Origin: Bacilli bacterium
GTDB taxonomy: Bacteria; Bacillota_I; Bacilli_A; RFN20; CAG-826
Length of the DNA stretch: 64,000 nucleotides
Assembly: GCA_017940265.1 (NCBI GenBank)
Contig: JAGAYY010000025.1
Coordinates: forward strand, 256,711-320,710
Direction: 5' to 3'
Below the pieces are notes generated by a model. The model searched no databases. It had not been told where the DNA came from and was given only the letters and a program-made list of their open reading frames with translations. Made by a program: the position numbers and the translations under genes. Each line of letters starts with the position of its first letter. Within the stretch, counting starts at the first letter, position 1. This document shows, piece after piece, positions 1-64,000 of the stretch.

Positions 1-1
1 G

Positions 2-322
2 ATTAATAGTTTTGAAGAATTAACTAAGCGATTAATTGAGATAAGAACCGATGTAGATGATGCTATTAATACATTAGAGCAGGTTCCTAGTACTGGCCCT
101 TCCGAATATGCTATCTATAGGTTCAAGGGAAATAAATCTATATCTATTAAAGACTACTTCGTTGATTCTAATATTTATAATGGGGCTATTTGGGGACCAG
201 AACCAAAATTGATGAGTGAATTAGAGGCTGAAGTAATTATTAAATATTTAGAATTTAGTAATAACGATGAGTATAAATACAGCATCATACATCTGGTACC
301 GGGAGAAACCAAGACTAAATAA
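2..322 (+). CDS. small basic-loop protein, tandem family copy 0 (5'-partial at window edge)
   Basis: Frame open from window edge to TAA 320-322 (own translation; not in ORF track, no Met). Family core AIYRFKGNKSISIKDYF..W.. Confidence 0.45.
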   Translation: MNSFEELTKRLIEIRTDVDDAINTLEQVPSTGPSEYAIYRFKGNKSISIKDYFVDSNIYNGAIWGPEPKLMSELEAEVIIKYLEFSNNDEYKYSIIHLVPGETKTK

Positions 323-512
323 GAAACGACCAATCATCCGAGAATACTACCAACGTAATCTTGATAAGGTTCCGGATTCAAACGCTTATTGGACTACTGA
401 TAAGAGTCGTGCTATGAGATTTAGTGAGGTGGGACTAGCCGATTGTTTTTGGTGGGCCTTAGATTCTATGGACCCATATAATTATGGATATGAAGAAATT
501 TGTGATAGTTAA
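267..512 (+). CDS. small basic-loop protein, family copy 1
   Basis: 81-aa ORF; core YIWYREKPRLNKKRPIIREYY..YWTTDKSRAMRF..GYEEI; overlaps copy 0 by 56 nt. Confidence 0.55.
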   Translation: MSINTASYIWYREKPRLNKKRPIIREYYQRNLDKVPDSNAYWTTDKSRAMRFSEVGLADCFWWALDSMDPYNYGYEEICDS

Positions 513-696
513 AACCAAAGGAAGTAAACGAAAATCTAAGAAAGAATATTTTATAGGAGAATGGCATTTTAGCCCAGATCCTAGAAATGCTACTTTGTTT
601 AACTCTAAGAAAGAGGCCTCTGGTATTAGGTTTAGACTTGAGACCGGAGCTGATACTTCTTGTGAGATCTATAAGATATTAGAATGGGATACCTAG
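484..696 (+). CDS. small basic-loop protein, family copy 2
   Basis: 70-aa ORF; core FVIVKTKGSKRKSKKEYF..RNATLF..EA. Confidence 0.6.
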   Translation: MDMKKFVIVKTKGSKRKSKKEYFIGEWHFSPDPRNATLFNSKKEASGIRFRLETGADTSCEIYKILEWDT

Positions 697-935
697 TCTA
701 TAAGGAGGGTGGTAGAAATAAACTTTCTATAATTCGATTCTACTTCAGGGAGGATACCGCTTCTAACTTGAAGTTTAGATTAACTAGAGAAAGAAAGGAA
801 GCTACTATATTTCCTAACTACGAAACTGCCAATAAAGCTCTCCACGATTATATTACAAAGTGTTTTTGTTTTGGCTGTGTGGATAAACCTGGAACACCAT
901 TTGGAATAGAAGATGAATTTGAGGAAATGGATTAG
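684..935 (+). CDS. small basic-loop protein, family copy 3
   Basis: 83-aa ORF; core LVYKEGGRNKLSIIRFYF..RKEATIF..GIEDEF; 13-nt overlap with copy 2. Confidence 0.6.
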   Translation: MGYLVYKEGGRNKLSIIRFYFREDTASNLKFRLTRERKEATIFPNYETANKALHDYITKCFCFGCVDKPGTPFGIEDEFEEMD

Positions 936-1227
936 TAGGTTTTTCTCTGAATCCCCATCCTTCCCTCCTCCACCATTAATTTCTTATTATATCGTTATCT
1001 ATGTATTAAAAGGACGAAAGAAAAAGTCTAGGAAAAGGTGGTGGTATGCAGGAGAATATAAGGGAGAACCAGTTTGGACAATAGATCAAGACGCTGCTAA
1101 GAAATTTGATGAACATAGTGAACACGGAGAAATCATGTTTATAGTAAAAGACCTATACGCCCGAACTCCGGAAGCCTTAGAGGTTGGTTATGTCAAGTTA
1201 CGCTATCAAGAAAGGACGTGGAAATAA
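913..1227 (+). CDS. small basic-loop protein, family copy 4
   Basis: 104-aa ORF; core IVIYVLKGRKKKSRKRWWY..VWTIDQDAAKKF. Confidence 0.6.
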   Translation: MNLRKWISRFFSESPSFPPPPLISYYIVIYVLKGRKKKSRKRWWYAGEYKGEPVWTIDQDAAKKFDEHSEHGEIMFIVKDLYARTPEALEVGYVKLRYQERTWK

Positions 1228-1360
1228 AAGATGGCCTACTAGGTGGTGGACTAGTAATGGTTGGGGTCCTAGAAGAGAAGCTACCATATATGACTATGAT
1301 TCTGCTCTTCTAATGACATTAATGATACATGATAATTGCCAAGTTTTTAAAGTGGATTAA
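1190..1360 (+). CDS. small basic-loop protein, family copy 5 (56 aa, below ORF-track cutoff)
   Basis: Own translation: MSSYAIKKGRGNKRWPTRWWTSNGWGPRREATIYDYDSALL..*; ATG 1190, TAA 1358-1360; fills the gap between copies 4 and 6 and carries the family motifs. Confidence 0.45.
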   Translation: MSSYAIKKGRGNKRWPTRWWTSNGWGPRREATIYDYDSALLMTLMIHDNCQVFKVD

Positions 1361-1610
1361 GGGACTAAAGAAAAAGAAAGAGCCTACTATAATACATCGA
1401 ACATTCTGGCTTATCCGACTTTCTGGAAATAAACGAAAATCTGGAAAACTATATTATACTAGGGCTGAGAAAAAGTGGGTAGATAAAAATTCAGCTACTA
1501 GATTTTTTAGTCCTAAGGATGCAGAAAATATTACCAAAGCACTTAAACTTATCGGCTATGACTGCAGAGTTGAAGAAGAAATTCAGAATATTCCGATTAA
1601 TAGGAAATAA
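1329..1610 (+). CDS. small basic-loop protein, family copy 6
   Basis: 93-aa ORF; core FWLIRLSGNKRKSGKLYY..NSATRFF..DAENI..GYDCRVEEE. Confidence 0.6.
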   Translation: MIIAKFLKWIKGLKKKKEPTIIHRTFWLIRLSGNKRKSGKLYYTRAEKKWVDKNSATRFFSPKDAENITKALKLIGYDCRVEEEIQNIPINRK

Positions 1611-1815
1611 AAAGAAAAAGAGAAAATTATACTTTGATGCAAGAAACCCAGATATTCCGACTTTTAGTCAAAAAGAATATATATTTACTAGTACTGAATC
1701 AATAGTAAGAAAAGCTGTTGTTAGAATATTAGATTTTCATCCAGAAGCAAAACTAGGATATGAAGAGGTGGATAGTAATGACAACTTGGGGATCACAAAA
1801 GAAAAAGACTCTTGA
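1558..1815 (+). CDS. small basic-loop protein, family copy 7
   Basis: Core FRIFRLIGNKKKKRKLYF..LGYEEV. Longest ORF starts at 1519; the internal ATG at 1558 gives a shorter overlap. Start uncertain. Confidence 0.5.
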   Translation: MTAELKKKFRIFRLIGNKKKKRKLYFDARNPDIPTFSQKEYIFTSTESIVRKAVVRILDFHPEAKLGYEEVDSNDNLGITKEKDS

Positions 1816-1993
1816 GTATATATGTAGAACAGAAGATAATACTGCTTTTACATTAACAAAAGAAAAATCAGAAGCATATTTATTTGATGACTTTAAAGTT
1901 GCGGCTGATCTAAGGGCCAGCATAATGAAACTCTATTATGGAAAACGAGTTATTATCAAAGAAACAGATTTTAATATCATATCGAGGAAATAA
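1760..1993 (+). CDS. small basic-loop protein, family copy 8
   Basis: 77-aa ORF; core WIVMTTWGSQKKKTLEYI..SEAYLF; 56-nt overlap with copy 7. Confidence 0.55.
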   Translation: MKRWIVMTTWGSQKKKTLEYICRTEDNTAFTLTKEKSEAYLFDDFKVAADLRASIMKLYYGKRVIIKETDFNIISRK

Positions 1994-2156
1994 AAAGAGA
2001 TCATTTTCCGGGTATATCCAACATATTGGGCCTCTTAAAACTAAAATAACTAAAGACAGAAAGGAAGCTACTATATTTTCTGATCTTTCCTCCCTGTTTC
2101 TAGCCATCAAAGTAACCCCTGGAAGAACGAAAACAAAAAATTTGAGTGAAAGTTAA
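1938..2156 (+). CDS. small basic-loop protein, family copy 9
   Basis: 72-aa ORF; core ILISYRGNKKRSFSGYI..RKEATIF; 56-nt overlap with copy 8. Confidence 0.55.
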   Translation: MENELLSKKQILISYRGNKKRSFSGYIQHIGPLKTKITKDRKEATIFSDLSSLFLAIKVTPGRTKTKNLSES

Positions 2157-2175
2157 TTCTTTCACTCTTTTATTT
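2144..2175. terminator. bidirectional intrinsic terminator at the convergence of + and - gene trains
   Basis: Perfect 9-bp stem GAGTGAAAG(2144-2152)/CTTTCACTC(2159-2167), loop TTAATT, followed by TTTTATTT and preceded by an A-run. Both converging stop codons lie inside it. Confidence 0.6.
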
Positions 2176-2497
2176 CCACACCAAAATAAAACCACAAGAT
2201 ATACTTGAGCTCAGGAAGTGTAGGATCTTCGGAATAAGGAGATTCTATATATCTTGGAGTATTAATCACTTGATCTAATATTTCATATTTAACCCATCTC
2301 GGACCAAATAACTTCAACCCAGGGAGACTATGAAACAAAGATACTCCCATATACTGAATTCCCTTAAATATTCTAGGACTTAATAGCCTAAACTTTTGAC
2401 CTTTACCTTTTCCAATAATTTCTAGGTAGAGTCTTGGTCTTATTTTAACATAATAGATAATTACTGAACCACATACTATAACCCAATATTTATACAT
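2162..2497 (-). CDS. hypothetical protein with N-terminal hydrophobic segment
   Basis: 111-aa ORF directly downstream of the flotillin gene; N-terminus YWVIVCGSVIIYYV. Confidence 0.5.
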   Translation of the reverse strand: MYKYWVIVCGSVIIYYVKIRPRLYLEIIGKGKGQKFRLLSPRIFKGIQYMGVSLFHSLPGLKLFGPRWVKYEILDQVINTPRYIESPYSEDPTLPELKYILWFYFGVEIKE

Positions 2498-2539
2498 AGA
2501 AAATGAGAGAGTCCTTTTTTTTTGAACCCTCTCATAAAT

Positions 2540-4102
2540 TTATTTAACAACAACGCCAGTATCGACTGAACCATCACCCTCGATCTTAACATTACGATCG
2601 GTTTTAGCAGCGATAGTATTGGTCTTAAGAATGTCGGCCATATCAACACCAGTCACGTCCTTCATAACATCCATGGTCTGTTTAATTACAGAAGGAACAT
2701 TACCTGCAAATCCTGCAGCCTCAGTTCCAGTAGTACCATAAATCTTGATATCACCAATCTTACCCATTGGTTCAGCAATACTTCGTGCAACCTCTGGCAT
2801 AACCTTTTCTGTCATCTTGGTTAGAATATCAATTACAGCGACATGACCATATTTCTCATAGGCTTCTGCTTTCTTCTGCATAGCTTGAGCTTCTGCCTCA
2901 CCCTTAGCCAGGATACCGGCTGCTTCTGCCTCTAATCCTGCTTGTTTAGCCGCAGCCTCAGCTTTACCCTTCGCTTCAATACCTGCAGCTTCCTGAAGAG
3001 CAGAATACTTATCAGCATCAGCTTTAACCTGAATAGCTTTAGCCTCCTGTTCAGCTAAATATGCCTTAGCTTCAGCCTCACGCTTCTGTTGTTCAAGTTT
3101 TGCCTGAGCATCAATCTCTGTCTGATATTTCTTAGCATCAGAGTTTACTTGAGTTTGATACTTTTCAGCATCGGCTTGAGCATTAACCTGGGCCTTAAGT
3201 TCATTTTGCTTAATTTTGATCTTTTCCTCAGAAAGAACTTGTTCACGCTTAGTTTGTTCAATCTGGGCATCAACAGTTTTAGTGTTGATAGTTTTTTGCT
3301 GTTCCTGCTTCTGAATTTCATATGCAGCATCAGCTTCAGCTTTCTTTGTGTCAGAGACCTTTTTAAGATCTGCTTTTTTAATTTCAAGCTCATTATTACG
3401 TTCAGCAATCTCAGTCTCTGTCTTAACTCTCACATCATTTGCTGTTTTCTTTGCTTCCTGTTCAGCAACGGCAATGTCACGTTCTGCATTTGCTTTGGTA
3501 ATAGCTGCATTCTTTCGGATAGCATAAGTATTATCAGCACCTAAGTTCTCGATAAGTTTATTTGAATCAGTTATGTTCTGAATATTACAAGAAATAACTT
3601 CAAGACCAAGTTTTGCCATATCCTTAGCAGCTTTTGCCTGAATTTCATCTGAGAACTTATCCCTGTCCGTGATTAAATTTTGGAGGGTTATGGCGCCAAC
3701 CACCTCTCTCATATTTCCCTCTAATGAATCCTTAATCTCAGAAGCAATCTGGGATGGATTCATGTTAAGAAAGTTTTTAGCGGCTAATCTTGTACCAGCT
3801 CCATCAGGTAAAGCTCTTACTTTGCACACAGCATCAACCATAACATCAATAAAATCATGCGTTGGTACTGGGATAGAAGTTTTTACATCCACAGAAACCT
3901 GGCCAAGAAACACCTTATCAAGACGTTCCAAGATAGGAATCTTAAATCCACCTGTACCAATAAGAACTCGAGGTTCTTTTTTAAGACCTGATAAAATGTA
4001 GGCATAAGATGGAGGAGCCTTAACATACATACTGAAGGCTAGTACCACCAATAGAACTACAACAATTGCAATTCCAATTAATACTAAATTTGAAGTAAAC
4101 AT
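2540..4102 (-). CDS. flotillin-like SPFH/Band-7 membrane protein
   Basis: 520 aa. N-terminal TM helix, SPFH core (..ILSGLKKEPRVLIGTGGFKIPILERL..GLEVISCNIQNITD..), long Ala/Glu/Lys/Gln coiled coil (AEAEAKA.., GLEAEAAGILAKGEAEAQA), C-terminal flotillin-type tail. Confidence 0.9.
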   Translation of the reverse strand: MFTSNLVLIGIAIVVVLLVVLAFSMYVKAPPSYAYILSGLKKEPRVLIGTGGFKIPILERLDKVFLGQVSVDVKTSIPVPTHDFIDVMVDAVCKVRALPDGAGTRLAAKNFLNMNPSQIASEIKDSLEGNMREVVGAITLQNLITDRDKFSDEIQAKAAKDMAKLGLEVISCNIQNITDSNKLIENLGADNTYAIRKNAAITKANAERDIAVAEQEAKKTANDVRVKTETEIAERNNELEIKKADLKKVSDTKKAEADAAYEIQKQEQQKTINTKTVDAQIEQTKREQVLSEEKIKIKQNELKAQVNAQADAEKYQTQVNSDAKKYQTEIDAQAKLEQQKREAEAKAYLAEQEAKAIQVKADADKYSALQEAAGIEAKGKAEAAAKQAGLEAEAAGILAKGEAEAQAMQKKAEAYEKYGHVAVIDILTKMTEKVMPEVARSIAEPMGKIGDIKIYGTTGTEAAGFAGNVPSVIKQTMDVMKDVTGVDMADILKTNTIAAKTDRNVKIEGDGSVDTGVVVK

Positions 4103-4132
4103 AATTTTTAGTTTATTTGTTTAATAATACAT

Positions 4133-4420
4133 TTATAAGGAATATACCCTTTCTCCAATTTTAAGAACATAATAAATCTTTCCAGGTTCGGCTCCCCAAT
4201 CTGGATTTCCGGATTTCACTTCTATTCCGTTAAGTTTAAATCTCATTCGTCTTGATAGGTCACTGCTCTTAGGATAACCAAGAGTAAATTCAACGAAGTC
4301 ATAGTGTTTTCCAACTAGTCTCTTCGTCCAATATTCTGTTATTTCTCGGTACTCTTCTATTTTGATACCAGCCTCAATTAATCGATACCATATTTCTTTA
4401 AGTGATAAGTATAATATCAT
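4133..4420 (-). CDS. hypothetical protein (possible ASCH/PUA-like fold)
   Basis: 95-aa ORF; LSLKEIWYRLIEAGIKIEEYRE..YW resembles the ASCH N-terminal pattern; weak, by eye. Confidence 0.55.
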   Translation of the reverse strand: MILYLSLKEIWYRLIEAGIKIEEYREITEYWTKRLVGKHYDFVEFTLGYPKSSDLSRRMRFKLNGIEVKSGNPDWGAEPGKIYYVLKIGERVYSL

Positions 4421-4604
4421 AATGATCTACAAAATTATCATTATCTAGGTCCTTAATAGCTTCTTCCTCAGTATCAAATCTACAGGCACAAACATGATGA
4501 CTGGTAAGATTAACGAAACAATATTTACCAGAGGCACGATCAAACATAATCTCTGTTTCTCGCACAGATCCATCCTTTCTAGTGACTATTATTCTTCTCG
4601 GCAT
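4398..4604 (-). CDS. hypothetical protein
   Basis: 68-aa ORF in overlapping minus-strand gene train. Confidence 0.5.
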   Translation of the reverse strand: MPRRIIVTRKDGSVRETEIMFDRASGKYCFVNLTSHHVCACRFDTEEEAIKDLDNDNFVDHYDIILIT

Positions 4605-5217
4605 CTTTTCCCTCTAGGATTAGTTGTATATCGAATGAACTCTTCCAAGCTAGATCTTCTGGTATATCACTAGCACTTACACTTAGTTCACCAGTAAATT
4701 TATCCGTTGAAACCCACACACCTTCCCGAGGATAATCATCATTCTTTTCAAAGTAGAGATTTATTTCGTAGTCATCATCATAAATTTCCGGATCTATAAT
4801 TCCAGCACGATCTGTAGTATATCCAAGTACATCAAGAACAGGGTACAACTCCTCTATAACCCACTTCATATTCTTTGCATGTGCCATAGCGATTTTATAT
4901 TCCTGCAAGATCGGATTACAGACTACCTTAATAGTTTCTTCGAGTATATCAAGACTATATTTATTACGTATGTCCGGCTCCTTAACTAATAGAATTCCCG
5001 GACTTCCAAATTCATCATCATTTGTATAGAAAGTGTTATTTGAGATAAAGATGCTATCTACCTCCCCTGATGTATTATCTACATTAATCCATACAAACCT
5101 ATCATCCTTCCCCTCATAATAAAAAGAAGTGAATTCCTCTTCTATATCAGTATTATCTGGAGAAGGTTTATATCCGTATAACCTAAGTATCTTTTCGTAT
5201 GTATTTATAGACTGCAT
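4579..5217 (-). CDS. hypothetical acidic protein
   Basis: 212-aa ORF in gene train, no recognisable motif. Confidence 0.7.
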   Translation of the reverse strand: MQSINTYEKILRLYGYKPSPDNTDIEEEFTSFYYEGKDDRFVWINVDNTSGEVDSIFISNNTFYTNDDEFGSPGILLVKEPDIRNKYSLDILEETIKVVCNPILQEYKIAMAHAKNMKWVIEELYPVLDVLGYTTDRAGIIDPEIYDDDYEINLYFEKNDDYPREGVWVSTDKFTGELSVSASDIPEDLAWKSSFDIQLILEGKDAEKNNSH

Positions 5218-5614
5218 AATGTTCTAATAAAGGTAATCCATTTATTCTCTGTTTCAGTATCGACTTAAGAACTTTATCCGGATTTCTGAAGTGAATACAT
5301 TTTCCACGTTCTTTATCTGTTATCTCACTACCAACGTTTATACTAATTGAATCAATCTCCTTAACCGGTATTTTAGATGCAGTAGTATATTTATTTTTCC
5401 TGATAAAATCTAATACTGCTGTATATCTGAAATTTATAGTAATCATGGAGGGTATCCAAGAAGTATCTACCTGATCTAATGCTTCCCAGATAGTTTTCCC
5501 CTCAGACATACTTTCCTTGAGATTACTAACTAATACATGAGGGTCGATTCTTCTTGTATCAGGTAACTCAAGATAAAACCAAAGAGACTTTCCTATAAAT
5601 CCAGAATCAATCAT
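5183..5614 (-). CDS. hypothetical protein
   Basis: 143-aa ORF in gene train. Confidence 0.65.
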   Translation of the reverse strand: MIDSGFIGKSLWFYLELPDTRRIDPHVLVSNLKESMSEGKTIWEALDQVDTSWIPSMITINFRYTAVLDFIRKNKYTTASKIPVKEIDSISINVGSEITDKERGKCIHFRNPDKVLKSILKQRINGLPLLEHYAVYKYIRKDT

Positions 5615-6015
5615 AAGGCATCAATCGCATTAATCAATATTTCTCGCTCATCTTTTCCTATATAAGCGTCTGTCACAATTTTCTTTAATCGTTTCTTAAG
5701 AACCTCGAGGTCTTGGATAGGGCACATCTTTATTTCATGTGTCTTCTCATCCATATAGTAACCGAGAGATTCCAACAAAGATTTCATATCATCTACCTGT
5801 TCCTCTTTAGCTACTCTCCAAAAATGAGGCCAAGTATCATCATGTCTTTTAATTCCCCACTTAGTAATTCGTGTGACAGAATCCATTTCAATTCCTGGCG
5901 GCGGATATTCACATCTAGATCCCAAGCCTTCATAGATAGCATAGTACGGTTCCCCAAAACTATCGTTATCTCTGTTCACTAAGATCTCACCTTTCTTATA
6001 ACTTAGAGGCCTCAT
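5611..6015 (-). CDS. hypothetical protein, tandem paralog 1 of 3
   Basis: N-terminus YKKGEILV..YAIYEG and C-terminus LKKRLKKIV..EREILINAIDAL are shared with the next two ORFs. Confidence 0.7.
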   Translation of the reverse strand: MRPLSYKKGEILVNRDNDSFGEPYYAIYEGLGSRCEYPPPGIEMDSVTRITKWGIKRHDDTWPHFWRVAKEEQVDDMKSLLESLGYYMDEKTHEIKMCPIQDLEVLKKRLKKIVTDAYIGKDEREILINAIDAL

Positions 6016-6410
6016 ACAAGACTATCGATTGCATCTGTTAATATAGCTTTATCGGTTTCAGACCTGTCAGACTCGACAACAAGTTCTAATAGTTTATTCT
6101 TAAGAACTTCCATATCGAAAATTCTATTAAGTCTAAGTTCACCTTTTAGATTTAAGTGATAACCCATTTCTGTCAAAATATCAAGGGCAGTTTCTAATTC
6201 CATACCCTTAGCACTTTTCCATTGATGGTTCCAGATTTTCATATCTCTCCAGACCCTACCAACAGAATCGAGTAAATATGCAGAACTTAGCATTTTCCCA
6301 TGAGCTTCACCAATTTCCTCTTGATAGATACAAAACCTAGGCCCTGTTGTTCTCGGAGGGTCAGCTGGTTGGATCAATATCTCTCCCTTCCTGAATTTTG
6401 CTGATTCCAT
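6012..6410 (-). CDS. hypothetical protein, tandem paralog 2 of 3
   Basis: FRKGEILI..FCIYQE..LKNKLLELV..DKAILTDAIDSL. Confidence 0.7.
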   Translation of the reverse strand: MESAKFRKGEILIQPADPPRTTGPRFCIYQEEIGEAHGKMLSSAYLLDSVGRVWRDMKIWNHQWKSAKGMELETALDILTEMGYHLNLKGELRLNRIFDMEVLKNKLLELVVESDRSETDKAILTDAIDSLV

Positions 6411-6813
6411 CTAGTAAGTATTGTTTTTCTGTCTCTTCAATATCAGAACACAAGATAGCTTCAAATAATCTAGACTTAAGGTCCTTGGGAATACCAGGTC
6501 TAGGAATACTTCGATATTCTCCCTCAATCCATACCTTCCCTTGATCCTTAAGATATCTATTTATAGTTTCTACCTCTCCTGGACAAGCTAACTTCCAATT
6601 TGGGACATAAGTACTCATCCATTCCTGTCTACCTCCATCCCAAATATGATCTACCCAACCACGATTCTTTTCTTTTTTACTGTAACCCTGAAAAATACCA
6701 AGAACATGGATTGGATTCTCAATACCAAGATCTATATCAGCAGAAACATAATCACCTTTCTTGAACCCTGTATGTACTGTAGACATATACACTCTCAATT
6801 TCTGGTTCATCAT
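6361..6813 (-). CDS. hypothetical protein, tandem paralog 3 of 3
   Basis: FKKGDYV..LGIFQG..LKSRLFEAI..EKQYLLDGISKI. Confidence 0.65.
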   Translation of the reverse strand: MMNQKLRVYMSTVHTGFKKGDYVSADIDLGIENPIHVLGIFQGYSKKEKNRGWVDHIWDGGRQEWMSTYVPNWKLACPGEVETINRYLKDQGKVWIEGEYRSIPRPGIPKDLKSRLFEAILCSDIEETEKQYLLDGISKIQEGRDIDPTS

Positions 6814-7348
6814 AGAGATAGTCTGTCATGGTGTTTTGGTCACCTATATAAGATCCCCATTTCTCCCATCTCCAACCATCTCTGGGTGGTTCATCTTTCT
6901 TGCGGATCTCCGACATTATAATAACGAATTCAAAACCCTTCCATTTTTCCAAGGCCTTAATTCTTTTATCACGTTCGAGGATTTGCTGGTAATTATCACA
7001 TACACCATAAGGATAGGAGATCCATACCTTACCTTTCTCGTGCTCTCCAAGTCTTTTAATGAAACCAGTACTAATACCTAGGAGACTAGATAATTTACCC
7101 AGGTTCCTTTTGGTGGGTAGATATTCACAGTTCACTAAATGATATGTTCGCTCAAGAAACATAGGCTTATTAACATCCCAATATTCATATATCCCCGGGG
7201 CTAACTCTTTAAAAACGTCACCTATCTTGAGATCCCGCCACATCCTATATACATCTTCTCCATAATCTCGCCTGAAGTCTTCTAATAATTCAGTGCGACC
7301 AGGAGAACTAACATAATACTCATTCGAATCAAAATATAATTTTTTCAT
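6752..7348 (-). CDS. hypothetical protein
   Basis: Longest ORF runs to 7471 but overlaps the upstream gene. ATG at 7348 (MKKLYFDSNEYY..) follows the stop of the 7375-7686 gene. Confidence 0.6.
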   Translation of the reverse strand: MKKLYFDSNEYYVSSPGRTELLEDFRRDYGEDVYRMWRDLKIGDVFKELAPGIYEYWDVNKPMFLERTYHLVNCEYLPTKRNLGKLSSLLGISTGFIKRLGEHEKGKVWISYPYGVCDNYQQILERDKRIKALEKWKGFEFVIIMSEIRKKDEPPRDGWRWEKWGSYIGDQNTMTDYLYDEPEIESVYVYSTYRVQER

Positions 7349-7374
7349 ATCTAATAATAAGGAAAATAAAAGAA

Positions 7375-7686
7375 CTAGATAACAACATAATCGTTTTCTA
7401 GTTCTATTTCCAAGTATATGTAATAACATCCCGGTAGATCCTCTAGAATCCAAGTTCCTTTTCCAGGACATGAATCTCCGAGAGGCGTCCGAATTATTAT
7501 ACCATCTACCATTCCATTTGGCGTTCGGATTTTATCCATATAAGCATATTCACCAGCAAACTCCAGGATCTCATCATAGTTATCGCCAGTAAATTTAATT
7601 GCCCTATGAACTTTTCCTTTCTTCTTATGATTCCAAGTAGGTCTTAATCGAATCACACCACTACTATTGTTCTTCGTTAAGTTCAA
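7375..7686 (-). CDS. hypothetical protein
   Basis: 103-aa ORF in gene train. Confidence 0.6.
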   Translation of the reverse strand: MNLTKNNSSGVIRLRPTWNHKKKGKVHRAIKFTGDNYDEILEFAGEYAYMDKIRTPNGMVDGIIIRTPLGDSCPGKGTWILEDLPGCYYIYLEIELENDYVVI

Positions 7687-8071
7687 GTTGTTCAGTTTTA
7701 ATTACACTACAATACATAATAGGTTTTCCTGGATGTATGATTATCTCTGAGTTCCCTAAGTTTATTAAATGAGTAGTTAGTTCACCATCAGCAGTAAATA
7801 GACAATCCATTAATAAACACGTATTCCTATTCCCAGAATGTTTTATTATTGAGTAGGCATCATTTGACGGTAGAGTAGCTTGAGTAGGGATAAACCTATA
7901 CAAATGAAATCCAGGAAAAACAAGATCCGACGGAATAATTATATCAGAACACGGAAGGAGGACAGATTCAGGAAGATCATCTGGATAATACACTTTAAGC
8001 ACTACGCCAGATCCAAATATCAGGACTGGATCTCTTGTGTTTCTAATCTTACGGTAACTTAAAGAAATCAT
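7664..8071 (-). CDS. hypothetical protein (weak dUTPase/dCTP-deaminase-like pattern)
   Basis: 135 aa; ..ADGELTTHLINLGNSEIIIHPGKPIMYCSVI resembles the dUTPase beta-barrel motif; weak. Confidence 0.55.
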   Translation of the reverse strand: MISLSYRKIRNTRDPVLIFGSGVVLKVYYPDDLPESVLLPCSDIIIPSDLVFPGFHLYRFIPTQATLPSNDAYSIIKHSGNRNTCLLMDCLFTADGELTTHLINLGNSEIIIHPGKPIMYCSVIKTEQLELNEEQ

Positions 8072-8471
8072 ATACTTCCTCCCAATCTACTTCAGGGTCA
8101 AAACCAAATTTATCATCTATTCCAATATTGAAGTAGAGCTTATCGGAGAAACACTGTAATTCCGTATTTTGTACCTCGGGATTTTCGTTTATCCAATCCA
8201 CCTTGATACCATCTACCTCCAGTCTCTCCTTGTATTTCATTAGCTGATCAGTGTAAGATGAGGACCATAGAATTATTCTTATCTCTTCTCTCCTCGACAT
8301 ATTCCTTAATGTATCGAGGGCTAACGGATAATACTCGTAGGTTTCTATCCTTTCATAGGATGGTCTGAATATAGTTCCATGTATATCAACCAAGACATAT
8401 ATCCTATCCCATCCTTTCTTGGCGGCTCTTTTATACGCTGCACTAAATGCATTCACCAGGTTCATACTCAA
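8049..8471 (-). CDS. hypothetical protein (possible HAD-like nucleotidase)
   Basis: 140 aa; YVLVDIHGTIF resembles a degenerate DxDxT motif I; weak. Confidence 0.55.
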   Translation of the reverse strand: MSMNLVNAFSAAYKRAAKKGWDRIYVLVDIHGTIFRPSYERIETYEYYPLALDTLRNMSRREEIRIILWSSSYTDQLMKYKERLEVDGIKVDWINENPEVQNTELQCFSDKLYFNIGIDDKFGFDPEVDWEEVYDFFKLP

Positions 8472-8682
8472 CTATTACTTTTGTTTTGATCTTACCTTTC
8501 TGTATGTATAAGTAATCAGATATCGACTGCGCTTCTCTATAACTACCATACTTAGCTGAATCATCTTTATTCGGGGTCCAAACAGGATCTTGACTATTAA
8601 CATTCATATCAAAACCTGCAAAATATATTTTTCTTTTTCCGAACTTTTTATTTCTAGGCTTCAACCGAATTATACAATCCAT
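8443..8682 (-). CDS. small basic-loop protein, minus-strand family copy M1
   Basis: CIIRLKPRNKKFGKRKIYF..VWTPNKDDSAKY..EA; same family as 2-2156. Confidence 0.6.
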   Translation of the reverse strand: MDCIIRLKPRNKKFGKRKIYFAGFDMNVNSQDPVWTPNKDDSAKYGSYREAQSISDYLYIQKGKIKTKVIVEYEPGECI

Positions 8683-8933
8683 GCTTCAACTCCCTTAGGA
8701 TATTCGATTATCTCTGGTCTCTTAACGCCATCAATCTTTGTTTGAAGTATTTCCAATGATCTAGAGACTTCTCCATGATTATCATATAACCTCATTTTCC
8801 TGGGATCTATAGTCCATCTAGCGGTAAAATTCAGGTTTAGTAAAAAGGGCCCATGAAAGTCTACCAAGTATATTACCTTAGACTTCTTTTTGTTTCCCAT
8901 CCGACTCCTTATGTACCAGATCTTTTTCTTCAT
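8670..8933 (-). CDS. small basic-loop protein, copy M2
   Basis: IWYIRSRMGNKKKSKVIYL..RWTIDPRKMRLY; 13-nt overlap with M1. Confidence 0.6.
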   Translation of the reverse strand: MKKKIWYIRSRMGNKKKSKVIYLVDFHGPFLLNLNFTARWTIDPRKMRLYDNHGEVSRSLEILQTKIDGVKRPEIIEYPKGVEAWIV

Positions 8934-9138
8934 ACGATGTTACAAAAGAGCCCTTAATCCCAAGAATTCCCATAAGTACCATAGTATCTAGGTGACCTTT
9001 AGCTATAACCAAAGAATCGAAAGTGATATTGGTAGTTCCTTGAAAAATAGGAATAAACTTACCACTATCTGGATCTCCCCATATACCATTAAAATATTGT
9101 ATCCTTCTCTTGTGCTTCCTAGCAATTACATATTTCAA
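8878..9138 (-). CDS. small basic-loop protein, copy M3 (divergent)
   Basis: YVIARKHKRRIQYF..; 56-nt overlap with M2. Confidence 0.5.
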   Translation of the reverse strand: MKYVIARKHKRRIQYFNGIWGDPDSGKFIPIFQGTTNITFDSLVIAKGHLDTMVLMGILGIKGSFVTSYEEKDLVHKESDGKQKEV

Positions 9139-9356
9139 CAGTAACGATCCTCCTCTATTTTGATGGGGTATAATCCGAAGATTCCAAGTTCACATATAAC
9201 ACCCAAGGATAGTCTATAATCAGGACATCTATACGCCTCTTGAAAGGAACTAGTCCACTTCACTACTGGTTCTGGACTCTTTAGGTAACGTTTCGATTTC
9301 TTTTTCTGATATCCGCTTCTTACGATTAACCAATTTAACATACAGCCATTTTCCAC
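9135..9356 (-). CDS. small basic-loop protein, copy M4
   Basis: WLIVRSGYQKKKSKRYL..KWTSSFQEAY; alternative start at 9341. Confidence 0.55.
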   Translation of the reverse strand: MENGCMLNWLIVRSGYQKKKSKRYLKSPEPVVKWTSSFQEAYRCPDYRLSLGVICELGIFGLYPIKIEEDRYC

Positions 9357-9456
9357 CAGTATAACCTAACCTAGCAAGATTAAGTTTATCGGTGATCCAA
9401 GAATAACACCAAAAAACTATTATTCCTGACAGAAAACCTACTAGAAACCAAATCAA
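9250..9456 (-). CDS. possible small membrane protein
   Basis: 68-aa ORF; N-terminal TM (IWFLVGFLSGIIVFWCY). Overlaps M4 by about 100 nt in another frame, so extent is doubtful. Confidence 0.35.
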   Translation of the reverse strand: MIWFLVGFLSGIIVFWCYSWITDKLNLARLGYTGGKWLYVKLVNRKKRISEKEIETLPKESRTSSEVD

Positions 9457-9821
9457 TGTTCTGCCTCAATTATATAGGGATAAAGACCAAACACCGGAAA
9501 AGAATATCCTCTAGTCTTTATCTTATAAGTTTTTCCTATCTCTAACGTACCAAATGCCTTAGAAGACATTAAACCAGATGGTGTTATCTCATAGGTTCCT
9601 TTATCTGTTCCTACCAGGTATTTGTAGGATAAGGATTTATTATCCTTACTACCTGTTAATTCTTGTTGAGCATTAACAGATATAACCTTAGCTAATACAA
9701 TATCCTCCTTAGTAAATTCAAGAATAGCAGAACAAATAATAGCTACCAGAAGTCCAAGTACTAATAATCCTTTAGTCGCTTTCATATTTTTCGAGTTCTT
9801 TATTAATTTCAGATAATCCAT
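9453..9821 (-). CDS. membrane-anchored hypothetical protein
   Basis: 122 aa; signal-anchor GLLVLGLLVAIICSAIL. Confidence 0.65.
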   Translation of the reverse strand: MDYLKLIKNSKNMKATKGLLVLGLLVAIICSAILEFTKEDIVLAKVISVNAQQELTGSKDNKSLSYKYLVGTDKGTYEITPSGLMSSKAFGTLEIGKTYKIKTRGYSFPVFGLYPYIIEAEH

Positions 9822-9884
9822 AATCTTCTGCAGCTCTTACACGACCGAGTTGTATAAGTCTGTGAATAATTCCACGTTTTTCTT

Positions 9885-10157
9885 TTAAGTGTTCGTATCT
9901 TGACATAATCCAATATTATAATGTTCTCTCAATAGGTCAAGCGTATCCTGAACATGGGTAGGTATACTGACTAGTGGTTTAAGGATTGGATCGATGTCGT
10001 CTATATGAACATCAACTACCTCTCCATCCTCACGTAGAACAGTTACATTATTTGTATGATATCCCAGTCCCATTAATACATAGGTTGAACCAAGAATTCT
10101 ATGTCTAACTTTTACTCTGAATGGAAGCAATAAAGCTAATAAATCTTTCTTACTCAT
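9885..10157 (-). CDS. hypothetical protein
   Basis: 90-aa ORF. Confidence 0.6.
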   Translation of the reverse strand: MSKKDLLALLLPFRVKVRHRILGSTYVLMGLGYHTNNVTVLREDGEVVDVHIDDIDPILKPLVSIPTHVQDTLDLLREHYNIGLCQDTNT

Positions 10158-10209
10158 TTAACATTTTTATCCATCTCTATTAATAAGGAAAAAGAAGGGA
10201 GAAAGAAAC

Positions 10210-10575
10210 CTAAACTTCTTCCTCTCCTTTCTGAATCCATTCTACTATAATTCCATCTCGTTCCGGACATCTATAATTACACTCATGACACTTGATTTCT
10301 CTAGTACAATTCTTTCGGTAAATACAGAAAACTTTTCCTCCTTCAAGCCTCTCTAACTCAAGACGCCGTTTTCTGAGTTTCTCCGCTGACCAGAAATACC
10401 ATATGACAGAGACTATTCCAAATAGATTAATCACACGGGTTAACCAAAAATTTGTTATTATTAGGCTACCGATAGAATACCCTAAGAAAATAACCTCGAA
10501 CGATGTAATAAATAGACGTTCTTGAAAAGCGAACTTAACTCCTGCTTCTAAGCTCTTCCACTTTTCCGAAAGCAT
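10210..10575 (-). CDS. membrane protein with C-terminal Cys cluster
   Basis: Two hydrophobic helices, then CIYRKNCTREIKCHECNYRCPE. Longest ORF starts at 10623; ATG 10575 reduces overlap. Confidence 0.5.
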   Translation of the reverse strand: MLSEKWKSLEAGVKFAFQERLFITSFEVIFLGYSIGSLIITNFWLTRVINLFGIVSVIWYFWSAEKLRKRRLELERLEGGKVFCIYRKNCTREIKCHECNYRCPERDGIIVEWIQKGEEEV

Positions 10576-10822
10576 TGATGAGCCATTCCTTAAGGGTTTT
10601 CTTGAATTCTCCGTTTGTATCATTGACTAAATCATACAGAAAACCGCTCGGAATATAAGCTATCTGTCTGAAAAAGCATCTTCCATCTGCCATCATCCTG
10701 TAGTCACCGTATAAGTCTCTTGGTTTCTTTTCCAGGAGGCCAAGAGTCTTCACACACAACATATGATCATAGCCTATTAAGGTAACCGATATACCACTAG
10801 TCCCTGTCATCTTAATTCTCAT
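10535..10822 (-). CDS. hypothetical protein
   Basis: 95-aa ORF. Confidence 0.5.
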   Translation of the reverse strand: MRIKMTGTSGISVTLIGYDHMLCVKTLGLLEKKPRDLYGDYRMMADGRCFFRQIAYIPSGFLYDLVNDTNGEFKKTLKEWLINAFGKVEELRSRS

Positions 10823-11310
10823 AGGTCATTAACATCTATGTAGTCAATACCATAGTTTTCCGCACACTTCAGATCAGAGTCAGAGAATTGGCCTGGTTTA
10901 CCTGAGGCATCACCAATCATTAACATCTCGGGTTTAGAAACTACAATTCCTAAGGTTGGTAGAATCTTAAGACAGGTATGATCCAACATCCCCGGGTTTG
11001 GTTTTCGATAAGGATCAGTCTTGGAGTTTCTTGGACAATATACCCATCGGACTGGAACCCCTAGGTACTCTTCGAAGGCTCTCACCAGGTACTCGATCTT
11101 GCCCTTAACCCAATTTTCATGATTAACTTTACCGATTGCTATACCTCCCTGATTTGTTACTATAACCAATACTTCAGGACTCATTTCCCTGATTTTATCC
11201 AAGACATCAAACTTAATTTTCATATCCCAAATACCCTTAGGGAATGAACTACCAGTGAGGGTATCTATCAAAGTACCGTCTAGGTCCGCAAATACAACTT
11301 TCTTTTTCAT
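10819..11310 (-). CDS. HAD-superfamily (subfamily IIIA-type) phosphatase, polynucleotide-3'-phosphatase/GmhB-like
   Basis: Motif I FADLDGTL, motif II VTNQGGI, Lys motif YRKPNPGML, motif IV IGDASG..DSD. Confidence 0.8.
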   Translation of the reverse strand: MKKKVVFADLDGTLIDTLTGSSFPKGIWDMKIKFDVLDKIREMSPEVLVIVTNQGGIAIGKVNHENWVKGKIEYLVRAFEEYLGVPVRWVYCPRNSKTDPYRKPNPGMLDHTCLKILPTLGIVVSKPEMLMIGDASGKPGQFSDSDLKCAENYGIDYIDVNDL

Positions 11311-11576
11311 CTTCTTAAAAATAATTTAATTAATGGGAGACTATCTTCCTGGATACCTAACTTATGTAACATATAAGCCTCCTGTTCAGCCATAAATAAT
11401 AACAATACTAAAAATACACTAGCCCAACATAGCAGATAAATAAATCCCATTTGTAATTTATCACTCAAGGTTGGACATTTCTCTTCAGTTCTTCCCATTA
11501 GCCTAACCATTAATACACAGAGCAGGCTAACTATTCCAGGCATTTCTAAATATTGAAACCACCAAGTTATTTCCAT
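11307..11576 (-). CDS. small membrane protein
   Basis: 89 aa, 2-3 hydrophobic helices. Confidence 0.5.
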   Translation of the reverse strand: MEITWWFQYLEMPGIVSLLCVLMVRLMGRTEEKCPTLSDKLQMGFIYLLCWASVFLVLLLFMAEQEAYMLHKLGIQEDSLPLIKLFLRR

Positions 11577-11845
11577 ACTATTTCTTTTCGTAGATAACCC
11601 TTTCCACTACAGACAGGACACGTATCGGAAAGTTCGATATCTTCCATCTTACATGTTAATTCATTCCTTATGCTCTCCACTCGATGATTAATTCTTCCGG
11701 TACCATAACAATTATCACACCTCTTCCGGATACCATCGAGTTCCTCTTCATAGGCTCGACAGGCTTCTTCGTTCCTGAATTCCTTACCGTCCTTAGCTAC
11801 ATAGATCGTTTCCTTGATTACCCTTTCTTTTTCGTAAGTCCGCAT
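11567..11845 (-). CDS. DnaJ-type zinc-finger protein
   Basis: Two CxxCxGxG units: CDNCYGTG and CPVCSGKG. Confidence 0.65.
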   Translation of the reverse strand: MRTYEKERVIKETIYVAKDGKEFRNEEACRAYEEELDGIRKRCDNCYGTGRINHRVESIRNELTCKMEDIELSDTCPVCSGKGYLRKEIVWK

Positions 11846-12065
11846 ATTTATTTCCTATATTAATAACTTTGACTAGGGCAGATGGGATTCTTATCCATTC
11901 ACTATCTCTTTTTGCTTCAACCACTTCTTCTCCATGTAATACACCAGGATAAGATCTAATGTCTGTTACTTCCCATAAATCACCTGGCTTGGTTGAAATT
12001 GAGAATCTAGACTTATTAGCTTCTATATACCTGAAGGCCTCGTGAGTTATGATCATTCCTCTCAT
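11793..12065 (-). CDS. hypothetical protein
   Basis: 90-aa ORF. Confidence 0.5.
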   Translation of the reverse strand: MRGMIITHEAFRYIEANKSRFSISTKPGDLWEVTDIRSYPGVLHGEEVVEAKRDSEWIRIPSALVKVINIGNKYADLRKRKGNQGNDLCS

Positions 12066-13054
12066 TGCCGTAACCTTCTAAGTAAATCCAGTACATCAAG
12101 TTCCGGATCCCTGACCAACAAAGATTCTAGGGTCATGGCATTAATAAATACCTGACCATTAATTTTCACCGTATCTCCGATGGTACAACCCTCTAAGCCC
12201 ATAATCGGATCTTCCTTCGGCTCTAGAGTATAAGAGTCTTGATCGATGTAAGGAATAGGACCGGTCGTTGTTTCATACCGATCGAGTTCCCGGGCTATAA
12301 CTTTGATTCTTTTATTCCCAGGTCCTAGAATCATATCACCTACCTGGAACCTAATGACGATCGGTTTTCCCTCGGCCGATAAATACCTACCATCCGACAA
12401 TAACCTCTCCATTAGTTTCTTTTTCTGAGTAGGGGAAGCAGGATACATAGGTTCTTCTTTTAAGTCATCGAAGCCATACAGTACCACATCCCCTCCGACC
12501 GTCTCCAAGATATCACCTTCTATCGGACTCCACTCCTCGAAATAGTCTTGAATTCCAGTTTCCCATGAATGTTTCTTCTGGGCCGTATCTTCCTCCGTTA
12601 TACACCCGGGAAATTCTGACAGATATATACCACCGGCTCTATACGGGAAAGAACCATTACTCATCTTCACGTCTTTGAGGCAACGATACCAATGACCTTT
12701 CTCTGGTATTTCCCGGATATCCTCTGAAAACCCGATGTGCTTACCAGAATCGAATACATACTCTTCTCCGGTAATTCCTATGAGAATTCCCTTGTCATAC
12801 TTCTTCCCGGGTTTGAGTTTCGGAGGTATGAAATCGGCCCATTCATTGGTGGACATAGGAAACAGAACACATTTCTTAAAACCACCAAGTCGACCTTCCT
12901 CATCCAGAATTATTTCCTTTCCATCCGGGTCTACCACAACGATTTTCCCATCTGAATTCACTTCTTTGTAGGTAACGGAACCATCAACCAACGGACACCT
13001 AAGACTAAATCCTGGTGTAGCTCCCTTAAGTATATCAATTATCTTTTTCTCCAT
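12062..13054 (-). CDS. hypothetical protein carrying the 'KDVxM..GC(I/L)T(E/D)ED' module
   Basis: 330 aa; WYRCLKDVKMSNGSFPYRAGGIYLSEFPGCITEED..HSW is shared with 27693-27932 and 27907-28455. Confidence 0.75.
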   Translation of the reverse strand: MEKKIIDILKGATPGFSLRCPLVDGSVTYKEVNSDGKIVVVDPDGKEIILDEEGRLGGFKKCVLFPMSTNEWADFIPPKLKPGKKYDKGILIGITGEEYVFDSGKHIGFSEDIREIPEKGHWYRCLKDVKMSNGSFPYRAGGIYLSEFPGCITEEDTAQKKHSWETGIQDYFEEWSPIEGDILETVGGDVVLYGFDDLKEEPMYPASPTQKKKLMERLLSDGRYLSAEGKPIVIRFQVGDMILGPGNKRIKVIARELDRYETTTGPIPYIDQDSYTLEPKEDPIMGLEGCTIGDTVKINGQVFINAMTLESLLVRDPELDVLDLLRRLRQ

Positions 13055-13427
13055 AACACCAACAACTAGCTGAATGAATAGTAGACGGATCCTCTGGATT
13101 ATACTTAGATACAGTAGTCAAATATTCATGACCTTGAATTGTATCTATGTATAATCTATAAGGTCTTGAATCCTCACCTACCTTATTGTACACCTTATAA
13201 TTTTTGACTCTAGGAGAAGGGTTACTATCACAAGACCCCAAGACTAAAGCCATCACGCAAACAGTCATTAACTTTTTCATAACTTTAATTGGAATTAATA
13301 TTAAGAGGATTACTACGAAACATACATATCCGTAGTCCTTTATCCCTGCCAAACACAATAAGCAACCTAATCCGAAGACCAGCCCAAGACAAACCAAGAG
13401 AGCTAACTCAACGGGATTGCTCTTCAT
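13035..13427 (-). CDS. membrane protein with internal lipoprotein-type signal (possible nested start at 13280)
   Basis: Two TM helices, then in-frame MKKLMTVCVMALVLGSC (lipobox). Longest ORF starts at 13469. Confidence 0.45.
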   Translation of the reverse strand: MKSNPVELALLVCLGLVFGLGCLLCLAGIKDYGYVCFVVILLILIPIKVMKKLMTVCVMALVLGSCDSNPSPRVKNYKVYNKVGEDSRPYRLYIDTIQGHEYLTTVSKYNPEDPSTIHSASCWCYGEKDN

Positions 13428-14406
13428 AATCTTGTCTCTTAATGAAATAATACACCGTACCCATTCCATAATCTACCTTGATCTCTGGTTTCAACATCCT
13501 AAGTCTTTTCTGTATCTCCTTCCTTTCCTTGGGCGCAGAAGATAAAAGTTTCCCTTGGAGTTCGGTATATTCTGGATTTTCTATAATGGTCTGGTGATGA
13601 TGAGAGGTCTTAACACCTAGAACCTCAACACCGACCCACTCTTCTTCAATCCGGATAGCCTTAGAGGAACTAGACCCAGAATCATAGAAACCTCTCCCGG
13701 TGGCATCTTTCCCTAGACAATAGGCATAATAGTTATAATAGTCTATAGTCCCACAACCATATACCGGGAATTTCTTGATGACCTGACCAACTCTAGCGAA
13801 TGCATCAAAGAAGTAGACAGGTTCACGATACTCAGGCTTATAATTCTGAGGCTCACACATATAAGTTCCACCTTTCCATGGTGTAACTCTAACTTGACCA
13901 AACTTAGGAATCCAGAGTCGTTGATTATATTGAATTCTCATCTTCCCAAATCCTTTCTTATTTGTACACCCAAGATCTAAGTCACGTTCTCTGATTATCC
14001 CGGAAGAATCAACCCAGAATGGTCTCTTCCCTCCATATGGCCGTAGTACCTGAGAATCTTCATCCATGGTACGATACGACGGGAGGTCCTTAACATGCTG
14101 ATCCCCGACGTCTAAGAACCGAGTATAGCCAAGGGAATCGATAGAGGGAAGATCTTTAGTTTTATGGTTATATTCCTTAATGAACTCGTCAATCCCTCGG
14201 CCAACAAATTTCCGAAGGAGACCTATCAAATATTTACGTTCAGGTTCAGTTCTCCCCAAGCGTTGACCTCCGGAAGTAGGACCGGATTTACTAACCCATC
14301 TTCTATGAATCCCAAGCCTAGTTCCCTCATACCGATCCATCTCATGTCGGTTGAACCTAAAGTCTTTCCATTTCTTAACTTTAATATTCCATTTCTTATT
14401 ACTCAT
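13408..14406 (-). CDS. hypothetical protein
   Basis: About 332 aa from ATG 14406 (MSNKKWNIKV..); no recognisable motif. Confidence 0.75.
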   Translation of the reverse strand: MSNKKWNIKVKKWKDFRFNRHEMDRYEGTRLGIHRRWVSKSGPTSGGQRLGRTEPERKYLIGLLRKFVGRGIDEFIKEYNHKTKDLPSIDSLGYTRFLDVGDQHVKDLPSYRTMDEDSQVLRPYGGKRPFWVDSSGIIRERDLDLGCTNKKGFGKMRIQYNQRLWIPKFGQVRVTPWKGGTYMCEPQNYKPEYREPVYFFDAFARVGQVIKKFPVYGCGTIDYYNYYAYCLGKDATGRGFYDSGSSSSKAIRIEEEWVGVEVLGVKTSHHHQTIIENPEYTELQGKLLSSAPKERKEIQKRLRMLKPEIKVDYGMGTVYYFIKRQDYEEQSR

Positions 14407-14546
14407 ATCAATTATAAGGAAATTACACATCTACTTCTTATATTCGAATCATTATAGAGCGGAATGTAAAATATCGGTCGCTCTTGTACTTTCGATTGTT
14501 AAGTTTCGCTGTGTAAATATTTAGTCATCCCTAATACATTTGCAAA

Positions 14547-16589
14547 TCATTTTCTTGATATTATTTCAAATCCATCTTTAACTCCAGAATCAGTAATTAC
14601 CTTAACTACTTTGAGATTAAAATAGTTTTCTAAATTTTTTGCCTTAGCGACTGATTTATACCCTAATTTTTCATAGATATCCTTTAGTGTAGATTTTATA
14701 TAAACATAAGAATATCTACTACCAACCTCAAAAGTAGAATACACAAGGTCCTCTAATTCTTCCTGCTTTTCTGAATTTTGACTTATTCTATTCCACTCTC
14801 GTTCTATATCAGCTTCTAGATATTTGAGCGCTTTCATCCGTTCTGTTCCGAAAGCTAGGTAATAATCCTTAAATTTACCAGGGAGTCTATCTAAGAACTT
14901 TCCCATATTCTCGGGATCAAGACTAACCTCTATATTATGTATAAACTTAATTTTATCTGGAAATGTCGTTAGTCCATTGAATTCCACTAATAAATCTGAT
15001 ATTCTACTATCCTGGGCTAGGAATCCAGCTTCTCCTAAGGCATTATACACACTGAATCTATCTTTATAATCTACTTGCTGGATATCGAAAGCTCTCATCT
15101 CCGATACCAACATTAGGTTATTAAATACCGGGAGAAGATCAGAACCCGCATGATGATTAACGGCAACATAGTCATTTAAGTAGTGAGATAACTTAATTTC
15201 ACTCTCGTATTTCTTAGCCAATGAATGTCTTTTAGTAGGGTCAGCATCTCTGTATATGTCTAAGAGGTCATAACTAGCTTGTTTTTTCTCTTCTAGGCGT
15301 TTATCAAAAACCTCCTTCGTCTGTTCCTCCTCTGTTGTTTTAACTACCAGATAAGCAGAATTCTTCCAAGGGTTAATATCGAGTCTTTGTCTACCCATAA
15401 TCTGTTCTAAGTCCATACTAATATCAACACTAAGACAATCTATATTACTATCACAGAAAATGAAAGTTCTAGCATTGGTACTATAGAAATCAGCACCGAG
15501 GTATACTGTTCTAGTACAAAAAGTAAACATCTTATGAGGTTCACCTTGTTTAGGAATAGAGCCAATAGCATCAATAGTCCCTGCCTTAGCCCTTTTCATT
15601 GACGGTCGGCCTAATTCGGAAAGAGCCTTATTGAATGCCTGCTTAATTAATTTATTATTTTCGAGAGTCTTAGCACATAGAACGTTACATTGATCTGGAG
15701 TTAATCTATTGTTGATGATAGCCCTAACAATAGCTTTAACTGAATTAACATATATAACTGCCTCCTTAGATACTACTTCATAGGGTCGGCCATCTTCTCC
15801 TATATATCTTCTCCTCTCATACTCCCCACTCAGGTATGGTTGGATTATTTTATTGATCTCTTCATTCAGTCCACGCTTAGTATATCTAACCTCAATCTTC
15901 GGACTAATAACTCGATCCGGATCTTCTTTACTCCAATTAAGTTCATAGTATGGAAGATTCTTAAATTCATCCAGCATATCTAAGTATTCATCTAACATAG
16001 GAGTAGCGGATACAAAGCAAACCTTCTGAATACCTAGGAGCTGATATAAGAGTTCAAGTTCTGTATGAGATTTGAAGCGTGAATCAATGAAGATGCTTTG
16101 AAACTCATCCACTACTATATAGAAATCTTCTAAGACTCCGAGTTCAACTAATACTTCCTTGATATGACGGAATGAATCATAGGTAACTAGAATCTTAGCA
16201 GCTTTTCTATTAAATCTGCATTTCCGGACATAATCTCTGGCTCTATCCTTAAACTCCAAGACTCTTTCAATACTTGGGACTGGTGGATCTACTATTTTTG
16301 CACCTTTAGTCATAGTACTAATATCCTTGTCATATCCAACAACGGATTCAATGTCATTTCTTGCATAGAATACTTCTCCTTGATGTTGATCCTCCTTATT
16401 CTCTAAGAGAAACCGGCGGGGACTACATACGACAACATTAAGTCCGCACCTGATACAATACTCTGTGAAACCGCAACCAGTCAGTGTCTTGTTCAAAATA
16501 TGAGGAGAGTTAAAGTTTTCTAATCCATATTCACTCCACTCTCCTATGTACCTTATTCCTTTTGGTACTACAATCTCTTTTCTATTCAT
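14547..16589 (-). CDS. SF2 helicase-like protein, paralog 1 (Walker A Lys replaced)
   Basis: Motif order GCGFTEY (I, no Lys), CSPRRFLLEN (Ia), VVDEFQS (II), VSATP (III), QIMGRQR (VI). The 718-aa track ORF uses a TTG at 16703. The ATG at 16589 matches the paralog N-terminus, and the 16590-16703 stretch is conserved as DNA with a stop-containing stretch upstream of paralog 2. Confidence 0.8.
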   Translation of the reverse strand: MNRKEIVVPKGIRYIGEWSEYGLENFNSPHILNKTLTGCGFTEYCIRCGLNVVVCSPRRFLLENKEDQHQGEVFYARNDIESVVGYDKDISTMTKGAKIVDPPVPSIERVLEFKDRARDYVRKCRFNRKAAKILVTYDSFRHIKEVLVELGVLEDFYIVVDEFQSIFIDSRFKSHTELELLYQLLGIQKVCFVSATPMLDEYLDMLDEFKNLPYYELNWSKEDPDRVISPKIEVRYTKRGLNEEINKIIQPYLSGEYERRRYIGEDGRPYEVVSKEAVIYVNSVKAIVRAIINNRLTPDQCNVLCAKTLENNKLIKQAFNKALSELGRPSMKRAKAGTIDAIGSIPKQGEPHKMFTFCTRTVYLGADFYSTNARTFIFCDSNIDCLSVDISMDLEQIMGRQRLDINPWKNSAYLVVKTTEEEQTKEVFDKRLEEKKQASYDLLDIYRDADPTKRHSLAKKYESEIKLSHYLNDYVAVNHHAGSDLLPVFNNLMLVSEMRAFDIQQVDYKDRFSVYNALGEAGFLAQDSRISDLLVEFNGLTTFPDKIKFIHNIEVSLDPENMGKFLDRLPGKFKDYYLAFGTERMKALKYLEADIEREWNRISQNSEKQEELEDLVYSTFEVGSRYSYVYIKSTLKDIYEKLGYKSVAKAKNLENYFNLKVVKVITDSGVKDGFEIISRK

Positions 16590-17098
16590 GTTTTTAAATT
16601 TTATTATTCTATCCACCCTTGTATTTTTGGGCGGAATCAGGTCTTTATTCGATAGTAAGGATTTGAGAGCTTCTGAAGTGTGAAACTTCGATTTTATTTT
16701 CAATTTTCAAACATATCCTTATATGAATGTTTGGGTTCAAAAAAGTCGAAAAAATGTATAGGTTATATTGTTAAAACAAAAGGAATCTCGCCTTGGCTTT
16801 CGCCTCGGCTCGAGTCCATTCAAGGGATCTTCGGCTAAAGCCTTCGATCACATTCGGTCGGTTCCCTCCCTCACCTTGAATATAGTATTAGGTCTTGTAA
16901 TATCCTTTACTTCAAGTCTTTGAAGTAAAGATTCTGGTCCGGGCAACGACGAGCTTTAGCGAGGAGGGGCTAGGTGGGCGGACCAGAATGACGAAGTCTT
17001 TGATAACCCTAGAATCATATCAAATAAGTTATCATAGATAACACCCTAGATTCATTTATATACAAAGACAAATACTATAAGCAGAAGCTCTCAACTTC
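16590..17098 (-). promoter_or_regulatory. long structured upstream/leader region of SF2-like paralog 1
   Basis: No credible ORF. GC-rich island 16781-16990 with perfect 11-bp hairpins (16905-16930 and 16931-16989). Block 16655-16686 is conserved with 42708-42737. Confidence 0.45.
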
Positions 17099-17145
17099 AA
17101 AAAAAAAAAAAAAGCTCCGCGCCCGTGTTTTTAACGGTTGCGCGG
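17099..17145 (-). terminator. rho-independent terminator
   Basis: On the minus strand: stem CCGCGC..GCGCGG (17117-17145) with inner CCG/CGG, followed by 15 consecutive T (17099-17113). The stop of gene 17131-17493 lies in the loop. Confidence 0.85.
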
Positions 17146-17493
17146 CTTATTGTTGATTTGGTATTCGTGCATTGGATACCAGACCTCGGTTACTGTAATT
17201 CTATCTCCTACCTTCATATCATAGTAACCTTGAACTCCACGTCGGGATATCTCAAGCCCGGAATCTAATCTAACTCTAACCTTCCTGCGACAATGTTTAG
17301 AGCTTCGTTTACCAATGATAGTTCCGGTATGGGTGACTGGTTTGTGGTATTGGTTAACCACTGAATCACTAAATAGAGGATAAGTTTTAATCCACACGTA
17401 GTCTTTTGTTTCTTTGACTACTACCGGTCGTTTAGGTTCGGTACATCCTATTATTATCAGGAAGAGCGTTACTAGTCTACATAATTTCCACAT
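17131..17493 (-). CDS. putative lipoprotein
   Basis: 120 aa; signal plus lipobox LFLIIIGC. Confidence 0.65.
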   Translation of the reverse strand: MWKLCRLVTLFLIIIGCTEPKRPVVVKETKDYVWIKTYPLFSDSVVNQYHKPVTHTGTIIGKRSSKHCRRKVRVRLDSGLEISRRGVQGYYDMKVGDRITVTEVWYPMHEYQINNKPRNR

Positions 17494-17678
17494 ACCTTAC
17501 ATCTCTTAACAACACCTTCATCTTCCAAAGACTTCATCCATTCTTCTAGTGGTTCATTTGCCTTCCTAAATTCCTTATAGGCCTCATGTAGTCTTATTCT
17601 AGTCTGATAATCCATATACCACAGAGTTCCCACTAATATTACAGCCACTAGGACTAATACTACTTTTATTTTCCCCAT
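17472..17678 (-). CDS. small single-pass membrane protein
   Basis: 68 aa; KVVLVLVAVILVGTLWY. Confidence 0.55.
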   Translation of the reverse strand: MGKIKVVLVLVAVILVGTLWYMDYQTRIRLHEAYKEFRKANEPLEEWMKSLEDEGVVKRCKVCGNYVD

Positions 17679-18013
17679 TTGTCAATTATTCCTAACTTCA
17701 TTGCTTCTTTATACTCCTCAGGTCCGGAAAACACGTCAGCTAATTTTCCTGGAAGTCTAATGTCATCTACACTTATTCCCATATACTCCATACAATCTAG
17801 AGGAGTTATATTCCCATGTTCTGCTTCTAGATGATGAGACGAACAGAGAGCGGCACCATTAGAGAGATAATATCCTCCATCTTTCCATAACCCTCGATCT
17901 AAGATATGGTGAGCATCAACAGCTTCTTTGGTGCAACCGGGAACACAACATTTACCACTTGTCCTCTTGAATACTTGCTCTTTGAATTCTTGTCTTGTTA
18001 GCAGCTCTTCCAT
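17666..18013 (-). CDS. HNH endonuclease
   Basis: CCVPGC..DAHHILDR..NGAALCSSHHLEAEHG (Cys pair, HH..N..H core). Confidence 0.8.
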   Translation of the reverse strand: MEELLTRQEFKEQVFKRTSGKCCVPGCTKEAVDAHHILDRGLWKDGGYYLSNGAALCSSHHLEAEHGNITPLDCMEYMGISVDDIRLPGKLADVFSGPEEYKEAMKLGIIDKWGK

Positions 18014-18384
18014 TTATCAAACTCTTTCTTTTTCTCTTCCAGATATTTTAGGTGTGATCTAGCTTCTTTTAGTTCTTTGTCGATAGTTTTGGTAGCATTC
18101 TCATAAAGTTTGGACTGAATAATTTCCCATATATCGTCTGGAATTTCTGAGTACCTAATTCGTTCACTAGGTTCCCATAAGTTTTCATTTACGGTTGGGT
18201 CTTCGAATACATAGTTAATCCAATCCTCACCATCTCTATCGGCCTCATAACAATAACTAAGGGTAATTGATTTATCCATTAGTCGTATTCTGGGGTAGAC
18301 ATGTTCATATGGGGTGGATTGATACCTCGGATTATTATTAACTAGATTAGCAAAGAATAATCCTACTTTTTCATCTATAATCAT
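17998..18384 (-). CDS. hypothetical protein
   Basis: 128-aa ORF. Confidence 0.65.
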   Translation of the reverse strand: MIIDEKVGLFFANLVNNNPRYQSTPYEHVYPRIRLMDKSITLSYCYEADRDGEDWINYVFEDPTVNENLWEPSERIRYSEIPDDIWEIIQSKLYENATKTIDKELKEARSHLKYLEEKKKEFDKWKSC

Positions 18385-18452
18385 TACCTGATCACTTCAT
18401 CTGCTGCAATAAGGTAATATACTTCTTATGTTCTTAATCCTATCATGTAGCT

Positions 18453-19559
18453 TCATACTATTTCCCATTTAACTTCTTGTGCTTCGTAATATTCTGGGAG
18501 GACTAGAGAAGATATCATTTTATCTATTACCTCTTCCGGAACAATAGCCTCCCTGGAATGATTTCTCTTAGTTTGTTCTTCGGGCGTAGTCTCCAGATAT
18601 ATGATTTTGACTCTTGCCTTATAGGATTCGAAAAGATCTATTAGTTGTCCTCTCGACCTACCTAAGTTGGTTGCATTCCATACGAAGGATTCTTTTCTCC
18701 TTAGGTATTCTTTTGCTTTCTCCTTGGCGGCCTGAATTATTTTACCGTCGATCGAACCCGGCTTAAGTCCTAATTCCTCCCTAATCTGATCCAAGGAAAT
18801 TACGGCCAGATCAGAGTTCTTCTTTATCCACGTGTCCTTGCCTGTTCCCGGAAGACCACACATAAGGATTACTTCTCCCCAGGTGTCATCAAATAAGGAA
18901 GGTCTAGAACAATTCCCCGTTCCGAATCCTAGGAACTTATGATCTGAATAAGGATCTTCTCCAAGGTGTCCCATCCCCTCTAGTAATCCTTCATCTTCTG
19001 CCAAGACCCTGAAATATTCAATATTTTCCAAGGAAACTTCTTTATCGGCGCAGATTCTTCCTTGGATATCTGCTTTCGAGAGTCTATACAAGAGATCTAA
19101 ATTAAAATCTGGGCTGAGGAATCCGGTAGCAGCAATCCGATAGAGTTTAGGAATTCCGTCACTATCGGTTAAAGCATGTGGAGGAAAACCATGATACCTA
19201 ACGAGAGAGACAACCGCTTCTCTGTACAGCATAGCCTCTTTAGTTCCTACTAATCCGAACTTTTTCCATAATATCTCACGGGTCATTTTTGCACCGATGA
19301 TAGAGTGATTTGGACATACTATATCACCGTTGCCTAGGTCTTGAGTGGTTCTGATTTTCCCGATATCATGAAGAAGAGCTGCAATCCTGAGGATAGATTC
19401 CTGATATTCGGTAAGGCCAATAGTGTCTAGAGAATCATAGACTAGTCTGGTATGTGTATAGACATCTCCTTCTCCATGGTATTTCTTGTCTTGTGGAGTT
19501 TCTTTCAAGGAGTCGACCAGACCGGATAAACAATTCTCTTCTATTTCCTTATACTTCAT
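18453..19559 (-). CDS. HD-Pnk type RNA/DNA end-healing enzyme (N-terminal HD phosphoesterase + C-terminal P-loop polynucleotide kinase)
   Basis: HD domain: HGEGDVYTHT.., LLHDIGK. Kinase: ILMCGLPGTGKDTWI. Start taken at ATG 19559 (longest ORF starts at 19601). Confidence 0.8.
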   Translation of the reverse strand: MKYKEIEENCLSGLVDSLKETPQDKKYHGEGDVYTHTRLVYDSLDTIGLTEYQESILRIAALLHDIGKIRTTQDLGNGDIVCPNHSIIGAKMTREILWKKFGLVGTKEAMLYREAVVSLVRYHGFPPHALTDSDGIPKLYRIAATGFLSPDFNLDLLYRLSKADIQGRICADKEVSLENIEYFRVLAEDEGLLEGMGHLGEDPYSDHKFLGFGTGNCSRPSLFDDTWGEVILMCGLPGTGKDTWIKKNSDLAVISLDQIREELGLKPGSIDGKIIQAAKEKAKEYLRRKESFVWNATNLGRSRGQLIDLFESYKARVKIIYLETTPEEQTKRNHSREAIVPEEVIDKMISSLVLPEYYEAQEVKWEIV

Positions 19560-20235
19560 ACACAAGTTTAGCTCGTTTCCAGTTTTTAGCCCAGAAGACA
19601 TCGGTTCTAACGTGATGAGGTCTTACGTACTTGCAAACATGGCGTGGAAATTCGTCCCCAAGACCAAATCCTTCGGTAGTTCTCATTACCACGCCCTCTT
19701 TCTCGATTCCGTAGGTTGAAGGATATTTCATTTGTTCGAGAATAAGTTCTTTAATTTGTTCCTCTGATTCTGCTACTCCTCTCCAAAGAACTGGGACATG
19801 TGGTATTTGTAAGAGCTCAGAGAATTCGGTCACTTCATCCCAAGAATACCATCTCTTATTATCCCTTACGGCGAAGAGATGATAGTAGGAAGGAAGTTTA
19901 TTGTACTCGATTGAATGAATTCCGAAGAGGTTTTCACCATAGATTAGTTCATCTTCACCAATCAAGTCCTTAAGGGTCCAGAATATACCACCAGTTCCCC
20001 ACATATTCCTAGACCAATCCGAGCGTGTGGGGGCGGCATGGGATCTGGCATAAACATCAAAGTGTGAACAAGACGTATTTTCTCCATCTAATTTCTCGGT
20101 TAGGACTATTTCTTTTCCTCTATAATCCTCAAACCAGCCATCATGGAGTAGTCTGTCATCTGATGTAGTCCCAGGTGAAAATGGGACATGATACGTTCTA
20201 GGATACTTCTGATTATCTATTATTTCTTTTTCCAT
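19549..20235 (-). CDS. ATP-dependent RNA ligase (RNA_ligase / nucleotidyltransferase-only type)
   Basis: YPRTYHVPFSPG.., motif I EKLDGEN, motif III IYGENLFG, motif IV EGVVMR, motif V KYVR. Confidence 0.85.
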   Translation of the reverse strand: MEKEIIDNQKYPRTYHVPFSPGTTSDDRLLHDGWFEDYRGKEIVLTEKLDGENTSCSHFDVYARSHAAPTRSDWSRNMWGTGGIFWTLKDLIGEDELIYGENLFGIHSIEYNKLPSYYHLFAVRDNKRWYSWDEVTEFSELLQIPHVPVLWRGVAESEEQIKELILEQMKYPSTYGIEKEGVVMRTTEGFGLGDEFPRHVCKYVRPHHVRTDVFWAKNWKRAKLVYEV

Positions 20236-20261
20236 AACAATAATAAGGAATAGCGGTTAAG

Positions 20262-21098
20262 CTATTCCGTATATAGTTCATTTATTGAGTCTAAAATAAG
20301 TTCCGCCAGATCTCTATGTGTATCTAGGTTATAATCTTGATCCCCTGTTTTTGAAGGATGGAAATAATCTGGCATTCTTAGTAATTTGGTATAAAGAGTG
20401 AGGAACCTATTAATTTCATAGTCCGCTTTCTCAAACACTTCAATTTCTTTGTCTGCCGGAAGTTGTTTGAACAGAGCCATGAAATATTCTGACATTCCCT
20501 CATGACTGTAGATGCCATATTTCTTGGACTTAATAATCTCTTGACATTTTTCGGGAAGCCATATTCCATCTCCTACACCTTTTCCAAAGAATTTAGGAAG
20601 TTTTAGGTTTCTATGATTCTTCCATTCTTTAATGATATCCCTAAACCCAGATAATAAATCCTCTTTTGTCTTAGTAAATTCTAGGTAGATACTTTCATGT
20701 TCCATCATTAAGGATAAGGTAGGGTTTTGATTTCGGAGTCTATTAGTAATCGGAAGAATTCTAGTATATGTATCTTTATCCTTACCTTCCCAATACTTAA
20801 TATTATCCTGAAGGCCTTTCCCATAGAGACAACGTTCTACGCTTTTTAGGATTTCTTCAATACCTACTCCAAAATAATTTTCTAGAGCATCAACAACTGG
20901 CCCGGAATCTATATTCCCTACTGCTCCATAATCATCATATTTTCCATACACCGGAAGAAAATATGGAGCAATAACTGAGTCTGGATAGTACAACTCTCTA
21001 AAACCTCTATGTGTTTCTATTCCGATAAAACACGCTACTCTCTGCCCTGCTAATATTGGGAGACGAGATAAAAATCCTGTAGTATTAAAACATCCCAT
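20262..21098 (-). CDS. hypothetical protein
   Basis: 278-aa ORF. Confidence 0.75.
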   Translation of the reverse strand: MGCFNTTGFLSRLPILAGQRVACFIGIETHRGFRELYYPDSVIAPYFLPVYGKYDDYGAVGNIDSGPVVDALENYFGVGIEEILKSVERCLYGKGLQDNIKYWEGKDKDTYTRILPITNRLRNQNPTLSLMMEHESIYLEFTKTKEDLLSGFRDIIKEWKNHRNLKLPKFFGKGVGDGIWLPEKCQEIIKSKKYGIYSHEGMSEYFMALFKQLPADKEIEVFEKADYEINRFLTLYTKLLRMPDYFHPSKTGDQDYNLDTHRDLAELILDSINELYTE

Positions 21099-21329
21099 TT
21101 ATATTTTTCCTCCAAAATATTTAAACCAATATTCATAGAACGGCTTAAACCAATGATTAACCGTCCATACCAAAGCTCCTATTAAAACCACTAACCAAGA
21201 GAAAGCTGCTATATCAATAGAGAATGTACCTTTCTTCTCTAAGGCATTATCTTTAGCTATAATAATTAAAGCCAGCAAAACACCGATAAGATATATTCCA
21301 GCTACACTAATAAATGCTATCATACTCAC
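21099..21329 (-). CDS. small two-TM membrane protein
   Basis: 76 aa, two hydrophobic helices. Confidence 0.6.
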   Translation of the reverse strand: MSMIAFISVAGIYLIGVLLALIIIAKDNALEKKGTFSIDIAAFSWLVVLIGALVWTVNHWFKPFYEYWFKYFGGKI

Positions 21330-22014
21330 TAAGTTTCTTTTGTGTATCCTCTATTTCAGTCTTAGTAGGTTCATGATTCGGATCTAGCCTTAAAATTTGT
21401 TCCTGCAGTTTTAGGATTTCTTTAAGTCTTCGATATTCTTTGTCCAGCCGTTTCTTAGGTGTGGGAGGTATATAAGATGCGCATTTTTCTTCTATATCGT
21501 CTCCCTGTTCAAATAGAAACTTAAACTCTCTAATATCGTGTCCAAAGAATTCTGCATCTTTTAAAGCATAGGATTTCTTAATGACTTCGGATTTATCATG
21601 ATCTACATTTTCCGGGTTAGCTAAGAAACAAAATCCTACACTTTCAATATCTTTAAGCATTTCTTCTAGACTATCGAATCCACATATTTGAATTCCATGG
21701 TCTGTATCCATTCCTGTAGCTGGGTAATCGAAGTGAATAAGTCGGAGAGCACAATATTCTTCTACCTTATTCCCCGGTGTACTCTCTAATGCTTCCTCTA
21801 GTTCTTCCCAAGTATTTTCTCCAAGAGCTACTAACTTTTTCAAGAGAGGTTCCATTCGCATAAACCTTCTATAGAGATTAAGCTTAGTATCCCAGAGCAA
21901 ATATAGGCGTTGAGCTCTTTTATATCCGTCATTAAATCCCCAGAAACAGATTGCTTCTTCCTGATTTCCTTTTAGCTTGGTTAATTCTGTTTTAATGTCC
22001 ATAAGCTTCTTCAT
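21307..22014 (-). CDS. hypothetical protein
   Basis: 235-aa ORF. Confidence 0.7.
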   Translation of the reverse strand: MKKLMDIKTELTKLKGNQEEAICFWGFNDGYKRAQRLYLLWDTKLNLYRRFMRMEPLLKKLVALGENTWEELEEALESTPGNKVEEYCALRLIHFDYPATGMDTDHGIQICGFDSLEEMLKDIESVGFCFLANPENVDHDKSEVIKKSYALKDAEFFGHDIREFKFLFEQGDDIEEKCASYIPPTPKKRLDKEYRRLKEILKLQEQILRLDPNHEPTKTEIEDTQKKLSEYDSIY

Positions 22015-22154
22015 TTATTACCGCCTTTAGTTCGCTTGCCAAGTTCGGATTCTAGATCTTTGACTCGTCGGATTGCTTCCAGCGAGACAACGAATGCTAC
22101 GAGTCCTAAGAATAATCCGAAAACTAAGCAAGCACTGAGAAAGGCGGTTTTCAT
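22011..22154 (-). CDS. small membrane protein (47 aa, below ORF-track cutoff)
   Basis: Own translation MKTAFLSACLVFGLFLGLVAFVVSLEAIRRVKDLESELGKRTKGGNK*; ATGA start/stop overlaps with both neighbours. Confidence 0.4.
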   Translation of the reverse strand: MKTAFLSACLVFGLFLGLVAFVVSLEAIRRVKDLESELGKRTKGGNK

Positions 22155-22378
22155 CTTGGTTCAATTACGCTAATGTTTCCGTTATTTCCCGTAGTGATTA
22201 AGAGAGTTCTGTAGTCGGAAGTTCTTATTTTCCAAACTGTCACGTGATTTCCATCCAAGACACCACTGTAAATAATTCTCTCACTACCTATCCTCTCACC
22301 TCCCCGTCTATATTGTGGGGTGGCATATATTAATACTGCTACTAATACTATAATAATAATTACTAATAATTTTTTCAT
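22151..22378 (-). CDS. small secreted/membrane-anchored protein
   Basis: 75 aa; KKLLVIIIIVLVAVLIY. Confidence 0.55.
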   Translation of the reverse strand: MKKLLVIIIIVLVAVLIYATPQYRRGGERIGSERIIYSGVLDGNHVTVWKIRTSDYRTLLITTGNNGNISVIEPR

Positions 22379-22998
22379 ATTAATTCGTCTTTAAATTTCA
22401 TAGCAACATCCATTGGTATACTAACTCTTTTAGGGAGCCCATCTACCATAGCTAAATTCCAACATGCGCACTTAACCGGTTCCTTATAGGTCCACCCCGA
22501 ACAAGTTTTATTTTCAACGCACTTAGGAGCAGGACAACCAACTCTACATATATGATCTTCTTTGATAAACGGCTGTCCTTTATAGAATTTATTCCAGCTT
22601 TCCTCACTTTCTTTTAGAGAAGATTCAGGATATTCTTCATAGCCACAAGTGAATGAATGTAAGGTGAAGAGATGACCCACTAGACTTTTGATCTTTTCTC
22701 TCCTCCACTCAATCTCTTTTTGTGCATCTTCTTGAGTATGTCCGAATGCTAAATTATTTCTTGTTATTGCACCGGGCTGTAATGAGAAATACCAAGAAAG
22801 ACATCTATTATCATGTGGAGCTCCATCTAGGAAGGCATACTCTATATAAGTCCCTTCCTCATCTTCTCTTAGCCATACATATTTTTTCTCTTCTCCAGAT
22901 AATATGGCATGAACTCTTATAACTTCTAATTCATCATTTGTTGGTTTCATATTATTTATAAGGAAATAAAAGAAAGAAGACTTAATGTCCTCTTTCAT
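22375..22998 (-). CDS. hypothetical Cys-rich protein
   Basis: 207-aa ORF. Confidence 0.7.
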   Translation of the reverse strand: MKEDIKSSFFYFLINNMKPTNDELEVIRVHAILSGEEKKYVWLREDEEGTYIEYAFLDGAPHDNRCLSWYFSLQPGAITRNNLAFGHTQEDAQKEIEWRREKIKSLVGHLFTLHSFTCGYEEYPESSLKESEESWNKFYKGQPFIKEDHICRVGCPAPKCVENKTCSGWTYKEPVKCACWNLAMVDGLPKRVSIPMDVAMKFKDELI

Positions 22999-23600
22999 TT
23001 TACTATACCCTTAACACATTCAGAAACTAACTTACCATCTGCTCTTTCGAACGCTTTCTTTGCTTTTCCTATAGTTGGGCCCATCTCTTTTTGTGTGATC
23101 CCGTCAGGAAAATTTTCATTAAGCCATTCGATAATATCCTCACGACTAGCTTCTTTCGGTAGCCAAAATTCTAGGATACTTAATTCATATTTCTCCTTCT
23201 CAAGTTGAGTTCCTTTATAAATGCCAATATTTTCCTTATGAGCCTTAACAAGTTTTTCTATAATAGGTCTAGAGAATTGTTCTGGCATTAAGTTAATCCT
23301 CTCCTCCATAGTCTGATCGATAACTTTGACCTCTACAAGTTTATTAGTTTTCTCATCTTTTACTGTTTCGAGGTGAGTTGTAATTTTTCCTTCTGAAATC
23401 AAGAAATCAATGAGCTCCTGATTTTTAGTTAACTCCTCCATAAACAGGGACTTAATGATTTTGAAGAGCCCAAGTTTAGTAGAAAGACTAAAAAGTTTCT
23501 CTGATTCTTCGACTGTTATTTCTCTACCCTTTGTTTCTAACTTAAGAGGCATATATTCATCTGTTACCTCTTTGATCAATCTGTTAATATTAATTTCCAT
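22995..23600 (-). CDS. hypothetical protein with GatB/YqeY-like C-terminus
   Basis: 201 aa; C-terminus ..QKEMGPTIGKAKKAFERADGKLVSECVKGIV resembles the YqeY domain; by eye. Confidence 0.65.
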   Translation of the reverse strand: MEININRLIKEVTDEYMPLKLETKGREITVEESEKLFSLSTKLGLFKIIKSLFMEELTKNQELIDFLISEGKITTHLETVKDEKTNKLVEVKVIDQTMEERINLMPEQFSRPIIEKLVKAHKENIGIYKGTQLEKEKYELSILEFWLPKEASREDIIEWLNENFPDGITQKEMGPTIGKAKKAFERADGKLVSECVKGIVK

Positions 23601-23609
23601 AACTTTACT

Positions 23610-23924
23610 TTATTTATTATCACGATTCTTTCCTATATGATAACCATCACAGAATAAGCACTTATAGTATGAAAAATGTTTACCGTGTTTAAGGCTCATT
23701 TTCTCTGCACTCTTTCTAGCGGTTTCTTTTGTATTATACATTATTTTAGGTTTCCCTGAGGTTTGATTTATATGGGAATTAATCGAGAAAGCACCCCAAG
23801 CATTTCGTGTTATAAAGAAATTTCTGAAGGCTGTTCCTCGTTTGATTTGATCCCATAACCAAATCCAGAGGTTCTTTAATTTTATTCTAGGCATACTGTT
23901 ATAATAGTTTCTTCTCCCATCCAA
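23610..23924 (-). CDS. hypothetical protein
   Basis: 104 aa; C-terminal YYKCLFCDGYHIG. Confidence 0.6.
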   Translation of the reverse strand: MDGRRNYYNSMPRIKLKNLWIWLWDQIKRGTAFRNFFITRNAWGAFSINSHINQTSGKPKIMYNTKETARKSAEKMSLKHGKHFSYYKCLFCDGYHIGKNRDNK

Positions 23925-24100
23925 CCTATCGTACTTCTAACGCTTTTAATTTTAGATGGTGGAATATCTCCGATTGATAATTCACATCCAGGAATTAATG
24001 AGGGAAGAGGAAAATTAGCAATTACCTCTATACTCTCATATTCTGGTTTCTCTACTATAACTTTATAAACTCTGTCTAAATATATTTCTCTATTTTTCAT
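23882..24100 (-). CDS. hypothetical protein
   Basis: 72-aa ORF. Confidence 0.5.
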   Translation of the reverse strand: MKNREIYLDRVYKVIVEKPEYESIEVIANFPLPSLIPGCELSIGDIPPSKIKSVRSTIGWMGEETIITVCLE

Positions 24101-24121
24101 ATGTCTCGGAAGGAGGTTGGT

Positions 24122-24373
24122 TTATTCCTCCTGCTCTTCTCTGCGTCTTTCTAATTCCCTCGCCCAAAAGTCTCTCCATCCTTCTTTCTTATATTTAGCC
24201 TTATAGTTAGGATAGTATTTTTCTTTACCTTCTTTCTGGATAAAGGGATCATTAGGCTCGCAGTAGTTATCTAGCATTCCATCTATTTCCCTGAACCAAT
24301 AACCTAAATAACCACATGCCCATCCTCCGTCATCCTTACAGAGGTGAACACAGATTCTACAGTTACTTGCCAC
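24122..24373 (-). CDS. hypothetical protein
   Basis: 83-aa ORF. Confidence 0.55.
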   Translation of the reverse strand: MASNCRICVHLCKDDGGWACGYLGYWFREIDGMLDNYCEPNDPFIQKEGKEKYYPNYKAKYKKEGWRDFWARELERRREEQEE

Positions 24374-24761
24374 AGTGTAGAAGTATATTAATCACTCTTT
24401 TACATCTATCTCTGAATCTCATTGCCTTCTCTTTGGTTCCGTGAGCAAGAAGGTTAGCATATATTTTTTCTTGGGTTATCCTTATATATTTTACCCTAGA
24501 CCTATCCATTGCCTTAAGGATTATCCAGAAATTCATAGGAACTTCTCCACCCTCTTTGGTTAACTTAAGATCCAGCACTCCTATTTCTCTCCTCAGTCCT
24601 TTGGATTCGAAGCATTCAGTACAGATATGCCCTTTCACTGGCCAATCTTCTTTTTGGCAAGTATCAATCCATATTTTGTCCTTAACCACAAACCAATCTT
24701 CAGGCTTAGTGAGATAGGAACCACAGCTATCACACTTAAATCTCTTGTCCTCAGTTCTCAT
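24363..24761 (-). CDS. zinc-finger protein
   Basis: CDSCGS..C..CTEC Cys pairs. Confidence 0.6.
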   Translation of the reverse strand: MRTEDKRFKCDSCGSYLTKPEDWFVVKDKIWIDTCQKEDWPVKGHICTECFESKGLRREIGVLDLKLTKEGGEVPMNFWIILKAMDRSRVKYIRITQEKIYANLLAHGTKEKAMRFRDRCKRVINILLHCGK

Positions 24762-25513
24762 TTCTTAATCTCAATATAGAATTCATGTGTAACCCATTTT
24801 TCCCACGAACCTTCGATCCGGAGAACTGTACCTACCGGAAGATTCCATCTCTTAATAAGTCTAGAAATTTTTCTCTTCGAGAGGGGACCCCAGAAATTTG
24901 CTGTGTTAGTTTGTTTGTCACTTTCATGGGCTTCTTGCCAAGTATACCACATCCTAGTTCTTTCATCATACCAGAAACTATCTCCTTCCGGTTCCTTGAC
25001 TACTTGAATCCACCACCAAATTTTTCGATCTCGGAGTTGACACCAATATTTGACGTCTTTGATTCTGTAGTGTTTACTCCCCTTACGAATATAGTTATCA
25101 TAGTCTGAAGTTCTAGCCTTAATGTTTTCGTAACTAAATTTATATTGTACTTCCCGTAGTCTCTCCTGAATGAACTCTATCGGGCAATTACGAATCAACC
25201 AGATATCAAATACACAAGAGGTATTCCATAGTACACATTCACCTACCTCATCTATCGGAGTAGGTTTCCAATCAGGGCCCCAGAGTTTTTTCTCTTCGGC
25301 TATATACTCCGGATTTTCTAGGTTTTTCTGATATCGATCACGTTGTCCTTTGATTGACTCTTCGAACTCGGGCTTAGTCCACTCCCATAAATAATTCTTC
25401 GGGTTTAATCTATTTCCATAGTCATCGGTCACTATTCCTACCGACTCAACCCATTTTTTAACCTCTAAGTACTGTTCCCACTTTTTGAAATAGGTTTTAT
25501 CAATTCCTGCCAT
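24758..25513 (-). CDS. hypothetical Trp-rich protein
   Basis: 251-aa ORF. Confidence 0.75.
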   Translation of the reverse strand: MAGIDKTYFKKWEQYLEVKKWVESVGIVTDDYGNRLNPKNYLWEWTKPEFEESIKGQRDRYQKNLENPEYIAEEKKLWGPDWKPTPIDEVGECVLWNTSCVFDIWLIRNCPIEFIQERLREVQYKFSYENIKARTSDYDNYIRKGSKHYRIKDVKYWCQLRDRKIWWWIQVVKEPEGDSFWYDERTRMWYTWQEAHESDKQTNTANFWGPLSKRKISRLIKRWNLPVGTVLRIEGSWEKWVTHEFYIEIKK

Positions 25514-26003
25514 ACCACATTAAGGTGTTATTAATTCTAGCATTTAGTGAACTCCATTTATTATCCCGTGGTTTCCATCTCTCCCTTAATAACTCCTTCC
25601 TCTCTAATAAATCCATATGGTGTTCGGGAGTTGGAAGTATTCTAGGATTAAGGGATGAAAACCATTCCAAGGCTTCGGGGTCTAGTGGATACATGATAGG
25701 TTCTGCTTGTTTATCCCTCCAAAGATGACGATATACAGCAATAGTATGTCTTATATCCGTTAATCCGTCTATCTCCTCGTCATTCAGTTCCTTAAGATTC
25801 AGACCTTTATACGCCCAAGAAATATGTTTAATAATTTTTCTTAAGGTATCGAAATCAGCATGATCTTCAGGGATGAATTTACCAAAGAGAGTGATTGCAT
25901 TATCTGGCACTTTCTTAGGGAGATAGAAACTAATCTTATTTTCTTTCAATAATTCTTTTACTGTTTCTATAATTTGTTTGTTATTCATGTTGTACTTTTT
26001 CAA
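25500..26003 (-). CDS. hypothetical protein
   Basis: 167-aa ORF. Confidence 0.7.
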   Translation of the reverse strand: MKKYNMNNKQIIETVKELLKENKISFYLPKKVPDNAITLFGKFIPEDHADFDTLRKIIKHISWAYKGLNLKELNDEEIDGLTDIRHTIAVYRHLWRDKQAEPIMYPLDPEALEWFSSLNPRILPTPEHHMDLLERKELLRERWKPRDNKWSSLNARINNTLMWYGRN

Positions 26004-26226
26004 AAACCCACATTGCTATATAACATCCTAGGAAATTAGTTGACGCCGCTATAATAATCGAAACTAGCAGGTCAGTCTCAGATATAAATTTAACTACTAC
26101 TGCTGAGAATGTATAACAAATACAATTCATCAGTGAGGCTATTAATTTTCCTGACTTAACAACTAAGAGGGTTCTGAAAATATGTAAGAAAACATTAATG
26201 AATGATATAATTATAAACCAAACCAT
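25981..26226 (-). CDS. small multi-pass membrane protein
   Basis: 81 aa, 3 hydrophobic helices. Confidence 0.55.
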   Translation of the reverse strand: MVWFIIISFINVFLHIFRTLLVVKSGKLIASLMNCICYTFSAVVVKFISETDLLVSIIIAASTNFLGCYIAMWVFEKVQHE

Positions 26227-26332
26227 TCTTTTCTTTTAATAATTTTCATATATTTGTTTCTTTTTCATGTTAAAAATAAATGGAGGAGAGGGACTTAATC
26301 AATAAATCCCTTCCCCTTCATTAATAAGGCAT

Positions 26333-27397
26333 TCAGAGCTTACACCCTAGGATAGCCTTAGTTAATAGGTCAATAGCTCCTCCAATATCCCTCCAATCCA
26401 TAGTCTCAACAGGTGTATGCATTGATAGAAGAGGAAGACTAAGAAGTGTAGTCTCAGCATCAGCACTCTCTAAGTAGAATTTAGCTGTATTTGTTCCACC
26501 TATTCTTGAGACTGAATCTTGTGTCTTAATTTCTCCTTCTACGGCGACTTTTCGGAGGAGAGAGTTTAGGCGACGAGATTTATCTTGGCCATACTCGAGT
26601 ACAACTCCAGAGCCAAGTTTTATGTCGCCATACTTTTCCTCCGGGTATTGACCGCCGTGATTAGCATGAGTAACATCTAGGTCTATTGAAATATCGGGAT
26701 TGATCTGATGTGCGGCTCGATGTGCTCCTAACAAACCAGATTCTTCACCAGTACAAGCAAGTCCTATGATAGTATACTTAGTTTCCCATTCTCCAGAGCA
26801 AGCAGACAGGTTACGTAAAACTTCGGATACTACGAAAACACCCGCCTTATCATCTAGGGAATTACCATGAAGCTTAGTCTTACCAAATTCTAAATTTATA
26901 TGACGGCCAGGAACTATCAATGAACCAACCCGTATTCCATATTCCTCTATAACTTCTTCTTTAGATTCGGCTCCAATATCAATTCTCATATCGTCTAGGT
27001 CATAAGCTTTCTCCTTAAGTTTCTCTTCTCCGTATTCTATATGTATGGCTGGTTTATGCACTACGCCTTCTACGGTACCACCCATTACATCATAACCTTT
27101 CATTACCAAGACATTCCGACCTGGGAGCACTTTTTTATCAATACCACCCATTCCGGTTGGCACTAAGAATCCGTCTTTAGTTATAAATCTAACTGCCATA
27201 CAAATTTCATCGATATGGCCGGACAATAATATCTTAGTTGGTCCAGTTCCTAACGAAAAAGCTAAGTTGCCAGATTTATCTTGATAATAACGATTTCCTA
27301 TTGTACTCATCTCATCCTCCCACGCTTTCAGTCCTAAGGTTTCGAGACCACTGGGAGTAGGAGTCTCTAGGAGTTTCTTTAAGAATTGTTTTTGCAT
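26333..27397 (-). CDS. M42-family metallo-aminopeptidase (FrvX/YsdC/PepA-like)
   Basis: LLETPTPSG.., GHIDEICMAV, LDDKAGVFV, CTGEESGLLGA, SMHTPVE: the canonical M42 metal-ligand blocks in order. Confidence 0.9.
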   Translation of the reverse strand: MQKQFLKKLLETPTPSGLETLGLKAWEDEMSTIGNRYYQDKSGNLAFSLGTGPTKILLSGHIDEICMAVRFITKDGFLVPTGMGGIDKKVLPGRNVLVMKGYDVMGGTVEGVVHKPAIHIEYGEEKLKEKAYDLDDMRIDIGAESKEEVIEEYGIRVGSLIVPGRHINLEFGKTKLHGNSLDDKAGVFVVSEVLRNLSACSGEWETKYTIIGLACTGEESGLLGAHRAAHQINPDISIDLDVTHANHGGQYPEEKYGDIKLGSGVVLEYGQDKSRRLNSLLRKVAVEGEIKTQDSVSRIGGTNTAKFYLESADAETTLLSLPLLSMHTPVETMDWRDIGGAIDLLTKAILGCKL

Positions 27398-27498
27398 ATT
27401 TCTCTCATTATATTAATTACTTCATCTTCCATAATACCATTTCTTCGAGCAATACTTGAAATTGCTCTCATAATATCCTTAGCTGCCTCGTCGTTCAT
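27379..27498 (-). CDS. possible 39-aa protein (below ORF-track cutoff)
   Basis: Own translation MNDEAAKDIMRAISSIARRNGIMEDEVINIMREICKNNS*; fills the 100-nt gap upstream of the M42 gene. Confidence 0.3.
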   Translation of the reverse strand: MNDEAAKDIMRAISSIARRNGIMEDEVINIMREICKNNS

Positions 27499-27499
27499 T

Positions 27500-27709
27500 T
27501 TAGTGATAGTGATTTTCTATAGTATGATGTTCTCCGCAATTAGGACAAACTACCCATTTTTTATACCACCCAGAATTACCAGGACCTAGGATACCATTAT
27601 TCCAAGAATCTTCTCTAGTGTCAGATTGTAGATAAGCAAACTCACACCCACATTTTTTACAAATTACTACCTTTTCTTCGGTAGGATTAGGATTATTGAT
27701 TATTCTCAT
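27500..27709 (-). CDS. zinc-ribbon protein
   Basis: CKKCGC..CPNCGEHH. Confidence 0.6.
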   Translation of the reverse strand: MRIINNPNPTEEKVVICKKCGCEFAYLQSDTREDSWNNGILGPGNSGWYKKWVVCPNCGEHHTIENHYH

Positions 27710-27932
27710 AATATAGTTTTTTATTCTTATTAACTAAAACAAAATGTTCCTTAAAAGATTCGAGCGTCTCTAGATCATCTGTCCAATAATGTGTCTTAGT
27801 TCCATCCTCATTAGTAAGACAATCTTGAACTTCGCATATATAGATTTTTCCTTTTAGATAGAGTACATCACCAGTATCCATCTTAACATCTTTTATGCAT
27901 TTAACCTTATCTCCAGGAATTAGTGTAAACAT
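27693..27932 (-). CDS. hypothetical protein with 'KDVxM..C(L)T(N/D)EDG' module
   Basis: GDKVKCIKDVKMDTGDVLYLKGKIYICEVQDCLTNEDGTKTHYW. Confidence 0.6.
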   Translation of the reverse strand: MFTLIPGDKVKCIKDVKMDTGDVLYLKGKIYICEVQDCLTNEDGTKTHYWTDDLETLESFKEHFVLVNKNKKLYYENNQ

Positions 27933-28455
27933 CTAGTAATCGTAGAATTCCTGCCTCAATTGCTTCCTCCGGGATATTATACAAGAAACCACCAGAATGA
28001 TTTTGGCAATTATACATAAATTTTCCTTCCTTCGAGATCGCTTCAATCCAGATCCCATATCTTTTCCATACCCAAGAAATAGCTACCCAAATTGATGGAG
28101 CAAGGATTAGGTCTGGTTCAGAATTATCATACCTGATTTGTGCATCTTCGAAAGTTCCATCCTGATAATACACAGTATAGAGCTCAGACTTAAATCCCAG
28201 CTCTTTTAATAACTTAGAAACCTTAAAAGAACAGTAACTTTCTTTTACTTTCACTTCCGGAGGAACAGACTTACAGAAGAAAGAATCGAAGTAGAAAACG
28301 TTACTCCAATGATGATCTTTGTTTCCATCTTCATCCGTCAGGCATCCATCCATTTCAGAGATATATGTAGTACCTTTTCGATAGGCGATGTCCTTCGGAT
28401 TACCATTCATACACACATCTTTATAGCATAACCATCTATCTCCGACTTTAATCAT
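27907..28455 (-). CDS. hypothetical protein with 'KDVxM..C(L)T(N/D)EDG' module
   Basis: GDRWLCYKDVCMNGNPKDIAYRKGTTYISEMDGCLTDEDGNKDHHW. Confidence 0.7.
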   Translation of the reverse strand: MIKVGDRWLCYKDVCMNGNPKDIAYRKGTTYISEMDGCLTDEDGNKDHHWSNVFYFDSFFCKSVPPEVKVKESYCSFKVSKLLKELGFKSELYTVYYQDGTFEDAQIRYDNSEPDLILAPSIWVAISWVWKRYGIWIEAISKEGKFMYNCQNHSGGFLYNIPEEAIEAGILRLLDVYTNSWR

Positions 28456-29312
28456 AATTTTCTGAGATCAATTCTTTGTCCACGTTTTCCACCAGAGATA
28501 CATGGAGATAGGGAAAACCATTCTTGAAGATCTTTAGCAGCAGGAGTACGATCAGGGAAACCACATCTAATATATATTTCCTTTAATCTCTCCTTAACTC
28601 CTGAAGCTCCATCTAATAATTCTTCCCCCAGCCTAAATTCCTTGTACACCTCAGAAGCTAGGTCTGGATATTCTGGACCTATGGTTTCGTCCGGTCTGCA
28701 AAATTCAGGCTCTTCTCGATTACCTACCTCCTTAGATTCACCCATATACCTAAGGTGCTCTTGAATCCACTCCGGTAATAAACTCACAGCAGAATCAGTG
28801 GTCAATCCTTCCCGAGCAAGTTCTAGTTTCTTATAAGTGGTCGGCAGGATAGAAATTTTACGCAGTACTTCTTTTTCTGCCGACGATAATCCTAGAAACT
28901 TATTTGCTGCTCGGAGATTATCGACCCCAACTAAATCGGTGAGGTAATTTTCGGAGTCTATAGTATACAAAATCTCATAATCCAGAGTCTTATTTTCCCA
29001 ACTCCTTCCCAATATCCTCAGGGCACCAAGAACTTCAGATACTCGTCTCTCATGTTCTCTCTCCGACACTCTCCTAAGCTCTGTTACCCCTTTCCATTCT
29101 ATCAAGCCGGGAAGTTCTGTAAGTAAGGAGAGTTTATAATAGTCGGTAGTTTTGATCCCTAGATATTTCCAAGGCCTTAGGTTGGCTCGAATTCTATCAG
29201 AGAGTTCTAACTCCGGGAATGTATATAGTAACTCCGTTCTTCCCAGGTCAAATTCTCTTCTAGGTTCTTCAGATAAATATACTAAATCTTTCTTTTTTAT
29301 AACCCTAATCAT
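28452..29312 (-). CDS. hypothetical protein sharing the C-terminal module of the two SF2-like proteins
   Basis: C-terminus VYKEF..LKEIYIRCGF..AAKDLQEWFSL..GGKRGQRI aligns with ..LKDIYEKLGY..AKNLENYFNL.. (paralog 1) and ..IRKIYSELGM..ATDLNNYFVF.. (paralog 2). First gene of the minus arm. Confidence 0.75.
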   Translation of the reverse strand: MIRVIKKKDLVYLSEEPRREFDLGRTELLYTFPELELSDRIRANLRPWKYLGIKTTDYYKLSLLTELPGLIEWKGVTELRRVSEREHERRVSEVLGALRILGRSWENKTLDYEILYTIDSENYLTDLVGVDNLRAANKFLGLSSAEKEVLRKISILPTTYKKLELAREGLTTDSAVSLLPEWIQEHLRYMGESKEVGNREEPEFCRPDETIGPEYPDLASEVYKEFRLGEELLDGASGVKERLKEIYIRCGFPDRTPAAKDLQEWFSLSPCISGGKRGQRIDLRKL

Positions 29313-29355
29313 AAAATCTTTATCAATATTAAGGAAAAGACGGCAAAATTAGACC

Positions 29356-29417
29356 AAAAATCCCAAAAAATCCTTGAAAAATTGTCGGAATCCCTTATCC
29401 TATGAAGTAATATCAAG
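29356..29417 (+). promoter_or_regulatory. conserved intergenic element, copy 1 (phased A-tracts + TTGTCGGAATCCCTTATCCTATGAAGT)
   Basis: About 80% identical without gaps to 47711-47773; lies in the divergent control region. Confidence 0.5.
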
Positions 29418-29554
29418 TCGAGGTAAGTATATTATTTCAGGGATAGACTAGTGTTCCAGGAGTTGGGAAAGGAGATCTAACGGGTGGAATCTCGTCTTGA
29501 TCACTCCGACTGCCTTGGAACCAGTCTTCCCTTCTTTTTAATTTTCTAAATACT

Positions 29555-30043
29555 ATGATAAAAGAATTATTATTGTTAATTTGGATTTTTATTATTGATT
29601 ATCCAAGGAAACATAGACTCTTAGATATTCACCCAGAAACTAAGTATTTTCCTATCGGAAAAACTAAAGAGAGAATGTGGGCAGGTTATGTAATTCATAG
29701 AGGAGAGTTTGAGCAGTGGTATGATAATAGAGTTAGGTGGCTTCATTTAAACATACATCTCGCCCAAGCCAGAACACACCATGTTACTTGGATTGGTTGG
29801 TACTTAGATTATTTCTTTGAAACATTGATAGGAGCACTTTACCTATCATCCTGGAAAGGTGGCTCTCTAACAAACCGATATGAAGTCGAAGCATTATCTA
29901 ATGAGGATGACATGTACTATCTCTCTAACTATAATTCAGAGAGTATCAAGAGATATAGAATTCCACTATCCCAGAGAAAAGAATTATGGGAATCAGTTGG
30001 AAAAGATAAAACCAAACTAAAAGAATTAATTAAGTCAATATGA
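29555..30043 (+). CDS. hypothetical protein (HExxH-less paralog of 34781-35272)
   Basis: ..W.GWYLDYFFETL..RYEVEAL..DDMYY aligns with ..WIKYYWGYLIEWL..KYEVEAY..DDTY. Confidence 0.7.
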   Translation: MIKELLLLIWIFIIDYPRKHRLLDIHPETKYFPIGKTKERMWAGYVIHRGEFEQWYDNRVRWLHLNIHLAQARTHHVTWIGWYLDYFFETLIGALYLSSWKGGSLTNRYEVEALSNEDDMYYLSNYNSESIKRYRIPLSQRKELWESVGKDKTKLKELIKSI

Positions 30044-30504
30044 TATTAATAAGAACATTCTCGAAAACTTGGGAATCTCTTAAGACTCCTGAGGAACGCT
30101 CCAAGAAAGCTAAAGAACTTCTTGAGGCTAGAAAGAAAATCAACACCAGAAAAGAAAACCTTAAGACTAAATACGCCGAAGATTTAGAGAAAGCGGGTCT
30201 TGGTGAATTGAAAGGCAAAGATGGTAAACGAATTAATACCAGAGGCGTTGATGAAAAATTTAAATCTGATATGGCTGATCTGAAGAGATATCAAGAATCT
30301 ATTCAGGATACCACCAAACGCAAACCTTCCTTCAAACCTAAAACCACCCCTAAAATAAACCCTGAGACTCTCAAAAAAGTAGGTAAGGGAGCAGGAGTTG
30401 TTGCCGGAGTAGTGGGAGCTGGTCTGGCTGGAAAAGCTGTTTATAAGAAAGTAAAAAATAAGAAGAGAGAAAATGAAGTTCGTGGGAGGTTTAATACAAA
30501 ATGA
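30040..30504 (+). CDS. leader-bearing basic protein with Gly/Ala-rich hydrophobic segment
   Basis: N-terminus MILIRTFS; GKGAGVVAGVVGAGLAGKAVY. Confidence 0.7.
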   Translation: MILIRTFSKTWESLKTPEERSKKAKELLEARKKINTRKENLKTKYAEDLEKAGLGELKGKDGKRINTRGVDEKFKSDMADLKRYQESIQDTTKRKPSFKPKTTPKINPETLKKVGKGAGVVAGVVGAGLAGKAVYKKVKNKKRENEVRGRFNTK

Positions 30505-30884
30505 GTATCTTAGTTAAAAATATAATCCGTGGGTCTAAATGTCCAGAGGAGAGATCCTATCAGGCTATATCTATCGGCTTAGACACTAAACCAGACTCTT
30601 ACCTAATCCTGGCGGAGGACGGATATTACCCTAAGACCTTCAACCTGCATTTTCATGGGATACACCTTCTCTCAGAATATGAAGTGGACTCTGTATTAGA
30701 TGCTCTAGTTGCATATCTTCAACCAGGTACTTACTTAGCTAGAGCAGGAGAATCAATCCCAGAGGAGCATGGATGGTGGATGAAACTAACCTATAAGCTT
30801 GAGGAAACAACAGCTATCCGGGTTCTTCATTCTAGATACAACCACTTAGAAAAAACATATTGGAATATACTTAAGAAACAATGA
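30501..30884 (+). CDS. hypothetical protein
   Basis: 127-aa ORF, ATGA-coupled to both neighbours. Confidence 0.65.
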   Translation: MSILVKNIIRGSKCPEERSYQAISIGLDTKPDSYLILAEDGYYPKTFNLHFHGIHLLSEYEVDSVLDALVAYLQPGTYLARAGESIPEEHGWWMKLTYKLEETTAIRVLHSRYNHLEKTYWNILKKQ

Positions 30885-31615
30885 TTACGCAAGTTCCATA
30901 CACCAAAGAAAACGTTGAGAGATATAAATCTTCGGATAATCTTCTCCGACATGCTAGAACTAAAGGATGTGATGGGATAATTCTGGTGGATGGAACTAAA
31001 CTCGTCGGCTATGTGGGTTGGGAAAAGAACTGGATTATTTCTCTCGAAGTTTCTAGTGATTATCGCTCCAAGGGTTTCGGCGGTAAATTACTCGACAAAG
31101 CTATTAAGAAAGGTTGCAACGGTCTAACTGTCGATTTTGAGAATACCGTTGCTATTTCATTATATAAGTCGAGAGGATTTATAACCGCCGGATGGATTGG
31201 AGCGGATAGGATAAATATGGTTAAGGTGGATTCATTTTTCCTGGTTTCTGCTACACCAAAGTTAAAAACGGCAGAACCTAAGGTAAAAGTGTATAAAACA
31301 ATCGAAGACGCAATAACCGGAAGATACCTAGACCAGAACCTAACCGGAAAGACATTAACCGTTTATTTTCCAAGAACAAAACTAAATCCGGAATCTCTCC
31401 TTAAACCTTCCCTCACTGACTGTCCATATGGTTTAGTGGTTGATGAATATTGGTACCTCAGAGATATGGATGTGATAGAAATCAGTACCATCCGAATCGA
31501 CCAGGAGATAGGAACCATCTCATATCACACTGGCCCTAGATCATCCCTCAAGCGTATAAAAAGATGGAGATGGCACGAAGAATTAAAGGGATGGGAGAAA
31601 ACTAAATTATTATGA
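30881..31615 (+). CDS. GNAT-family N-acetyltransferase with C-terminal extension
   Basis: ..ISLEVSSDYRSKGFGGKLLDKAI..ISLYKSRGF (GNAT motif A). Confidence 0.7.
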   Translation: MITQVPYTKENVERYKSSDNLLRHARTKGCDGIILVDGTKLVGYVGWEKNWIISLEVSSDYRSKGFGGKLLDKAIKKGCNGLTVDFENTVAISLYKSRGFITAGWIGADRINMVKVDSFFLVSATPKLKTAEPKVKVYKTIEDAITGRYLDQNLTGKTLTVYFPRTKLNPESLLKPSLTDCPYGLVVDEYWYLRDMDVIEISTIRIDQEIGTISYHTGPRSSLKRIKRWRWHEELKGWEKTKLL

Positions 31616-31684
31616 GAATTAAACGTAAACATATTCCACCTACTCTAGATGATGTGATAATTAGGGTAATCAAGAAACGCCGCC

Positions 31685-31927
31685 ATGAAGATAAAGAGAA
31701 ATAACTATATAATAGGACTCGGGAAACAAAGAATCAAAGGTATGAAACCCGCACAAATCAAATTCCTAGATTCAAATCTCAAGTCTGTCAATGAATGGAT
31801 AAGCCCTGGGAAATATAACTCCCTTAAGGTTAACCACTCAAAAGAATCGACCCTCAAGAGAATTGGTCGGGCAGAATCAACTAAGATGAGTGAACCCGAA
31901 TTCTCTAAGGCGATTGAAAAACTTTAA
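31685..31927 (+). CDS. hypothetical basic protein
   Basis: 80 aa, N-terminus MKIKRNNY. A 30-aa ORF (31612-31704, MRIKRKHIPP..) overlaps its start. Confidence 0.5.
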   Translation: MKIKRNNYIIGLGKQRIKGMKPAQIKFLDSNLKSVNEWISPGKYNSLKVNHSKESTLKRIGRAESTKMSEPEFSKAIEKL

Positions 31928-32156
31928 TTATTTAATAACATGTGTACAACTAAAATTTGCAAGAAAGCCGGAAAATTATTGGTTAAACCATTGAAGTGGT
32001 ATATCAGAACTTCGGCTAGGAACTATGAGAACATGTTTGGTGAGAATCTTCAGTATGTTAGATTCTGGATGTAAAAACATGTATTTTTAGAGATGTAAAA
32101 CACAGAGAGTGCCTAGGAAACGCTTAGGGTATACCACTCTCGTGTTGGTGGTGTTG

Positions 32157-32164
32157 TACATTTG
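32157..32164 (+). promoter_or_regulatory. Bacteroidota-type -7 promoter box (TAnnTTTG)
   Basis: TACATTTG lies 13 nt upstream of the lipoprotein ATG, after a 250-nt non-coding gap and a 7-bp hairpin (32104-32140). Confidence 0.35.
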
Positions 32165-32176
32165 TGACAAACTAAA

Positions 32177-33883
32177 ATGAAGAAAATAATACTATTAATC
32201 TTAACTACTCTTCTTCTCATTGGCTGTATCAAAGGTCCTGAATATAATGAGTCCGAGGTAGTTAAGGGAAATATAGAAAATATATTTGGGAATACTTTTG
32301 ATCCTGAACATGATTGGAGCAGCATAGTCTCTGGAGAAATTACGGTAACTCCACTTTCAGGATCAACAGAAATCCAGATATTAGCTTATACAGAAGATGG
32401 GACTCTTAAGATATTAACTAAATCAGAAGGAAATTCAGAAACAAAACTTAAGTATGATGCTCCTAATACAATGATAGCTCTTTTTGTAGCTTGTATCTCT
32501 GAAGGTGGTGGTTATTATATAAAAGAAATAAAACCTACAGATAAGATAGTTTCTTTTCTTATGCCATTATCAACAAGAGCTATAACTCGTAGTAGTATGG
32601 ATGGGAGTAAAAGACTAACTATAATTGGAAGTGAAATATCCTATGAAACTCAGCGTGGATATCCTGGGTTTGAGTCTGAGATATTATATCAGTTTAATTC
32701 AGTCCCTTATACTGTTTCTAATTATGATCTTTCCACCTTAGTAATCCTGAGGTCTATTATATTTACTTATCTTCCAAATGGTAGAAAATATAATAATCTA
32801 CCTCAAATAAAAGAAAGTGGTTATTATAATGAAAACTGTTATGCTATCACAACCGGAAAAGAACCTATCATAGTTTCACCTATTTATAAGAATGATGGTG
32901 GATATCATGAGGTAGAAACTTGTGAACTATATTACTATTATTTCAAGGATCCAGAAACTGATATTAAATCCCTTCCTAAGTATAGACTAATTAAACTTAA
33001 CGAATGTATTAAAGGTGATGATGTCCTAGAAAAGCATTGTTCATATAAACTTGTCTATTGGAAGAAAGATGGAACTGGCACTTATGATTTCCCTCCTGGA
33101 TATAAGATTGGGTTTATGTTAAGGAGTAATTATAAGAATGACGTTAAGAAAGGTGAACTCTATTTTGATGGACGTCTAAATACTGAAATCAATAAACATG
33201 GCCATTTTGCTTCCTCTAAGTTAGGTCCAGTAGATCCCAGAATGTGTTGGTTAAGTATAAATCATATGATGCTAATGTGTTGTGAAGGAGGAACGGATTC
33301 AGATTTCAACGACGTAATTCTAGAGGTCTCAGGTGGCGTAGAGCCAATTGAAATTCCTATCACACCTGAATACAATTCTTATACTTTTCTTTTCGAGGAT
33401 CAACTTTTAGGTGACTATGACATGAATGATGTTGTACTTAAGGCAGAAAGATTAAGTGACACTAAAATTAAATATTCACTTTTGGCTTGCGGAGCCTGTG
33501 ATGAACTATATCTTAGAAACTTAGGAGGTAAGGTATTAAATGAAGGTACCGAAATTCATAGGATCTTAGGCTCGGAGGGATTTATTAATACTGTTTCTAA
33601 GAGCATAGAACCTATTACAGAAATTATAACAGTACCTAAGACGTTTAGTTTTAATAATTTGGACGAACAGGTTTATATATATAATAAAACAACCAACCGT
33701 GAAATCAGGATGTCCCAAAAAGGGCAAGATCCTCACGGCATAATGATCCCCACAGATTTCAAATGGCCTAAGGAGAAAATATGTATTAAAGATGCCTACC
33801 TCGGATTTGGATCTTGGGGACATAATAAAATCGATAGCATCGGATGGTACTTAAGTCCGGTGGAAAATAATGTAATAAAATGA
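32177..33883 (+). CDS. surface lipoprotein with LruC/DUF4842-type C-terminal domain
   Basis: Signal plus lipobox LLLIGC. FEDQLLGDYDMNDVVLK and DSDFNDVILEV match the D-x-D-[FYM]-N-D-[VL]-V signature of LruC-domain proteins. Confidence 0.8.
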   Translation: MKKIILLILTTLLLIGCIKGPEYNESEVVKGNIENIFGNTFDPEHDWSSIVSGEITVTPLSGSTEIQILAYTEDGTLKILTKSEGNSETKLKYDAPNTMIALFVACISEGGGYYIKEIKPTDKIVSFLMPLSTRAITRSSMDGSKRLTIIGSEISYETQRGYPGFESEILYQFNSVPYTVSNYDLSTLVILRSIIFTYLPNGRKYNNLPQIKESGYYNENCYAITTGKEPIIVSPIYKNDGGYHEVETCELYYYYFKDPETDIKSLPKYRLIKLNECIKGDDVLEKHCSYKLVYWKKDGTGTYDFPPGYKIGFMLRSNYKNDVKKGELYFDGRLNTEINKHGHFASSKLGPVDPRMCWLSINHMMLMCCEGGTDSDFNDVILEVSGGVEPIEIPITPEYNSYTFLFEDQLLGDYDMNDVVLKAERLSDTKIKYSLLACGACDELYLRNLGGKVLNEGTEIHRILGSEGFINTVSKSIEPITEIITVPKTFSFNNLDEQVYIYNKTTNREIRMSQKGQDPHGIMIPTDFKWPKEKICIKDAYLGFGSWGHNKIDSIGWYLSPVENNVIK

Positions 33884-34230
33884 AAATTATACGACTTAAA
33901 CAATTCTCTAAGAAAGAGGATGCTGCTAAAACTGCTGCTGTTGCTGGGTCTGTAGTTGGGCTTGGTGGTGCAGCTACTTCTCTCGGTGCTAAGGTTGCCG
34001 AACAGAAGACACAAAAAGATATTGCCGATGCTCTTAAGAAAATCACAGGCAATGAAACCGGTATTAAAGGAAAGAAAGCCCTCTTAGACAAGGCTTCCGA
34101 GCTCAGCAAGAAAAAGGGCCTATTAGAGAAGATAGGTAAAAAGGCTGGCAAAATTGGTAAAGTAGGTCTTGGTGTATCTGTTGCAGGTGGAGCTACCTAT
34201 AAGGCTCTTAAGAAAAACGACAAGAAATGA
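33880..34230 (+). CDS. leader-bearing Gly/Ala-rich protein
   Basis: MKIIRLKQFS; AAVAGSVVGLGGAATSLGA; VGLGVSVAGGA. Confidence 0.7.
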   Translation: MKIIRLKQFSKKEDAAKTAAVAGSVVGLGGAATSLGAKVAEQKTQKDIADALKKITGNETGIKGKKALLDKASELSKKKGLLEKIGKKAGKIGKVGLGVSVAGGATYKALKKNDKK

Positions 34231-34781
34231 AGAAAACCATTTTATCTATATTAGCATTTGTTTTGATCTTAGGTGGTATTATACTATATTGTGTAGTCAA
34301 CAGTCCTAAGCAGCAGAAACTTGTGTTAGAAAATACGATATCGTTAGATCGTGAGAGTATGTATTTAATAGATAGTACATATTTCTGGTATGAATCACAG
34401 ATCGAACTTAAAGATATGATGAGTGATTCTCTATCTACCGATACTATTATATCTATTAGGAATATATTTCAGGATACAATTCCTAAGGTCTATATCTACA
34501 TACATACTTTTGGTGTAGATAGTGTTAGATTAAGTGTACGAGATGATTTCGTTGTTGGGGATTCTGATATGAGTAGTGATTCAATTAAAGTAACGTTCGA
34601 TAAGGCTTTCCAGTTAATGAAAAACTCAGGTCTCTATATTCCCAATAGTAGATATTGTACCCTTAGAAAGGAAGTAGGCTCTAAAGAAGCTAATCCACAA
34701 TACATCTTTGGAAACGATAAAGTTCAGATCTATGTTGATGCTGTGACAGGTAACGTCTCCGATACAAATCCCGCTTATTAA
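34227..34781 (+). CDS. membrane-anchored protein
   Basis: N-terminal TM ILSILAFVLILGGIILYCVV. Confidence 0.7.
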   Translation: MKKTILSILAFVLILGGIILYCVVNSPKQQKLVLENTISLDRESMYLIDSTYFWYESQIELKDMMSDSLSTDTIISIRNIFQDTIPKVYIYIHTFGVDSVRLSVRDDFVVGDSDMSSDSIKVTFDKAFQLMKNSGLYIPNSRYCTLRKEVGSKEANPQYIFGNDKVQIYVDAVTGNVSDTNPAY

Positions 34782-35272
34782 TGAGGTTCTTTAAAGAAAT
34801 CTGGACATTTATTCAGCTATTCTTTACTGGAATGGATAAGAGTAAGACTGAATTAGAGCCCTGGGGAGTTAAGTATATACTTTCTGGGAAATACAAATAT
34901 ATGTGTTGGTGTGGTAGAGTATTATTCCACCTAGAGAAACCAGAAGAAGGTATCTTGGTAGGTGAGGATAAAAATCATGAGACTCTTCACCTAATACAAG
35001 CTCATGATTCCGGTTCTTGGATTAAGTATTACTGGGGTTACCTCATTGAATGGCTAAAAGGTGGTGGTCCGTTCTCTAAAAAGTCTTATTATGTCGGAAA
35101 ATATGAGGTAGAGGCATATGCTAAGGAAGGAGATGACACCTATATCTCAAGGAGACCAGCCGGAAACGTAGATAAATTCATTCTTAAAGATAAAACCCAA
35201 GAATGGAAGAACGGTCGGAAGAGTTCTTATCTCTTCAAACTCTACATTAAAGAAAAATTTAAAGATATATGA
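34781..35272 (+). CDS. putative HExxH zinc-metallopeptidase-like protein
   Basis: DKNHETLHLIQAHD (HExxH), plus downstream YEVEAYA glutamate block. Confidence 0.6.
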   Translation: MRFFKEIWTFIQLFFTGMDKSKTELEPWGVKYILSGKYKYMCWCGRVLFHLEKPEEGILVGEDKNHETLHLIQAHDSGSWIKYYWGYLIEWLKGGGPFSKKSYYVGKYEVEAYAKEGDDTYISRRPAGNVDKFILKDKTQEWKNGRKSSYLFKLYIKEKFKDI

Positions 35273-35583
35273 TTATCAAACGCTTTTCCCGTTCTAATGA
35301 AGATCTTGAGAAGTTAAGTGATTATGAACTTACCAAGATAATTAAGAAAGGAGAAAATAGACATAAAACAACTCGGGATTTAGGCACCGCATCTGGACTA
35401 GTAGGGGCAGCTATAGCGGGAAACCTAGCTAAGCGAGATCTAATCAATGCGGCTGGTGCTGGTTTTATGGTTGGTGCGATTCCGGGTCTAGTAGCTGGTA
35501 TTAAAAGTGGTAAAAAGAAAAAGGAAGAGGCTGAAACTGCTACTAAAATTCTAAGAAAAAGGAGAAATAAAAATGATAATTAA
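35269..35583 (+). CDS. leader-bearing Gly/Ala-rich protein
   Basis: MIIKRFS; SGLVGAAIAGNLA..AAGAGFMVGAIPGLVAGI. Confidence 0.7.
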   Translation: MIIKRFSRSNEDLEKLSDYELTKIIKKGENRHKTTRDLGTASGLVGAAIAGNLAKRDLINAAGAGFMVGAIPGLVAGIKSGKKKKEEAETATKILRKRRNKNDN

Positions 35584-35989
35584 ACGTCAGAAAACATTTG
35601 GAGTTAAATCAAAAGCTCTCGGTTTATTAGCCCCAGGTTCTTATCAAGCCAAAGAAGCTGCTAAGTATGGTTACGATGAGGACGAATATAAGAAAAAAAG
35701 AGCTGGATATGCACTTAAGGGACTTTTTGCACCAGGAACAAGTACCTATATGAAAAAGAAAGCTCAAGAAATGCATGAGGAAGGTAAATCTCAAAAAGAA
35801 ATTCGTAACTTTCTTGAAAATAAAGGAAAGCATAAGAGTTCTGGACGTGTGGCTGCTGGAGTTGCTGAAGCCTTAACAGGTAGTGCTGGTGGTGTTGGTC
35901 ATACAATTGCTCAAGGTGTCGGTATCTATGATAAAGTAACCGGACATAGAGTTAAATATAAGAAGAAAAATGCTAGTCCTAAGAAATAA
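35573..35989 (+). CDS. leader-bearing protein
   Basis: MIIKRQKTFG; VAAGVAEALTGSAGGVGHTIAQGVG. Confidence 0.7.
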   Translation: MIIKRQKTFGVKSKALGLLAPGSYQAKEAAKYGYDEDEYKKKRAGYALKGLFAPGTSTYMKKKAQEMHEEGKSQKEIRNFLENKGKHKSSGRVAAGVAEALTGSAGGVGHTIAQGVGIYDKVTGHRVKYKKKNASPKK

Positions 35990-36392
35990 AAAGCCTATCA
36001 GAAAAATAGGTGGAATATATTGCTTCAAGGCTAATACATCGAATGAAATAATAATTGAACATATCTTGCGTGACTTTGCTCTTAAACTCTATGGGATAAT
36101 GAAAGAATACTATGACCCTAGAGTTGGTTGTTCTAGTCTTTGTACTTATGAGATCTTCGATAAACACTGGGGACTTGATGATCCAGGTGATGTTTCTAGT
36201 ACAGGGCAAGAAATCTATAGTGAGATACCTTCGGAGAAAGTTGCAGGCTACATAAGAGAACTCGATCCTAATTTCTCTAAGGAAACCGTCCGAAGATCTT
36301 TTGATGGTGGCGAATTTCCAATCATCAAGATATGGAAAGGCTATCATGAGGGGAGAAATGAGATTCACGTTACTTATCATATTTGCAGATGA
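35970..36392 (+). CDS. hypothetical protein
   Basis: 140-aa ORF. Confidence 0.65.
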   Translation: MLVLRNKKPIRKIGGIYCFKANTSNEIIIEHILRDFALKLYGIMKEYYDPRVGCSSLCTYEIFDKHWGLDDPGDVSSTGQEIYSEIPSEKVAGYIRELDPNFSKETVRRSFDGGEFPIIKIWKGYHEGRNEIHVTYHICR

Positions 36393-36532
36393 TAGTTTTA
36401 AGACAACAAAATTATAGTAAAAAACGATATGAGGATGTTATACCTTTTGGAAATACTAAGAAAAAAGATAAACCGAAAGAGTATAAAACAAAAAGTCCAG
36501 AAACAGATAAACCCTTGGAACAGTTTGAATAA
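36389..36532 (+). CDS. leader-bearing 47-aa basic protein (below ORF-track cutoff)
   Basis: Own translation MIVLRQQNYSKKRYEDVIPFGNTKKKDKPKEYKTKSPETDKPLEQFE*; ATGA overlap with the upstream stop. Confidence 0.45.
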   Translation: MIVLRQQNYSKKRYEDVIPFGNTKKKDKPKEYKTKSPETDKPLEQFE

Positions 36533-36540
36533 AATCTATT

Positions 36541-36597
36541 CTCTTGTAGCGATCACCTCTTTTATACCGGATCTACTCTTCGATGAGACTACAAGAG
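36541..36597 (+). promoter_or_regulatory. late-region hairpin element S1
   Basis: 9-bp stem CTCTTGTAG/CTACAAGAG closing a loop that ends in CTACTCTTCGATGAG; TATAAT lies 4 nt downstream. Confidence 0.6.
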
Positions 36598-36715
36598 CTG
36601 TTATAATCCTTGCTCGATAAGATATGAAAGTTAGGAATTAAGGAGCGGGAGTATCAAAGTCAGCGCTCCTTATTTTACTTTCAAAATTCTATCGAGCCTT
36701 AAAACCAGAATGAAT

Positions 36716-36904
36716 ATGAAAATAAAACGTAAGAATTTCGCTGTTAAAGTAATTAGCGATGATCTAATTAAGAAACAAGTAGCGGCAGAAGTCAAGAAAA
36801 GTACAGATTGGATATTAAAAAATAAACCATCCATAAAATTCCTTCGACCTGCCACTAAGAAGAGTAGTTGGTTTAGTAAGAAGGAAGGAGAAAAAGATGA
36901 ATAA
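36716..36904 (+). CDS. leader-bearing small basic protein
   Basis: MKIKRKNFA (longest ORF starts at 36710); overlaps the terL start by 8 nt. Confidence 0.55.
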   Translation: MKIKRKNFAVKVISDDLIKKQVAAEVKKSTDWILKNKPSIKFLRPATKKSSWFSKKEGEKDE

Positions 36905-37538
36905 CCTAGATTTTATAGATCATTCCCCCAAGTTTGATCCTTTGGCAAGTGAAAGGGAAATAGATAATGCTTCCCTTGAAAAACAATACGCATCTTTAAG
37001 TGAAGAAGAAAAAAATTTAGTTTATGCTAAACTGAATGGCTATAGGTATATTCCACCAACTATACGTCAAATGTGGGAAGACACTTATTTTTTAGGTGGA
37101 GAAGCTTTTTACAATAAAGGTATTGCATTATTTGATTACTGGAAAAAAGTTCTTGAGGATGATATATTCAGTGGTCCTTTTTTTATAAAGAAGAACTATA
37201 TAGTAGCTAGTGGTGCTATAGGAATTGGCAAAAGTACGTTCGCTAGGTTATGCTGGATGGAGAATCACGCTAGAATGCTTTCAATGCGTCAGCCCTATAG
37301 TACTCTTAAGATTGTTCCAAAAACACTAAGTTATGTAATAATGCATAAATCTGAAGAAACTGCAATTGTAGAGTTTAAGAGATGGTTTTTAAGAGACGTT
37401 ATGGAATTATCTCCATTTTTTAAAAATGTCAAAAACGAAAATTTTAAATTCAAAGTAATTTGTAGCGGTCCAAGAGGTGTAGCAGGATTAGGTAGTGATA
37501 GAAATGTCGTCTATATTGGTAACAGTATAGATTATTAG
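36897..37538 (+). CDS. terL: terminase large subunit, N-terminal (ATPase) part
   Basis: Walker A VASGAIGIGKSTFA. The frame ends at TAG 37536-38, before any Walker B or nuclease domain. Confidence 0.85.
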   Translation: MNNLDFIDHSPKFDPLASEREIDNASLEKQYASLSEEEKNLVYAKLNGYRYIPPTIRQMWEDTYFLGGEAFYNKGIALFDYWKKVLEDDIFSGPFFIKKNYIVASGAIGIGKSTFARLCWMENHARMLSMRQPYSTLKIVPKTLSYVIMHKSEETAIVEFKRWFLRDVMELSPFFKNVKNENFKFKVICSGPRGVAGLGSDRNVVYIGNSIDY

Positions 37539-37755
37539 TGGGCAAAAACGGTGAAAGGTGTGATTCCTAATACCGTGCTAATTTAAAAGTTAACATATTT
37601 AAATAGTGTAACGAGTAGGCAGTGAAACTTTTATAAAGAATATAATCTGCCCAAGAGTGTCCGCCATCCTTCCTAGGAAGGATGAAAATGTACTCTGAAC
37701 TAATGCGAACAAGAAGTATTAGAACTACAAGATAAATAGCTTGTAGGATAACATA
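37539..37755 (+). mobile_element. structured insertion in terL: candidate ORF-less group I intron
   Basis: No ORF. Nested perfect helices: 37548-52/37572-76, 37618-22/37647-51, 37654-58/37692-96, 37665-73/37676-84 (9 bp), 37700-04/37718-22, 37725-31/37740-46 (7 bp). The boundaries are only the ORF limits, not mapped splice sites. Confidence 0.5.
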
Positions 37756-39060
37756 TTGGTTATTTTTTACCTAATAAGTGAATCTAATTTCTGGACCCCA
37801 TCTGAATTAGCTTTTGATAAGATTTCAACCGCCTTAATAAGATTTAAATCAAGATTTAACTCAGATACTCTACAAAATGTAGGACAAATTATCATTGACT
37901 CTTCTGCTAAAGGTGTACTAGATAGTACAAAGTGGTTTGTTGAGAATTCAGATCCTAAATATACCTGGTTTGATAGTCCTGCTCACTACGAAGTTAGGCC
38001 CCAAGATTATAAGGAGTCAGATGGAAAAACGTTTAAAGTATTTACCGGTAGTGGAAAATATCCGCCTCAAATATTGGCTAATGATGATAACCCTGACCCT
38101 TCTATATATGATCCCGATAAAATAATAAAAGTACCTATTCAATTATTACGCGACTATAAAAGAGCTTTAGTAAAAAGTTTACAGGATTATTCAGGTATTA
38201 GTACTGGAAGTACTGATTCTTTCTTCGGTGGAAATATTAAACACATTGTTGAATCTTCTACTATAATAAATAGAATTCCTGAAATAATAACCGTAGATTT
38301 TTATGATAAAACAGACAGGCTCTTAGATCATATATGGCCAATGTTATCTTTACTTCCTTATAAAACTCCAATTTGGTTAGGACTTGACCTTAGTTATGCT
38401 AAAGGAGGAGATAAAACAGGAATAGCTATATCTACATTTGAGGGCTGGGAAATAATAAACGGCACTAAACTTCCAAAAATGGCTGTTAGATTAATTGTAG
38501 CTATCCAAAATAAAGAAGGTCAAGAAATATCATTATTCCACATAGAACAGCTAATAATGGATTTACATAAGAGATTTAATCTAACAGTAAATGCAGATGC
38601 TGCATATTCTAGACAAATCTTACAAGCTTGCGATAGGGAAGGAATTAATAATAATGGTAGAATATCAACTGATATTGTTCCATGTGAGCCAGCACTTTAT
38701 ACAAAATCTGCAATAAATGGTGGACAAGTTCAACTAGTCATACATAAAAGATTTCAGAGAGAAGCTTATGATTTATATTATACAGAAAAAGGGAAAGTAG
38801 ATCACCCTAAAAAAGCTTCTATTAGTAATGACTTTGACAATCCACCAGGTAATCCAACTCCAGAAAAAGGAAGTAAGGACTGTTGGGATGCAGTATGTCA
38901 AAGCTTATATGGTATCAAACTAAGTATTGATGCCGGAGACGAATATGGAATGAATGGCGGATATTATAAAGAACTACAGGTAATGAATAAAGTGACTGAT
39001 GACCCAAGAGAAAGATCTAGAGAAATAGTTCAATCTATGATGGAGTCAGTATTCGATTAA
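37756..39060 (+). CDS. terL: terminase large subunit, C-terminal part (rest of ATPase + RNase H-like nuclease)
   Basis: ..VIFYLISESNFW.., nuclease acidic blocks WLGLDLSYAKGGDKTGIAI, VNADAAYS, KDCWDAV. The frame is open from 37747, and the 'start' at 37756 is a TTG artefact. Confidence 0.85.
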   Translation: MVIFYLISESNFWTPSELAFDKISTALIRFKSRFNSDTLQNVGQIIIDSSAKGVLDSTKWFVENSDPKYTWFDSPAHYEVRPQDYKESDGKTFKVFTGSGKYPPQILANDDNPDPSIYDPDKIIKVPIQLLRDYKRALVKSLQDYSGISTGSTDSFFGGNIKHIVESSTIINRIPEIITVDFYDKTDRLLDHIWPMLSLLPYKTPIWLGLDLSYAKGGDKTGIAISTFEGWEIINGTKLPKMAVRLIVAIQNKEGQEISLFHIEQLIMDLHKRFNLTVNADAAYSRQILQACDREGINNNGRISTDIVPCEPALYTKSAINGGQVQLVIHKRFQREAYDLYYTEKGKVDHPKKASISNDFDNPPGNPTPEKGSKDCWDAVCQSLYGIKLSIDAGDEYGMNGGYYKELQVMNKVTDDPRERSREIVQSMMESVFD

Positions 39061-39093
39061 AGTGTAATAAGGTAGTTATGCACTAAATAAACT

Positions 39094-40965
39094 ATGAAAT
39101 TGAAAACTAATAAACATAAGATTATGAATAAAGTAAATTGGAAAAATGAATTATCTAAACTTCGAGAATATATTGAAGTGAAACATATGACATTCGAGGA
39201 GGTTGGAAAAATATATAATAAGCCTAAAGGACAAATCGAAGTTGTATGTATAAGATATGGTATTAAATATGCCCATAGAAAAGTTTTCCCTTGGAGAGAA
39301 GATGAAATAAATACTGTCAAAGAGGAATTGCTTAAAGGTAAAACCTATGAAGAAATTTCTGAGTTACTACCAGGGAGAACCAAAAATGCGGTAAAGTCTC
39401 TTTATGAATATCATAGTAAGGAATTAAATTTAGTAAAACCTAAAAAACCAAATGGTATTACTAGTGAAAATGAAATAAAAATAAAGGAACTAGTATTAGA
39501 TGGTTATCCTGACCCTTGGATAAAACAATTAACTGGAGTATCTACTGATTGGATTTTAAAAGTAAAAGAAAAATACAATATTATTCAACCTAGTATAGAA
39601 GAACTACAAGATAAAGGTATATTTTTTACTAGTACTCCTAATATTACGCGTATAGAAACTGAATTGACTAAAGAAAAATTAATTTTATTACTGAATGACA
39701 ACGTTTCTATATGTGAAATGTCCAGAAGATATAGTATAAATATAAACACTATAAGAAATTTAGTAAGACGCCTTGGTTGGAAAGATGAAAAACTTGCATC
39801 TGCTAAAAATCTTAAACGCAAATTATATAAAGAGATACATGGGATAATAAATCCTACAGAAAAGCAACTTAATAAATCTTTCTTAAGCATATTTACTAGA
39901 GATTATATTCTAGATCTTCTCATAAGAAATGAATATAGTCTTAAGAAATGTTCATTAGAGCTTGATAATATAGATCCGAAATGTATATCTAGTGCTATAA
40001 AGAAATATAATATTGATATACCAGAAGATTTTGATTATAAAAGAAAATTTGGTCCATCATTTCAAAGTAGAATGGAGAACAATAGGAAAGAGTTTAGAGA
40101 ATATATGAATATTTATTTTCCGGATTATGAAATTATAGAAGATTATATTGGATCAGAAGAACATATAAAGCTAAGATGCAAAATACATCCGGAAGAAATT
40201 ATAGTAACCACTCCTTACTCTATAAAAACTATATTTACTTTACATGATGAAAACGGAAATATAATAGGAACTAAGCACCTCTGCAAAAAGTGTAAAGACC
40301 TAGAAGAAATCGCTAAAAAACTAACTGTTATTAAAAAAGAAATAGAAGAAACTTTTCCTGGTAAATTTGATCTTTCTGAATCAACTATAGAAAAAGTTTT
40401 TGTTTCTGAAAAATCTGGGCATAAATTAGTACTTACTAATATAAAATGCAATAAATGTGGTAATGTGTTTAAAGCAGATATTTATGACATTAGAAACAGT
40501 GGAGTTTGTAAGTTCTGTGATCTAAAATCTTCTGGAGAAATAAAAACAAAAACAGTTCTAGATAGACTTGGGATAAGCTATACAGAACAAAAATTAAACA
40601 ATCATGCAGTTCCCAAAGAAATAAGATCAATGGGTATATTTATAGATTTTTGTTTGGAGTATAATGGAAAAGAAATATGGATTGAATATAATGGTTCTCA
40701 ACATTATAAGTTTTCCACTAAATTTCATCAGAATATGGATGAATTTAAAAATAATATTCTACGTGATCTTTATGAGAGAAAATATTGTGAAGAGAATGGA
40801 ATACTTCTTATAGAAATACCATATACTTTCGATACTATAGATAAAATCCAAAATCTCTTACAGAAGGTAATTATTGATGGTCAGGATATAAATACTATCA
40901 TTGACTATAAACCTTTCTATGAGAAGATTAATAAACTTGGTGGTATATATGCAAATAATACGTAA
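39094..40965 (+). CDS. free-standing homing-endonuclease-like protein (multi-HTH + Zn-ribbons + PD-(D/E)XK/Vsr-like C-terminus)
   Basis: At least 5 HTH-like modules (e.g. MTFEEVGKIYNKPKGQIEVVCIRYGI; VSICEMSRRYSININTIRNLVRRLGW). CKKC/CNKCG..CKFC. C-terminus SSGEIKTKTVLDRLGI..FIDFCL..IWIEYNGSQHY. Markedly more AT-rich than terL. Confidence 0.6.
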   Translation: MKLKTNKHKIMNKVNWKNELSKLREYIEVKHMTFEEVGKIYNKPKGQIEVVCIRYGIKYAHRKVFPWREDEINTVKEELLKGKTYEEISELLPGRTKNAVKSLYEYHSKELNLVKPKKPNGITSENEIKIKELVLDGYPDPWIKQLTGVSTDWILKVKEKYNIIQPSIEELQDKGIFFTSTPNITRIETELTKEKLILLLNDNVSICEMSRRYSININTIRNLVRRLGWKDEKLASAKNLKRKLYKEIHGIINPTEKQLNKSFLSIFTRDYILDLLIRNEYSLKKCSLELDNIDPKCISSAIKKYNIDIPEDFDYKRKFGPSFQSRMENNRKEFREYMNIYFPDYEIIEDYIGSEEHIKLRCKIHPEEIIVTTPYSIKTIFTLHDENGNIIGTKHLCKKCKDLEEIAKKLTVIKKEIEETFPGKFDLSESTIEKVFVSEKSGHKLVLTNIKCNKCGNVFKADIYDIRNSGVCKFCDLKSSGEIKTKTVLDRLGISYTEQKLNNHAVPKEIRSMGIFIDFCLEYNGKEIWIEYNGSQHYKFSTKFHQNMDEFKNNILRDLYERKYCEENGILLIEIPYTFDTIDKIQNLLQKVIIDGQDINTIIDYKPFYEKINKLGGIYANNT

Positions 40966-41434
40966 CTTTAAGTGTTCGGCCTGTGGAGAATGCTGCCGAC
41001 ACATATCACACGTTCTTCCTGAGTATGACATCGGGAATGGGACTTGTTGCTGGCTAGATCAGAGCACTAATCTTTGTCGAATCTACCAAAAGAGGCCATT
41101 GATCTGTCGTGTGAAAGAATATTGGCAGCAAATTCTCAGGCCGGAAGGAATAAGTTGGGAAGATTGGTGCCGTGAAAATTATAAAGCTTGTGCGAGGATG
41201 AAGAAGAAAACAAACATAATCCAGGCTATCTTATCTATTTCAGAGGGATTAGATAAGAACAAAGATTATGGGGATGATAAGGTCTCTATAACTTGGCAAC
41301 CTAATCCCGGAAGATGGTGTGTTAATATAGGGGACTTTGAGTTTGGAACCCTGACAGAACAATATCTTACCCAACTCCCAGAAGATAAAGTGATGGAGAT
41401 CTGGGAAAGACTAAATAAAAAAGACCAGACTTAA
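40949..41434 (+). CDS. YkgJ/CxxCxxCC-family zinc/iron-chelating protein
   Basis: MQIIRNFKCSACGECCRH..C..CRIYQKRPLICR; start at ATG 40949 (longest ORF starts at 40901). Confidence 0.7.
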   Translation: MQIIRNFKCSACGECCRHISHVLPEYDIGNGTCCWLDQSTNLCRIYQKRPLICRVKEYWQQILRPEGISWEDWCRENYKACARMKKKTNIIQAILSISEGLDKNKDYGDDKVSITWQPNPGRWCVNIGDFEFGTLTEQYLTQLPEDKVMEIWERLNKKDQT

Positions 41435-41547
41435 TACGTCTGGCTCCCTTGGGTTTTAAATCCCATAACCTTAGTACAGAGACCTATAATCTCTGGTACT
41501 CTCGGATCTTTCTTACATATATAGGGTTCCTGAGACGATCCAAATTT

Positions 41548-41590
41548 CCTCATGCGTCTTCTGGTGACTACTCTTCGATGAGACATGAGG
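41548..41590 (+). promoter_or_regulatory. late-region hairpin element S2
   Basis: 7-bp stem CCTCATG/CATGAGG closing a loop that ends in CTACTCTTCGATGAG; TATAAT lies 6 nt downstream. Confidence 0.6.
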
Positions 41591-41845
41591 AACAATTATA
41601 ATAAACTTAAAAATATGATTACAGGAGAAACTACCTTATGTGTTTTGCGTCACGGGAATACATACGCAACAATCCTCAAGACTACAGAAGATACTTATGA
41701 TGTCTATAGAGGAAATGACTTAATGTATGAAGAAGTAACATACACCGAAGCCTGCGAGTTCTACAAAGCTTTTATGGCTACTAAATCACTAAACCATTCA
41801 GAAGAGATTATATGTATAACAAAGAAACAACCCATATTATCCTAG
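41585..41845 (+). CDS. hypothetical protein
   Basis: 86-aa ORF; alternative start at 41615, because ATG 41585 sits in the S2 stem. Confidence 0.55.
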   Translation: MRNNYNKLKNMITGETTLCVLRHGNTYATILKTTEDTYDVYRGNDLMYEEVTYTEACEFYKAFMATKSLNHSEEIICITKKQPILS

Positions 41846-42498
41846 GAACAGCTCACCTAGGTTCTACCCCAGGAAAATGTAGTCCAGATTCTAAATTCAG
41901 AGAAGCAGTATGGAGTAGAGAAATTATTGCTGAACTTGCCCCTGCCCTTGAAAGTTATGGTTGGACGGTACATGTTGATTATCCCTCAATGCTTCCCGGT
42001 CCTGCTCTCAAAGACAAAGACCCAAAGAAAGAACAATCCAAAGAACTTCAGTATAGGGTTGGATTCGTTAACGGTCTTTGCAAACGACATGGCAAAGAGA
42101 ATTGTATCTACGTGTCAATTCATGTTAATGGAGCTGGAAATGGAGGGAAATGGTTAGGAGCTAGAGGATGGAGCGCTTATACTTCTCCGGGGCAAACAAA
42201 AAGTGATATCCTAGCCTCTGACTTATACTGGGCCGCTACCAAAAATATTGTCCCTGATTACTCTAAAACTGGTGAATGGGTCGGAAGTCAGAAACCTATC
42301 AGGACAGATCTCTCAGATGGTGACCCCGATCTAGAAGAGAGATTATATGTTCTTACTAAAACCCTCTGTCCTGCCGTCCTAACCGAAAATCTCTTCCAGG
42401 ATAATAAGGACGATGTCAGTTTCCTTACCTCAGATCTAGGCCGACAATTAATCCTGAGGACTCATGTAGAAGGAATATTACGATTCTTAGAACGATAA
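41812..42498 (+). CDS. N-acetylmuramoyl-L-alanine amidase (Amidase_3 type endolysin)
   Basis: IILGTAHLGSTPGKCSPD.., YVSIHVNGAGNGG, GWSAYTSPGQTKSD, AVLTENLFQDNKDD. Confidence 0.9.
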   Translation: MYNKETTHIILGTAHLGSTPGKCSPDSKFREAVWSREIIAELAPALESYGWTVHVDYPSMLPGPALKDKDPKKEQSKELQYRVGFVNGLCKRHGKENCIYVSIHVNGAGNGGKWLGARGWSAYTSPGQTKSDILASDLYWAATKNIVPDYSKTGEWVGSQKPIRTDLSDGDPDLEERLYVLTKTLCPAVLTENLFQDNKDDVSFLTSDLGRQLILRTHVEGILRFLER

Positions 42499-42820
42499 TT
42501 ACAAGATGATAGATTTCCATTTTCTCTCGCGCCAGGGGAACCGGAAAGGGAGCCCCTTAATGCCTATCTGCCGATGACGGCATTAAGGCCGCTACGCGGA
42601 AGGCTAAAGCCATTGAACTCCTCTCCCTAATTCCAATTTTTCTAATTTTTTGGTGCCAAAATAATATATTAAACCAATTACAGTAAAAATTGCGTTATAA
42701 ATAGAAATTTCACGCCTCAGAGAAGCTCAAATCCTAATATGTGATGTAGAGAATCGGGCTTCCCCGATTCCCTTGGCCGGTTTATTGGCCAAGGAATTAA
42801 CTTTAAATATAAAACATATT
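42499..42820 (+). promoter_or_regulatory. structured upstream/leader region of SF2-like paralog 2
   Basis: GC-rich island with a 10-bp hairpin (42555-64/42579-88). Block 42708-42737 is conserved with 16655-16686. Two perfect 8-bp hairpins (42751-70, 42771-94) lie just before ATG 42821. Confidence 0.45.
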
Positions 42821-44839
42821 ATGGATATAGTTAAATTAGAAAATGGAAAATCTTTAATAAGAGTTCCAGAAAATATAAGGTACATGAATGATTGGAAAGA
42901 ATTTGATTTCGATTTATTTCATGGACCTTATATTATTGACAAACAAATCCCAGGTTGCGGATTTACAGAGTATTGTCTTACTTCAGGAGATAATCTTATA
43001 CTATGTTCTCCTCGTAAGATTCTTCTAGAAAATAAAGCTAATCAACATCTAGGGGAAGTCTATTATGCTAAGAATGAGATGGAAACGGATCTTAGTATTG
43101 ATAGAGATTCTACTAAAAAGGTTAAGAAGTTATCTAGGGAAACTAAGAAAGAGGATATACATGCTGTTCTTGAAGCTATCGAAAAAATGTATAAAGGGTT
43201 GGATGAGTACATAGAAGATAGAATTAAGAATAGAAAACCTATTAAAATATTGGTTACCTATGATTCTTTCAAACATATCAAGAATTATCTTTTAAAAAGA
43301 AGTAGTCCAGAGCTAGATATCCTAGGATCATTTAAAATAGTGATAGATGAATTCCAGTCGGTTTTTGTAGATTCACACTTTAAACCAACAGTAGAATTAG
43401 ATTTTGTTAATCAACTTTTGGGGTTATCTAATAACATTTGTTTTGTCTCAGCGACTCCTATGCTAGATAAATACCTTAAGCAGGTTGATTATTTCAAGGA
43501 TCTACCATATTTTGAATTTGATTGGGAAACTTTAGATCCGGGCAGAGTTATTAAGCCTGAACTTAAGGTTAGAAAAGAAAGATCTGTTTATGGTAAAGCA
43601 GTTAATATTATTCAAGAGTACCTAGATGGGAAATTTGCTGTTCTTGCAGATCCTACCTCAGGTAAATTAGTTAAAAGTACAGAGGCCGTATTTTATGTAA
43701 ATTCTGTCTTAGGAATTATTAAGATAATAGGAAAAGCTGGTCTTACACCAGATCAGGTTAATATTTTATGTTCTAATACTCCACAAAATCAGAAGAAGAT
43801 TAGAAAAATGTTAGGCAAGGGATTTGTGATTGGTTCAGTTCCCTTGAAAGGGCAGCCACATAAGATGTTTACATTCTGTACTCGAACTGTTTACTTAGGA
43901 GCAGACTTCTACTCAATGTGTGCTAGAACCTTTATATTTAGTGATGCTAATGTGGACTCTATGGCTATTGATATTTCTCTCGACTTACCACAGATTCTAG
44001 GTCGACAGAGGCGTATAGAAAATCCATGGAAGAATCATGCAGAATTCTACTTCAAAACTATTGGAAAAACTAAAGAAGAAACTATAGAAATATTTAGTAA
44101 ACGTCTTGATGAAAAACTAAGGGAAACCTATAGACTTCTGAGAGCTTTTGAAGGAGCAGTAGAGGAAGATAAATCGGCACTATTGAGGAAATATACAAAA
44201 GATATTGCTTCATCTAATTATATGGATGATTATGTATCGATAAGTTTTGTCAATGGTGAGAAAATACCAGTTAAGAACAATCTTGTATACATCTCTGAAC
44301 AACGAGCTTATGAAATACAGCAAATAGATTATAAAGATAGATTCTCAGTTTTTAGTTCTATACAGAAAGAAGGATTGAAACTAGATAGATTAAGTAAAGC
44401 AATAGGAAGGTTAAGGGAGACTTCTATTCCTTTCTCAGCTCGACTAAAATATTTATGTGAATCTACCGAGTATTCTGATGAGGAAAAGAAAATAATAGCG
44501 CAACAAGCTTCGGAGAGCTTTGATAGATATTATAATCTCCTAGGACCTGAAAGATGTAAGGCGCTAAGATATAATATTACTGATCTTAAAAAAGAAATAG
44601 CCGATATTTCTATACCAAAAGAAAAGATAAGTCAAACTTTTCAGAGTAATTTTTTGGTTGGTGCTAGATATTCTAATGTTCAGGCTAAAGAAATTATTAG
44701 AAAAATTTATTCTGAACTTGGTATGAATAAATCACCTAAGGCAACTGACCTAAACAACTATTTTGTTTTTAAGAAAGTAAAATTTCCTGATTCAACCGGA
44801 AAAATGATAAACGGTATTGAAATTCTAGGAACTAAATAA
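42821..44839 (+). CDS. SF2 helicase-like protein, paralog 2 (Walker A Lys replaced)
   Basis: PGCGFTEY, CSPRKILLEN, VIDEFQS, VSATP, QILGRQR. Collinear with 14547-16589. The track start at 42773 is a TTG inside a hairpin. Confidence 0.8.
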   Translation: MDIVKLENGKSLIRVPENIRYMNDWKEFDFDLFHGPYIIDKQIPGCGFTEYCLTSGDNLILCSPRKILLENKANQHLGEVYYAKNEMETDLSIDRDSTKKVKKLSRETKKEDIHAVLEAIEKMYKGLDEYIEDRIKNRKPIKILVTYDSFKHIKNYLLKRSSPELDILGSFKIVIDEFQSVFVDSHFKPTVELDFVNQLLGLSNNICFVSATPMLDKYLKQVDYFKDLPYFEFDWETLDPGRVIKPELKVRKERSVYGKAVNIIQEYLDGKFAVLADPTSGKLVKSTEAVFYVNSVLGIIKIIGKAGLTPDQVNILCSNTPQNQKKIRKMLGKGFVIGSVPLKGQPHKMFTFCTRTVYLGADFYSMCARTFIFSDANVDSMAIDISLDLPQILGRQRRIENPWKNHAEFYFKTIGKTKEETIEIFSKRLDEKLRETYRLLRAFEGAVEEDKSALLRKYTKDIASSNYMDDYVSISFVNGEKIPVKNNLVYISEQRAYEIQQIDYKDRFSVFSSIQKEGLKLDRLSKAIGRLRETSIPFSARLKYLCESTEYSDEEKKIIAQQASESFDRYYNLLGPERCKALRYNITDLKKEIADISIPKEKISQTFQSNFLVGARYSNVQAKEIIRKIYSELGMNKSPKATDLNNYFVFKKVKFPDSTGKMINGIEILGTK

Positions 44840-45005
44840 ACAAGAATATTGTCTATCCCGAAAGGGCTGGGCAATATTTCTTTTAACCATGTACAAAATA
44901 TGAAAAGAAATTTTTGGGGCACAAGACCGGGTAGTGCTCGCAGAATAATTAAGAAACCCAAATCCCCGGCTATCAAAGATTCTGGGGTATTAATGTCTAT
45001 TGATT

Positions 45006-45524
45006 ATGAAGGTAATACGACAAAATAAGGTTATTATCGATGCTCTTAAGGGGATTGATACAACGAAAATTAACTTGGATGATCGAGAATTTCATTTTAT
45101 AGACGAAGTAACTCAGGGGCCAGGTTATACTAAGGTTTGTATTTCTGGTGGTCTTAATGGAAGAGGTATCTGGTCTAACTATTTCGAAGTCCTGGCTAAA
45201 GTTATGTTTCAGATAGAACTTAGGTTTCCTGACGCTTTTGTTGTATCACTGGAGAATGATACTGCGGATGATATTTTCTATCTCTACATAGGTATTCCGA
45301 ATGATAATGAGGAACGTATTTTCTCTAAGGCATCCGGACGAGAAACGGTACCTGACTCTATCGTTAAGAAAGTTAAAGCAGGTGAAGGAGTAATTCATCA
45401 GTATAAAGGAAAATGGAGAATTGTTAGTATGAAAACTAACCCTCCCACTTTTTGGAACGCTGAGTATGAGACTAGGGAAAAAGCTGAATCTGCGCTTAAA
45501 GCATATCAAGCAAATAAAAGATGA
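45006..45524 (+). CDS. hypothetical protein
   Basis: ATG 45006 (MKVIRQNKV..); the track start at 45000 is a TTG. Confidence 0.65.
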   Translation: MKVIRQNKVIIDALKGIDTTKINLDDREFHFIDEVTQGPGYTKVCISGGLNGRGIWSNYFEVLAKVMFQIELRFPDAFVVSLENDTADDIFYLYIGIPNDNEERIFSKASGRETVPDSIVKKVKAGEGVIHQYKGKWRIVSMKTNPPTFWNAEYETREKAESALKAYQANKR

Positions 45525-46882
45525 TAACATTTAAAGAAAAAACAACAGATCTCCTAGACGAAAAAGACTTCCTCCCTAAGGCTATAGATAGTTTTTTCAA
45601 GTTTAGGGGAAGGGAATTGTACTCAGAACCAATCTCCTCTACAAAGCCGTCGGGAACAAAATTGGCCGGACTCTCTAAGGGCAAATTTTCTACTCCGGAG
45701 GTTAAGGGGATAATTAAGGAAGTAACTATAATACATCCAGCTTCTCACCGTGAATATAAGGCTTCGGAGTTTGTGTATACAGGAAAACCAAAGGACTCTA
45801 CTCTTGATTTAGGTTTCAAGGTATCGGTGAAAGAAGGCTTAATAGTACCTGAAGAATTTGAATACTATAATTTCCTGATGTACACTTTAGGAAAATACAC
45901 AGGAGATTATGACTACAAATTTGTTATGGTGGGCTCTAATCCCCCTAAGCCAATTATCACTATTCCAAACTCAAAGACTGGATGGATAAATCTAGTAAGG
46001 GCATTGACTGAATTTTGTGTTTCCCTTAAGTTATTCTTCGGGATTAAGTATTATGTTTGGTTAGTCCCCGAGGAAGTTCCAGAAGCAAAGAATTTCTCAG
46101 GACTTGCATCTTTTATACCTACTCTTACTTCACTGGTCTATAAAACAATAGTACTCCCTATCCTTAAAAAACGTGTAGCTCTTAAGTGGGAAAAATCATT
46201 AACTACTAAATACTCTTCTTCTCTTCTCCCTAAGCTTCTCAAGAAAATAAAAGGAGATTGGGGAGATAAACTGATATTAGGGGATTGTACGCAGCAGTCA
46301 TATTATCTCAACCTAACTAAAGGAAAACAAGCAGCAGAGGTTAGGAAGGTATTTACGAACAAGAAATTCCTAGAAGATGAAGGGATAGATCCAGAGAGAA
46401 GAAGATGTCCAGTTGATTGGTGGGCATTTGCAGCTTCGAAAGAAAAAGATCTGATAATGATTTCTGACCTAGATCCTGTTCCTGCTATTTTCCATGAGGT
46501 TGGACATTTCTTAGCTAACAATGAAAATCTATTAGGTCCCATTCAGAGAGCTTCCCATCGTGGAGTATTCAGTGATGGATTCGTTTCACTAGCCTCATTT
46601 CTTTTAGGTACTGGAGGGGGTATAGCTGGAAGCCCGGTAGGAGAAATATCAGGGTGGGTAGTTTCTATACTTCTTAAGTTCCCTACCTTGTGCACAGAAT
46701 TTATGGCTTCGTGGTATGGACTCCAGCTTATGAAGTCGTTAGGTGCTACTGATAAGGACCTGACAGAAGCTAAGTATGCATTTAAGACAGCATTCTCTAC
46801 TTATGTACTATCTGCCTTAGGAAAAGCTGGCAATTCTGGATATGGTCGTCTATTAGGTGAAGGAATTAAACGATATAAATAA
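45521..46882 (+). CDS. leader-bearing HExxH zinc metalloprotease with C-terminal membrane segments
   Basis: MITFKEKT..; PAIFHEVGHFLA; hydrophobic LASFLLGTGGGIAGSPVGEISGWVVSILL. Confidence 0.7.
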   Translation: MITFKEKTTDLLDEKDFLPKAIDSFFKFRGRELYSEPISSTKPSGTKLAGLSKGKFSTPEVKGIIKEVTIIHPASHREYKASEFVYTGKPKDSTLDLGFKVSVKEGLIVPEEFEYYNFLMYTLGKYTGDYDYKFVMVGSNPPKPIITIPNSKTGWINLVRALTEFCVSLKLFFGIKYYVWLVPEEVPEAKNFSGLASFIPTLTSLVYKTIVLPILKKRVALKWEKSLTTKYSSSLLPKLLKKIKGDWGDKLILGDCTQQSYYLNLTKGKQAAEVRKVFTNKKFLEDEGIDPERRRCPVDWWAFAASKEKDLIMISDLDPVPAIFHEVGHFLANNENLLGPIQRASHRGVFSDGFVSLASFLLGTGGGIAGSPVGEISGWVVSILLKFPTLCTEFMASWYGLQLMKSLGATDKDLTEAKYAFKTAFSTYVLSALGKAGNSGYGRLLGEGIKRYK

Positions 46883-46883
46883 T

Positions 46884-47678
46884 ATGGTTACAATCAAACA
46901 AGGAAGCAAGGGACCAGAGGTAACTCGTCTTGCTAAACTCCTCGGTCTTTCCCCAAGGACCGTATGTGATAAGGAGATGTCTGATGCTATGTGTGCCTAT
47001 CAGAAAGCTTGGGGACTCACAGCGGATGGTGTTTTTGGGTATAAATCTTGGAAACATATCTTGATCGCTGAGAGATATTCAAAAAATAAGTCTGGGAAAA
47101 TAGTTGACTCAGATTATGAATTATTTGCCTGGCTCCTGGGATGTGAGGCTATAATGATTAAAGCTTTTGTATCTGTAGAGTCTGGAGGTTCTGGTTTTCT
47201 TCCTTCTGGTAGACCTAGGATTCTTTTTGAGTCTTATCAATTCTGGAAGAACCTTAAGGCTGAAGGAATCGACCCCAACAAATATCTCCCCGAGTATTCT
47301 GACGTTATAACCACTAAATGGATCAAGAATTACAAGGGAGGTGAAGGAGAATGGACTCGGATGGAAAAAGCTAGAAAGATATCTCAGGGGGCAGCTAATA
47401 AATCAGCTTCTTGGGGTATGCTTCAGATTATGGGATTCAATTATTCTTTATGTGCCGAACCCTCTATTACTAAATTTGTTGAGGATATGGGAAAAGACGA
47501 ATTCACACAACTTAGCCTGGGAATTGAATTTATGAGATCGGCAGGAATAGTTCCATACATGATCTCTAAAGATTTCACTAAGCTAGCTAAGAAGTATAAT
47601 GGTCCGGGTTATGCTGCCAACAAGTACGATTTGAAGCTTAAAAACGCATATTACAGCCTAAAATCGAAGAAAAACTAG
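46884..47678 (+). CDS. peptidoglycan-binding domain + N-acetylmuramidase (DUF3380-type)
   Basis: PG_binding_1-like KQGSKGPEVTRLAKLLGL..YQKAWGLTADGVFG. Muramidase blocks VSVESGGSGF, ILFESYQFW, SWGMLQIMGFNY, KYNGPGYAANKYD. Confidence 0.85.
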   Translation: MVTIKQGSKGPEVTRLAKLLGLSPRTVCDKEMSDAMCAYQKAWGLTADGVFGYKSWKHILIAERYSKNKSGKIVDSDYELFAWLLGCEAIMIKAFVSVESGGSGFLPSGRPRILFESYQFWKNLKAEGIDPNKYLPEYSDVITTKWIKNYKGGEGEWTRMEKARKISQGAANKSASWGMLQIMGFNYSLCAEPSITKFVEDMGKDEFTQLSLGIEFMRSAGIVPYMISKDFTKLAKKYNGPGYAANKYDLKLKNAYYSLKSKKN

Positions 47679-47710
47679 TTATTTTGGCATATTAACTGTC
47701 ATTTTGGCCG

Positions 47711-47773
47711 AAAAATCCCAAAAAATCATCAAAAATTTGTCGGATACCCTTATACCATGAAGTTAAACATCGA
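47711..47773 (+). promoter_or_regulatory. conserved intergenic element, copy 2
   Basis: AAAAATCCCAAAAAATC..AAAAATTTGTCGGATACCCTTATACCATGAAGT; about 80% identical to 29356-29417; directly upstream of the portal gene. Confidence 0.5.
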
Positions 47774-47826
47774 TATTTTCCTCCTTCCCCGAGTAATATC
47801 GATTCTATAAATTGAAATTATTACTT

Positions 47827-49488
47827 ATGAAGAAGAGTGAAAATATGATTCAAAAGATGTTCGGATCATTCGCAATCGGATCAAGTCGTGTACCAATCCG
47901 AAGTAATGTATATCGAACAGGTGGAGGGTATTCGGCAATTGGCGGAACTGGTGGAGCGTCGATTTTCGATAGCTTTGACAGAAAATCTCCACTTCTCGGA
48001 AATGCTAGTCCGAGTAATCGTATCTCTGGGTATATCGATCGAATTGGAGAGCTCAAGGGATACCAACTTTTAGATATCTCGAAGCTTGCAACTAATTTCT
48101 TCGCCGACTATGTAACGAATTTCTTAGTCGATGGAAATGGACAGCAACTCGTGACTATATTAAATGAAGAGGATGATTCAACCGACGAACAGGTGACTGA
48201 GCGTATTAACAACATCCTCTCGAAAGACCTGAAAATTCTAGACTGGATTCGAGATCACTTACAGGATTATATATTCTATGGTGAGTACTTCGGAATGTTA
48301 CAGAAATCTCAGGATGAAACTGGTCATACGAAGTTCAGAATTGAGGAACTGCATGACCCGATTTGTGTAATTACCAAGAAAAAGCGCAATTCTGATGGTG
48401 AGATGGAAGAAACTTATCTTGCCAGAGGTGAAGATGGTGGTATTTACGAGATTCCAAGAAATGAGATCGTCTATATTGCCTCTCAGAACTTGCGCTTAAT
48501 AAATGACCTCTCTGACGAATGGAAAGAGAATGAGAAGAAACAGAAAAAACTAATCCTTAAGGGTGAGAGCAATCGAGATAAGGTACTTAAGTCAGAATCT
48601 TATATGACCTCTGAACCTCTCCTGTATGCTCTAATCCTGAAGGTTAAGGAGTTAGTTATTAAAGAGTTATTAGTTAGCCTGATCTCTCTTCGTGACTTAT
48701 CTTCAGTACAAATTTTTCTCCTTCAGTTCGATAAATCCATTCCCCTAGAAAGTGCTAATGAATTATGTGCTAGAGCCACTAAGTTAGCTAATAATACAAA
48801 CGAACTTGGTAGCTTTCTGTCCAGTCAATTTGATGTGATTTCCTTTATTGAAAACACCTTGACCCAGAGTGCTAAATTCGTTCCTGACTATAACTCTACT
48901 CTGGGAGGTAAGAATTCAATGCTCCCCTTAGATAAGCTCACTGATAAACTCTTAGATATTATGCAGACCCTTGATCAATGTAAGGGTAATATCTTAGGTC
49001 CCCTTGGTCTTCCTACTACTATGATGGATTCAACCTCTGGTAATAAATGGCAAGTCCTTCAACAATCAGAACGTGCTAATTCAAGAGTTACCGGATTTAT
49101 GTCAGGGATTAAGGATTCTATGATTTCCTTAGTTTGCACGATCTATCGAACCCTGTATAATGATGAACTTGATCCTGGACTTATTAAACTTCATATCGCT
49201 GAGAAAACGAGCGTAGAGTATAATAATCAGATCAACCAATCAGAATCAGTAAGTGGTTTAGTTCAGGGTATAACTGGTATTGTTCAGAATGCAATTCAGA
49301 CTCTTGAAACTGCTGCCCCACTCATTGATGGAAAAGCGTTCTTGAGTTATATTCAGACACTTATCAAGAACATAGACTCTAATACCGGTGACTTAATAAC
49401 AGAGGAATCACTAGAATCATACCTTAAGTTATTACAGGCTAAGGTTGACTCACAGTACGAACAATTAGGATTAACACCAGATGAATAA
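47827..49488 (+). CDS. putative portal protein
   Basis: About 550 aa. First gene of a T4-like head module (portal, small proteins, protease, scaffold, MCP). Called from position and size only. Alternative start at 47845 gives MIQKMFG, which matches the leader. The track start at 47812 is a TTG. Confidence 0.55.
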   Translation: MKKSENMIQKMFGSFAIGSSRVPIRSNVYRTGGGYSAIGGTGGASIFDSFDRKSPLLGNASPSNRISGYIDRIGELKGYQLLDISKLATNFFADYVTNFLVDGNGQQLVTILNEEDDSTDEQVTERINNILSKDLKILDWIRDHLQDYIFYGEYFGMLQKSQDETGHTKFRIEELHDPICVITKKKRNSDGEMEETYLARGEDGGIYEIPRNEIVYIASQNLRLINDLSDEWKENEKKQKKLILKGESNRDKVLKSESYMTSEPLLYALILKVKELVIKELLVSLISLRDLSSVQIFLLQFDKSIPLESANELCARATKLANNTNELGSFLSSQFDVISFIENTLTQSAKFVPDYNSTLGGKNSMLPLDKLTDKLLDIMQTLDQCKGNILGPLGLPTTMMDSTSGNKWQVLQQSERANSRVTGFMSGIKDSMISLVCTIYRTLYNDELDPGLIKLHIAEKTSVEYNNQINQSESVSGLVQGITGIVQNAIQTLETAAPLIDGKAFLSYIQTLIKNIDSNTGDLITEESLESYLKLLQAKVDSQYEQLGLTPDE

Positions 49489-49729
49489 AGAAAAACATGG
49501 ACAAGCCGTAGGAGTAGCAACAACTTTAACAGGAGCGGGACTTATGGCTGCAGGAAAACTCGCTGGCGCAAAGAAATTCCAAGAATATGCTGGTGAGGGT
49601 ATTAAGAAACATGCTAAGACCTTAAAAGTAGCCGGTCCTATTCTCACAGCTGGGGGAATTGGATTGACTGGGGTTAGTACTTATAAACTCAAGAGAAAGA
49701 AGAAAGATGATAGTTCTGAGAAGAAGTAA
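49481..49729 (+). CDS. small Gly/Ala-rich (glycine-zipper-like) protein
   Basis: VGVATTLTGAGLMAAGKLAGA..LTAGGIGLTGV. Confidence 0.6.
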   Translation: MNKEKHGQAVGVATTLTGAGLMAAGKLAGAKKFQEYAGEGIKKHAKTLKVAGPILTAGGIGLTGVSTYKLKRKKKDDSSEKK

Positions 49730-50036
49730 ATCATTCTCCTCTCCTGAACAATCCCAAGAAGTTACATCTCGTGATCTTTTGGTCGAGCAAATGAAACAGC
49801 AACGTCAATTACTTCAGACTCAGAGGTTGCGCGAAAAATTACAGGCTCAAGAACGGCGCGACATGATGAAAAATCTTAGGGAGGCTCAGAAGGATAGTGA
49901 CGAAGACAAGAACGACCAGATGAAAAATCAGGTTAAGATAAACAAGATACAAGCAGAACAGAATGATGGCGCCAAAAATGTAAGCCTGTATAAAACTCGC
50001 GCAAAAACTGTTCCCCCTGTATCAATGAAAGTCTAA
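49707..50036 (+). CDS. leader-bearing basic coiled-coil protein
   Basis: MIVLRRSKSFS. Confidence 0.6.
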   Translation: MIVLRRSKSFSSPEQSQEVTSRDLLVEQMKQQRQLLQTQRLREKLQAQERRDMMKNLREAQKDSDEDKNDQMKNQVKINKIQAEQNDGAKNVSLYKTRAKTVPPVSMKV

Positions 50037-50043
50037 AGAAAAT

Positions 50044-50139
50044 ATGGAACTGAAAGAGAAAACATTTACCAAGGAAGTTGAGAATGGACCACAGGAAACC
50101 GATGAGTCCAAAATCTATAATCCACTCCGCCCATGGTAA
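50044..50139 (+). CDS. possible 31-aa leader-bearing peptide (below ORF-track cutoff)
   Basis: Own translation MELKEKTFTKEVENGPQETDESKIYNPLRPW*; its stop overlaps the next ATG. Confidence 0.3.
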   Translation: MELKEKTFTKEVENGPQETDESKIYNPLRPW

Positions 50140-50324
50140 TCAAGCGTAAAAAGAAGAAAGTATCGGGCGAAGAACTACGTGATGTTCTCTCCGATCATGT
50201 CCTGGAACCTACCACCGACGTACTTAATAAGGTCGAAGAATCTAAGGTAGGTCAAGTAGCACCCGTCAAGAAAAAGACGAGGATGGTACGAAACTTTATT
50301 ACTGGAGTCAAGGCATACTCCTGA
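50133..50324 (+). CDS. leader-bearing small protein
   Basis: MVIKRKKKKVS. Confidence 0.5.
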   Translation: MVIKRKKKKVSGEELRDVLSDHVLEPTTDVLNKVEESKVGQVAPVKKKTRMVRNFITGVKAYS

Positions 50325-50338
50325 TAAAAGAAACAATT

Positions 50339-50650
50339 ATGTATATACGTAGAAAAGCATTCTCAGTAGCAACGATTGATGGTGAGGAAAAGTTATTCTC
50401 TACTAAGGATCGTGCCAAGAAAGCAGCTGAAGGAACTGCCGTAGCTGGTGGTGTAGCTGCTGTTGGTCTTGCTGGTGCTCATAAACTGGGTGATAAGATT
50501 AAGAATAAGATTGCCAAAGAAACTGAAGAAGCTGGTTATAAATCAAGAAAGAATCAGAAACTTGAGAAGGTAGCCGAAAAACTTCAGAAACCAGGTGAAA
50601 AAGTATCTAAAGGTCTTGCCAAGGTTCTTAAGAGAGTTACTAAGCGATAA
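50339..50650 (+). CDS. leader-bearing Gly/Ala-rich protein
   Basis: MYIRRKAFS..EEKLFS..; GTAVAGGVAAVGLAGA. Confidence 0.65.
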   Translation: MYIRRKAFSVATIDGEEKLFSTKDRAKKAAEGTAVAGGVAAVGLAGAHKLGDKIKNKIAKETEEAGYKSRKNQKLEKVAEKLQKPGEKVSKGLAKVLKRVTKR

Positions 50651-50660
50651 ACACCTATAA

Positions 50661-50706
50661 TCCTAGGGAGAACATAATGGTTCTATGATTCGATTCAACC
50701 CTAGGA
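50661..50706 (+). promoter_or_regulatory. late-region hairpin element S4 (divergent copy)
   Basis: 8-bp stem TCCTAGGG/CCCTAGGA. The loop ends in CTA-TGA-TTCGAT-TCA, so the 3-bp mini-stem flanking TTCGAT covaries with CTC..GAG of S1-S3. Confidence 0.4.
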
Positions 50707-50722
50707 ACTAATTACACAAAAA

Positions 50723-50977
50723 ATGCCTATGGAAAAACTAAAAGAAATTTGGCACAAGATCCTAGCCTACATCTATGATATGGAGTATGGAGTTGGCAAG
50801 ACCCATTACATCATACTTAGCGTATTCATAGGTTTTCTGTTTGGGGCTTGTCCTGTAGTAGCTTTCATGCTCGGATACAATTACGAGCGATCAAAGGAAG
50901 GTAAGGCTGATATAAAATCTGCCCTAACCTATTTTGCAGCAGCCTTTGTAGGTTGTTTTGTTAGACACATAATCTGA
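50723..50977 (+). CDS. small membrane protein
   Basis: 84 aa, two hydrophobic helices. Confidence 0.6.
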   Translation: MPMEKLKEIWHKILAYIYDMEYGVGKTHYIILSVFIGFLFGACPVVAFMLGYNYERSKEGKADIKSALTYFAAAFVGCFVRHII

Positions 50978-51063
50978 GGTACTGGGGAGGGGAGAACAAA
51001 ACCTATTCTCTCTCTTCATCAGTTTTCCCCTACCCTATCCTCATTTCAAAAACTAAAACCAAT

Positions 51064-51741
51064 ATGATACACTCAAGTGACCCATTTAATGATCCAGAGT
51101 TCAAGAAACAGATCCTGGCGGGTGAAGGCGTGGATCAATTGGACGATGATAATGTTGAGGACGAAATTAAAGGTATGTTAACTAATGCCCCTGTCCTCCC
51201 CAGTAGCGCAAAAAATATAATCCTAGACTCTTCTGCAATCGTTAAATCAGAGAAAGACAAGAAGGCAGCTGAATTTAATCTTGCTCTTAATTCGATTATT
51301 ACCCGATACAATGAGGAGTACGGAACCGACATAAATATAGATTTCGGAAATATCTCTAATACTTTGGTGGCTGTTTCAGATCCCGAGAAGAGAAAAGTTT
51401 TAGAGTTATATGTATCCGAAGTCTTCAAATCAATAAAACCTATTCTCTTACTACATCTCCTAAATAGGTTAGTCCTGTGTTTAGATTATATCTTAGATCC
51501 GAAGAGAATGTTATCGGGCAATGAACTTAGTCTTCCCGATATGTTCTTAGCGGTAGAAAAACTCCAGGGCTACATATTAAACCTGCAAGAGATAATCGAA
51601 ACCAGTACTATCAAAGATTCTGATGCTATCCTTGAGAAGATTGCATCCGATAAAGACGACTCTACCATAAATTCGCCCGAGTCTAAGAAAGTAGTGGATG
51701 AATTTATGCAGCTCTTTAAGAGAGATCAGGGAATAGAATAA
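51064..51741 (+). CDS. hypothetical head-module protein
   Basis: 225-aa acidic ORF between the portal and the protease. Confidence 0.65.
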   Translation: MIHSSDPFNDPEFKKQILAGEGVDQLDDDNVEDEIKGMLTNAPVLPSSAKNIILDSSAIVKSEKDKKAAEFNLALNSIITRYNEEYGTDINIDFGNISNTLVAVSDPEKRKVLELYVSEVFKSIKPILLLHLLNRLVLCLDYILDPKRMLSGNELSLPDMFLAVEKLQGYILNLQEIIETSTIKDSDAILEKIASDKDDSTINSPESKKVVDEFMQLFKRDQGIE

Positions 51742-51821
51742 GATATAGACCAACTTCTGTCATAAATCATATATTTTGCCGCGTCCCCGAGTTGCGATAA
51801 CTAGGGGTCGAAACCTTAAAA

Positions 51822-51874
51822 GTCTTGGAGTGAATCTGTAATATGGACTCTACTCTTCGATGAGGCTCCAAGAC
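51822..51874 (+). promoter_or_regulatory. late-region hairpin element S3
   Basis: 9-bp stem GTCTTGGAG/CTCCAAGAC closing a loop that ends in CTACTCTTCGATGAG; upstream of the protease-scaffold-MCP genes. Confidence 0.6.
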
Positions 51875-51943
51875 CTAATTCAATATCAAACAGAATGCTC
51901 ATTAAACTGTGAGCTGATTTTTAACTTAATAAATAATTAATTT

Positions 51944-53176
51944 ATGCGTTGTAAGGTACGTGTTTTAAAATTTGGTACCAAAGCAAGTGATGGTAGCTTA
52001 ATCGGAGAATCTGTAGTACGGAGTTATCTAGAAACCCCGGAATGCATCGAGGATCTAAAAGCTCACCGCATGATAGGATCATTAACTCACAGAGTTCGTA
52101 ATATATCAGCACTAGGGTATTCAAGTGAAACGGCGTCAAATCTTAAGAAAACTATTGCCAAAGATGATGGACTTCTTTTGATTGATAGTAATTGTCCACC
52201 CACTCACTATGTTGATAAATTATGGATTGAAAATGGAGCACTTTGGGCCGAGTTACAAATTTTTGATGAAGAAGGATTTGATGATCAAGCTGTTCAGGCC
52301 ATTCGTAGACTTAAATCTCTCTTGAAATGTACTCAGATAGGCATTTCGAGCGTAATACTAGGCTTCTGGTCGGGCATGAAAGATGGTGTAGATGTTTTAG
52401 AGAAACTTGTACGCTGTAAGGGTATAGACTTTACTTTAAGCCCCAGTTTTCCTGGCAGTTATGTTACCGATGTCATGAATGATGATGGAACTGTTATTGA
52501 AAAAACTTACAGTATTCCACAAGAAGAAATGTTCGAAGGATATAGAGTAAAAACTTTCTCTAGTCTTGAGGGATTTGATATTAATGTTCCAAAAACTTCA
52601 AAGATTGAGAATAAGTTTACTATTCTAAAAGCTAAGGAATTTAATTCAATAACAGATCTTTCAACTGTTAATGATGAATGTGAGCCTAAACAGAAAGAAT
52701 TCACAGTAGCTTCAGTAAATGATCAGATTAGGATGACGAAACTTAGTCCTCGTATTAGGTTTAGACGTATAATCCTAGAATATCGTCAAGTCCTTAAGCA
52801 ACATGGTGGTATAGAAAAGATTGATGAAGAAACTTTGAGAATTATGAAGTCTTTGTTTGCTAATGAAATTCTTAAATTACTGCAGGAAGCTACTCCCCAG
52901 GTAATGAAAGGCAAACAACTTAATGCATTACTTGGCGCTGCATCTCTTAGTGCCGAAGTCAGAAAGGCTTGTAACTCTCTAAACCTTCCACTCAGATTAG
53001 CTTTGATGGAAAATAAGAAGCAAGGTTTTGTAAGTAAGGCTAGATATCAGAAGATTCAAGATGCTTATAATGACTTTGTTCATAGCATTTTGGCCTATGT
53101 ATTCGAAACTCCAACCACCAAGAAGCTACAGGAAGAGGAACTTAATCCAGAAGAAGGCAATGAAGGAAAGAATTAA
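51944..53176 (+). CDS. prohead (maturation) serine protease, T4 gp21-like, with C-terminal coiled-coil extension
   Basis: By eye, blocks MIGSLTH (His), LWIENGALWAELQIFDE, QIGISSVILG (Ser) and IDFTLSPSFPGSYV parallel the gp21 blocks ..GELNHP.., ..MWWKGNDVYGRARVIEG.., ..PGVSSRGLG.., ..VDAVWGPSAPDAWV.. as I recall them. Sits just upstream of the scaffold and MCP. Confidence 0.7.
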   Translation: MRCKVRVLKFGTKASDGSLIGESVVRSYLETPECIEDLKAHRMIGSLTHRVRNISALGYSSETASNLKKTIAKDDGLLLIDSNCPPTHYVDKLWIENGALWAELQIFDEEGFDDQAVQAIRRLKSLLKCTQIGISSVILGFWSGMKDGVDVLEKLVRCKGIDFTLSPSFPGSYVTDVMNDDGTVIEKTYSIPQEEMFEGYRVKTFSSLEGFDINVPKTSKIENKFTILKAKEFNSITDLSTVNDECEPKQKEFTVASVNDQIRMTKLSPRIRFRRIILEYRQVLKQHGGIEKIDEETLRIMKSLFANEILKLLQEATPQVMKGKQLNALLGAASLSAEVRKACNSLNLPLRLALMENKKQGFVSKARYQKIQDAYNDFVHSILAYVFETPTTKKLQEEELNPEEGNEGKN

Positions 53177-53963
53177 ATTATTTTCAGACCCCACCCCAAA
53201 AGAGAGGATTAAGCTTTTCTCTAAGGATGGTAGTGGAACAAAAGTAGTAGTTTGTGCAGATTGTGGGTTTAAACAAGAGACCTCCGCCCATACTACTAAT
53301 TTGCTATGTCCTAAATGTGGTAGTACCCGGTTTAATGTTCTTAGAGCTGTTTATAGCCCTGAAGTATCACCGGAGAAAATCGAAGAACAGGAATGGCAAA
53401 AAGAATTTAATGAAACAAGTGATGAGTTAGAACTTAGATTAAAGGAATTTTCGGGGACAAGTCTTAGTGCTGCCAACTTCGAAAAGGAATTTAGCGTCAT
53501 AGGAGTTACTTCCGAAGATCTTCAAGCGAGAGGTTATGCTAATACCGCTGAAGATGGAAGTATCGAGATTCCTAGCGATGCCTTCTTAATGTCGAGACTC
53601 TTCAGTAATATCAAGATCAGCATAACTAAAACGCTTGAACTAGATCCGGAAGTAATGAATGACGCTTCTACTGGCATATCTAAACTGGAAGAGGTCAGTG
53701 ATCTAAGTCCAAAGAGTATTGCCATAATCAAGAAAGTTCATGGATTTAAAGTCCCTGAGATAGATAAAGAGTCTTGGTTGGCTGATTCTGGTATACAAGG
53801 TGATTTGAAACTCGAGTTTGGTGGTCAGAATATGGATACACCAGAATTTCAATCATTACTAGCAGAAAGATATCCTGATGCTCCGGAGGATCTCTTTGAA
53901 GTTTTAAAAACAAAAGGTATAATCCGAGACACCGGAGATAACAGATTAGAAATCATAAAATAA
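53160..53963 (+). CDS. zinc-ribbon protein with duplicated leader
   Basis: MKERIKLFSDPTPKERIKLFSK..; CADCG..CPKCG; start at ATG 53160 (longest ORF starts at 53061). Confidence 0.7.
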   Translation: MKERIKLFSDPTPKERIKLFSKDGSGTKVVVCADCGFKQETSAHTTNLLCPKCGSTRFNVLRAVYSPEVSPEKIEEQEWQKEFNETSDELELRLKEFSGTSLSAANFEKEFSVIGVTSEDLQARGYANTAEDGSIEIPSDAFLMSRLFSNIKISITKTLELDPEVMNDASTGISKLEEVSDLSPKSIAIIKKVHGFKVPEIDKESWLADSGIQGDLKLEFGGQNMDTPEFQSLLAERYPDAPEDLFEVLKTKGIIRDTGDNRLEIIK

Positions 53964-53966
53964 ATT

Positions 53967-56075
53967 ATGGCTAATACACGTTTAATGGATCGACTCTTTA
54001 GTGCTACAGAAAATAAAGAGGAAGATGTTTTGAATCAGACCGCTCAGGAAATCGAGAAGGCTAAGGAAAATGGCTCTCACGATACGGATGAGTTGGCCTA
54101 TGAAAAGGTAGACGATAATAAAGTTAAAGTTACCGATAAGGAGAATGGTGAGGTTACTATGATCGAGAATTCAGAAGATGGTTACGATATCTATAACCCT
54201 GAGGACGTCTTAGAGGATGAGCAGCCCAAACTTGAGGGATTCTTGCATCCGGAAGTGGATGATCAGGTTGTTCCTGGTGAGCAGACTAATCCTACCGAGA
54301 AAGTCGAAGATCATGAAAATGAACCTATCTCTCCAAATGTAGAAGGTGGTGGTCTCAATCCAGAGGCAGGCCAGGAGAAGAGCGTTGAGGAAACAGCAGC
54401 TGAAGGTCCACAGCCTGAGGAAGGTAAGTGCCCTGAGTGCGGTAAGGAATCTTGTGAATGCAAAAAGGAAGAGCCCAAGAAGGAAGAGGAAGAGAAGAAG
54501 TTCTCTGTATATACTTCTAATTCTGCTGTTCATCGTATCTTCAGTGATCAGGAGTTCTGTGAGCGTTTGTTCTCAGAGGTTCTTGAATCAACTGGTGATG
54601 TTGAAGATGTTACTAAGGTTGGTAACCTCAAGATTGAGAAGACTGCAGACAATGAGCTGATTGTAACTGACTGTGCAACTGGTGATGCTGCTAAGGTATC
54701 TCTCGATGCAGAAGAGCTTTCTGTGACTGAACTTGAGAAGAAGACATTCTCTGAGGAGGGTTCAGAAGGTATTAATCAGCCAGATCAATTTGAACCTGTT
54801 CATGTAGTAGGTGTTGATACTGGTAATCATCAGTTAGTTGACTCTAGTGCATATGGCGCAGAGGAGGCTCAGGAATTAGCTAACCGCCTTACAGAGGCTG
54901 GCGTAGACGGCGTTCAGGTAATTGAAGATGAGGAGGCCGCTCGTGATTACGCTATCGACCTGTTGAATAATCTCGGTGTTAATAATCCCGAGAATGTTGA
55001 AGAGCCCGAAGAGGTTACTTTCAGTGACACAGAAGGCAAGGAATATAGCGTATTTGTTACTCGCTATTTCTCTAATAACACTATCTTCATGGATCGCTTA
55101 TTCAGTGAGTCTGCTAATGGTGTTGAAACCAGTCAGGCTAAGATTGAAGATGCTCTGAAGAGTGGTGACGAGATTGAAACCGATAGTGAAATTGTTACTC
55201 CAATTAGTGCTACAGAAGCTGTAGTCGAAGACAAGGATAATGACCAATTCACGAAGGTTACTCTCGTAGATGACGAACTTAAGCTTGATCCTATTTCTAA
55301 GGATGAAGCAGACGAACTTTTAGATGACGTCGCTGTTTCAGAAAAAGAGAAGGATTTCTCTGATATCTGGACAAATGAGGCTCGCACTAAGTTCTTCTCT
55401 GAAAATGAACCTATGACTGCTTACATGGAACGTCTATTCTCTGATGAAGAGAAGGAAGAACTAATTGAGGAAGCAATCGAGAAAGGTGAACAGAATGAGA
55501 CCGATACTATTGTTATTACTCCGGTAGATGCAGAAACTGCTATTATCCAGGATAAAGGAAATGGTGAGTTTACTAAAGCTGTTCTGTCAGAGGAAGATAT
55601 TGATCTCGCTCCTATCAGTGAGGAAGAAGCTGATAAATTAACTGAGGAGAAGAAGGTCGAGGAAGAGCCTAAGAAAGAAGAGAAAGAGGAAGAAAAGGGA
55701 TTCTCCGTACTCACTAAGTGGTTCACTCAGGTTGTTCCTGCACAGGCACAGCCCGTAGTAGCTGCTCCTCAAGCTGCTCCAGTTCCCGTTGCTCCTGCAG
55801 TTGATGAGAATGGTCAGCCTGTAGTTCCTGCTAATGAAGTACCTAGCGTAGAAGCTATCGAAGACAAGGCTATCGCTGCTGTTCAGCAAATTCAGGCTGC
55901 TGCTGCTGAAGCTGAGGCTCAGATTCTTAATGCTAAGGCTGCTCCGGTGGAGAATGCAGAAGTAGATCTTCAGGAAGCTCAGTTCTCTGAGAAGAAAGAC
56001 GAAAAGACTTTCTCTGCTAATGAAAACGATTCTCTCGTTTCTTGGCTGAACGGCATTTCTAAATTTCGTCGTTAA
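53967..56075 (+). CDS. acidic scaffolding-like protein with internal repeats
   Basis: 702 aa and highly acidic, immediately upstream of the MCP. Four RLFS-initiated modules; Ala/Pro/Gln-rich C-terminal region. Confidence 0.65.
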   Translation: MANTRLMDRLFSATENKEEDVLNQTAQEIEKAKENGSHDTDELAYEKVDDNKVKVTDKENGEVTMIENSEDGYDIYNPEDVLEDEQPKLEGFLHPEVDDQVVPGEQTNPTEKVEDHENEPISPNVEGGGLNPEAGQEKSVEETAAEGPQPEEGKCPECGKESCECKKEEPKKEEEEKKFSVYTSNSAVHRIFSDQEFCERLFSEVLESTGDVEDVTKVGNLKIEKTADNELIVTDCATGDAAKVSLDAEELSVTELEKKTFSEEGSEGINQPDQFEPVHVVGVDTGNHQLVDSSAYGAEEAQELANRLTEAGVDGVQVIEDEEAARDYAIDLLNNLGVNNPENVEEPEEVTFSDTEGKEYSVFVTRYFSNNTIFMDRLFSESANGVETSQAKIEDALKSGDEIETDSEIVTPISATEAVVEDKDNDQFTKVTLVDDELKLDPISKDEADELLDDVAVSEKEKDFSDIWTNEARTKFFSENEPMTAYMERLFSDEEKEELIEEAIEKGEQNETDTIVITPVDAETAIIQDKGNGEFTKAVLSEEDIDLAPISEEEADKLTEEKKVEEEPKKEEKEEEKGFSVLTKWFTQVVPAQAQPVVAAPQAAPVPVAPAVDENGQPVVPANEVPSVEAIEDKAIAAVQQIQAAAAEAEAQILNAKAAPVENAEVDLQEAQFSEKKDEKTFSANENDSLVSWLNGISKFRR

Positions 56076-56163
56076 ACAAGATATATAATCACATGCGGCT
56101 TTAATAAAATGTCCGGGGAAAATTCCCTGGACTCAGCCACATACAAAACACATAATCATAATT

Positions 56164-57624
56164 ATGAATAGCAATACATATTATTTGTCTATGATGCAGC
56201 AGCCCGCTATGATGGATGCTCTGCTTGCAAGCTCGGTTAGTGCTGAAGACGCTAATCTCCGTTCACGCGAGTATGCTAAGATGTTCTCTCGCAATGAAGA
56301 CCTGAAGAATGTATTTGGTCTTAATAACAGTGCTAATCTGATGCAGAAGACTTTCTCTGGTTATGCAGAGACTCCGCTGCTGAGCACGCAGTATTTCAAT
56401 GCTTCGGTTGCTTCTTATGTAAGCTCTTTCGCTGGCTATATGTCTATCGAGCGCGACTTTGATCAGCCTAATGGTCTGTTCTATTGGTTCGACGTTCTCG
56501 GTGTTACCGATATGCGTTCAATTATTCCTAACCTGGGTCCGGATCAGTATCAGGACATTCAGAGCATGGGTGGATTTGAACTCGAGATTACTCCTACTGC
56601 TAATGCTGACTATAGCGCACTGGTAGGTCGTAAGATTATCCCCGGTACTGTGCGTATTAAGATTAAGAATGCTACTGAGGCTTTCGAGCTGATTGATAAT
56701 GGTCAGGGTGCTTTCATGGCTGTTGCTAATAAGATCACTACTGGTACTGTTAACTATCTGAACGGTCGTATCGAGTTCACACTGGCTACTGCTCTGAGCG
56801 GTGATGCTAATACTGAGTCTATCGTTATCGTAGGTAAGGAAGACGTTACTGGTACTCCTTGCAATACCGTAGGTGCAAGCAATGCTCATACTAATGACAA
56901 GCGTTTCATTGCTAAGATGCAGCAAATTGGTCTGTCTACAGTTCCCGATATGCTGGTTGCTGAGTATAACATTGCAGCTCTCGGTGCAATGAAGAAGGCT
57001 ACTGGTGCTGATATGGCTACTTTCCTGTTCACCAAGCTGCGCGAGCTCTATACCAAGATGATTAACTACAAGCTGGTTAGCACTCTGGAAGAGGGTTATG
57101 TAGGTAACACTATGAATGACCTGGATCTGAGTGTTGCATCTGTTGGTGTATCTAGCAAGTTCCACGATTATCGTTCTCGCGTTGATGTATTCGATGCATA
57201 TCTGATCAACGTTGAGAGTGCACTGGCTACAAAGGCTGTTAAGGGTGTTAACACAACTGCTTATGTTGTTGGTAACCAGGCTGCTAACCAGTTCCAGAAG
57301 GGTGGTATGATTGGTAAGTTCGAGAAGAATACCAAGATGACCTACATCAACGACCTGCTTGGTTGGTACGACGGTGTTCCCGTGCTGCGTTCTACCGATA
57401 TCGCTGAGGCTCAAGGTGAGGGTACATTCTATGCTATCCACAAGACCGCTGATGGTCAGATGGCTCCTCTGGCTCGTGGTATCTACATGCCTTTGACAGA
57501 TACTCCTACCATTGGTAACTATAACAACCCAACTCAGATGGCTTCTGGTATCTACTACCAGGAGGGTACTAAGTACATGGCTCCTGAGCTGGTTCAGAAG
57601 GTTACCTTCAAGTACGGCATCTAA
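56164..57624 (+). CDS. major capsid protein (gp23-like position)
   Basis: 486 aa. Follows the protease and scaffold. Codon usage differs sharply from its neighbours (CTG/CGT/GGT-rich), as expected for a highly expressed gene. RSIIPNLG resembles the gp23 RRAIPNLIA block. Flanked by strong hairpins. Confidence 0.75.
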   Translation: MNSNTYYLSMMQQPAMMDALLASSVSAEDANLRSREYAKMFSRNEDLKNVFGLNNSANLMQKTFSGYAETPLLSTQYFNASVASYVSSFAGYMSIERDFDQPNGLFYWFDVLGVTDMRSIIPNLGPDQYQDIQSMGGFELEITPTANADYSALVGRKIIPGTVRIKIKNATEAFELIDNGQGAFMAVANKITTGTVNYLNGRIEFTLATALSGDANTESIVIVGKEDVTGTPCNTVGASNAHTNDKRFIAKMQQIGLSTVPDMLVAEYNIAALGAMKKATGADMATFLFTKLRELYTKMINYKLVSTLEEGYVGNTMNDLDLSVASVGVSSKFHDYRSRVDVFDAYLINVESALATKAVKGVNTTAYVVGNQAANQFQKGGMIGKFEKNTKMTYINDLLGWYDGVPVLRSTDIAEAQGEGTFYAIHKTADGQMAPLARGIYMPLTDTPTIGNYNNPTQMASGIYYQEGTKYMAPELVQKVTFKYGI

Positions 57625-57692
57625 ACTGTCAATAACAATTCTTGACCCCTCTAGGAAACTAGCGGGTCCTTAAGATAAAGAATTAAATCAAT

Positions 57693-57748
57693 AGAGAGGA
57701 ATTACACTGTCTTTTAACCGGAGAGTGTGTTCCTCTCTTACTTTTATA
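57693..57748 (+). terminator. intrinsic terminator after the MCP gene
   Basis: 9-bp stem AGAGAGGAA/TTCCTCTCT (57693-57738) with inner ACACT/AGTGT, followed by TACTTTTAT. Confidence 0.6.
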
Positions 57749-57753
57749 TAGAT

Positions 57754-58026
57754 ATGGCTACATACAAGCTAAAGAGAAAAACTTTTGGTATACCGGGTGC
57801 GCTTTTTGGTGCTAAAAACTTCAAGGCTATGGCTTCTGGAATGAAAGGTACAGAGGCTCTTAGTGCTGGTAAAAGAGCTCTCGAAGGCGCAAAAGGCCTG
57901 GCCAAATCAGTCGGAACGGTTGGTGCAGTAGGTGCTGTTGGGGCTGGCGCTCTTGCAAATAAAGCCGGAGCTAGTGAAGTCCTAAGTGGCGGTGAGAACA
58001 CTGCCCAAAAAATGGAATTCTCATAA
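57754..58026 (+). CDS. leader-bearing Gly/Ala-rich protein
   Basis: MATYKLKRKTFG..ALFG..; VGTVGAVGAVGAGALA. The track start at 57727 lies inside the terminator hairpin. Confidence 0.65.
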   Translation: MATYKLKRKTFGIPGALFGAKNFKAMASGMKGTEALSAGKRALEGAKGLAKSVGTVGAVGAVGAGALANKAGASEVLSGGENTAQKMEFS

Positions 58027-58030
58027 AAAC

Positions 58031-59161
58031 ATGACAAATAAAGTAATCTATAAGGGACTGGAACTAACAACCCTTAAGGGATGTAAATATTATAATGTTG
58101 TTGAGGGATGTGTATGCTCGATTGTAGATGATCCTACCCATTCTGTCCTCACCCTAACCTACACCCCTGGATCTAGCTCTTGGACTTTATCAGAGTTACT
58201 TGGGATACCTCGACTTGGAAGAGATCAAGAGATGGAACCTACTTATGGACCCGTTAGATTCCAGGAGGTTACAGTTTCTCTTGGGGGTATGGTTCTCAGG
58301 AAAATGACAGCCGATACCCACATAATCCACATTGTCATAGTATCAGATTCGGAATCTAGAGTTGTTCAGAATTATGAAGGAACAACTATTGTAGTTTCAC
58401 TTGAGGATAGTAAAAACCCAGATTTTGTTGAGTTTGTGTTTTATTCTGGCGGGCTCGTATATCTAAAACCCGTTGGACCTAAACCTAAATGCTGGACTTT
58501 TGCTAATTACCCAAGAATAATAATAGGAAATAAAAATCTAGTACTCAGCTCGGAAAATCAAGAGGTGTATAGTTTGCGTCGGAGATATGATGATTATGTT
58601 ATACGTGCGACTGACTACTTAGATCAATTCCTGGGAGAAGTTAGACGAATTCTAGACGGTTATGGGCTTGAGTTAGTTAGATTAAATAAGGAAACTACAC
58701 TAAAGAAAACCTCGCACGTAGTTTATAACATCACACAAACACCGACGCGAGAATTACACCCCGGACGTGACGAGCTGGATTCTAGAGTAATTTCATATAA
58801 ACTACCCATCGACTTCTACCTGAGAGCAACAGATATGCCTATGTTCTTTGATTTCAAGAGCAAGTACATAAACGTTAATCTTCTCACTAACTTGACAGAA
58901 TTTAAGACGGGTGATAGATATGGAAAAAGATGGACTGCTGCTGTGAAATGGGGATCAATTACCGAAGATTTTAATCACTTGTATCAACTCGACGATAACT
59001 CTAATTTCTCTTTCCAGTGTCAATTTAGGTGCGAACTCCATTTTTATGAAGCCTTCGACACTAGATATAAGTTCTTAGAGGAAATTGTCTATAATATCAA
59101 ATCTGACAATCATGATATCGTTCAGGAAGAAGCAGTCCCTCGTACAAGACCTAATGCCTGA
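58031..59161 (+). CDS. hypothetical structural-module protein
   Basis: 376 aa from ATG 58031 (the track start at 57986 is a GTG). Confidence 0.7.
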   Translation: MTNKVIYKGLELTTLKGCKYYNVVEGCVCSIVDDPTHSVLTLTYTPGSSSWTLSELLGIPRLGRDQEMEPTYGPVRFQEVTVSLGGMVLRKMTADTHIIHIVIVSDSESRVVQNYEGTTIVVSLEDSKNPDFVEFVFYSGGLVYLKPVGPKPKCWTFANYPRIIIGNKNLVLSSENQEVYSLRRRYDDYVIRATDYLDQFLGEVRRILDGYGLELVRLNKETTLKKTSHVVYNITQTPTRELHPGRDELDSRVISYKLPIDFYLRATDMPMFFDFKSKYINVNLLTNLTEFKTGDRYGKRWTAAVKWGSITEDFNHLYQLDDNSNFSFQCQFRCELHFYEAFDTRYKFLEEIVYNIKSDNHDIVQEEAVPRTRPNA

Positions 59162-59501
59162 AGCAATAGAGTACTTGGAAAAGACAGAGGGAAAATCATT
59201 TAACATTATACCTCCTGAAAAAGCTGACGAAACCTCAAGGGTAAATTCGAAAGCTATGGTCCTTGTATCCTTCGTTAAGAATGAATACGGATATTATCAG
59301 ATACAAGTTCAAGATAAGGAGTTATATAATTATACTCAGAAACTTATCAAAGATATATTTAGAATGAGAATTACTGATATTGATAGAGAACACCGAGTAA
59401 TAACTGCTGAATGCGATCACAAGGGAATAGCTCTACAAATTATTGATGTTCTTAGAGAAAAATATAATCTTTCTATAGTAGTTTCTGGCAAAAGTCGATA
59501 A
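59154..59501 (+). CDS. hypothetical protein
   Basis: ATG 59154 (MPEAIEYLEK..) overlaps the upstream stop by 8 nt. Confidence 0.6.
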   Translation: MPEAIEYLEKTEGKSFNIIPPEKADETSRVNSKAMVLVSFVKNEYGYYQIQVQDKELYNYTQKLIKDIFRMRITDIDREHRVITAECDHKGIALQIIDVLREKYNLSIVVSGKSR

Positions 59502-59507
59502 TATACT

Positions 59508-60089
59508 ATGATTATATTCAAACAAAAAACTTTCTCAGAGTATGATGCAATGAGAAGTTTAGTCGTCACTTTACAAAAATATGGTGACCGAACAAAATGG
59601 AAAACTATCGACTCTAGTGCAGTAGTTCCCGTTCTTCGTGGAAATAATGTAGTAATTGAAAGATTCGTAATATCAACTTCATTCTTACATAGAGATCGTT
59701 ATAGGATGTATTTAAAAATAGGTGCTAAAGCGAAACTCCCGGATGAAGTAAGATTACCAGAAAAAGTATATGATAAAAGACTTGGAAATGCATCTTTAAA
59801 CATAAATGTTGCTAATTTTGCTCCCGGTAGTCAACCTCAGCAAAAGAACAACTCAGTTATATTTAAGCAAAAAGAATTTAAAGGCGGTGGTGCTCCTCCT
59901 ACCGTAAGTGCTAACCTTTCTCCAAATATTGATCTTACATATCAAGTCAGAGAACTATTAGGAGAAGCAGTTAAATACGATAAGAAAGCTCGCTCACTTG
60001 TCTTAGAATTCAAATCAATTCAAGATGCAATTACAGCCTTAAATATACTACCTTTTGGTATAGACTATAATATATTCTTACTCAAATGA
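59508..60089 (+). CDS. leader-bearing protein
   Basis: MIIFKQKTFS; internal repeat of the leader VIFKQKEFKG. Confidence 0.7.
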   Translation: MIIFKQKTFSEYDAMRSLVVTLQKYGDRTKWKTIDSSAVVPVLRGNNVVIERFVISTSFLHRDRYRMYLKIGAKAKLPDEVRLPEKVYDKRLGNASLNINVANFAPGSQPQQKNNSVIFKQKEFKGGGAPPTVSANLSPNIDLTYQVRELLGEAVKYDKKARSLVLEFKSIQDAITALNILPFGIDYNIFLLK

Positions 60090-60307
60090 TAATCTTGCGT
60101 AAACAATTCTCAGGGACTAAGATCTTGAATACAAATGGTGCTCCCGGATTTATTAGGGGAAGAAAATATGATACTGACCTTGATAGACTTGGACGTATGG
60201 AGACATCACAACGAGAACTTCAGAGGACTGGGCAAATAGGGCAAGAGATTAGACAATTGGGAAAAGAATTAAATCAAGGAAGACTAGGAAAATGGCAAAA
60301 TTCGTAG
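60086..60307 (+). CDS. leader-bearing small protein
   Basis: MIILRKQFS. Confidence 0.6.
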   Translation: MIILRKQFSGTKILNTNGAPGFIRGRKYDTDLDRLGRMETSQRELQRTGQIGQEIRQLGKELNQGRLGKWQNS

Positions 60308-60564
60308 TTAAAAGAAAAACATTTGGAATTGCTGAAGCTGCACAGAATACGATCGGTACAGCCGCTGAAACTGCTGGTAATGTTGCTGATACTAAAATCG
60401 GTGGTATGGTAGGTGGACTTGCTACTGGAGGTGCTATTCAAAGTGCCTTGGGTCTTGGATTAGGTCCTTTAGGTTGGTTAGCAGGTGCAGCTCTCGGAAC
60501 AGCAGCTACTCGTGCCGCAGGTAAGGGTCTCAAATCCCTTGGTGAAAGTATTAAGACTGATTAA
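60292..60564 (+). CDS. leader-bearing glycine-zipper protein
   Basis: MAKFVVKRKTFG; GGMVGGLATGGAIQSALGLGLGPLGWLAGAALG. Confidence 0.7.
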   Translation: MAKFVVKRKTFGIAEAAQNTIGTAAETAGNVADTKIGGMVGGLATGGAIQSALGLGLGPLGWLAGAALGTAATRAAGKGLKSLGESIKTD

Positions 60565-60570
60565 AATACA

Positions 60571-61878
60571 ATGATAACATTCAAGCAGAAAAAATTTGCT
60601 ATTCCTGCAATTGCTATGGGAGCACTAAACGCTGCTGGAACTGTAGCTACCGTAGCAGGAATAAAACAGTCTGCTGATCAAGCCAAGGAAGCTGAGGAAC
60701 AAGCCGAAAAACAACGAGAAGCTATAGAAAAACAAACCAAAGCTCTCAATAAAATAGCTAAAGAAGCCAAATCTAATCCTGAGGTTGCCGATAAAGTTCA
60801 GAAAGAATTTGCTGCTACACCACTAATAAAAAATGTAGCCGGATTTGCAAAGGATGTATGGGGAACTCAGAAAGGCAACGTAAGCAAAGCTGCAAAAGCG
60901 GGCTTAGGTTTTGGTGCATTAGGTTGGGCAGGTAATAGATTAACAACATCCATAAAAGACCATGATGAGGGAAATGATGAAAAAAATCGTAGTTTCCTTA
61001 AGAAAGCCGCACTAGGTGCTGCTACCGTTGGGGGTGGTATCTTGGCTGCTAAAAAGGGAGTACTTGGAAAATCCGCTCAAGAATTCATGACTAATGGTGC
61101 AGGATCTAAAGCCTTAACCACAACCAAAGAAGCTATTAATCCAATTGTTCGAGATCCTAAAACCGGTTCTATCTCCAAAGGACAAACAGCTATGAAGGTT
61201 GGTATGAATGGTGTTTTTGTTGGGATGCCTGTTATGGGTTATCTTGGACAGAAAAAACAACAGGATGATCAAATTCAGAAAAGCTATTCGGATAGAAAAG
61301 ATTCTGGACTCCTTAAAGGATTAGCTGGTGCTGCAACATTAGCAGGAACAGTAGCCTTGGGTAGGAAAGGAATGCTAGGGGCTAAGGTTCAAAGAGGCAT
61401 TGGTAATGTCACTGCACACACTGGTGGGATTCTTAAGTCAGTTGGTGCTACTAAAACAGGTGATAAACTGGCGAAAAGTGGTGCTAATACTTTTGCTCAA
61501 GGATTCCGCGATAAGAATGGTAATGCTGTTATAGGTGCTGTCAAAAATAGTGTAGCAAATAAAAAATACAATACGGCTGCTGCTCCTAATAAAATATCAG
61601 ATGGAATATCTAAGGCGGGTAGCTTCTTAGGCTTCTATGGTAAAGGAGGTACTAAGGCCGTTCAGAATACAGCAAATACCTTGGCTAAATCAGATAATCA
61701 AATCTCTAAAAACGTAGGTGAGTTCTTACAAAAACACAAGACGACTGCTAATGTGGCTGGAAGTGTTGGAGCTCTTGCAGTAGGTGGAACAGTAATGGGA
61801 GCTGGTGAAAAACCATTCAAAGTACTAGATTCACGTGCCTACGATTATGAGAAACAACAAAATCAGGAGGTTCGATAA
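60571..61878 (+). CDS. leader-bearing large Gly/Ala/Lys-rich protein
   Basis: MITFKQKKFA; 435 aa with repeated KKGVLGKSAQ / RKGMLGAKVQ units. Confidence 0.75.
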   Translation: MITFKQKKFAIPAIAMGALNAAGTVATVAGIKQSADQAKEAEEQAEKQREAIEKQTKALNKIAKEAKSNPEVADKVQKEFAATPLIKNVAGFAKDVWGTQKGNVSKAAKAGLGFGALGWAGNRLTTSIKDHDEGNDEKNRSFLKKAALGAATVGGGILAAKKGVLGKSAQEFMTNGAGSKALTTTKEAINPIVRDPKTGSISKGQTAMKVGMNGVFVGMPVMGYLGQKKQQDDQIQKSYSDRKDSGLLKGLAGAATLAGTVALGRKGMLGAKVQRGIGNVTAHTGGILKSVGATKTGDKLAKSGANTFAQGFRDKNGNAVIGAVKNSVANKKYNTAAAPNKISDGISKAGSFLGFYGKGGTKAVQNTANTLAKSDNQISKNVGEFLQKHKTTANVAGSVGALAVGGTVMGAGEKPFKVLDSRAYDYEKQQNQEVR

Positions 61879-62312
61879 TGGCAACATACAAGTTAAAAAG
61901 AAAAGTTTTTACCAAGTATGATGAGACTGATAACTTGAAACGTATGAAAGACTCGGATATCCTTGCTGAACAAAAAAAGCAAGCTCCTGGTTACGGTTCA
62001 GTTGCAAGTCAAGCAGCTGGTGGCGCTATTGCTGGTGGTATAGCCGCAGGTGCAGCCGGAATTGCTAAAGGACTTGGAAATAAAGGTGCTAGAGTTGCTA
62101 CTGCTGGAGCTAATCTCTCCAAGTATGGAAAACTCGGAGCCATCGGTGGAGCTGCAATCCTCGGAGGTATGGCACTTAAAAATAGAAATAAACAGGCTGA
62201 GGAAAACAACTTCTATAATCGTCGTCTAGAATATGCTCAAAAACAAGCAATTAGACGCGAGAAAAAGGACTGGAAAGCCAATATGACACAGCGAGATGGG
62301 TACTCTTATTAA
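61878..62312 (+). CDS. leader-bearing glycine-zipper protein
   Basis: MATYKLKRKVFT; AAGGAIAGGIAAGAAGIA; LGAIGGAAILGGMA. Confidence 0.7.
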   Translation: MATYKLKRKVFTKYDETDNLKRMKDSDILAEQKKQAPGYGSVASQAAGGAIAGGIAAGAAGIAKGLGNKGARVATAGANLSKYGKLGAIGGAAILGGMALKNRNKQAEENNFYNRRLEYAQKQAIRREKKDWKANMTQRDGYSY

Positions 62313-62583
62313 ATTTCGACAAAAAAAGTTTGGAAAAGTAGAAAAGTTTTTGAAGACGCCTGCAGGAATTATTAGTACTACAGGTTTAGCAGTTTCTTCA
62401 GCCAATCTAACTACCAACGTAAGTAGACATCGAAACGATAAGAAATACCAAGAAAATCAGATTGAAGCTATGAATAAACTTACTTCTTCAATTAAAGGGC
62501 TGGATAAAACAGTTAAAGGAGTTGAGAAGGGAAAAGAAAATCTACACAGCTTCATAACATTTAAACCAAAACATAAGAAATGA
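62296..62583 (+). CDS. leader-bearing small protein
   Basis: MGTLIKFRQKKFG. Confidence 0.6.
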   Translation: MGTLIKFRQKKFGKVEKFLKTPAGIISTTGLAVSSANLTTNVSRHRNDKKYQENQIEAMNKLTSSIKGLDKTVKGVEKGKENLHSFITFKPKHKK

Positions 62584-63197
62584 TTCAGTTTAGACAAAAA
62601 CAATTTGGTCTAGGTGCTGATACTTTAAAATGGGCAGGCCTCGGTGGAATAGCTGGTCAAGTTGCATCTAAAATTCCTTACTTCAGAAAAAAAATAAGGG
62701 GAAAAGAAGATTGGTCAACTACTTTGGCTATCGTTGGAGGTGGTACTGTAATTGGTGCTGGTTTAGGTCTACTGGTTGGATTAACTAAGGACGCATCTCA
62801 AAAAATCAATCGAGCTACTACAGTCGATAGAAGACTTATGCAAAGTGTAATAGAAAATCTTAAGAAATCAGGACTTAAAGAAGATCAAGACTTTACCCGA
62901 GATCCAAAAATTGCTAACGACTTGAAGGTTAAAGTTTGCATAGTCATTTCTAAAGATTCAGGTAACTTACACCTCTTAGTTAATACAGTAGCAGACGCAA
63001 AATTAAAGACTGTTACTAACGGAATGGCTAAAAACATTCCAAACTCAGCTACAGTACATACAAAACTGTCAGATAAATATAACGATATATCGATATCAGC
63101 TATATCAGATTCTTCAGCTGACACAGGATTAATCACCGGAATTGCAGAATACTTCATACATAATAAGTATCCGGTCTATCTTGTTGAAGTTGGATAA
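62580..63197 (+). CDS. leader-bearing protein with glycine-zipper segment
   Basis: MIQFRQKQFG; LAIVGGGTVIGAGLGLLVGL. Confidence 0.7.
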   Translation: MIQFRQKQFGLGADTLKWAGLGGIAGQVASKIPYFRKKIRGKEDWSTTLAIVGGGTVIGAGLGLLVGLTKDASQKINRATTVDRRLMQSVIENLKKSGLKEDQDFTRDPKIANDLKVKVCIVISKDSGNLHLLVNTVADAKLKTVTNGMAKNIPNSATVHTKLSDKYNDISISAISDSSADTGLITGIAEYFIHNKYPVYLVEVG

Positions 63198-63224
63198 TAA
63201 CATTTAAATTCATAAATAATAATT

Positions 63225-64000
63225 ATGGCACAATGGACACAAACTCTTGAGCCGTATGTAAAAGTTCAAGAGCAAGTAATGACCGCACCACTTAATCCGA
63301 CTGCTGGTGAGGATTTGATTGTTGGTGTTGTTTTAATTTCCGATGCAGGTCCCAGTGTTCCCACTCTGATCTCAAGTCAGAAAGAATATTTGGAAACTTA
63401 TACTTCCAAAGATCTTACTCAGGATTATCTAGAATCCCTGAAGAAACTCTATACAGGAGCTGATAAGGAAATCCCCACGACAATGTGGGCTAATGGATAT
63501 CGTCTGGCTGGATCGAACCACATGTTAGTTGTTCGTGCATCTAAAGCTAATGATATCTATTTCTCAAAGCCAATGGCCAAGGGTGATATGAATACCTATA
63601 TTCTTCGCGATGGTCTTCTGATGAAGAAGGTTGGTCCGAGCGAGAAGGTATTTAAGTTTGTTCTTGACATTGATGCTGATGATGCCGATCACGATCAGGA
63701 CGGATGGGCTATTGCTATTAGTGGTGTAGGCGTTCTTGGTAATCGCACAACCGACGAAGGTCCTCAGTATGATTACTATGTTAATAACCTCCCCGACCTA
63801 GTAGAACAACTTAACGAAACCTCTAAGTTCTTCTCTCCTTCTTATAAATATTACACAGATGTTAAGTGTGAGAATGAGATCGAGATTGATGCTGATTCAG
63901 ACATCATTACCCGTGGAAAGGTTCGCGCAGTATTGTTTGATGAAGTATATCTTGGCTCTTACGCTATTGACACCACAGATGAACGTTGCCCTGAGGGTTA
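63225..64000 (+). CDS. contractile tail sheath protein (3'-partial, runs off window)
   Basis: Own translation from ATG 63225: MAQWTQTLEPYVKVQEQVMTAPLNPTAGEDLIVGVVLISDAGPSVPTLISSQKEYLETY..ANGYRLAGSNHMLVVRAS. Pattern resembles the N-terminus of T4 gp18-type sheaths. No stop before the window end. Confidence 0.55.
   Translation, partial: MAQWTQTLEPYVKVQEQVMTAPLNPTAGEDLIVGVVLISDAGPSVPTLISSQKEYLETYTSKDLTQDYLESLKKLYTGADKEIPTTMWANGYRLAGSNHMLVVRASKANDIYFSKPMAKGDMNTYILRDGLLMKKVGPSEKVFKFVLDIDADDADHDQDGWAIAISGVGVLGNRTTDEGPQYDYYVNNLPDLVEQLNETSKFFSPSYKYYTDVKCENEIEIDADSDIITRGKVRAVLFDEVYLGSYAIDTTDERCPEG

Follow-up and report, generated by a model that had tools for sequence, protein, structure and literature searches.

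A probable 259-nt group I intron without an open reading frame in a phage terL gene

Positions 37500-37758 of the window, the 64,000-nt stretch of DNA analyzed here, very probably constitute a group I intron of 259 nt that lacks an open reading frame (ORF), has an IA-like architecture as read from sequence and splits terL, the gene for the large (DNA-packaging) terminase of this phage-like genome, on the + strand. The core of the original prediction, a small ORF-less group I intron in terL, is supported by an Rfam match, by covarying homologous introns, by the terminase restored upon excision and by published precedent, while the limits of the insert had to be redrawn as detailed below.

The two terL frames and the restored protein

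The first ORF in the ORF list (36897-37538, + strand) encodes 213 aa including the Walker A motif GAIGIGKST, starts at ATG 36897 behind a Shine-Dalgarno sequence rated good (GGAGAAAAAG) and ends, as had been predicted, at TAG 37536-38. The second frame is preceded by TAG 37744-46 and open from 37747, and is not in the frame of the first ORF, which agrees with the earlier reading as well. Its sole start codon is TTG 37756, so that the claim of a TTG as the only start was correct, but the accompanying statement that no plausible start exists was slightly too strong, since an AGGA (37745-48) is located 7 nt 5' of this codon. Between the halves, no + strand ORF of at least 30 aa and just two short minus-strand TTG ORFs were found, in line with an insert that had been described as ORF-less. 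Because the halves are in different frames, suppression of the stop codon had been rightly dismissed as the cause of the break; the in-frame TAA at 37584, originally counted as 17 codons past TAG 37536-38, follows it after 16 codons. Five contigs from different samples are identical over the region compared, which extends from ~250-360 nt 5' of position 37759 to 100 nt 3' of it, and this argues that the break is not an assembly error.

Excision of 37500-37758 yields a protein of 634 aa that reads GLGSD|VIFYLISESNFW across the junction. Exon 1 (36897-37499, + strand, 201 codons) contains Walker A and ends in GLGSD with U37499 as its last base, and exon 2 (37759-39060, + strand, 433 codons and a stop) begins with VIFYLISE, the Walker B strand with the catalytic Glu, and includes the nuclease domain. 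The junction lies between the codon for Asp201 and Val202, the first residue of the Walker B strand. Uninterrupted homologues, about 80 in number and 615-640 aa long, cover both halves as one polypeptide. The alignment with uninterrupted homologues that the prediction had called for runs through GLGSD and was free of gaps at the 37499|37759 junction in 28 homologues.

The AlphaFold model of the spliced protein (pLDDT 83.8) places a strand (residues 201-208) at the junction, and its best PDB matches in Foldseek were HK97 TerL (6z6d, 2.6e-10), T4 gp17 (3cpe, 6.3e-9) and T7 TerL; G20c nuclease (1.9e-5) was matched as well. TerL also matched PHROG 2 (6.4e-7), and the protein combines both defining parts of a TerL, an ASCE ATPase (GAIGIGKST as Walker A, VIFYLISE as Walker B) and a C-terminal RNase H-like nuclease. 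Removal of the intron is predicted to give back an intact host gene and, according to the model, to recover the terminase fold. Pfam returned nothing on either terL half or on distant homologues, and no match was obtained when PDB sequences were searched with a profile of the family or when the gene was compared with GenBank phages by megablast.

Intron limits, fold and covariation

The most likely limits of the intron, judged from the comparisons below, are 37500 and 37758 rather than those of the 217-nt stretch from TAG to TTG originally proposed. Its 5' splice site would follow U37499, and the TAG that had been taken as the 5' end lies 37 nt further downstream. Because the intron begins inside the first ORF, the last 12 sense codons of that ORF (RNVVYIGNSIDY) and its stop are part of the intron. 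At the 3' end, G37747, previously suggested as the terminal G, falls in the best model within a tail (GAUAACAUAUUG, 37747-37758, + strand) that extends 12 nt past the last helix to the terminal G at 37758. Homologous tails in two related phage contigs (GAUAACAAACUG in L096 and GAUAACAAACG in L103) are intronic by reading frame, in L103 also by comparison with an intron-less allele in L096, and homologous tails end in G at frame-fixed junctions in L096, L103 and L033. At the 5' splice site, U37499 forms a wobble with G37506 in P1 with the guide sequence, and the combination of guide GUC with exon GAU in place of guide GCC with exon GGU in relatives represents a matched compensatory change. The predicted ligated junction (37499|37759) reads ...GGTAGTGAT|GTTATTTTTTAC... 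with GTTATT at the beginning of its right side, corresponds to GGATTAGGTAGTGAT|GTTATTTTTTACC and would encode the junction peptide GLGSDVIFYLISESNFWTPSELAFDK. An exact search of IMG/VR with this junction detected no intron-less allele of the window phage.

That the same group I intron employs one of two other in-frame pairs of splice sites appears unlikely, even though U37496|G37746 and U37493|G37758 both obey the rules of a U before the 5' site and a G as last intron base. The former pair, close to the 3' end given in the original prediction, would produce GLGS|DNILVIFY with three additional residues (NIL) at the junction GGTAGT|GATAAC, and the start of its 3' exon, GAUA, can pair with UGUC 37505-08 into a P10 of 4 bp. 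The latter would produce GLG|VIFY, two residues shorter with SD lost, at TTAGGT|GTTATT as opposed to GGTAGTGAT|GTTATT in the best model, and places the 5' site behind the GGU at 37491-93, the triplet after which relatives with a read 5' junction splice (except at L063 site C). In contrast, the spacing in 28 of 28 homologues is exactly that of 37499|37759 without gaps, and the guide change from GCC to GUC suits exon GAU and not GGU. G37746 furthermore belongs to the pair that closes P9.1, and since L096 and L103 have an A in its place, the corresponding base is not the terminal G in these introns, while the shorter option removes a position occupied by Asp in most homologues. The 37496|37747 junction, which corresponds to the Rfam consensus U, was dropped, as its 3-aa insertion occurs in no homologue.

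For the preferred limits, the secondary structure comprises P1 to P9.1 (all coordinates + strand). P1 (37495-37510), read from the sequence, pairs exon GUGAU (37495-99) with guide GUCGU (37506-10) around the loop AGAAAU and is short, with three wobbles among its five pairs; together with a P10 of three pairs at best, this counts against the model. Relatives with a read 5' junction have P1 in the same place beside P2 with exon GGU and guide GCC, except for L063 site C, which follows CUU. The adjacent P2 hairpin CUAUA/UAUAG (37511-37530) was evaluated in two alignments with 41 scored pairs: A4, a MAFFT alignment of five introns, in which P2 is invariant, and A5, comprising 13 model-aligned introns, in which it is 98.4% paired and changed on both sides in four of five pairs. 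The P3 strands (37538-37543 and 37659-37664) show both-side changes across relatives in all six pairs. P4 (37548-52/37572-76) encloses P5 (37556-58/37566-68) in 37548-37576, and compensatory changes in this element include A-U to U-A at 37548/76 and G-C to C-G at 37558/66. P6 (CU-A-AUUUAAA / UUUAAAU-AG, 37578-37606), also read from the sequence, has conserved C-G and U-A pairs and a distal part that differs in length among relatives.

P7, formed by GAGUA (37613-37617) and UACUC (37691-37695) as a pseudoknot with P3, is 100% paired in the 13 sequences of A5, though absent from the alignment model, and two of its pairs covary (A-U/C-G and G-C/A-U/C-G). Its first pair, G37613-C37695, is invariant in all ten sequences with letters at this place and fits a putative guanosine-binding site. 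Between P7 and the 3' strand of P3 lies a P7.1-type extra hairpin (GGCAG...CUGCC, 37618-37651), always paired and with compensatory changes in four of five pairs in A4 and in all five in A5, but missing from the related 'site B' introns. P8 (CAUCCUUC/GAAGGAUG, 37665-37684), the helix CATCCTTCC..GGAAGGATG of the original prediction, displays both-side changes in 8/8 pairs in A5. P9 (CUAAUGC/GUAUUAG, 37700-37722) derives from the minimum-free-energy fold and has equivalents with compensatory changes in L096 and L103, and P9.1 (CUACAAG/CUUGUAG, 37725-37746), previously listed as CTACAAG..CTTGTAG, is replaced at the same place in these two contigs by UUAUAGG/CCUAUAA with three compensatory pairs. 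This arrangement, P1-P9.1 with one covarying hairpin (37618-51) rather than two between P7 and P3', suggests an architecture resembling subgroup IA. The intron RNA folds at -67.4 kcal/mol (z = -4.73), and none of 200 shuffles was as good.

In A4, 98.0% of the cells are paired, versus 34-49% when partners were slid, and both partners have changed in 15 of the 41 pairs; none of the shuffles reached four of the five measures, while the remaining one (further pair types) was reached by 3/500. In A5, 94.4% are paired with compensatory changes in 35/41 pairs, and the slid controls ranged from 32 to 49% over both alignments. Covariation in the aligned sequences accordingly backs the putative group I core of P3-P8, the P4-P6 stack and the P3/P7 pseudoknot. 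The Infernal search proposed at the outset with Rfam RF00028 (Intron_gpI) gave a full-model match to 37487-37716 (33.4 bits, E 1e-6, model positions 1-253, in a search of 701 nt), but one below the gathering score of 50 bits for membership, and introns i1 and i2 of L001 scored 34.7 and 26.7 bits. The custom covariance model R1 scored the window intron at 227.7 bits and found just the terL copy in the window with remaining hits of at most 16 bits; nhmmer with both intron types over the window also retrieved the terL copy only. An Rfam search of the whole window (64 kb, E <= 0.01) returned no hits, the terL intron itself being lost to filters, and Rfam on 41-50 kb of the window found nothing.

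For the window copy we infer that splicing does take place, and its chemistry would be as follows. terL would be transcribed as a single pre-mRNA, and the folded intron would bind the last bases of exon 1 (GUGAU) by pairing with its guide GUCGU (37506-10). Attack by free guanosine after U37499 would be followed by docking of the terminal G37758 in the P7 site and by ligation of exon 1 to G37759. The spliced mRNA would be translated into the 634-aa TerL; from unspliced RNA, only a Walker A fragment of 213 aa, terminated by TAG 37536, would result.

Other readings of the break

It is improbable that the halves are two real polypeptides, one with Walker A and the other with Walker B and nuclease starting at TTG 37756, that assemble in trans around a spacer representing the decayed remnant of a non-splicing intron. 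With the AGGA upstream of its TTG the second half could in principle be translated separately, gene callers list the 434-aa ORF alone (P0001), and the Rfam score remains under the gathering score. However, the intron has kept every core helix, its terminal G and the U-G wobble intact and in covariation with relatives, which is not what a dead intron remnant should show. The break moreover is inside the ATPase core directly ahead of the Walker B strand, each of the ~80 homologues is a single polypeptide, and RNA reads indicate splicing of related split terL genes (PMC12880540).

The remaining readings have a negligible probability. Bridging of the break at translation (readthrough, recoding, frameshift or bypass) or a sequencing or assembly artefact would have to account for an insert that is a member of a covarying ribozyme family. 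In favor of bridging we counted that TAG is recoded in some large gut phages and that ribosomal bypassing exists in T4 gene 60, but the frames differ, TAA follows 16 codons past TAG, a bypass of 259 nt far exceeds the known 50 nt and the remaining window ORFs read normally in code 11, while the same sequence on five independent contigs stands against an artefact. Group II introns, inteins and insertion sequences are likewise reported from phage genes (PMC12350094; PMC12880540), but the insert has no ORF, is out of frame and comprises just 259 nt. An intein would have to be in frame and protein-coding, and Intron_gpI is the sole notable Rfam match of the insert. Group II introns, with their six domains, are far longer. 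On these grounds, recoding, frameshift, bypass, intein, group II intron and assembly error were rejected.

Related introns, the neighboring gene and implications

The terL homologue of L001 carries a homologous intron with 76% column identity in a pairwise alignment that includes short exon flanks, and compensatory changes relative to the window intron are present in P3, P5, P7 and P7.1. Further relatives reside in terL of L095, L100, L033, L034 and L063 as well as in the DNA polymerase A genes of L096 and L103, and the relative in L004/L098 has an ORF after P5/P6. Patterns of P2 (a 19-mer and a 22-mer) used to seek relatives mostly yielded chance matches; only L004/L005/L098/L102, L095, L096, L100, L101 and L103 are real, while L003, L006-L016, L097, L099 and L104-L107 are coding sequences and Nitrososphaeraceae 23S rRNA matched by chance.

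IMG/VR contigs of 200-400 kb with related introns (L034, L063 and others) have 1-3 inserts per terL, and at least five positions within ~20 codons around Walker B are occupied: GPRG|AGG, GLG|ND, GSD|V (the window), TDL|IF (a different intron type) and DVLV|Y. Sites of the window's intron type follow GGU (guide GCC), the window copy follows GAU (guide GUC) and the different type at TDL|IF follows CUU. We tentatively consider it possible, if doubtful, that the family hops to neighboring sites by reverse splicing via the three-base guide, with the window copy derived from the GLG| intron by retargeting or by having 'slid' 6 nt, and that this copy may be kept by, or protect against, the free-standing endonuclease beside terL. 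This homing-endonuclease-like gene (39094-40965, + strand, 623 aa) is located directly downstream of terL, matches PHROG 559 'HNH endonuclease' (2.2e-23) and PHROGs 7140 and 9084 ('intron encoded nuclease', 'homing endonuclease'), and has a homologue directly upstream of terL in L001; possibly it acts as helper or competitor in intron mobility. The intron itself contains no endonuclease ORF, as no + strand ORF of at least 30 aa occurs within 37500-37758.

At the DNA level, the closest match among cultured phages was in Clostridioides difficile phage phiCD211 / phiCDIF1296T, where a query of the intron extended by 10 exon nt at either end was matched over 82% of its length with 70.5% identity (E 1e-23). 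This copy is itself unannotated and lies between two tape-measure CDS fragments beside a feature annotated Intron_gpI, so that the host gene differs from terL, and the phage (131 kb) is of another type. The classical phage IA2 introns of T4 td, nrdB and sunY, of Twort and of the SPO1 DNA polymerase share with the predicted structure of the window intron the extra pairing between P7 and P3', and with the intron itself the location at conserved catalytic motifs of DNA-metabolism genes, the U-G 5' site and the terminal G. In contrast to the window intron, T4 introns have endonuclease ORFs and both P7.1 and P7.2.

In the Jug jumbo gut phages (360-402 kb), terL occurs in two to three fragments split by group I introns of ~206 nt on average, metatranscriptome RNA reads that span the junctions support splicing, and free-standing homing endonucleases are numerous (PMC12880540). 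Like the window, these phages have small group I introns in terL, and the IMG/VR contigs L034, L063 and others fit their description; the window TerL, however, is only ~53% identical to those terL genes, its intron occupies a different codon (D201|V202), and it has the P7.1 hairpin and P9.1, both missing from the 'site B' introns. In SIOphi and other Bastillevirinae phages of Bacillus, terL and DNA polymerase genes carry group I introns that are mostly IA2- or IA3-like, with two to three introns and tiny internal exons in some genes; for the terL introns of SIOphi, splicing was shown both in vitro and in vivo, and PHROG 559 endonucleases are associated with terL (PMC11878797). Bastillevirinae introns average ~800 nt and usually contain an internal endonuclease ORF, whereas the 259-nt window intron has none and leaves the PHROG 559-like gene outside, on the downstream side of terL.

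With group I introns in terL already documented in Bastillevirinae and related giant gut phages, the window feature is real but ordinary, and since the phenomenon is published with RNA evidence, this copy opens no new question. It does affect annotation: terL, entered in the public record as two proteins, should be given as one protein of 634 aa (join 36897..37499,37759..39060) instead of hypothetical proteins of 213 and 434 aa. TerL is a standard marker of phage phylogeny, and split calls therefore distort trees and completeness estimates. The intron adds a well-defined, small ORF-less putative ribozyme of 259 nt with good comparative support, and the inserts compared here show that two intron types have repeatedly invaded terL of these large phages at a hot spot formed by the Walker A and Walker B regions.

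The interrupted terL gene and its predicted splice junctions

The joined protein retrieved about 80 homologues, each a single uninterrupted chain of 615-640 aa, which were 45-60% identical to it and covered 96-100% of both halves. Among the PHROG families it matched PHROG 2 ('terminase large subunit', 6.4e-7); neither Pfam nor a sequence search of the PDB gave a match. The top PDB matches of the AlphaFold model of the spliced protein (mean pLDDT 83.8) were HK97 TerL (6z6d, 2.6e-10) and T4 gp17 (3cpe, 6.3e-9), with further matches to T7 TerL and the terminase nuclease domains of G20c and P74-26. Because of these homologues and the PHROG and structural matches to large terminases, the split gene is terL. 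Its first half is an ATG ORF at 36897..37538 (213 aa) with SGAIGIGKST as Walker A and a TAG stop at 37536-38; the second half lies in a different frame, open from 37747 to 39060, with TTG 37756 as its sole start. No ORF of at least 30 aa was found on the + strand between the two frames. In the databases the second ORF stands alone, listed as a hypothetical protein from a 'Bacilli bacterium' MAG, on contigs of up to 394 kb.

Both helices quoted in the original prediction were located, at 37665-84 and 37725-46, and the in-frame TAA, placed there 17 codons past the TAG, actually follows after 16. The proposed limits of a 217-nt insert were wrong, as junction comparison with homologues most likely puts the intron at 37500-37758. 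Folded as RNA, this segment reached -67.4 kcal/mol compared to -46.6 +/- 4.4 for 200 shuffles (z = -4.73), none of which was as good, and the insert is therefore real and non-random.

In the uninterrupted homologues, the segment after G-L-G-x-D that ends in the catalytic Glu (as VIFxxLGE) is always eight residues long, and no sequence has a gap. A single site pair restores this spacing with a U before the 5' site and a G as the final intron base: on the + strand, exon 1 ends at U37499 (...GGU AGU GAU), the intron spans 37500-37758 (...AUAUUG) and exon 2 starts at 37759 (GUU AUU UUU...), giving GLGSD|VIFYLISESNFW across the predicted junction. The guide sequence lies directly 5' of P2, and its first base, G37506, pairs with U37499; this position matches that in the relatives with a read 5' junction. 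In those relatives exon GGU is paired with guide GCC, compared to exon GAU with guide GUC in the window; the lone guide difference compensates the lone exon difference, in agreement with a 5' site after U37499. An intron of a different type, at site C of the terL homologue on contig L063, follows CUU, not GGU.

At the 3' end, two introns share the architecture of the window copy (P9, P9.1, then a tail), namely those in the DNA polymerase genes of contigs L096 (tail GAUAACAAACUG) and L103 (tail GAUAACAAACG). The polymerase frame continues only if these tails are intronic (AEV|KSAGFMSGD in L096 and KRW S|SGFH in L103), and the L103 junction was confirmed by the intron-less KRWSSGFHT in L096. The counterpart of G37746 is an A in both introns and therefore not their terminal G, which makes the originally proposed terminal G at 37747, beside the last helix, unlikely. 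The alternative in-frame junctions 37496|37747 and 37493|37759, which would add 3 aa and remove 2 aa, respectively, are together improbable, and the intron is most probably 37500-37758.

Group I fold and related introns

Rfam RF00028 (Intron_gpI) aligned along its full length (model positions 1-253) to 37487-37716 with 33.4 bits (E 1e-6 in a 701-nt search), which falls short of the curated score of 50 bits, and the match was lost in the whole-window Rfam search. Family membership was therefore tested against relatives. When five introns were aligned with MAFFT, 98.0% of the 205 cells were paired compared to 34-49% when the 3' partners were slid by 1-3 columns, and 15 of the 41 pairs exhibited changes on both sides. 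Four of five covariation measures were reached by none of 500 shuffles and the count of further pair types by three. Among 13 model-aligned introns, 94.4% of cells were paired and 35/41 pairs were compensatory. P7, which forms a pseudoknot with P3 and had been left out of the model used for aligning, was 100% paired in these 13; two of its pairs covary and the first, a G-C, does not vary. The Rfam alignment, the relatives, the covariation and the restored terL thus support the group I reading of the original prediction with corrected coordinates.

The helices are arranged in the order P1, P2, P3, P4, P5, P6, P7, an extra hairpin (P7.1-type), P3', P8, P7', P9, P9.1 and a 12-nt tail. A pairing inserted between P7 and P3' typifies subgroup IA, which takes in most phage introns; with one hairpin in this position, the window intron is a candidate member, of type IA2 or IA3.

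The terL homologue of L001 (ENA, 206-kb contig) is interrupted twice, with Rfam Intron_gpI scores of 34.7 and 26.7 bits. Its second insert (2761-2994) exhibited 76% column identity to the window insert in a pairwise alignment including short exon flanks, with paired changes in P7 (GAGUA/UACUC in the window vs GCGUA/UACGC), in the following hairpin (GGCAG/CUGCC vs GAAGA/UCUUC) and likewise in P3 and P5. Pattern and protein-guided searches revealed more relatives in terL (L095, L100, L033 and the 'site B' introns of L034 and L063) and in DNA polymerase A genes (L096, L103); one relative contains an internal ORF (L004/L098). The L033 intron (2087-2278) lies three codons further downstream (GLGSDVLV, phase 2 | YILSE), with a short P8 and no P7.1 hairpin.

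Another group I-like intron, which is very small, interrupts the codon for the Walker A Ile in terL homologues (GAI|GIGKST, phase 2), a site without an intron in the window. It spans 154 nt in L001 (2336-2489; 34.7 bits), where P8 appears to be missing in the Rfam alignment, and about 171 nt in IMG/VR contigs (L030:~1816-1986, L036 and site A of L063). L063 (2228-2630; IMG/VR 3300045988_178892 and similar contigs) harbors three terL introns, two of which flank a 24-nt mini-exon encoding AGGLGTDL and belong to two different types; the site B intron resembles the window copy and the site C intron the Walker A intron. In L096 (2590-3771 and 4273-4568), at least three inserts break the family A DNA polymerase gene around motif A; one of them contains a 221-aa ORF (2703-3368), and two are separated by an exon of only about 14 nt (SSAEV). 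The extra L103 intron at KRW S|SGFH is absent from L096.

Comparison with known phage introns

In Bastillevirinae, 5 of the 52 terL genes are split, some by 2-3 introns, and splicing of the SIOphi terL introns was shown in vitro and in vivo (PMC11878797). 'Jug' jumbo gut phages (360-402 kb) carry 2513 group I introns (mean ~206 nt), with terL in 2-3 fragments in most genomes and ligated junctions spanned by metatranscriptome reads (PMC12880540); the 200-400 kb IMG/VR contigs with 1-3 terL inserts found here fit their description. The nearest cultured-phage copies by DNA similarity were about 70% identical. The closest resides in the split tape-measure gene of the C. difficile phage phiCD211, beside an annotated Intron_gpI; others were found in Bacillus phage PJN02, crAss-like cr6_1, Lak-A1 and C. 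perfringens phages. The phiCD211 gene seems to contain two tandem group I introns, the first unannotated (L113:2501-2756 = NC_029048.2 28613-28868; 70.5% identity to the window query of the intron plus 10 nt of exon on each side) and the second (NC_029048.2 28891-29156) the sole copy annotated as Intron_gpI.

Proposed splicing, mobility and annotation

The proposed steps follow established group I intron behaviour. The folded pre-mRNA would present U37499 in P1, and exogenous guanosine bound at P7 would attack the bond after it; G37758 would then take the place of the guanosine, and the free 3' OH of exon 1 would attack after G37758. The product would be an mRNA for a 634-aa TerL, with Walker A from exon 1 and Walker B, catalytic Glu209 and the nuclease domain from exon 2. 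Without splicing only the truncated 213-aa fragment would be made, so that packaging activity would depend on splicing.

The window intron contains no ORF. Directly downstream of terL, a 623-aa ORF (39094-40965) matches PHROG 559 as well as PHROGs 7140 and 9084 ('homing endonuclease' / 'intron encoded nuclease'). Its product, which has helix-turn-helix or Myb-like repeats at the N-terminus and an endonuclease-like domain at the C-terminus, looks like a free-standing homing endonuclease. Its homologue in L001 lies directly upstream of terL. Free-standing endonucleases targeting intron-less alleles are known from other phages, and by analogy a partnership of the intron with this neighbouring gene is plausible. 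Around Walker B, related introns are found at five or more neighbouring positions; those of the window type each follow a GGU or GAU to which the guide sequence is matched, which suggests possible site-hopping by reverse splicing.

The protein record P0080 is 43% identical to the window TerL overall and nearly identical over the first ~30 residues (MSNLDFIDHSPKFDPLASEREIDNVSL..., compare window 36897-36990), which suggests that recombination has made the 5' end of terL a mosaic. Relatives of this terL are found on IMG/VR viral contigs of 200-400 kb, whereas the public record names a 'Bacilli bacterium' MAG. Short ORFs are densely packed in the window, which also carries terL and the homing endonuclease-like gene. 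It may come from a jumbo phage whose genome was binned as bacterial. Group I introns in terL are already established, and the window copy is distinguished only by its site (D201|V202), retargeted guide sequence and small size. The main value of the finding lies in the correct terL annotation, join(36897..37499,37759..39060), and in the addition of a small ribozyme with good support.

Follow-up and report, generated by a model that had tools for sequence, protein, structure and literature searches.

What controls the second helicase-like gene of the window, and whether the 322-nt gap in front of it works as one long leader or as several elements, was the question raised by positions 42499-42820 (plus strand). 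The window, the whole stretch of 64,000 nucleotides analyzed here, corresponds to positions 256711-320710 of a 376-kb phage contig (C18), and the gap lies between an Amidase_3 endolysin gene and the gene for a 672-aa helicase-like protein. The upstream gene (41812..42498, plus strand, with its stop codon at 42496-42498) was recognized by Pfam (PF01520, E 6e-12) and by PHROG 435, endolysin. A preliminary description of the gap had listed a GC-rich island with a 10-bp hairpin, a conserved block, a short box and two 8-bp hairpins, with another hairpin at the equivalent spot of a paralog, and had read the whole as a translational or transcriptional control leader common to the paralogs. Direct reading of the sequence found every one of these features in its place. 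A search for similar DNA among GenBank phages gave no match.

The helicase-like gene (42821..44839, plus strand) encodes SF2 helicase-like paralog 2, which is 42% identical to paralog 1 of the same window. The protein had no sequence match in Pfam, PHROGs or PDB. Its predicted fold is that of a generic SF2 helicase, and the Foldseek list was led by Brr2, Prp43, RecQ/BLM and DEAD-box proteins, with the HSV-1 origin-binding protein (9hgi_B, E 5.7e-6) at rank 41. The family to which the paralogs belong is very large, with more than 5,000 proteins. Relatives with 30-33% identity (L191, L193 and L201) were seen in Bacteroidales isolate and MAG genomes whose source records name Bacteroides sp. OM05-12, Phocaeicola vulgatus and B. 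salyersiae; presumably these lie in prophages or other mobile elements.

Nine paralogs were found by tblastn, every one of them on C18, at about 29.6, 73.9, 110.2, 149.9, 185.3, 231.1, 273.3, 299.5 and 346.0 kb. Paralog 1 of the window corresponds to the copy at 273.3 kb, and paralog 2, the gene headed by the gap under study, to that at 299.5 kb. A long non-coding region lies upstream in all nine cases. Group A comprises the 74k, 150k, 299k and 346k copies and group B the remaining five; the island of 42499-42820 is common to the group A copies, and the group B copies share a different set of islands. The upstream regions of paralogs 1 and 2 have the block and several shorter words in common. 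The nine cassettes are spaced more evenly than expected by chance, with P = 6.7e-4 for a minimum gap at least as large as that observed and P = 1.5e-5 for a CV no larger than that observed, a regularity that a role in gene regulation alone does not explain. The 346-kb paralog (locus L017, outside the window) was recovered by tblastn as two pieces in different frames, at C18 346781-346784. This split is a frameshift or an assembly error; the ortholog L099, from another assembly, was called as an intact 671-aa gene.

The element which had been described as a conserved block, TTTCACGCCTCAGAGAAGCTCAAATCCTAA at 42708-42737, is indeed present, but it is not an element of the paralog leaders: it is one instance of a promoter-like motif that occurs throughout the phage. 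The regex CCT[TA]A-N4-TGA first showed an extended 45-nt pattern in many unrelated intergenic regions. An nhmmer profile seeded on the nine paralog blocks and iterated on C18 converged on the family consensus AATTGATAAAACGCGCTTC.GAAGGCCTGAAAACCTTATATATGA and gave, at E<=0.01, 41 matches on the 376-kb contig, among them AATAGAAATTTCACGCCTCAGAGAAGCTCAAATCCTAATATGTGA at 42700..42744 of the plus strand (C18 299410-299454, E 5.5e-7). Intergenic matches made up 32 of the 41 (78%), compared with 13% of the contig being intergenic, and 25 (61%) had an ORF start on the same strand no more than 150 nt downstream, compared with 10% of random positions. Only nine matches are at the paralogs; the other 32 precede unrelated genes. 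The same motif, or a visibly related one, is located 50-150 nt before the ATG in relatives of the paralog. A recurrent and oriented motif, enriched between genes and lying a short distance upstream of them, has the properties of a phage-specific promoter class. Read from this motif, 42700-42744 is the candidate promoter of the helicase-like gene, and transcription would start just after the TGA, at about 42745.

Known promoter types did not account for the block. Matches to the sigma-70-type pattern (TTGACA-N17-TATAAT) were no commoner than in shuffled sequences and none fell at the block, and the Bacteroides sigma-AB-type pattern (TTTG-N19-21-TAnnTTTG) had no match in 42499-42820 and one in the whole window, where 2.6 were expected. 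A literature search on promoters in jumbo phages of Bacteroides turned up nothing relevant. The window also contains a second promoter-like class, AAAAWTGTCRNAATSCCTTATNNTATGA, at 29349-29408 and 47704-47763 (plus strand), as 60-nt elements heading two plus-strand gene blocks. In relatives it occurs at L001 2310-2352, at L221 around 650-680 and also in L223, just upstream of the island of a helicase cassette.

The two 8-bp hairpins probably belong to the 5' leader, since they are found downstream of the promoter-like motif. The predicted leader of about 76 nt (42745..42820, plus strand) has a z of -4.55 and ranks first in stability among the 40 post-promoter segments of the contig; the fold of 42743-42820 reached -28.3 kcal/mol, and none of 200 dinucleotide shuffles was as good. 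In hairpin 1 (42751-42770) GAATCGGG at 42751-42758 pairs with CCCGATTC at 42763-42770, and in hairpin 2 (42771-42794) CCTTGGCC at 42771-42778 pairs with GGCCAAGG at 42787-42794, both on the plus strand. The two are therefore back to back between 42751 and 42794, as had been described, with 26 nt between hairpin 2 and the ATG. This remaining stretch (42795-42820, plus strand) is unstructured and A+T-rich and reaches the ATG at 42821.

Conservation of the leader hairpins was found in a set of ten group-A-type sequences, comprising the phage's own four copies and six relatives with 53-60% protein identity. Hairpin 2 is present in all ten with compensatory changes: about six stem columns show at least two canonical pair types, with variants such as C-G/U-A and U-A/C-G/G-C, and the loop varies from 8 to 22 nt. 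For this count every sequence was folded separately and its pairs were registered on the 5' arm; a MAFFT alignment had mis-registered the 3' arms. Hairpin 1, read by eye, is present in 8 of the 10 with a different sequence each time, and in none of the group-A-type sequences do the leader hairpins include the start codon. Compensatory changes of the kind used to recognize a generic structured RNA were found both in the columns of hairpin 2 and in the changes of the island hairpin considered below.

Structure after the promoter is, at the same time, a general property of this phage. The segments following 32 non-paralog promoters had a mean z of -2.3, and the paralog leaders were more structured, with a mean z of -3.8 (Mann-Whitney P=0.019). 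As post-promoter structure is common and stronger in the paralog leaders, their hairpins appear to be an enhanced version of something that the phage transcripts show in general. The density of GC-rich hairpins is 5-7 times higher in upstream regions than in coding sequence. Two specific roles for the leader hairpins were considered and rejected. An attenuator or intrinsic terminator is disfavored by the lack of a U-run after the hairpins in relatives. A translational operator masking the start site is disfavored by the hairpins ending at 42794, with 42795-42820 unpaired in the MFE and centroid folds. Thus, ending 26 nt before the ATG and lacking a U-run, the hairpins neither mask the start codon nor look attenuator-like. 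Transition-mismatch counts were used to ask at which level, RNA or DNA, and on which strand the pairing is kept. For the UTR zone, the island zone and the coding control, the ratios of G.U to A.C in hairpins were 9:9, 47:42 and 100:58, and for GC-rich stems they were 3:2, 16:7 and 14:17, respectively. Since no clear preference for G.U over A.C is seen on the sense strand, these counts do not demonstrate selection at the RNA level, and palindromes kept at the DNA level fit them as well.

The G+C-rich island (42529..42634, plus strand) has a peak G+C of 0.64, compared with 0.36 for the contig. It is approached from the endolysin side by an interval without a canonical terminator in this copy, and it opens with a T-rich run and start motif (42520..42544, consensus YTWATTTTTTC-GSGCCARGGGAAC) that includes the core word GCCAGGGGAA at 42531-42540. 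The perfect 10-bp hairpin noted beforehand follows at 42555-42588, with CCTTAATGCC (42555-42564) pairing with GGCATTAAGG (42579-42588). Further along the plus strand come two smaller hairpins, CCGC-TAC-GCGG at 42589-42599 and GGC-TAAA-GCC at 42602-42611, and a C-rich 3' word, CTCCTCTCCCTA at 42618-42629, which can pair with the G-rich start of the island. An A+T-rich spacer (42635..42699, plus strand) then leads to the promoter-like motif; it contains T-runs at 42637-42641 and 42646-42651, and the box TATAAATA, found at 42696-42703 as listed, begins at its end. A T-run about 95-110 nt before the end of the promoter is kept in many relatives.

Folding of the island by itself (42527-42640) gave -38.6 kcal/mol with a z of only -1.75, and 10 of 200 shuffles were as good. 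The significance of the island therefore rests on comparison with relatives, as the single-sequence fold only marginally beats shuffles. Of the ten intergenic stretches of the contig with the highest peak G+C, eight were islands upstream of the paralogs; one of the other two contains a tRNA-shaped sequence, as judged by eye, and the other is the contig end. The island is specific to the paralog genes. The copy at C18 73.6 kb is 85-96% identical, and the start motif is kept in all four group A copies and in L098, L099, L100, L219, L220 and L221. In the 150k and 346k copies the island hairpin has changed from GCC/GGC to GTC/GAC, with an added A:T pair and a loop insertion that carries its own hairpin. 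Islands of the group A type have in general a long hairpin of variable sequence and a TCCCCTA-like C-rich 3' word, and the pairing of island start with 3' word also shows a compensatory change, being AGGGGA/TCCCCT in L219 and AGGGAA/TTCCCT in the 346k copy.

Rfam gave no match in the window at gathering thresholds, and at E<=1 the nine cassette loci gave only a chance snoRNA match (E 0.73). No exact 25-mer of the island was found in viral contigs, nhmmer profiles of the islands recovered only the phage's own copies and near-identical assemblies, and RNAalifold, run on eight islands belonging to two subtypes, found no common fold. Past the start word, the island sequence diverges too fast for homology to be recognized from sequence. 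A larger arrangement was observed in the human-gut Jug phages L046, L048, L050, L059, L064, L092 and L093, where the islands, about 250-450 nt before the ATG, form a large dyad. Its layout in these lineages is GGTTCTTAAAAAGTA, a hairpin, CTCTTTTAAGGTTCA, an A+T-rich spacer, GTGAACCTCCTATAAGAG, a hairpin and CTCTTATAGAAGAACC; the stems of the hairpins co-vary, and several of the lineages have the word CACTATGTTCGC in common.

The cassette of paralog 1 (16590..17110, minus strand) is of the group B type and heads the gene at 14547-16589, also on the minus strand. In the direction of transcription it presents the word GTTGAGAGCTTCTG at 17095-17082, the palindrome GTTATCTATGATAAC at 17042-17028, G+C-rich hairpins, the promoter-like motif at 16693-16650 with the inverted word CAGAAGCTCTCAA inside it at 16675-16663, and a leader hairpin at 16635-16612. 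This last hairpin is the one which had been placed at the equivalent spot of paralog 1, and it is formed by TCCGCCC (16635-16629) pairing with GGGTGGA (16618-16612), with one G.U pair on the sense strand. Two further observations belong to this cassette. The palindrome at 17028-17042 is perfect and forms the center of a dyad of about 45 bp whose arms end in outward-facing TATATGA boxes; it occurs in four of the five group B cassettes, namely in paralog 1 and at equivalent sites at C18 29.2, 109.8 and 231.6 kb, and the dyad looks like divergent promoters with one common operator. Just upstream of the phage-type motif of paralog 1, positions 16708-16741 (minus strand) hold the sole match in the window to the Bacteroides host pattern TTTG-N17-23-TAnnTTTG, which may be meaningless, as the chance expectation is 2.6 per window.

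A feature absent from the preliminary description links the island end of the cassette to its leader end. The right copy of the island word, TTCCCTTGGC, the reverse complement of GCCAAGGGAA, is inverted at 42768..42777 (minus strand) and reaches from the 3' arm of hairpin 1 into the 5' arm of hairpin 2; the left copy is the core word at 42531-42540. The 10-mer GCCA[AG]GGGAA (GCCARGGGAA) has seven occurrences on the 376-kb contig, both strands counted, compared with about 0.4 expected from base composition, and six of the seven are in these cassettes: four at the starts of the group A islands and two, inverted, in the leaders of the 74k copy and of the present one. The inverted arrangement is also found in L219 and L100. 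Group B has an equivalent pair, in which CAGTTGAGAGCTTCTG stands far upstream and the leader carries its complement, and the arms co-vary between copies, as in ATTAAGAG / CTCTCAATTAC of the 29k copy. When about 70 relatives were scanned, many showed lineage-specific long-range inverted pairs, with z values up to 10 relative to shuffled leaders; examples are GAAGACTAAGGATACC, TCGAGTTGGGAG and one imperfect pair of 32 nt. In these long-range pairs G.U and A.C were about 8:8, as read by eye. Pairing of the words as RNA needs transcription of the island start, which is doubtful for most copies. Recognition sites of a DNA-acting factor, whether a regulator or an initiator, would fit the words, because they are lineage-specific, lie on both sides of the promoter in evenly spaced cassettes and show no sense-strand preference for G.U.

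Taken together, the idea of a control leader common to the paralogs is retained in part. A conserved structured control region exists, with the same layout in all nine copies and in many relatives, and its gene-proximal hairpins, 3' of the promoter-like motif and probably in the 5' leader, are conserved through compensatory changes. However, the GC island with its 10-bp hairpin is upstream of the predicted transcription start, and structured post-promoter segments are common in the phage. With the start predicted from the motif, transcription probably begins downstream of the hairpins in the GC-island half, and not downstream of the two 8-bp hairpins. The anatomy, consisting of island, spacer, generic promoter, hairpin leader and inverted word, is well supported. 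The same cannot be said of the mechanism, for which we tentatively choose as the best reading a promoter with a structured 5' leader and a separate paralog-specific element upstream, holding it at a little under an even chance.

On this preferred reading, the gap would be a three-part control cassette of the helicase-like gene and not a single long leader. The promoter at 42700-42744, of the phage-wide class, would start transcription at about 42745 and would depend on the CCTAATATGTGA box. In the resulting leader of about 76 nt two neighboring stem-loops would come first and an open A+T-rich stretch would separate them from the ATG, and the stem-loops would most likely act in the RNA, by protecting the 5' end of the message, by offering a binding site to a regulator, or both. 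Structured 5' untranslated leaders with stem-loops close to the 5' end stabilize bacterial and phage mRNAs, the ompA leader being an example. The phage leader is similar in having stable hairpins within about 10 nt of the predicted 5' end, then an open A+T-rich stretch before the start codon, and in keeping its structure while the sequence drifts; it is different in that its 5' end is predicted and in that a hairpin arm carries a conserved word which is also found, inverted, 240 nt upstream. The G+C-rich island (42529-42634), an element specific to the paralog genes, would lie outside that leader, being upstream of the promoter. Its first ten bases, GCCAGGGGAA, recur inverted in the arm shared by the leader hairpins, and the word may mark recognition of both cassette ends by a cognate factor or a complementary RNA. 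Such a factor could be the gene's own product, which would make the expression of each paralog self-contained.

The main rival, which we regard as rather unlikely on the whole, is that the cassette is a replication-origin module, in which the helicase-like protein encoded next to it would recognize inverted words on either side of the promoter and of an A+T-rich stretch that melts easily. The nine paralogs would, at the same level of doubt, be origin-specific initiators of a multi-origin genome of 0.4 Mb. Such modules would be in keeping with the even spacing of nine cassette-plus-gene pairs noted above, with lineage-specific inverted words that bracket the A+T-rich spacer and promoter, with mismatch counts devoid of a sense-strand wobble preference and with an SF2 fold that brings the HSV-1 origin-binding protein into the Foldseek matches. 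However, GC skew follows the coding strand (r=0.93) and has the same sign across eight of the nine sites, including the 299.5-kb copy; the fold matches are generic SF2, with Brr2, Prp43, RecQ and DEAD-box proteins ranking higher, and no link to an initiator was found at the sequence level; and word arms 230-500 bp apart, with hairpin loops of 8 to 22 nt, are unlike known initiator box layouts. Comparison with the initiator paralogs encoded beside the origins of multi-origin archaeal chromosomes (Sulfolobus oriC1-3 with Orc1-1, Orc1-3 and WhiP) and with HSV-1 OriS/UL9 gives a similar balance. Dispersed non-coding modules adjoin paralogous ATPase genes, inverted words flank an A+T-rich stretch and the SF2 fold is that of UL9, but the phage has the wide arm spacing, no skew switch and only generic SF2 similarity. 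If the word were the recognition site of its own paralog's protein, the phage would contain nine self-addressed pairs of ATPase and site, for instance origin-specific initiators; judged from the words themselves this is doubtful, slightly more so than the origin reading as such, and we know of no such arrangement described for any phage.

Structured RNA genes classically stand out as G+C-rich islands in A+T-rich genomes, and the island could be a separate small RNA, a structured transcript of about 100 nt whose 5' word pairs with the adjacent mRNA leader, making it a cis-encoded and copy-specific repressor or activator of the P1 c4 kind. We consider both the transcript and this role improbable. 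Comparably rich intergenic stretches are only the tRNA-shaped sequence (by eye) and the contig end, T-runs follow the island, its 5' word is complementary to the leader, and in L001 and L221 a second-class promoter motif, resembling the elements at 29349 and 47704 of the window, lies 17-33 nt before the island start. Yet no promoter motif precedes the island in the 299k and the three other group A copies, a terminator abuts it in up to three of the phage's own copies (including p150k) and in L099 and L100, the neighboring promoter points away from it in L098, L219 and L220, the left word of group B is upstream of the putative island promoter, and Rfam gave no match. The c4 antisense RNA and icd-ant of phages P1/P7 likewise have a structured element just upstream of the target, in the target's orientation, with short complementary words; most of the phage cassettes differ in having no recognizable promoter before the island, whose transcript is hypothetical. 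Little credence, of about the same degree, is given to an ordinary intergenic region, in which the endolysin transcript ends and a promoter and generic 5' stem-loops follow, and which would serve no function specific to the paralogs. A generic promoter, the commonness of post-promoter hairpins in the phage and a terminator scan that flagged hairpin 2 with its tail AATTAACTTT as weakly terminator-like all agree with it, but only the nine paralog cassettes have the islands and inverted words, which are conserved in relatives, and the cassettes are evenly spaced. By far the least probable is an inverton, in which a recombinase would flip the segment of about 240 bp between the inverted words and so switch each paralog on or off. 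The order of inverted repeat, promoter, inverted repeat and gene is that of Bacteroides invertons of the Mpi type, which also bracket a promoter upstream of each multi-copy gene; the present genome is Bacteroides-associated, and the arms co-vary between copies. Against this, the exact locus reads identically and in one orientation in four independent assemblies, no inverted segment emerged when about 200 related upstream regions were compared all against all by blastn, no assembly examined has a flipped copy such as Mpi-type switching would leave, and the arms are short and imperfect at the 299k copy. An inversion switch is accordingly disfavored.

Jug-type jumbo phages reportedly account for about 1% of human gut metagenome reads, and the paper describing them mentions no helicases, origins, promoters or cassette class (PMC12880540). 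The present analysis provides a first working promoter motif for a Jug-type phage and separates the probable leader from the non-leader part of the 322-nt gap. It also defines a cassette, made up of island, promoter, leader with hairpins and inverted word, that is found with each copy of this very large helicase-like family. If these cassettes are origins or self-recognition sites, this would account for the number of paralog genes as well as for their even spacing.

Follow-up and report, generated by a model that had tools for sequence, protein, structure and literature searches.

Among the described systems closest to the locus analysed here is the head maturation of phage T4 (gp21; IPI-III, Alt, gp67, gp68, gp22, gp23). 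There, the protease gene is one of the head genes, which run in the order portal, small proteins, protease, scaffold, capsid. Many head proteins that are not otherwise related carry a short N-terminal leader with the protease motif (L/I-x-E) at its end; the scaffold contains numerous sites, and the propeptide of the capsid protein is about 65 residues long. The jumbo phages phiKZ, 201phi2-1 and SPN3US (gp175 / gp245) also cut many head proteins at a three-residue motif, S/A/G-x-E. In SPN3US the propeptides are cut several times, with Ser preferred at P1', and in giant-phage head maturation the protease processes itself (PMC10052503). Most propeptides of this phiKZ type are long, at 111-254 aa. 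In herpesviruses, the assemblin-scaffold precursor joins the protease to a helical scaffold-like domain through cleavable linkers, and assemblin cleaves at (V/L/I)-x-A↓S, with Ser at P1'. Prp is a host protease that trims an N-terminal extension from ribosomal protein L27; in Staphylococcus phage 80alpha, it also processes the proteins of the capsid and scaffold. The short leaders of 80alpha, which are common to several head proteins and end in Phe plus a small residue, mimic the L27 motif of the host, and this cysteine protease cuts them between F and A (PMC5744158); the L27 cleavage motif itself is MLxx(D/N)LQ(F/L)F'A(S/H)KK (PMC9405229).

The locus described here has the arrangement of T4, from the order of its genes and a protease of apparently the same fold among them to the motif-terminated leaders, the site-studded scaffold and a putative capsid propeptide of similar length. 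It differs from T4 in the motif, which is [KR]-x-F-[SG], and in a Zn-ribbon protein, for which no T4 counterpart was found and whose leader is a tandem repeat of the motif in 2-4 copies. These tandem 8-mers are also unlike the propeptides of phiKZ, 201phi2-1 and SPN3US, to whose head-maturation system no sequence relationship was detected.

The phage and its protease-like protein

The window, a stretch of 64,000 nucleotides, lies on a contig that is a complete 376-kb jumbo phage, an uncultivated gut phage mis-binned into a wall-less MAG. The MAG is an unlikely host, because a Shine-Dalgarno motif precedes 5% of the long ORFs of the phage versus 16-46% on the other MAG contigs, because wall-synthesis genes are missing from the MAG (no PBP transpeptidase and one weak Mur-ligase match only) while the phage has genes for both a muramidase (177 bits) and an Amidase_3, and because the two bins that hold the phage clade are different bacterial lineages, the phage being absent from 300 other genomes of the MAG's order. 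No evidence about the host comes from the Bacteroidota promoter box TAnnTTTG, which shows no enrichment upstream of phage ORFs (0.56 vs 0.53 per kb).

Four genes of the head module are central to what follows:

51944-53176, plus strand: gene of a 410-aa protein with a gp21-like fold in a structure model; overlaps the start of the leader-bearing gene by 17 nt
53160-53963, plus strand: open reading frame of the 267-aa Zn-ribbon head-module protein
53967-56075, plus strand: gene of an acidic, scaffold-like protein of 702 aa; 12 of its 14 F-S sites are [KR]xFS
56164-57624, plus strand: gene of the major capsid protein, with a tblastn match to a putative major capsid protein of Escherichia phage IME392

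In the model of the 410-aa protein, a protease domain (about residues 1-180) is followed by disordered linkers and then by a helical domain at the C-terminus. Its top Foldseek matches in the PDB are to T4 gp21 (5JBL chains A-C; E 3e-4 to 6e-4, probability 1.0, TM 0.56), followed weakly by the assemblins of VZV, HCMV and EBV (E 0.2-0.8). An hhalign comparison with T4 gp21, at a probability of only 13% (E 0.0022), places H49 on T4 H85 and S134/S135 on T4 S140/S141; H49, H88 and S135 are invariant among relatives. At the sequence level, the protein gave neither a Peptidase_S77 match nor any other Pfam or PHROG hit, and PDB searches with the sequence and with the protease profile found no protease. 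Its gene lies in the canonical position, between those of the small core proteins and those of the scaffold and capsid. We propose, by fold only, that it is a prohead protease of the gp21/assemblin class. The long helical C-terminal domain sets it apart from the T4 enzyme and recalls the herpesvirus precursor. That likeness is structural only: this is a bacterial virus, and here P1 would be Phe, not Ala, with a basic P3.

The tandem leader of the Zn-ribbon protein

From its N-terminus, the 267-aa protein consists of the tandem leader, a Zn ribbon, a helical region with internal motif sites and a conserved C-terminal domain:

53163-53186, plus strand: leader unit 1, KERIKLFS, residues 2-9; R4, L7 and F8 nearly invariant in the alignment
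53187-53198, plus strand: linker DPTP, residues 10-13; variable in length and sequence among relatives
53199-53222, plus strand: leader unit 2, KERIKLFS, residues 14-21; conserved in the alignment of relatives
53253-53321, plus strand: zinc ribbon, CxxC at C32/C35 and CxxC at C50/C53; all four Cys invariant in the alignment
53442-53453, plus strand: internal site KEFS, K95-S98, followed by an invariant G99; at the end of a modelled helix (89-97)
53484-53495, plus strand: internal site KEFS, K109-S112; F111 invariant, S alternating with G in relatives
53595-53606, plus strand: internal site RLFS, R146-S149; F148 invariant, S149 nearly so

The leader had been singled out for its two KERIKLFS units, said to be written in different codons, and re-reading of positions 53160-53225 gave exactly those codons: ATG AAG GAA AGA ATT AAA TTA TTT TCA GAC CCC ACC CCA AAA GAG AGG ATT AAG CTT TTC TCT AAG, translated as MKERIKLFS-DPTP-KERIKLFS-K. 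The two units share 16 of 24 bases and differ in seven of eight codons, every difference being synonymous. A repeat search found no direct DNA repeat at the leader, and its RNA folds no better than shuffles (z = +0.42). The segment that holds both units, with K6, F8, F20 and S21, reads MKERIKLFSDPTPKERIKLFSKDG; residues 1-25, both units included, are predicted to be disordered (pLDDT <50), as expected of an accessible protease substrate.

The start codon at 53160, on which the original prediction depended, is borne out by the aligned homologues, which open with the same M-x-R-x-K-L-F-S, and by 10 related loci in which the ATG lies against the protease gene's stop codon or overlaps it. The alternative in-frame start at 53061, which would lengthen the protein, falls within the protease gene, and relatives have nothing that corresponds to it. 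Type IV prepilin leaders end in Gly, followed by Phe, a hydrophobic stretch and Glu at +5. This class was rejected, the Phe here being preceded by L/x rather than Gly and followed by Ser and polar residues, with no hydrophobic segment.

The proposal that selection acts on the leader at the level of the protein is supported by sequence comparison. In 23 distinct related loci, the core R-x-K-L-F-S is written with five Arg codons (from the AGR and CGN boxes), four Leu codons, both Phe codons and Ser codons of both the AGY and TCN boxes. Within the genes of these loci, units 1 and 2 use different codons for the same residue at 71 of 124 positions, and a relative at 62% identity has three ERIKLFS units, every one with different codons. 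Free codon choice with R-x-K-L-F-S kept throughout therefore argues for selection on the peptide. The synonymous differences are nevertheless not purely neutral, and this part of the codon-level argument has to be qualified. Unit 1 is AT-richer than unit 2 in relatives (GC3 of 0.78 vs 1.96, of 6 codons), and its Arg codon is AGR in all 23 loci, while second units use CGN in 13 of 23. This bias would fit the usual constraint near start codons, acting on top of selection for the peptide.

Searches with the Zn-ribbon protein gave 55 metagenomic homologues and, among 1.84 billion proteins, 86 representatives at E<=1e-10. The doubled unit, whose conservation was at issue, is present in nearly all relatives, and R16, K18, L19 and F20 of unit 2 are invariant in 37 aligned sequences, S21 nearly so. 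Among 72 distinct metagenomic N-termini, 64 have two R-x-K-L-F-S units and five have three or four, with only one clearly having a single unit; copy number thus varies and is seldom below two. Spacing from unit to unit is 6-16 residues in relatives (mode 11-12), and the residue after the motif Phe is strictly small (S, G, A or C). A propeptide of 21 residues has no obvious need of two cuts, and cleavage alone does not explain why at least two units are kept.

The zinc ribbon itself has two CxxC knuckles and a small beta-structure, with strands modelled at residues 28-62. It gives a Pfam zinc_ribbon_6 match of 21.9 bits, under the cut-off of 27, and local fold matches to the Zn ribbons of MCM and HypA. 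PHROG and Pfam scans of the protein and its neighbours returned generic Zn-ribbon matches only, tblastn found nothing similar in 50,697 phage records, and a fold search of the PDB and BFVD found no significant match to the whole model. Winged-helix-like similarities of the model were weak (E > 0.1) and are not relied on. Possibly, the protein binds DNA.

A wider motif in the head proteins

Judged by their sequence, the leader units belong to a more widespread motif, [KR]-x-F-[SG], here in the extended form R-x-K-L-F-S. The density of [KR]xFS is 5.09 per 1000 aa in the head module and 0.36 elsewhere in the phage genome, a 14-fold difference. Thirty head-module sites were observed against 3.3 expected, a count that none of 500 shuffles reached. 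In the Zn-ribbon protein, [KR]xF[SG] occurs five times against 0.28 expected, and none of 2000 within-protein shuffles reached five; together with the doubled unit in nearly all relatives, this excludes chance. The motif recurs at the N-terminus of the capsid protein and in the scaffold, the protease itself and small core proteins, and 13 of 21 head-module ORFs have an N-terminal leader of 6-14 residues that ends in it. Eleven diverged relatives have 2-5 sites in the protease, 4-7 in the Zn-ribbon protein, 6-14 in the scaffold and always two in the capsid protein, the exception being two truncated protease ORFs of one relative (L071), which are without sites. The T4 motif [LI]xE is not enriched in the head module (head/rest density ratio 0.62), and for the phiKZ-like [SAG]xE the acidic composition accounts for the ratio of 1.5. 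No relevant paper came up in a literature search for the motif strings.

The scaffold-like protein starts with MANTRLMDRLFS. Two sites lie near the N-terminus of the capsid protein:

56278-56289, plus strand: capsid site KMFS, residues 39-42; K39, F41 and S42 invariant in 12 relatives
56347-56358, plus strand: capsid site KTFS, residues 62-65; K62, F64, S65 and G66 invariant in 12 relatives

Cutting at the motif would yield a capsid protein whose sequence begins SGYAETPLLSTQYF. An hhalign comparison of the capsid family with T4 gp23 gave a local match of 21 columns only, on which the propeptide boundary cannot be mapped to T4, and a PDB sequence search with the capsid protein gave nothing relevant.

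In the 410-aa protein, the sites fall in the low-confidence linkers of the model (residues 188-203 and 235-266), a placement that would be expected for self-processing. The three additional x-F-S sites noticed in the Zn-ribbon protein are likewise real (F97, F111 and F148), and they differ in setting. Those at 97 and 111 are inside confidently predicted helices and may be structural or poorly accessible. RLFS lies directly before the C-terminal domain, with a low-confidence stretch (154-162) after it.

Proposed processing and targeting

We favour, at a probability of roughly 0.6, a reading in which the leader is a tandem cleavage and capsid-targeting propeptide written in a code unlike that of T4 or phiKZ. 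The two KERIKLFS units would be tandem copies of the clade's processing and targeting motif for head proteins, carried on a disordered propeptide of about 21 residues. The phage's own putative prohead protease, encoded immediately upstream and translationally coupled, would recognise the motif and cut it, probably between Phe (P1) and the small Ser or Gly (P1'). Such a cut would keep the P3-x-P1 grammar that is seen in T4 (L/I-x-E) and in phiKZ/SPN3US (S/A/G-x-E), with the residues changed. Before cutting, we infer, the leader would bring the protein into the assembling prohead core, as the T4 capsid-targeting sequence does, and two or more copies would give redundancy or avidity. By cutting at sites 97, 111 and 148, the protease might free three parts from one another: the Zn ribbon, a helical spacer that resembles a scaffold, and the conserved C-terminal domain. 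A more specific version, which we hold tentatively and at somewhat less than even odds, is that the code of the protease has switched to basic-x-Phe↓Ser, and that the 1-4 copies of R-x-K-L-F-S form a tunable avidity tag that loads the Zn-ribbon protein into the prohead and is then trimmed, the repeat number itself being selected.

The units could instead remain uncut and act as docking motifs for a prohead partner (the scaffold, the inner surface of the capsid, the portal, or the protease as a non-substrate), with tandem copies raising avidity for an oligomeric partner. A copy number of 1 to 4 that is almost never below two is more readily understood as multivalency than as a plain cut site, the motif is often found at the end of a helix where the model is confident, and the many copies in the scaffold-like protein recall that scaffolds work through repeated weak contacts. 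We nevertheless consider pure docking unlikely: the motif stands where prohead proteases usually cut, some 65 residues into the capsid protein, at the extreme N-termini of many small proteins and in the linkers of the protease, and the strictly small residue after Phe is typical of a P1' requirement. Moreover, binding and cleavage are not mutually exclusive, since the T4 targeting sequence is itself cut off.

Cleavage by a different phage enzyme is less probable still. The candidate, a leader-bearing HExxH metallopeptidase-like protein (45521-46882), is encoded in the same late plus-strand block and has a weak Pfam Zn_peptidase_2 match (E 3e-4, under the cut-off), but it is the gp21-fold protein that occupies the canonical protease position and has conserved motif sites in its own linkers. 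We know of no tailed phage whose head is matured by such a metallopeptidase.

It is very improbable that a host Prp-type protease cuts the leader at L-F↓S, even though K-L-F-S resembles the L-F plus small residue of its substrates and both bins that hold the phage clade encode Prp. The MAG that holds the contig has an L27 beginning MLFKLNLQLF↓ASKKG, and the other bin, an 'uncultured Mycoplasmatota' with a related 371-kb phage contig, one beginning MNFLKLDIQLF↓AHHKG. However, the L27-like motif L-[QN]-x-F-[AS] is absent from all head proteins; P3 is K/R rather than Q, and P1' is S/G rather than A. Unlike 80alpha, whose leaders follow the host motif, this phage has many internal copies of its motif and encodes its own protease, and the MAG is in any case an unlikely host.

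We give almost no credence to readings in which the peptide has no function and the repeat is either a recent duplication of DNA or an element of the mRNA or of translation initiation: the AT-richer first unit across relatives suggests some start-proximal codon constraint, but only two-thirds of the bases are common to the units, neither DNA repeat nor RNA structure was detected, and relatives at 35-66% identity keep the peptide unchanged while drawing on different codon boxes.

If the proposal of a cleaved targeting leader is true, the mature virion proteome of this uncultivated clade of gut phages of about 370 kb would be predictable from sequence, down to the set of packaged proteins, their trimming sites and the proteins lost to degradation. 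The gp21/assemblin proteases would gain a third specificity class, with an aromatic P1. The short tag may also be a capsid-loading signal of the kind tested for the T4 targeting sequence, and the tandem leader would offer the cleanest natural experiment on whether tag copy number matters.

Conservation of the doubled leader

Two N-terminal KERIKLFS units had been read in the Zn-ribbon protein, and re-reading of 53160-53225 gave an exact match to that reading, MKERIKLFS-DPTP-KERIKLFS-K. The features concerned are as follows.

51944-53176, plus strand, candidate protease, 410 aa
53160-53963, plus strand, Zn-ribbon protein, 267 aa
53163-53186, plus strand, leader unit 1, 24 nt
53199-53222, plus strand, leader unit 2, 24 nt
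53967-56075, plus strand, acidic scaffold-like protein, 702 aa
56164-57624, plus strand, capsid gene

The units share 16 of 24 bases and differ in seven of eight codons, every difference being synonymous. A repeat search detected no direct DNA repeat at the units, and the RNA fold around the gene start was not better than that of shuffled sequence (z = +0.42). The longest in-frame ORF opens at 53061. However, since the added stretch falls within the upstream gene, homologues begin M-x-R-x-K-L-F-S, and the ATG overlaps or abuts the upstream stop codon in ten related loci, the predicted start at 53160 is the supported one.

Homologues of the Zn-ribbon protein were found in metagenomes (55, some from contigs of 200-365 kb) and at 80 loci in IMG/VR. 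Only 86 of 1.84 billion representative proteins matched at E <= 1e-10; the family is therefore narrow and clade-specific. In an alignment of 37 members with 38-67% identity, R16, K18, L19 and F20 were invariant and R4, L7, F8 and S21 nearly so. Among 72 distinct N-termini, 64 carried two R-x-K-L-F-S units, five carried three or four, and three carried one by regular expression, two of these having a degenerate first unit; units were spaced by 6-16 residues. Three or four units were frequent among distant representatives. A few members (the related locus L067, at 5974-6636, and the proteins P0094 and P0099) have lost the Zn ribbon and retain three or four N-terminal units with a helical region directly after, which makes the leader array the more persistent element of the two.

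Codon choice in the core R-x-K-L-F-S was compared across 23 distinct related loci. Arg was spelled AGA, AGG, CGT, CGG or CGA, Leu TTA, TTG, CTA or CTT, Phe TTT or TTC, and Ser AGT or TCN. Where a residue is shared by the two units of a gene, codons differed at 71 of 124 positions, and a relative with 62% identity has three ERIKLFS units in three spellings, none equal to that of the window. This freedom of codon choice supports the original prediction that the leader is selected as a peptide. In the relatives, unit 1 was consistently more AT-rich than unit 2 (GC3 0.78 vs 1.96 of six codons), with AGR for Arg in 23/23 first units and CGN in 13/23 second units (Wilcoxon p ~2e-4, overstated since the sequences are related). 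This difference fits a constraint on codon choice close to the start.

A motif common to the head module

The KERIKLFS units are instances of a motif common to the head module, the set of 21 plus-strand ORFs at 47.8-63.2 kb of the window. The density of [KR]-x-F-S per 1000 residues is 5.09 there and 0.36 elsewhere in the phage. The head proteins contain 30 [KR]xF[SG] sites against 3.3 expected by shuffling (0/500 shuffles), and the Zn-ribbon protein five against 0.28 (0/2000 shuffles of its own residues); the three further x-F-S sites claimed for it are present, with F97, F111 and F148. The motif Phe is followed by S, G, A or C. Of the 21 ORFs, 13 open with a leader 6-14 residues long that terminates in the motif, the scaffold-like protein has 14 F-S sites, and the two capsid protein sites, F41 and F64, are invariant in 12 relatives. 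Eleven diverged relatives had 2-5 sites in the protease, 4-7 in the Zn-ribbon protein, 6-14 in the scaffold and always two in the capsid protein, except that the two truncated protease ORFs of locus L071 had none. The T4 motif L/I-x-E was not enriched in the head module relative to the rest of the phage (density ratio 0.62), and no paper found in the literature searched mentions the motif described here.

A small head-module protein (50339-50650) begins MYIRRKAFS...EEKLFS, with both sites conserved in relatives at positions ~6 and ~19; N-terminal doubling is therefore not unique to the Zn-ribbon protein. Leaders of the type MII..R.K.F[SG] also open small ORFs outside the head block (30040-30504, 33880-34230, 35269-35583, 35573-35989 and 36710 onward), which are possibly further packaged proteins. 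The portal-sized protein at 47827-49488 begins MKKSENMIQKMFGS. K-x-F-G sites near residues 10 and 45 in the portal-sized ORFs of several relatives suggest that the portal may be trimmed as well.

The phage genome and its host

The window occupies positions 256,711-320,710 of a contig 376,162 bp long. The first 141 bp of the contig recur at its end; it is therefore the complete genome of a jumbo phage and assembles as a circle. It was binned with a small bacterial MAG of roughly 1.36 Mb that encodes Prp, the protease trimming the N-terminal extension of ribosomal protein L27, and an L27 with the long leader MLFKLNLQLF|ASKKG. Searches of the MAG found no PBP transpeptidase and a single weak Mur-ligase match, and it is probably wall-less. 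Because the genes of the phage include a muramidase (177 bits) and an Amidase_3, and only 5% of its long ORFs have a Shine-Dalgarno motif in front, vs 16-46% on the other MAG contigs, this MAG is probably not its host. The phage was absent from a further 300 genomes of the order to which the MAG belongs. A related 371-kb contig (CASEGV010000001.1, 370,971 bp), whose capsid protein is 85% identical, was assigned to another bin that also encodes Prp; this bin is labelled 'uncultured Mycoplasmatota' and comes from a different bacterial lineage. Binning with a small low-GC genome of Bacillota type has happened twice independently, which is either an artefact of composition or a hint of the host. 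The Bacteroidota promoter box TAnnTTTG was not enriched in the 60 nt upstream of all ORFs of the contig (0.56 vs 0.53 per kb) and lends no support to a Bacteroidota host; such a host would nevertheless be consistent with Shine-Dalgarno motifs being nearly absent.

A candidate protease and the proposed role of the leader

Sequence searches of Pfam, PHROG and PDB gave no match for the 410-aa protein upstream. The top three fold matches of its AlphaFold model (mean pLDDT 69) were all T4 gp21 (5JBL; E 3e-4 to 6e-4, probability 1.0, target TM 0.56), with herpesvirus proteases ranking after these as weak matches. In an hhalign comparison, the invariant LTH49 fell on T4 H85 and GISS134/135 on T4 S140/141, in a match with E 0.0022 and a probability of only 13%. 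The layout of the protein is herpesvirus-like, with a gp21-fold domain joined to a helical C-terminal domain by disordered linkers in which 2-5 motif sites are conserved. The C-terminal domain, some 130 residues long, may act as scaffold. The protein's own sites lie in low-confidence linkers (188-203 and 235-266) between the two domains, the arrangement that would be expected for self-release.

The Zn-ribbon protein was modelled with a mean pLDDT of 77. Both units lie in residues 1-25, which score below 50; the ribbon itself occupies residues 28-62, and the motif ends short helices at 94-98, 108-112 and 145-149. Residues 161-200 score 55-73 and the C-terminal region from ~200 (201-267) is confident (81-93). 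A fold search of PDB and BFVD matched only generic Zn ribbons.

By analogy with T4 and SPN3US, we infer that the leader is a disordered propeptide with two protease sites, in which [KR]-x-F would occupy P3-P2-P1 and a small residue P1'. With Phe at P1, the bonds after F8 and F20 would be the ones cut. A further role of the leader may be to target the Zn-ribbon protein to the prohead core, like the T4 capsid-targeting sequence. An uncut motif serving purely for docking would accord with the multivalency of the units but less well with the positions of the sites, and we consider it distinctly less probable than cleavage. That the cutting enzyme is instead the HExxH protein at 45521-46882 is improbable, its Pfam match being weak. 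Cleavage by host Prp is more improbable still, given that the motif in the head proteins failed a test of mimicry of the L27 motif and that the Prp-bearing MAG is an unlikely host. A nucleic-acid element or recent duplication is effectively excluded by a peptide conserved with free codons, without DNA repeat or RNA structure.

Prohead-protease substrates are themselves already known; what would be new here is the different code and the tandem leader, whose copy number varies yet remains two or more, suggesting that avidity or redundancy may be selected.
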